A stretch of 16,000 bases of DNA from Endozoicomonas sp. 4G (GCF_023822025.1 NZ_CP082909.1:924698-940697); one strand, 5' to 3'. Positions 1-16,000 are shown, numbered from the stretch's first letter. Made by a program: numbers and translations. The notes: generated by a model from the sequence alone, not told the origin.

Positions 1-727
1 GCTGCACTTTCTGATATTGCTCATCCGGGATTCTGGCAGGAGTGACATGGTTGCTGAGACCCGGTGTATAACGGTGAATATAGTCATACCAGGCGCCGTC
101 TGGTGTGGTGATTTCGGTAACGGGCAGAACCTGATAGTCATCCAGATGAAGTACGCCAGCGGTGATTTCCCGACCGCTGACAAACTCTTCAACCAGTAGT
201 TTTTCGTCCATTTGCAGGCCGGTTTTCAGCTTGTTCAACAGGTCTTCATAACCCATGGCAAACTGGACGCCAATCCCTGAACCCTGGCCTGGCGGCTTGA
301 TGATGACCTTATGCCCAAGGGATTCGATACAGTCGAGGGTGGCGTCTTCACAGTTGTCGCTGCGATAGACGATTCTGTCTTTGGCCATGGGGATGCCAGC
401 AGCCTGAAGCAGGCGTTTGGTCACCACCTTATCCAGAGAGCAGGCGCTGGCCAGGGCGCCAGAACCTACGTACGGGATGCTCATAATATCCAATAGTCCT
501 TGCAGGCGACCATCTTCACCATAAGGGCCGTGGGCGACCGGAAAAGCCACGTCAACCCGTTGGGCTATGAGTTGTTCCGGAAGTGTTGCGTCGAGTTCCA
601 GGTGAACCACTCTGCCATAATGTTGTTCCAGGCAGGGGGTGATACGGCTCGCCGAGAGTCTGGAAACATCGGCTTCGGGAGACAGGCCGCCGCAGATGAC
701 GGCAATGGTTTTGCTTTTGTCAGGCAT
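1..727 (-). CDS. ddl: D-alanine--D-alanine ligase, N-terminal ~242 codons. The C-terminus lies beyond position 1.
   Basis: The reverse strand from the ATG at 727-725 stays open to the window edge, so it is missing from the supplied track. My translation is MPDKSKTIAVICGGLSPEADVS...VAHGPYGEDGRLQGLLDIMSIPYVGSG...IIKPPGQGSGIGV...EEFVSGREITAGVL. It contains the HGxxGEDGxxQG motif and the ATP-grasp motifs typical of Ddl. Confidence 0.9.
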   Translation of the reverse strand, partial: MPDKSKTIAVICGGLSPEADVSRLSASRITPCLEQHYGRVVHLELDATLPEQLIAQRVDVAFPVAHGPYGEDGRLQGLLDIMSIPYVGSGALASACSLDKVVTKRLLQAAGIPMAKDRIVYRSDNCEDATLDCIESLGHKVIIKPPGQGSGIGVQFAMGYEDLLNKLKTGLQMDEKLLVEEFVSGREITAGVLHLDDYQVLPVTEITTPDGAWYDYIHRYTPGLSNHVTPARIPDEQYQKVQ

Positions 728-918
728 TCTTCAAATGACTTCAGTTTTGGTTGCGATCAGACAAGCCTAGTACATCAGCCCAATCTGACCAGTCGGAGCG
801 TATTCATAGTCAGGCGCAACAGATGGCATAATGCTGGTGTCATTTCAGGTCGGGCCTTATAATCCTTCACCAAATTTTTGATTGATTTTCCCCTGGTAAC
901 TTATTGTGGGTTTTTTTT

Positions 919-2010
919 ATGGGCTTTAAATGTGGCATCGTTGGTCTGCCCAACGTCGGTAAATCAACACTGTTCAACGCTTTAACCAAGGCTGGGATTG
1001 ATGCAGAAAACTTCCCTTTCTGTACTATCGAGCCAAATGCGGGGGTGGTGGCTATGCCTGACCCTCGTTTGAACAGGCTGGCAGAGATCGTTAAGCCTGA
1101 GCGTGTGCTACCCACTACCATGGAGTTTGTCGACATTGCCGGTCTGGTAGAAGGTGCCTCCAAGGGCGAAGGTCTGGGTAATAAATTCCTGGCCAACATT
1201 CGTGAGACCGATGCCATCGCACACGTGGTTCGTTGCTTTGAGAATGACAATGTTATCCATGTGGCCAACAAGATCGATCCGGCGGCAGATATTGACATTA
1301 TCAATATCGAGCTGGCCATGGCCGATCTGGAAAGCTGTGAGAAGCAGTTGCAGCGGGTGACACGAGTGGCTAAAAGCGGTGACAAGGACGCCAAGGCCCA
1401 GAAAGCCCTGCTGGAAAGAATTGTGCCTCATCTGGAAGAGGGGAATCCTGTTCGCTCTCTGGCCATGTCCGATGAGGAGCAGAAGCTGACCAAAACGTTC
1501 CACCTGCTGACCACCAAGCCCACCATGTACATCGCCAACGTTGATGAAGATGGCTTTGACGATAACCCTTATCTGGATGTTGTCCGCGGCATTGCAAAGA
1601 GCGAAGGCTCTGTTGTAGTGACGGTCTGCAACAAGCTGGAAGCCGAGATTGCTGAACTCGAAGATGAAGAGCGGGATGAGTTCCTGGCCGACCTGGGTAT
1701 GGAGGAACCGGGTCTGGACCGGGTGATCCGCGGTGGTTATGAGCTTTTGGGGCTACAGACCTACTTCACTGCCGGTGTTAAAGAAGTTCGTGCCTGGACG
1801 GTGAAAATCGGTGCCACGGCTCCCCAGGCTGCGGGTGTGATTCACACTGACTTTGAGCGTGGATTTATTCGTGCTGAAGTAACGGCTTATGATGAGTTTG
1901 TTCAGTACAACGGTGAACAGGGTGCCAAGGAGGCTGGTCGACTCAGAGTGGAAGGTAAAGATTACATCGTTAAAGATGGCGATGTTATGCATTTCCGGTT
2001 CAATGTCTGA
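919..2010 (+). CDS. ychF: Ribosome-binding / redox-regulated ATPase YchF (Obg-like GTPase family)
   Basis: The track ORF is 904..2010. The conserved N-terminus [23 protein letters not shown] begins at the ATG at 919, and the TTG at 904 only adds MWVFF. P-loop GLPNVGKS, the coiled-coil insert and the C-terminal TGS-like ...[13 protein letters not shown] are all present. Confidence 0.95.
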
Positions 2011-2077
2011 TTCATCTTCAAAAATACGAAGCAGGATAGGGATTTTCTGAAGGTTCTTAAAAAAGCCGCTGAAACAG

Positions 2078-2106
2078 TTGACAGGAAGCCGTGAAATCCT
2101 GAAAAT
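2078..2106 (+). promoter_or_regulatory. Candidate sigma70 promoter of the tRNA operon
   Basis: Perfect -35 TTGACA (2078-2083), a 17-nt spacer, and -10 GAAAAT (2101-2106). A GC-rich GCGCTCC discriminator follows, as in stringently controlled stable-RNA promoters. An A-rich tract (ttcttaaaaaagcc) lies upstream and is UP-element-like. The first tRNA starts at 2124. Confidence 0.5.
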
Positions 2107-2123
2107 GCGCTCCATCTTTCGGC

Positions 2124-2200
2124 GGCTAGGTAGCTCAGTTGGTTAGAGCACAGCACTCATAATGCTGGGGTCGGCAGTTCGAATCTGCCCCTAGCTACCA
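2124..2200 (+). tRNA. metT: tRNA-Met (CAU), elongator type
   Basis: 77 nt ending in an encoded CCA. Cloverleaf by eye: GGCTAGG/TA/GCTC-AGTTGGTTA-GAGC/A/CAGCA-CTCATAA-TGCTG/GGGTC/GGCAG-TTCGAAT-CTGCC/CCTAGCT-ACCA. It closely resembles E. coli elongator tRNA-Met rather than ileX or the initiator. The 1:72 pair is a G-T wobble. Confidence 0.9.
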
Positions 2201-2289
2201 TCCTTCAGCGGTTTGTAAATAAGCGACTGATGACGTAGAGTCGAAAGGGTTCACGGAATGTCCATACCCTATAAACATTTCGTATTTGC

Positions 2290-2364
2290 TGGGGTGTCGC
2301 CAAGCGGTAAGGCAGCAGGTTTTGATCCTGCCATGCGGGGGTTCGAATCCCTCCACCCCAGCCA
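2290..2364 (+). tRNA. glnU: tRNA-Gln (UUG)
   Basis: 75 nt: TGGGGTG...GCAGG-TTTTGAT-CCTGC...GGGGG-TTCGAAT-CCCTC-CACCCCA-GCCA. The anticodon loop places TTG at positions 34-36. Close to E. coli tRNA-Gln. Confidence 0.9.
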
Positions 2365-2372
2365 CTTAAAAT

Positions 2373-2449
2373 GGCTAGGTAGCTCAGTTGGTTAGAGCAC
2401 AGCACTCATAATGCTGGGGTCGGCAGTTCGAATCTGCCCCTAGCTACCA
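2373..2449 (+). tRNA. metT: tRNA-Met (CAU), second copy
   Basis: Base-for-base identical to 2124-2200. Confidence 0.9.
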
Positions 2450-2455
2450 TTTTAC

Positions 2456-2530
2456 TGGGGTGTCGCCAAGCGGTAAGGCAGCAGGTTTTGATCCTGCCAT
2501 GCGGGGGTTCGAATCCCTCCACCCCAGCCA
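2456..2530 (+). tRNA. glnU: tRNA-Gln (UUG), second copy
   Basis: Base-for-base identical to 2290-2364. Confidence 0.9.
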
Positions 2531-2541
2531 TCTTTCTAAAT

Positions 2542-2568
2542 CCCGACTAAAAACAGTTGGGGTTTTTT
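2542..2568 (+). terminator. Rho-independent terminator of the tRNA operon
   Basis: Stem CCCGACT / AGTTGGG (7 bp including one G-T wobble), loop AAAAAC, then G followed by TTTTTT. It lies 12 nt after the last tRNA. Confidence 0.7.
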
Positions 2569-2746
2569 CATTTCATTAAATAATGCCCAGCTTGTTTTAA
2601 TCGGCAGGTTTGTTATCTGTTGTTATTGCGGATAGTCAAGCGCCGAAAATATCACCATAATCCCCCCGTTCGTTTGGATTTGATCCAACTGGGCGTTAAA
2701 TGAGTTGGGGGCGGAAACCGGCCTACACAGAGCTTGCTCTGTAAAA

Positions 2747-2776
2747 CCACCACCAAATCTTTAGAATTGGTGGTGG
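2747..2776. other. Perfect 10-bp stem hairpin in the tRNA-yfcA intergenic region (possible terminator or sRNA 3' end)
   Basis: CCACCACCAA (2747-2756), a 10-nt loop, TTGGTGGTGG (2767-2776). On the + strand TAGTTTATT follows; on the - strand TTTTAC follows. A second hairpin, ACAGAG-CTTG-CTCTGT, sits at about 2728-2743. Confidence 0.35.
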
Positions 2777-2893
2777 TAGTTTATTAACAAGAATTCGTCA
2801 TCAAAGAAAAAACTGTTTAGGTTCTTTTCTGAAAGATGAGCACGAGTAACCCGTCGTCTAACGATTTGACATTCTATAAAGCTGAGGCCTGTT

Positions 2894-3673
2894 TTGGATT
2901 TTGCACTCACTCTTGATTGGGCGGTTTTACTGTTTCTTATTGCGGTTCTGGCCGGTTTTGTTGACTCTATTGCCGGAGGGGGTGGCTTGATTACCGTTCC
3001 TGCGCTTCTGGCGGTGGGGCTTTCTCCGGCGCAGGCGCTGGCCACTAACAAATTACAGTCCACGGGGGGGGCTTTTTCTGCCAGTGTCTATTTTGTTCGC
3101 CGGGGGCTGGTGAATCTCAGGGAAATGCGTTTCGCCATTTTCATGACCTTTGCTGGCAGTGCCGCAGGCACGATTCTGGTTCTGTTGATTGATGCTTCAG
3201 TGATGAGGCAGGTTATTCCTTTCCTGTTAGTGGGTATTGCCGCTTACTTTATTCTTTCCCCCAGCGCTCGAAATACCGAAGCGTCTACCGCCAAAATGAG
3301 CCTGACGGCTTTTGCCTGTACGGCAGGGGTGGGTGTCGGCTTTTATGATGGTTTCTTTGGGCCGGGTACCGGCTCTTTCTTTGCCATCGCTTTCGTTAGC
3401 CTTCTTGGTTATTCCCTGACCATGGCAACGGCTCATACCAAGGTTCTGAACTGCACCAGTAATGTGGCTTCCCTGCTGTTCTTTATCCTCGGTGGCCAGG
3501 TTGTCTGGGCGGTAGGGCTTGTCATGCTGGCAGGTCAGTTCATTGGTGCCAGGCTGGGATCAAGAATGGTGATGAAGCGTGGTCAGCAGATTATTCGTCC
3601 CATGATTGTCATTATTTCATTAGTGATGACCGGCAAACTCATGTGGGACGAATACGGGCACTGGCTTTTTTAA
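2894..3673 (+). CDS. yfcA: TauE/SafE-family (YfcA-like) inner-membrane anion-exporter protein
   Basis: 259 aa and multi-TM. AGFVDSIAGGGGLITVPALLAVGLSPAQALATNKLQS..., GFYDGFFGPGTGSF and GARLGSRMVMKRGQQIIRPMIV can be aligned along the whole length to E. coli YfcA as I remember it. The start is TTG, preceded by GAGG 6 nt upstream. Confidence 0.85.
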   Translation: MDFALTLDWAVLLFLIAVLAGFVDSIAGGGGLITVPALLAVGLSPAQALATNKLQSTGGAFSASVYFVRRGLVNLREMRFAIFMTFAGSAAGTILVLLIDASVMRQVIPFLLVGIAAYFILSPSARNTEASTAKMSLTAFACTAGVGVGFYDGFFGPGTGSFFAIAFVSLLGYSLTMATAHTKVLNCTSNVASLLFFILGGQVVWAVGLVMLAGQFIGARLGSRMVMKRGQQIIRPMIVIISLVMTGKLMWDEYGHWLF

Positions 3674-3793
3674 CAGTTTTTCTGCGCAAGTGGCGGTTTG
3701 GCGTTATGATAGATAGTCCGTAAAGTGTTGGGGTTCTCGTGGCCTCATCACTAATTTTGGCAAGAATAACCTCGCGCAAGTGCAAGTATTTGA

Positions 3794-5260
3794 ATGGATA
3801 GCAGTTGGCTCAGTGCATTGTTTGGGGGCGTTTATCTTGCCCTGATTATCGCCTTTGGCATTCACATCATTATGCAGCGCAGGCCGGTAGGGGTGACGCT
3901 GGCCTGGATACTGTTGCTGTTTATTCTGCCGGTGGCTGGATTCTTCTTTTATCTGCTGTTTGGCTCAAGGCGTCTGGGGCGAAGAAGGCTCCGCCGTCTG
4001 GAAAGCCTCTATCCCGACCACGAGCAGTGGTCTGGCCACCTTTCGAGAGTCATTGTTCGGCGACAGGGTGAGTGTTCCTCCAATACCCCTCATACCGGTG
4101 TCTACAAGCTGGCGGAGCAGACTTTGGACATTCCTGTGCTGCCCTGCAGTAAGCTTCAGCTGTTTCATGAAACCGATACGATTCTTCATGGCCTGTTACA
4201 GGATATAGAAAAAGCCAGACAGAGCATTGTGCTGGAATTTTATATCTGTCAGCCCAAGGGACGCATCAAGGTTCTGGCGGAAGCTTTGATCAGAGCCTCT
4301 CAGCGGGGGGTTGACTGCATGGTTATTCTGGATGCCGTGGGTAGCCGTCGTTTTCTCCGCAGTGAGTGGGCAAGACGTTTTCGCCGGGAAGGCATCAGTG
4401 TTACCAGCTCTATGCCGGTTGGTTTGCTGAGAATGCTGTTTGAGCGGGTTGATATTCGCAACCATCGCAAAATTCTGGTAATTGATGATGAGATTGCCTG
4501 GAGTGGCAGTTTTAACCTGGTTGATCCCGTCTACTTTCGCCAAAGGGCTAATGTCGGGCAATGGGTCGATGCCATGGTCAGGGTGGAGGGCATTCCGGCC
4601 CATGTTATGGGGGTGATTGCCCATTGGGATAAAGCACTTGAGACGGGTGAGAAACATTCGTCGTTTAATGCCACTTATGAGTTTCCACCTTCTTGTCTGG
4701 ATAGTTATACCGGTGCTGATGCTCACGTACTGCCATCAGGGCCGGGTATCAACCGGGAAAGGCTTCATCAGGTGTTGCTGACCGCCATTTACGAAAGCAA
4801 GGAAGAGCTGCTGATATCTACGCCTTATTTTGTTCCTGACGAATCATTGTTGGTTGCCCTCAAGTCCGCGGCCATGCGAGGGGTGGATGTTCAGTTGCTG
4901 CTTCCTCACAAAAACGATTCCAGAATGGTTCACCATGCCAGTCGTTCCTACTATGAAGACCTGTTAAAGGCCGGGGTGAAAATATTGCAGTTCAAGGGTG
5001 GGCTGCTGCATACCAAGTGTGTTCTGGTGGATCGGTCGACCATTCTGTTTGGCACGGTCAACCTGGATATGCGCAGTGTCTGGCTGAATTATGAAGTGAC
5101 TATGATCATCTATGACAGAGCCTTTAGCCAGACCATGGCGACGCTTCTCGATCAGTATATGCAAAGTTCCGAGCGTGTTCGTTTGTCGGTATGGAATCAG
5201 CGATCTGTCACCAAACGATTCCTTGAAAGCCTGTTTCAGTTGTTAAGTCCGTTGCTGTGA
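3794..5260 (+). CDS. clsA: Cardiolipin synthase (phospholipase-D superfamily)
   Basis: 488 aa with two N-terminal TM helices. Two HKD motifs are present: NHRKILVIDDEIAWSGSFN and LHTKCVLVDRSTILFGTVNLD. Confidence 0.9.
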   Translation: MDSSWLSALFGGVYLALIIAFGIHIIMQRRPVGVTLAWILLLFILPVAGFFFYLLFGSRRLGRRRLRRLESLYPDHEQWSGHLSRVIVRRQGECSSNTPHTGVYKLAEQTLDIPVLPCSKLQLFHETDTILHGLLQDIEKARQSIVLEFYICQPKGRIKVLAEALIRASQRGVDCMVILDAVGSRRFLRSEWARRFRREGISVTSSMPVGLLRMLFERVDIRNHRKILVIDDEIAWSGSFNLVDPVYFRQRANVGQWVDAMVRVEGIPAHVMGVIAHWDKALETGEKHSSFNATYEFPPSCLDSYTGADAHVLPSGPGINRERLHQVLLTAIYESKEELLISTPYFVPDESLLVALKSAAMRGVDVQLLLPHKNDSRMVHHASRSYYEDLLKAGVKILQFKGGLLHTKCVLVDRSTILFGTVNLDMRSVWLNYEVTMIIYDRAFSQTMATLLDQYMQSSERVRLSVWNQRSVTKRFLESLFQLLSPLL

Positions 5261-5265
5261 GTTGC

Positions 5266-5307
5266 GGTTAAGAGCCTCTGTTGTTTAACAAGCAGAAGCT
5301 CTTAACC
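5266..5307. terminator. Bidirectional terminator hairpin between the convergent cls and zrgD-like genes
   Basis: GGTTAAGAGC (5266-5275) pairs perfectly with GCTCTTAACC (5298-5307). The interior pairs further (TCTG/CAGA, TTGTT/AACAA). A third copy of AGCTCTTAAC follows at 5311-5320. Confidence 0.6.
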
Positions 5308-5334
5308 AAAAGCTCTTAACAAAAGTGCATTGTC

Positions 5335-5931
5335 TTATTTATAGAGTTCCAGAGAGTCAACGGTTATGGAGTACAGGGTTTCTGTGTACTCAGACTGGGT
5401 GGTCTCAACGTTCAGGGTGCCTACCAGCCAGTAAGGGGTATAGCCCGCTTCCTCAACCTTGATCCCCTTTTCTTTCTCCTTGAATTTCACATAAATGGTC
5501 TGGTTAGGTGGTGGCGGTGGTACGTGGATGCAGGCGCCCATGGTGGGCACCAGCAACAGTTCCGTTGCTCGCTGGTTTTTATCGAGATTGAGTGGTACCA
5601 GGTAGCCGGGGATTTTGACCTTGCGTTTATTCAGTCTTGCAACAGGCGTCTGGCCCAGCTTATCCAGGTAGGCGATGACCTCGTCTCTGCCCATGTCTCC
5701 GGCCTGGTAGCTGTTAATGACCTTCTGGTCCGGTGCCGGCATCAGCTCATCCCAGGTGATTTCTATGACTTCTGCCTGAGGGGTTGGTTTTTCTACCGGT
5801 TTGTCCTGAGTGGCTGGTTTTTCTACCGGTTTGTCCTGAGTAGCTGGTTTTTCTACCGTTTTGGCCTGAACGGTGACTACTGGCAACAAAGCCAGTAGCA
5901 TCGTCAGTATCAGGGGTTTTCCTGTTTTCAT
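5335..5931 (-). CDS. zrgD: Secreted DUF3299-family protein (ZrgD / PA4066-like)
   Basis: Track ORF 5335..5949 with a TTG start. I prefer the ATG at 5931, which gives MKTGKPLILTMLLALLPVVTVQA-KT, a clean signal peptide, with AAGGA upstream. The TTG at 5949 would overlap the permease stop by 4 nt. The call comes from the C-terminal domain (...GACIHVPPPPPNQ...YWLVGTL...) and from gene context, using my memory of the DUF3299 family. Confidence 0.7.
   Translation of the reverse strand: MKTGKPLILTMLLALLPVVTVQAKTVEKPATQDKPVEKPATQDKPVEKPTPQAEVIEITWDELMPAPDQKVINSYQAGDMGRDEVIAYLDKLGQTPVARLNKRKVKIPGYLVPLNLDKNQRATELLLVPTMGACIHVPPPPPNQTIYVKFKEKEKGIKVEEAGYTPYWLVGTLNVETTQSEYTETLYSITVDSLELYK
5773..5868. repeat. 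30-bp tandem repeat, about 3 copies, inside the zrgD-like gene
   Basis: GGTTTTTCTACCGGTTTGTCCTGAGT(G/A)GCT occurs at 5786-5815 and 5816-5845, with one mismatch between the copies. A degenerate third copy starts at 5846. The repeat encodes the linker (E)KPATQDKPV-EKPATQDKPV-EKPTPQ. Confidence 0.9.
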
Positions 5932-5945
5932 GAGGGATGTCCTTT

Positions 5946-7211
5946 TCAAACTCTTACGGTCAGACCGTCGGCGAGAGAGTTTTTATAGGCACGCCAGGCT
6001 GGGATCATGCCCAGAATAGTGGCGCAGATAATAATCATTCCAGCCAGTGACCACTCAAAGGTGCCCGGGGCACTGATGGCCAGGTGCAGCCCCAGTATTT
6101 GTTGAACAACGGGCTGAAGGGCCAGCAGCAGGCCATAGAGCATAAGGAAGCCCAACAGGGTTCCGGCAACGGCATAAACGACAGATTCAGTAATCATCAG
6201 CGTGAAGATATGAACAGGCCTTGCACCGACAGAGCGGAGAATCGCCATCTCTCGCCGCCTTTCGTTCAGGGAGGTGAGAATGGTGGTGAGCATCCCCATC
6301 AGACCCGCTAATACCACCATCACGGAAACCGCCAGTAATGCCTTTTCGGCGGTGCCCACCAGTTGCCAGAGTTCCTGAAGGGCCACACCGGGCAGAATAG
6401 CGGTCATGGCTTCCTGGCGGTATTCGTTTACTTTCCTCTGGTAACGGAAAGCGGCAATACGGGATTTCAGGCCGACAAAATAGGCGGTAACACTGGCAGG
6501 CTGAAGATCCATGGCCTCTGCTTCTTCAGCGGAAACTGAAAATGCGGCAATGGGCGGAGCGCCATTTACCCAGTCGATGTGCAGGGCTTCCATTCCCTCA
6601 AGGGAAATCATAATCACCCTGTCAGTGGGAGTACCTGTGGGTTTGAGAATACCTGAGACCGTGAAAGGTTTGTCATCGTGGGGTAGCAGGCTCTTACTTT
6701 CTACGCCGTGGCTCAGAATAATGTCGTCACCGACTTTATAGCCAAGCCTGGCAGCGACTTCAGATCCAAGTACAGCGTCGTACAAGGTATTAAAAGGTCG
6801 ACCTTTGGACAGTTGCAGCGACTCGTCATCACCGTATCGGAAATGATTGAACATGCCATGGGTGGTGCCCACTACCCGATAACCGTGGTGGGAGTCACCC
6901 AGGGAAATGGGTACAGACCAGGCGACGTTGGGGTCAGAAGTTAAATCCTGATAAGTTTCCCAGGTGATGTTGTTGGTGGCATTGCCAATATGGAAAACAG
7001 AATACAGCAGAAGATTCATAGAGCTGCTTCTGGCACCCACAATCAAATCGGTACCGGCAACGGTGTTGGTAAAGCTGTTTTTGGCTTCGACCCTGATACG
7101 CTCAACCCCCAAGAGCAGGGCGACGCTGACAGCAATGGAGAAGATTGTCAGCAGGGCTGTGGTTTTCCGGTTTTTAAGACTCTTTAAAGCCAGACTTAAA
7201 ATCGACATCAT
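5946..7211 (-). CDS. zrgC: ABC transporter permease, FtsX/MacB-type (4 TM with a large periplasmic domain), ZrgC / PA4065-like
   Basis: 421 aa. N-terminal TM (TALLTIFSIAVSVALLLGV), a periplasmic domain of about 230 aa, and a C-terminal three-TM FtsX domain (...ERRREMAILRSVGARPVHIF...). A strong AGGTGA Shine-Dalgarno sits between the ATPase stop and this ATG. Confidence 0.85.
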   Translation of the reverse strand: MMSILSLALKSLKNRKTTALLTIFSIAVSVALLLGVERIRVEAKNSFTNTVAGTDLIVGARSSSMNLLLYSVFHIGNATNNITWETYQDLTSDPNVAWSVPISLGDSHHGYRVVGTTHGMFNHFRYGDDESLQLSKGRPFNTLYDAVLGSEVAARLGYKVGDDIILSHGVESKSLLPHDDKPFTVSGILKPTGTPTDRVIMISLEGMEALHIDWVNGAPPIAAFSVSAEEAEAMDLQPASVTAYFVGLKSRIAAFRYQRKVNEYRQEAMTAILPGVALQELWQLVGTAEKALLAVSVMVVLAGLMGMLTTILTSLNERRREMAILRSVGARPVHIFTLMITESVVYAVAGTLLGFLMLYGLLLALQPVVQQILGLHLAISAPGTFEWSLAGMIIICATILGMIPAWRAYKNSLADGLTVRV

Positions 7212-7218
7212 TTCACCT

Positions 7219-7941
7219 TTATTGCTTTACTGGGGCAGCTTTGCTGGCCCGGTTGATTTCATTGAGTGCAATGGTGCGATCAAATAAAGGTTCAAGACTC
7301 CGGTCATGGCTGACGAACAACAGAGTGTCGCTGGCTGCTTCACATTCTGCGAACAGCAGTTTGATGAAAGCTTCCCGGGTGTCTGCGTCCAGGGCTGAAG
7401 TGGGCTCGTCGGCAATGATCAGGTCAGGTTTGCCAATTAACGCTCTGGCGGCTGCTACCCGCTGCTGCTGTCCAATACTCAGTTCTGTGACCGGGCGATG
7501 CAGTAAGGCGTCGTCCAGTTCCAGGTGCTTGAGAAGACGCCTTGCTTCATTCTGCTCACTGCTGGCAATACTGGTGAGATGGTTTTTGCGCTCTTTGGCA
7601 AAGCTCAGGGGCAGAGTGACGTTCTCTATCACAGAGAGATAGGGAATCAGGTTGAACATCTGAAAAATAAAGCCAATATGATCAGCACGGAAGCGATCAC
7701 GTTGTACCGGGGATATGCGACTAATGTCGTTCCCCAGTATTTTGACCTGTCCCCGCTCTGGTGTAATAACGCCGCCGAGCAGTCCCAATAGCGTGGTTTT
7801 GCCGGAGCCCGATGGGCCACAGACAAACACCTTTTCGCCTCTGGATATCGTTAATTCTGGAATGTCCAGAACGGGTATTCCAGGTTTCCAGCTGAACTCG
7901 ACCGCATTGAGTTCAATCAATTGAGAGCGGGAGTCAGTCAT
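7219..7941 (-). CDS. zrgB: ABC transporter ATP-binding protein (MacB/LolD-like), ZrgB / PA4064-like
   Basis: 240 aa. Walker A GPSGSGKTT, Q-loop, signature LSIGQQQRV, Walker B LIIADEPTSALD and H-loop SHD are all present. The ATG is 1 nt after the upstream gene's TAA (TAAGATG). Confidence 0.9.
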   Translation of the reverse strand: MTDSRSQLIELNAVEFSWKPGIPVLDIPELTISRGEKVFVCGPSGSGKTTLLGLLGGVITPERGQVKILGNDISRISPVQRDRFRADHIGFIFQMFNLIPYLSVIENVTLPLSFAKERKNHLTSIASSEQNEARRLLKHLELDDALLHRPVTELSIGQQQRVAAARALIGKPDLIIADEPTSALDADTREAFIKLLFAECEAASDTLLFVSHDRSLEPLFDRTIALNEINRASKAAPVKQ

Positions 7942-7942
7942 C

Positions 7943-8611
7943 TTAGAAACGAACCTCTGGCGTGCTCTTGGTCATTTCCGCAGCCGTCTGACCTTTTTGG
8001 GTAAAGCCCTGAACGCTTAAGGATTCGCTGCGTTCGAACTTTTCAAAGATTGAGGTGCTGATGGTGTTTAGCTGACTGACGTTACCACATTGAAAGACAT
8101 AGGTGGCAGAGATGTCCATATGACCGCCATGTCCTTCATGGCTGAGGTCGTGATGGGCATGCTCATCATGATGATGGTCGTGTTCGTGATGCTTGTGTTC
8201 ATCGTGATGATCGTGTTCGTGATGGTCGTGATGTGCGTGCTCATCATCATGATGATGATCGTGTTCGTGATGTCCGTGCTCGTGATCAACAGAGCTTGTT
8301 GTAGCCTTGGCACTGACCAGTTTGCAGGAAGCGGCAGGGGTCATGCTCCAGAGGCTGGCGGCTTCCAGCTTGTTCAGGGCTTCATGGAGCTGGTGGCGTT
8401 GTTTATCGGTGGTAATGGTCTCAAAGCCCAGCACATCGTTGGCCGGCATTTTCAGCTCCAGGTGAACTTCGGACCCTTCGACGGCAAAGTTCAGTTCGCC
8501 ATGTCCGTGAACATGAGCGTCAACATGACGCGGCTCTCCATTGGCGGCAGAAGCAGTCAGGGATAGAACACCGCAGGCGATACCGGCAGCCAGCTTGGTA
8601 AAAGTGTGCAT
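7943..8611 (-). CDS. zrgA: Periplasmic His-rich metal-binding protein, DUF2796 family (ZrgA / PA4063-like)
   Basis: Track ORF 7943..8680. The likely start is the ATG at 8611, giving MHTFTKLAAGIACGVLSLTASA-ANGE (signal peptide). HVDAHVHGHGELNFAVEGSEVHLELKMPANDVLGFE matches the DUF2796 N-terminal pattern as I recall it. A 56-residue His/Asp/Glu tract follows. Confidence 0.75.
   Translation of the reverse strand: MHTFTKLAAGIACGVLSLTASAANGEPRHVDAHVHGHGELNFAVEGSEVHLELKMPANDVLGFETITTDKQRHQLHEALNKLEAASLWSMTPAASCKLVSAKATTSSVDHEHGHHEHDHHHDDEHAHHDHHEHDHHDEHKHHEHDHHHDEHAHHDLSHEGHGGHMDISATYVFQCGNVSQLNTISTSIFEKFERSESLSVQGFTQKGQTAAEMTKSTPEVRF
8118..8288. repeat. Low-complexity CAY/GAY codon tract encoding the His-rich loop
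   Basis: It encodes DHEHGHHEHDHHHDDEHAHHDHHEHDHHDEHKHHEHDHHHDEHAHHDLSHEGHGGH. By my count 29 of the 56 residues are His. The DNA is quasi-periodic (catcatgatgatg / gtgttcgtgatg). Confidence 0.9.
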
Positions 8612-8685
8612 AATGTCACTCGTCGGGTCATTTATTTGAAAAAATGGAATACCGCACAACCAGTCAATAAACGACAGCAACCAGA

Positions 8686-8705
8686 CCGAATCGGAGGGGA
8701 TTCGG
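8686..8705 (-). terminator. Hairpin between the b561-like and zrgA-like genes (weak terminator or attenuator candidate)
   Basis: CCGAATC-GGAGGG-GATTCGG, a 7-bp perfect stem. No convincing U-run follows on the minus strand. Confidence 0.3.
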
Positions 8706-8792
8706 CCTGTGTCTGTGGGCAGTGTTTATCAGGCTGATTGTTAGCATTCCGTCGCGTGTTGTCGCCACGTGAGTTGTAAGCCCCGCTGGCCG

Positions 8793-9287
8793 TCATACCA
8801 TGGTTTTAAGCAGGTTACGACGGGTCAGCCAGGAAGTCATGAATACAGCCAGCAAGTGCAGGCCAACAAAATAGTAAAGGCCATTCACCAGCATGGCATG
8901 CCATTCGTAGACACCGTGCTCAAAGCCGAAATCGGTATCCTGCAACCACCCGGTAAACGCCGCCAGGGCCAGGGTAATCCACATCAGCCAGACAGCCATT
9001 GCTCCCAGTGGGTTGTGGCCTTTTTCTCCTGGTTGTCGGGTTTTCAGCTCATGAAGATGCTGTTTAATGCCCGCAAAAGAGGGCTTGATGTCCCTGAGGC
9101 GAGCGGGTGCAGGGGCAAACGTCAAACCGTAGAGCAGTCGGAGTGCTACCAGCGCAAGAATCATCCAGCCAGAGTACTGGTGATACTTATCGCAGCCATC
9201 AACCAAAAAATGGTTACTGAAAAAAAGAGCGGCAACCGTCCAGTGAATCAGCTGAACGGTACGTGGCCACCGGAACCTGTCAGACAT
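8793..9287 (-). CDS. Membrane di-haem cytochrome b (prokaryotic cytochrome b561 / Ni-Fe hydrogenase b-type subunit family)
   Basis: Track ORF 8793..9320. I prefer the ATG at 9287 (MSDRFRWPRTVQLIHWTVAALFF...), which overlaps the upstream stop as ATGTCTGA. The protein has four hydrophobic helices and conserved His positions (IHW, GHNPLG, EWHAMLVNGLYYFVGLH). The + strand ORF 8769..9314 is its antisense shadow. Confidence 0.75.
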   Translation of the reverse strand: MSDRFRWPRTVQLIHWTVAALFFSNHFLVDGCDKYHQYSGWMILALVALRLLYGLTFAPAPARLRDIKPSFAGIKQHLHELKTRQPGEKGHNPLGAMAVWLMWITLALAAFTGWLQDTDFGFEHGVYEWHAMLVNGLYYFVGLHLLAVFMTSWLTRRNLLKTMV

Positions 9288-9675
9288 CGAACTTACTGTG
9301 GTATTTCTTTTTGATGTCATTCAGTTTTTTCATTTTCTGCTTGGCCAGATCCAGATCTTGCTGATCAAGGGCAGCCTGAACACCGGCCAGACCGGTCAGC
9401 AGTTGATCGATGCCTTTCTGGAATGCCTCTGGCGAGTCAGAGTAGCCGTTTTGTTTGGCATTTTCTGCATGTTTACGAAATTCGGTTACGTAGTTTTGCA
9501 GGTCTTCAAGGGTTTTAGCTGAGCCAGAGCGTTTGAAATTGAAGCCCATTTTTTTCATTTCAGCGTTCAGCTGACTGGCATGGCCTTCCTGGTGATCAGC
9601 AGAAGCCGGCGTCGACGCCATGAAAGTAGCAGACAGTGCCAGTGGTATAAAGAGGGTTTTGACCAGTGATTTCAT
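9280..9675 (-). CDS. cybC: Periplasmic soluble cytochrome b562-family protein
   Basis: 131 aa with a signal peptide ...STPASA-DHQ. The mature part aligns by eye to E. coli cytochrome b562: LNAEMKKM vs LEDNMETL (Met haem ligand), SDSPEAFQKGIDQL vs PDSPEMKDFRHGFDIL, and the C-terminal KKKYHSKF vs RNAYHQKY (His haem ligand). Confidence 0.75.
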   Translation of the reverse strand: MKSLVKTLFIPLALSATFMASTPASADHQEGHASQLNAEMKKMGFNFKRSGSAKTLEDLQNYVTEFRKHAENAKQNGYSDSPEAFQKGIDQLLTGLAGVQAALDQQDLDLAKQKMKKLNDIKKKYHSKFDV

Positions 9676-9856
9676 GTTAATTTTCCGTATAGAAATTGAG
9701 CAGGCGTATCATAATAATTCCGCTAAGAAATAAGAAGACTGGTTGTATCAAACTTTACAATGCATGTCATAAAAATATCTAAATCTTTTCAGACATTTTT
9801 TTTACTGGCATAAAATTATACTTTGCTTATCGCTTCAATCATTGATGGGGTATGGG

Positions 9857-10531
9857 ATGCGTTTGCTTTTAGTTGAAGATAGCAGGGAGGTCGCCGGTGT
9901 TATTCTCGATTACTTTGAGAATACCGGCCATGAGGTAGATTATGCTGCCGATGGCAAGGGCGGCCTGAATCTGGCCAGTGAAAACAGTTATGACATTATT
10001 ATTCTGGATGTGATGTTACCCGGTATGAATGGTTTTAAGGTCTGCCGGGCCCTTCGTGAGCAGGGGAACAGTACGCCTGTGTTGATGTTGACGGCAAGGG
10101 ATACCACCGATGATACGCTCCAGGGATTCTCAGAAGGCGCTGATGACTATCTGATTAAACCGTTTGATCTGAAAATTCTCGATGCCAGAGTCCAGGCTTT
10201 GGTGCGTCGTAATTCATCGTCGGCCTTTAAAAAGGAGCTGTCGTACGGTCAACTTTCTCTGGATTTGGGTAGTCGTGCTGCCATAAGGGACAGTCAGTCC
10301 ATCGGTTTGAATCCGACCTGCTTCAAGATTTTGAAAATTTTGATTGATAAGGCGCCGGAAGTCGTGACCCGGGACGAGTTGATTTACGCCATCTGGAAGG
10401 ATGAGCCACCGGAAGGGGATACCCTGAGAAATCATATCTATCAGCTCAGGGCGTCAGTGGATAAACCGTTTGAGCAGGAGCTTATTATCACGGTGCCCAA
10501 GGTGGGATATCGTTTGAAGGAAGCGGTTTGA
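9857..10531 (+). CDS. OmpR/PhoB-family two-component response regulator
   Basis: The track ORF starts at the TTG at 9842. The conserved N-terminus MRLLLVEDS starts at the ATG at 9857. Receiver residues are present (DD..., ILDVMLPGMNG phospho-Asp, TARD, IKPF). The C-terminus is a winged helix (...LRNHIYQLRASVDKPF...ITVPKVGYRL). Confidence 0.9.
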   Translation: MRLLLVEDSREVAGVILDYFENTGHEVDYAADGKGGLNLASENSYDIIILDVMLPGMNGFKVCRALREQGNSTPVLMLTARDTTDDTLQGFSEGADDYLIKPFDLKILDARVQALVRRNSSSAFKKELSYGQLSLDLGSRAAIRDSQSIGLNPTCFKILKILIDKAPEVVTRDELIYAIWKDEPPEGDTLRNHIYQLRASVDKPFEQELIITVPKVGYRLKEAV

Positions 10532-10607
10532 GTTTGCGTTAAACTGCTCCCCATTCTGCCAAACTGCGAGTAGTCTAGGCGCTTTTGCTGTGAAGGAAAC
10601 TGTCTGA

Positions 10608-11891
10608 ATGTTTGACTCAAAAGCAATGCCTCCTTCTCTGCGTATGCAGATAACAGTGCCTATTTGTATTTGCCTGATTTCAATTCTGCTGGTCAATTTT
10701 TTAATTTTTTATTCCGTGCTTCACTACGTCGAGGATTCTGTCAGCATTCGCCGGGCTGAGTTCTTGCAAAGTTTTGCATTAGACAGATATAGAAGTGGGG
10801 CAAAGGGGCCTCAGGTGCTGGATCACCTGACCACTGCCTACGACCGTTACGAATCCATACCAAAGCATGTCACGAAATACTTTGATAAAAACTGGCGTGG
10901 TGGGGAAGATTTTGACGACGTCGCTAATGGGGACTCGGTTTTTACGGTGCTGGCCAAAGAGGAGATCATCAATGGTGAGAGAAAAACTCTCTATATCGTT
11001 GAGAACAGTACGCCTGTCACTATGACATTGAGTATGAAAATCACCTTGACGCTCGGTGTTGTACTGTCCTCCCTGCTGATATTGATCAGCTTTTATCTCA
11101 TCGTGAGACGGCTCTCAGAAAATGTCTCAAGGCCTTTTAATGACCTGGCTCGATTGATTGATCAGGGGAGTACCGACGATCTATTGCCCCTGTCAGAAAA
11201 AGGCCTGCATTCGCAAGAGCAGTTAAGGCTGGTGCAGGCTTTGAATGATTACCGCCGACGTATTCATTTGAGTATTGAGAGAGAAAAATCCTTCAGTCGA
11301 TACGTCAGTCATGAACTAAGAACGCCGCTGTCTGTCATCATGGGAGTGGCAGGGCTGCTTGAGATTTCTAACGCGCCGGCTTTTGTCGAGAAGCAGCGAC
11401 TCAGGCTGGAAAGAGCCTGTCGTGATATGACCGATATCTCGGAAACTCTTCTGAGTCTGGTCAGGGAGCAGAAGGCCAGTATTCAGGCCAGCAGCATGAT
11501 TGACCGACCATTTATTGAACAGTTGGTTGAAGAGAATAAGACGCTGCTACAGGGCAAGCCGGTGGCTATCAGCATTGATGCCGGGGAGGAGTTGGTGCTC
11601 AATGCACCGGATACCATGATCCGGATTTTGCTGGGTAATATCATTAAAAATGCTTTCAGTTATACCCAGGAAGGCGAGGTTTCTATTCATCTCACAGATT
11701 CCAGTCTGGAAGTTCTGGATACCGGACCTGGCCTGAAAGAAACAGCAGGCAATCTCGAAGGGCATGGCCTGGGGTTGATGATAGTGAATGACATCTGTCG
11801 TCAGAATGGTTGGTCGTTTACGTTGCAGGATCGTGTCTCGGGCTCTGGTTGTCAGGCTTTGCTGGTATTCAGTAAAGGGCATCAATCCTGA
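10608..11891 (+). CDS. Sensor histidine kinase (2 TM, periplasmic domain of about 100 aa, HisKA + HATPase_c)
   Basis: 427 aa. TM1 is ITVPICICLISILLVNFLIFYSVL and TM2 is ITLTLGVVLSSLLILISFYLIV. H-box FSRYVSHELRTPLS, N-box LLGNIIKNAFSY, G1 DTGPGL and G2 GHGLGL are present. The periplasmic domain has no motif I recognise. Confidence 0.9.
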   Translation: MFDSKAMPPSLRMQITVPICICLISILLVNFLIFYSVLHYVEDSVSIRRAEFLQSFALDRYRSGAKGPQVLDHLTTAYDRYESIPKHVTKYFDKNWRGGEDFDDVANGDSVFTVLAKEEIINGERKTLYIVENSTPVTMTLSMKITLTLGVVLSSLLILISFYLIVRRLSENVSRPFNDLARLIDQGSTDDLLPLSEKGLHSQEQLRLVQALNDYRRRIHLSIEREKSFSRYVSHELRTPLSVIMGVAGLLEISNAPAFVEKQRLRLERACRDMTDISETLLSLVREQKASIQASSMIDRPFIEQLVEENKTLLQGKPVAISIDAGEELVLNAPDTMIRILLGNIIKNAFSYTQEGEVSIHLTDSSLEVLDTGPGLKETAGNLEGHGLGLMIVNDICRQNGWSFTLQDRVSGSGCQALLVFSKGHQS

Positions 11892-11896
11892 TGCCC
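11877..11896. terminator. Hairpin spanning the kinase stop codon between convergent genes
   Basis: GGGCATCA-ATCC-TGATGCCC, an 8-bp perfect stem with a tetraloop. The kinase TGA (11889-11891) is inside the 3' arm. On the minus strand TTTAC follows, so it could terminate the rhodanese gene. Confidence 0.4.
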
Positions 11897-11911
11897 TCTG
11901 GGGGTGGCAGT

Positions 11912-12358
11912 TTATTGTGTTTTCCCCGTTGCCAGACTATCCCCTTGCTCTTTCCACTCTTTCAAGCCTCCTTTGAAGTGCATGATATTGGTATACCCTT
12001 TGGCTGTAGCAAAGTCAGCACCGGTAAACCAGGCTGTGCACTGTGGGCCACCGCAATAAACAACAATGGGGTAGTTTTTCAGCACAGGAAGTCGGCGCTC
12101 CAGAGTGGCCCGGTCTGCCAGTGAATAGGCGCCCGGCAGGTGACCCTTGGCGTAGGTCTCAGCTCTGTTGGTATCAAGAAGAAAGACTTCGCCGGCATCT
12201 ATTGCCTTGCGCAGTTGGGTGTAGGATATGGCTGGGTAGTGCTGATTGTAGGCCGCCAGCCTGTCTTCGGTTGTGTTTTCTGAAGCGACCACAGAGGTGC
12301 TGAACAGGATTACGGCGCAGGCTAGCCTGCGAGGGTTTCTAAACCATGTACTGAGCAT
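11912..12358 (-). CDS. Secreted single-domain rhodanese-like sulfurtransferase
   Basis: Track ORF 11912..12496. I prefer the ATG at 12358, which has GGAG about 8 nt upstream. It gives MLSTWFRNPRRLACAVILFSTSVVA-SEN (signal peptide). The rhodanese fold signature is ...GHLPGAYSL...IVVYCGGPQCTAW...GYTNIMHFKGGLKEW, with the catalytic Cys in the CGGPQCT loop. Confidence 0.75.
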   Translation of the reverse strand: MLSTWFRNPRRLACAVILFSTSVVASENTTEDRLAAYNQHYPAISYTQLRKAIDAGEVFLLDTNRAETYAKGHLPGAYSLADRATLERRLPVLKNYPIVVYCGGPQCTAWFTGADFATAKGYTNIMHFKGGLKEWKEQGDSLATGKTQ

Positions 12359-12563
12359 GGGGTTTCTCCGGTTTACTGCTAAAGCCAAGAGTATAGATGG
12401 CTCATCGGAAGTGTGTGCTGTTGGGCACCAGTTGGCAGAGCTATTGTGTGATCCCGAACTGATATTTGAAGGCAGCCAGTCAGACAGTTTCGCCATGATC
12501 GCTTTTTGACACTACTGATGCAGTCAGAGTTGATTATGAGCAGTACCACTGAGGAAAAAAACT

Positions 12564-12869
12564 ATGTCCAAGAGAATCAGAAGCAGAAAGCCGACCCATC
12601 CCGGTCAGATTGTAAAAAAGGATGTGCTTGAGCCTTTGAACCTTTCGGTCACTGACGCGGCAAAAGTTCTGAATGTTTCCAGAAAGCACTTATCCGCTTT
12701 CGTGAACGAACGAATACCATGCAGTAAGGATATGGCCAAGCGGTTGGCTATTGCTCTGGGTACCTCTGTAGATGTATGGCTCGGAATGCAAAATGCTCTG
12801 GATATTTGGGAAATGGAAAACAGCAATGATGAGTGTTATCTGGCTGTAGGAAAACTGGCTACCAGCTGA
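12564..12869 (+). CDS. higA: HigA-family (XRE HTH) antitoxin-like DNA-binding protein, with no adjacent toxin
   Basis: 101 aa. ...THPGQIVKKDVLEPLNLSVTDAAKVLNVSRKHLSAFVNERIPCSKDMAKRLAIALGTSVDVWLGMQNALDIW is the classic HigA/VapI pattern (HPGE-like, HTH, ...WLxxQxxxDLW). GAGGA lies 9 nt upstream of the ATG. Confidence 0.8.
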   Translation: MSKRIRSRKPTHPGQIVKKDVLEPLNLSVTDAAKVLNVSRKHLSAFVNERIPCSKDMAKRLAIALGTSVDVWLGMQNALDIWEMENSNDECYLAVGKLATS

Positions 12870-12977
12870 ACCGGCAAATGAGCAGGCTGTCTGCTGAGGT
12901 GGTTGGGAAGCACAGTAAGCAGATCTGATAAATACCTGCTACGCTAGCCAAAAAAACTCAGTAAGTAGGTTTAAAGC

Positions 12978-13154
12978 ATGAGCAAAAGTAAAATTACAGT
13001 GACCATTGATGACGAACTGCTACGGCGGGCGCGAGAGTTGAATATTAATATTTCTTCTGCCGCTGAACAGGGCATTAAGGCTGAAGTCAGGCGTTTGGAG
13101 GAAGGGCGTTTGAAAAAGATTTATGACGAAGCGGGACGAGAAATTGAAAAATGA
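12978..13154 (+). CDS. Small ribbon-helix-helix antitoxin-like protein (CcdA/VapB-like), 58 aa, with no adjacent toxin
   Basis: Absent from the ORF track because it is under 60 aa. My translation is MSKSKITVTIDDELLRRARELNINISSAAEQGIKAEVRRLEEGRLKKIYDEAGREIEK*. The pattern (v.l.DdeLl..Ar.l.iNlS...E.al...v) matches CcdA-family/VapB-type RHH antitoxins. Its TGA overlaps an ATG (ATGA, 13151-13154), but that ATG opens only a 9-codon ORF. Confidence 0.55.
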   Translation: MSKSKITVTIDDELLRRARELNINISSAAEQGIKAEVRRLEEGRLKKIYDEAGREIEK

Positions 13155-13377
13155 AAGAAAGAAACAGGCTTATTCAGTGAAGGAGTTAGGTTATTCTGAT
13201 GGTATAGTTTGATATTTTTACTGCAATTGTCGTAATTGTGACGATTACGGCATCTATGGTAGGTCTGCTCCTCTGAATTATTCCGAAATGATATAAATTC
13301 TTCAAATAAGCGCCTCTGCTATAGATGATACTTAAATATATAACGAAACAGACTGAAAAATTGCAGAGGAAGCAGGG

Positions 13378-16000: not shown

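Follow-up and report, generated by a model that had tools for sequence, protein, structure and literature searches.

Introduction

Vibrio cholerae ZrgABCDE and Pseudomonas aeruginosa PA4063-PA4066 are accessory ABC systems for zinc under the control of Zur. The DUF2946 metal-sensing uORFs, or nascent arrest peptides, include CruR (Bordetella pertussis bp2923) and CutF (Rhodobacter capsulatus). OmpR-type regulators paired with sensor kinases form the CopRS, CusRS, CzcRS and PmrAB-type two-component systems (TCSs). In Escherichia coli, the genes for cytochrome b562 (CybC) and for cytochrome b561 (CybB, a superoxide:quinone oxidoreductase) are unlinked.

A 16,000-nt stretch of DNA from Endozoicomonas sp. 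4G, hereafter the window, carries genes of these kinds side by side. A sequence-only reading had proposed that linkage to a TCS and to a haem b562/b561 pair, without a Zur box, marks an alternative regulatory and redox logic. We compared the window with 14 other Endozoicomonadaceae loci (15 loci altogether) and consider it likely that three units, each independent of the others, make up this locus as a lineage-specific mosaic, with no single integrated system.

Results

Gene layout of the locus

ORF calls and Pfam searches confirmed eight genes, with the families and coordinates first described (Table 1). The six on the minus strand encode b562, b561, a ZrgA-like protein, an ABC ATPase, a permease and a DUF3299 protein, while the regulator and kinase genes lie on the plus strand, divergent from b562 across an AT-rich gap of 181 bp (9676-9856, 30.9% GC). 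The junctions ATGTCTGA, in which the b561 start overlaps the b562 stop, TAAGATG, in which the ATPase start lies 1 nt past the zrgA stop, and TAA-AGGTGAA-ATG all read exactly as reported. The other gap (8612-8792, 51.4% GC) is also 181 bp long and does contain the hairpin described in it; however, it is not plain spacer, as it holds the remnant of a fifth gene.

Table 1. Features of the locus, in window coordinates.
Feature	Position	Strand	Basis
DUF3299 protein (ZrgD / PA4066-like)	5335..5949	-	PF11736, 118 bits
MacB-type permease (MacB_PCD + FtsX; ZrgC / PA4065-like)	5946..7211	-	PF12704, PF02687
ABC ATPase (LolD/MacB-type)	7219..7941	-	PF00005
ZrgA-like periplasmic His-rich zinc-binding protein (DUF2796)	7943..8611	-	PF10986, 155.9 bits
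10-bp pairing GTCGTTTATT / AATAAATGAC	8627..8675	-	structure and comparison with relatives
Junction of ~330-bp deletion	8645..8646	-	alignment with sp. 8E and E. numazuensis
Leader-ORF remnant, 27 codons + TGA	8664..8747	-	homology of MLTISLINTAHR... to L001 11047-11421
Hairpin, 11-bp stem, 6-nt loop	8682..8709	-	folding and relatives
Junction of ~90-110-nt deletion	8781..8792	-	alignment with relatives; gap lengths
Cytochrome b561 family, four-helix membrane protein	8793..9287	-	PF01292, 71.2 bits
Cytochrome b562-like periplasmic protein, signal peptide	9280..9675	-	PF07361, 72.5 bits
b562 promoter core: GTCTTCTTAT, 15 nt, TTATGAT (TATGAT -10-like)	9708..9739	-	near-invariant, 7 species
TGACATGCATTGTAA, CopR/CzcR-box-like site (TGACA-N6-GTAA)	9755..9769	-	consensus scan
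Imperfect AT-rich palindrome, 24-nt arms	9760..9811	.	kept 3' of rhodanese gene in relatives
Diverged second copy of rhodanese 3' end (…AAGCAAAGTATAA)	9816..9833	-	vs L009 8330-8400, window 11912-11927
OmpR/PhoB-family response regulator	9857..10531	+	PF00072, PF00486
Sensor histidine kinase (HisKA/HATPase)	10608..11891	+	PF00512, PF02518
Rhodanese-domain protein	11912..12496	-	PF00581, synteny

The zrgABCD module

The assignment of the four-gene module to the ZrgABCD / PA4063-PA4066 type held up in Pfam and PDB matches, in the MacB-type permease and DUF3299 protein, and in gene order. ZrgA matched the structures of ZrgA (8EZW, E=1.3e-10) and PA4063 (7AHW, E=2.4e-9) and scored 168.9 bits against NCBIfam NF047873, under the cut-off of 185; the top NCBIfam matches of the ATPase (LolD, DevA and FtsE) were all under cut-off. 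The permease showed 70-91% identity with family orthologues and a dN/dS of 0.05-0.09. Orthologues of the DUF3299 protein occur in 13 family loci, and its N-terminal region in the window carries a 30-bp tandem repeat of 3.2 copies (5775-5869), which yields KPATQDKPVE repeats. All four zrg ORFs are full length, and the gene junctions and the ribosome-binding-site region are kept. Identities to orthologues were indistinguishable from relative-versus-relative comparisons, and the dN/dS of zrgABCD (0.07-0.16) was the same as among relatives, a measure that, given the long branches, is blind to expression after a recent deletion. Judged by these features, zrgABCD in the window is intact.

Ancestral operon and its control region

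In the relatives, a palindrome lies 58-90 nt upstream of a leader ORF or, in one locus (L020), 207 nt upstream of zrgA. It has 1-2 mismatches to the Zur pattern in six loci, and three further loci carry a conserved box with 3 mismatches. The 12-mer ATGTTATAACAT was found at ≤1 mismatch six times against 0.87 expected, each time at the palindrome position. These sequences agree with the verA box of V. cholerae (TGTTATGTTATAACA), which has experimental support, and by similarity to known boxes the palindrome is a putative Zur-type box; in 8E, ISHI1 and ALC020, the closest relatives, it is eroded. In the predicted ancestral operon of Endozoicomonadaceae, this box and a promoter are followed by five genes: a DUF2946-like leader ORF, zrgA, the ATPase, the permease and DUF3299.

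The reported absence of a Zur box upstream of zrgA-like and b562-like was borne out by pattern scan. TGTTATAWTATAACA at ≤3 mismatches gave zero matches, and the corrected pattern TGTTAT-N3-ATAACA, at the same stringency, none in either 181-bp gap; its single match falls inside the kinase gene, with 6.5 expected by chance. A promoter scan of the minus strand of 8612-8800 called no sigma-70-like promoter. The b561 stop and the leader ATG lie 45 nt apart in the window, compared with 137-157 nt in ISHI1 and 8E, and the corresponding deletion took out the ancestral zrg promoter (TTGCTT-N18-AATAAT) together with the position of the Zur-type box. A lineage-specific deletion of a promoter/operator region that bears the box in relatives accounts for the absence.

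The leader ORF is intact in 12 family loci, where it is the first gene of the operon. It encodes an N-terminal hydrophobic segment, a His-rich metal motif with one Cys (HWHxDQHHxxxC) and an invariant C-terminal RAPP, 3-7 residues before the stop. The Cys lies exactly 42 residues ahead of RAPP and the motif-to-RAPP spacing is 42-46 residues; both the position of RAPP and the spacing fit the published DUF2946/CruR definition. Matches to Pfam DUF2946, obtained for 7 of the 12 proteins, were below threshold (best E=7e-4). Moreover, a stem, the arms of which covary among relatives, joins the last codons of the leader ORF to bases immediately ahead of the zrgA ribosome-binding site. In these features, the leader ORF is built like the metal-sensing arrest peptides CruR and CutF.

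In the window, the premature TGA of the remnant stands where relatives have TTG, and the ~330-bp deletion took out the metal motif and RAPP, along with the leader's own stop and the stem's 5' arm. The 3' arm of the 10-bp pairing is the leftover of the ancestral stem between leader stop and zrgA ribosome-binding site. The 11-bp hairpin sits within the remnant, in a region with a folding z of -3.5, and is kept in relatives with two pairs changed on both sides, as expected of compensatory substitution. The terminator scan did not call it, it has no U-tract, and it does not qualify as a canonical terminator. Altogether, deletions of ~100 and ~330 bp, with the premature stop codon, cost the window its box, promoter and leader.

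The cytochrome b562-b561 pair

Residues M40 and H126 of b562 align with the axial ligands M7 and H102 of the E. coli protein, and His36, His130 and His144 of b561 align, in a weak match (E=0.22), with histidines of CybB (5OC0). The homologue search with b562 gave just 8 close homologues, every named one from Endozoicomonas. The seven species that share its promoter core include TCS-less ones, and b562-b561 is a conserved, translationally coupled pair with its own conserved promoter core.

In relatives, the gene directly upstream of b562 is the rhodanese gene. On the other side, b562/b561 adjoin zrg in four species, among them the distant Hp36 (ZrgA 46% identical), in which the operon is intact and the Zur-type box and leader ORF lie between b561 and zrg. 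The b561-zrg distance is 1.4 kb in ALC020, 3.4 kb in E. numazuensis and 4.3 kb in E. arenosclerae, with opposite-strand genes in between in the latter two. In six family loci, b562/b561 were not found in the upstream sequence covered, where the neighbours are unrelated. The adjacency is, on this comparison, apparently a separable genus-level synteny, which undercuts the redox logic drawn from it, although its persistence in Hp36 could hint at a functional tie beyond synteny.

The two-component cassette

No regulator or kinase was found around zrgA in the 14 other family loci, with up to 10 kb covered and less on shorter contigs. The regulator was closest to the NCBIfam cztR/silR/copR subfamily (185 bits, under the cut-off of 279) and the kinase, in which inspection shows two hydrophobic segments, to PorY/PmrB, also under cut-off. 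The kinase is 100% identical to the Endozoicomonas sp. 4G protein. In Ferrimonas and Vibrio, full-length kinase homologues lie beside a GT2/PMT/GtrA operon, and one in E. atrinae lies beside an RND pump; none was seen beside b562/b561 or zrg. The rhodanese 3' end is present in two copies, one at each edge of the ~2.1-kb cassette, which looks like an insertion that separated the rhodanese gene from the b562 upstream region. Adjacency of the TCS confined to one genome, an outcome that the sequence-only reading itself had named as pointing to chance juxtaposition, and an apparently inserted cassette speak against the alternative regulatory logic that had been read from the linkage.

The b562 upstream region is also conserved in genomes without the TCS, and the imperfect palindrome in it is conserved in the TCS-less 8E, ISHI1 and ALC020. 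Thus, no dedicated operator appears to have come with the cassette. Using CopR/CzcR consensus sites taken from PMC11195947, we found, post hoc, a sole window match against an expectation of 0.17 per 16 kb; it lies ~61 nt from each putative divergent start site. It arose via a 22-nt deletion seen in the window alone, is not present upstream of b562 in relatives, has off-consensus spacing and misses the final T. Because the divergent region carries this unique site, co-option by the regulator may still have followed as a secondary event.

Discussion

We propose that the mosaic comprises the b562-b561 unit, a periplasmic haem protein with a four-helix membrane di-haem protein under a family-conserved promoter core; the zinc ABC module, ancestrally a five-gene operon; and a PmrAB/CopRS-like cassette, the insertion of which would have duplicated ~15-18 nt of the rhodanese 3' end. 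In the window lineage, the two deletions and the nonsense change would have cost the operon its box, its promoter, most of its leader and the stem 5' arm, and with them the response of zrgABCD to Zur and to the leader peptide. The genes are probably read through from the b562 promoter as part of a six-gene transcript, which we infer only because no alternative promoter was recognised; read-through from 1.1 kb upstream is plausible because the intervening hairpin has no U-tract. A weak or non-sigma-70 promoter within the leader remnant is possible. Since the box and leader were lost by small deletions and the TCS was inserted, the "composite system", found in one genome only, looks like a lineage accident rather than a new conserved machine.

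We regard it as very improbable that the eight genes form one system, with a six-gene operon under the adjacent TCS, not Zur, and with a redox step of b562/b561 coupled to what ZrgABCD does with metal in the periplasm. The divergent layout across AT-rich DNA would suit such a system, but the TCS is adjacent in 1 of 15 loci and the b562 upstream region is common to TCS-less relatives. The regulator is nearest, under cut-off, to a heavy-metal subfamily, while the kinase homologues elsewhere adjoin LPS-modification-type or efflux genes. The CopR/CzcR-like site, rare by chance and close to both putative starts, departs from consensus and was a post hoc find. Purifying selection on a zrgABCD that has lost its own control region is consistent with one system, as is the adjacency of b562/b561 in four species; nevertheless, opposite-strand genes split them from zrg in two species, they are unlinked in six family members, and in Hp36 itself the box and leader intervene.

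It also appears unlikely that zrgABCD is silent or weakly expressed and heading for decay. Three independent control-region lesions, the lack of a recognised promoter upstream of zrgA, the box already eroded in the three closest relatives, nearby mobile-element activity in relatives (8E, for one, has an IS605-type OrfB) and the genome flux typical of host-associated Endozoicomonas would fit early pseudogenisation. These points are countered by the four full-length ORFs, by dN/dS and identities that match relative-versus-relative values, by the preserved junctions and ribosome-binding-site region, and by plausible read-through from the conserved b562 promoter.

Comparison with known systems

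With ZrgABCDE and PA4063-PA4066, the module shares ZrgA/DUF2796, a MacB-type four-helix permease with a periplasmic core domain, a LolD-like ATPase and DUF3299, in a gene order identical to that of PA4063-PA4066, and Endozoicomonadaceae relatives also share a Zur-type box. In contrast, the window copy has neither the box nor its own promoter, its ZrgA falls just short of the NCBIfam equivalog cut-off, and in the family version a DUF2946-like RAPP leader ORF comes first; a keyword search of zrg papers found no mention of such an ORF.

Like CruR and CutF, the relatives' small ORF heads a metal-homeostasis operon and combines an N-terminal hydrophobic segment and metal-ligand motif with an invariant RAPP 3 (3-7) residues from the C terminus; the motif-to-RAPP spacing of 42-46 compares with 45 in CruR, and the stem-loop between ORF end and downstream ribosome-binding site resembles that of cutF-cutO. 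The leaders differ in their motif, which is HWHxDQHHxxxC, not CXXC or CxxxC, in scoring under the Pfam threshold, and in the operon they head, which serves zinc uptake by a Zur-box ABC system and not copper. The window gene is dead, a remnant without motif, RAPP or stem.

The cassette shares with the CopRS, CusRS, CzcRS and PmrAB-type systems an OmpR-type regulator, a kinase with two hydrophobic segments and a position divergent from a metal-related gene set, with one CopR/CzcR-like half-site pair in between. Nevertheless, all its scores are under family cut-offs, homologous pairs flank GT2/PMT/GtrA or RND genes, and the operator-like site is unconserved and non-consensus in spacing. Last, b562 and b561 share Pfam families with CybC and CybB, as well as the Met/His ligands of the former and three aligned histidines of the latter. 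They score far under the NCBIfam equivalog cut-offs (39.8 vs 130 and 19.8 vs 170) and, unlike the E. coli genes, overlap as a pair.

Gene content of the locus

ORFs together with Pfam and NCBIfam matches confirmed the eight genes that the sequence-only reading had named, with their families and strands (see the table), and the junction strings quoted there (ATGTCTGA, TAAGATG, and TAA-AGGTGAA-ATG) were exact. Both of its 181-bp gaps were also confirmed, with a GC content of 30.9% and 51.4%. In PDB searches, the periplasmic His-rich protein matched the structures of V. cholerae ZrgA (8EZW, E=1.3e-10) and P. aeruginosa PA4063 (7AHW, E=2.4e-9), and it reached 168.9 bits against the NCBIfam equivalog NF047873, slightly under the cut-off of 185. 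The zrg genes are separated by 1 nt and by 7 nt and then overlap. All four zrgABCD ORFs are full length, and their dN/dS against relatives is 0.07-0.16, equal to the relative-relative values and to those of the flanking cls and tauE. On sequence grounds, the module belongs to the ZrgABCD/PA4063-66 kind, for which the literature holds evidence of a role in zinc acquisition under zinc limitation for Vibrio only (PMC9820375, PMC9817125).

The 5' part of the DUF3299 gene (5775-5869) contains a 30-bp tandem repeat (x3.2) encoding KPATQDKPVE repeats, which bring the window protein to 204 aa, compared with 178-182 aa in Endozoicomonas sp. 8E and E. numazuensis.

Features of the locus in window coordinates and, where named, in comparison loci from other genomes (L-numbers; L001 is Endozoicomonas sp. 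8E)
Feature	Position	Strand	Match or remark
DUF3299 protein	5335-5949	-	PF11736
MacB_PCD+FtsX permease	5946-7211	-	PF12704 with PF02687
ABC ATPase	7219-7941	-	PF00005
ZrgA, periplasmic His-rich protein	7943-8611	-	PF10986 (DUF2796), 155.9 bits
Cytochrome b561	8793-9287	-	PF01292, 71.2 bits, full length
Cytochrome b562	9280-9675	-	PF07361, 72.5 bits
AT-rich palindrome	9760-9811; L001 ~9855-9900; L009 ~8395-8440		
OmpR-type regulator	9857-10531	+	
HisKA/HATPase kinase	10608-11891	+	
Zur-type box TTTCATGTTATAGCATTGC	L011 9493-9511; L012 ~2613-2631; L013 ~9459-9477		decayed or disrupted at the homologous position in L001, L009, L010
Leader ORF	L001 11047-11421; L009 9569-9943; L011 9575-9949; L013 9542-9916		also in L014-L019

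The Zur-type box of relatives is deleted in the window

The sequence-only reading had reported no Zur box, and this was correct: the classical pattern TGTTATAWTATAACA is without matches in the window. That pattern was nevertheless dropped as too strict, because the relatives' boxes differ in their three central bases and were missed by it. It was replaced by searches with TGTTAT-N3-ATAACA and the 12-mer ATGTTATAACAT, learned from the relatives' boxes. At up to three mismatches, TGTTAT-N3-ATAACA had no match in 8612-8792 or 9676-9856, and its sole match in the window lies inside the kinase gene (6.5 expected).

As shown by pattern scanning, nine related loci carry a Zur-type box at the homologous position. 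Six of them (L014-L018 and L020) have the palindrome with 1-2 mismatches, and the form TTTCATGTTATAGCATTGC recurs unchanged in E. numazuensis, E. arenosclerae, and a MAG. The boxes of the relatives are close to that of V. cholerae verA (TGTTATGTTATAACA), and the palindrome is located, together with TTGCTT-N18-AATAAT, upstream of a leader ORF. Alignment with the relatives demonstrated that the box position is absent from the window by deletion, with ~100 nt carrying box and promoter missing at junction 8781-8792. In the clade nearest the window, the box is decayed in 8E (GTCTTATGGTAT) and ISHI1 (GTTTTATAGCAT) and broken by an insertion in ALC020. Zur control may have been relaxing already before the deletion in the window.

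A His-rich RAPP leader precedes zrgA in relatives

We found that an intact leader ORF of 118-138 aa lies directly upstream of zrgA, on the same strand, in 12 related loci, with 65% identity between 8E and E. numazuensis. It aligns to Pfam PF11162 (DUF2946) over the full model length, yet below threshold: seven of the 12 proteins matched, the best at E=7.3e-4 and 17 bits against a gathering cut-off of 23.7. All 12 proteins share a hydrophobic N-terminal segment, an HWHxDQHH...C motif, and an invariant TRAPP; the spacing from the Cys to RAPP is exactly 42 residues in each, across a highly variable intervening sequence, and RAPP stands 3-7 residues from the stop. A homologue search with the leader ORF returned six proteins, all annotated only as "hypothetical", while a PDB profile search with the leader family gave no match. 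In the relatives, the leader ORF ends in codons that, together with its stop, base-pair with a stretch immediately before the zrgA ribosome-binding site; the two arms of this stem covary (CCTTTATCTGA / TCAGATAAATG; TTCGTCTGAT / ATCAGACGAG; CTTGTCTGG / CCAGACGAG). A far stronger structure than these Endozoicomonas stems occurs in a Sansalvadorimonas MAG, whose leader-zrgA intergenic region holds a near-perfect 22-bp inverted repeat (L014 ~9920-9985; fold -50 kcal/mol).

RAPP is an established arrest motif, and CruR-type DUF2946 proteins are defined by a metal motif and a RAPP three residues from the C terminus, with a conserved spacing of ~45 residues (PMC9426467); CutF has an additional stem-loop masking the downstream ribosome-binding site. 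The leader ORF appears to be a zinc-type counterpart of the CruR/CutF arrest peptides, which sense copper. In the literature searched, neither zinc nor ABC transporters nor DUF2796 come up as neighbors of CutF-like proteins.

In the window, the 27-codon leader remnant (8664-8747, minus strand) ends at a premature TGA at codon 28 (8664-8666), and a deletion of ~330 bp at junction 8645/8646 has taken away the metal motif, RAPP, and the 5' stem arm. We conclude from the alignment that the leader gene is dead in the window, which no longer holds an intact CruR/CutF-led operon. The hairpin that had been placed in the gap upstream of zrgA is real (8682-8709) and lies in the 5' remnant of the leader ORF. 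The hairpin is kept in the relatives with two compensatory pairs (GC to AU and UA to CG), and its homologue in L001 and L009-L013 occupies codons ~14-22 of the leader ORF, early in the coding sequence. We rejected it as a b561 terminator: it was not called by the terminator scan, is without a U-tract, and falls within the relatives' leader ORF. Overlaid on the coding sequence, it might serve in attenuation or as an element of RNA stability. In 8E, a T-rich stretch follows the hairpin.

Cytochromes b562 and b561 form a separable pair

In cytochrome b562, M40 and H126 align with Met7 and His102, the axial ligands of the E. coli protein. The signal peptide of b562 was identified by inspection, as were a fourth histidine (H15) and the transmembrane helix count of b561; His36, His130, and His144 of b561 align with histidines of CybB (5OC0), but the similarity is weak (E=0.22).

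The pair abuts the zrg operon in the window, in 8E and ISHI1, and in the distant Hp36. In ALC020, 1.4 kb lies between the pair and zrg; in E. numazuensis and E. arenosclerae, the intervals are longer (3.4 kb and 4.3 kb, respectively) and contain opposite-strand genes. Six further family members have no b562/b561 upstream of zrg, and their upstream neighbors are mutually unrelated. Between b561 and zrgA, Hp36 has both a Zur-type box and the leader ORF. Because the pair can be separated from zrg, is absent in six members, and is divided from zrgA by box and leader in Hp36, it is best described as an independent unit kept near zrg by genus-level synteny. The functional link between b562/b561 and zrg proposed from the sequence was not borne out, with the pair separated in three species and absent in six. 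In the literature searched, no link between b562 and Zur was reported.

The window has its b562 upstream region in common with the relatives that are without the two-component system (TCS), including a long AT-rich palindrome and a core of GTCTTCTTAT, 15 nt, and TTATGAT. The palindrome, imperfect and ~50 bp long, stands just after the rhodanese stop and upstream of b562 and is conserved in four Endozoicomonas genomes; it may bind a protein or act as a bidirectional terminator that lacks a U-tract. We rejected GAATCATTATGAT, which is conserved upstream of b562, as a Fur box, since it had only ~11/19 matches by eye. A Cop-box reading of ATGACATGCATTGTAAAG also failed as a conserved operator, since the relatives have a 22-nt insert there; it was kept as a post hoc, window-specific lead. 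The site concerned, TGACATGCATTGTAA (9755-9769), arises from a 22-nt deletion found in the window alone, and no site like it is present upstream of b562 in the relatives. It is similar to both the CopR site (CTGACAn5GTAAT) and the CzcR site (GAAACn6GTAAT), lies ~61 nt from each putative divergent start site, and is the sole site of its kind in the window (0.17 expected per 16 kb), for a pattern that is post hoc and imperfect in its N6 spacing.

The two-component system is a probable insertion in a single lineage

The locus set, assembled from b562-homologue contigs and a ZrgA scan of representative genomes, comprised 14 other loci, and the neighborhood census covered the family Endozoicomonadaceae rather than all bacteria. 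A tblastn search with the window proteins found neither regulator nor kinase near zrgA in any of the 14 (within up to 10 kb, less on truncated contigs). The gene order in 8E, ISHI1, and ALC020 is hpt, coiled-coil protein, rhodanese, b562, b561, ..., zrg, cls, tauE, ychF, and that of the window is the same except for the TCS between rhodanese and b562. The rhodanese 3' end is present in two diverged copies in the window, at the true stop (11912-11927) and at 9816-9833, adjoining the 5' region of the regulator. These paired ends are, as we read them, the signature of an insertion of ~2.1 kb, and the cassette brought no dedicated operator with it.

The regulator scored 185.3 bits against TIGR01387 (cut-off 279.2), and the heavy-metal TCS test with TIGR01386 gave 44.9 bits (cut-off 292.6). 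The best NCBIfam matches of the kinase, which is 100% identical to an Endozoicomonas sp. 4G protein, were the PorY family (112 vs 350) and PmrB (87 vs 314). The nearest orthologue of the TCS, at 75% identity, is that of E. arenosclerae. Full-length kinase homologues in Ferrimonas and Vibrio are divergent from a GT2/PMT/GtrA operon, the E. atrinae homologue adjoins an RND pump, and the Shewanella homologue has unrelated neighbors. The TCS family context suggests native control of envelope or LPS modification. Scanning metagenomes with the kinase yielded a single match, which was irrelevant. In Ferrimonas balearica (L006 1-9266) and Vibrio scophthalmi (L008 4304-9260), kinase and regulator homologues are together divergent from GT2/PMT(ArnT-like)/GtrA, and the Ferrimonas locus is also near ychF.

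Other features of the region include a 475-aa Lys/Glu-rich protein, coiled-coil-like by composition and assigned to no family (13378-14805), which is syntenic across Endozoicomonas between hpt and rhodanese and fast-evolving (30-76% identity). A tandem tRNA array, Met-Gln-Met-Gln (2124-2530), lies between ychF and the TauE-family gene. In 8E, an IS605-type OrfB/TnpB gene and a resolvase fragment are inserted between tauE and ychF (L001 18121-19556); the window is without both.

Discussion

The adjacency of the TCS to zrgABCD is unique to the window genome among the loci compared, an outcome that the sequence-only reading had itself named as refuting its proposal. The proposed composite system was not upheld: the combination of TCS, b562/b561, and ZrgABCD is most plainly read as a juxtaposition in a single lineage. 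A striking gene neighborhood can come, within one lineage, from one insertion and a few deletions.

No sigma-70-like promoter was called on the minus strand upstream of zrgA, and transcription would most economically be explained by read-through from the b562 promoter. Less probably, the operon has been silenced after a recent deletion; its coding genes still look selected. A more elaborate possibility is that zrgABCD, having lost its Zur operator and zinc-sensing leader, was captured by the b562-b561 promoter and placed under the inserted CopR/PmrA-like TCS via TGACA-N6-GTAA. If true, this would create a six-gene operon in which the electron-transfer pair of haem b proteins is coupled to a zinc module of MacB type, with envelope or metal-stress control in place of Zur. 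We consider such rewiring improbable, given that the TGACA-N6-GTAA-type pattern is post hoc with imperfect spacing and that the regulator falls under every family cut-off.

The window holds a ZrgABCD operon that nature has turned into a "regulatory knockout". Strain 4G is thus a useful comparison with its relatives for the contributions of Zur and the leader peptide. The His-rich RAPP leader is the more interesting, collateral result. If it senses zinc, the nascent-peptide mechanism of CruR/CutF, which is specific to copper, would gain a counterpart in zinc uptake, and ZrgABCD would have a second, post-transcriptional layer of control.

Comparison with known systems

Cytochrome b562 resembles E. 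coli CybC in its four-helix-bundle family match, Met/His ligands, and signal peptide, but falls short of the CybC NCBIfam equivalog (39.8 vs 130). Neither regulator nor kinase reaches the family cut-offs of CopRS/CusRS/CzcRS, and in contrast to the conserved divergent linkage with a consensus operator in those systems, the linkage in the window is found in one genome. The window module shares with ZrgABCD/PA4063-PA4066 the ZrgA-first gene order, a permease (PCD + FtsX) with a separate ATPase, DUF3299, and the arrangement in one same-strand cluster; it is of this kind minus one defining feature, the Zur box, which is missing because of the deletion. CruR/CutF-type systems have an intact leader directly before the gene that it regulates; of this leader, 27 codons survive in the window, and the RAPP at fixed spacing from the metal motif, deleted in the window, is present in the relatives. 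Their leader carries HWHxDQHHxxxC instead of the copper motif CXXC/CxxxC; as a His-rich RAPP leader that precedes zrgA across the family, it probably represents a form of the copper uORFs that responds to zinc.
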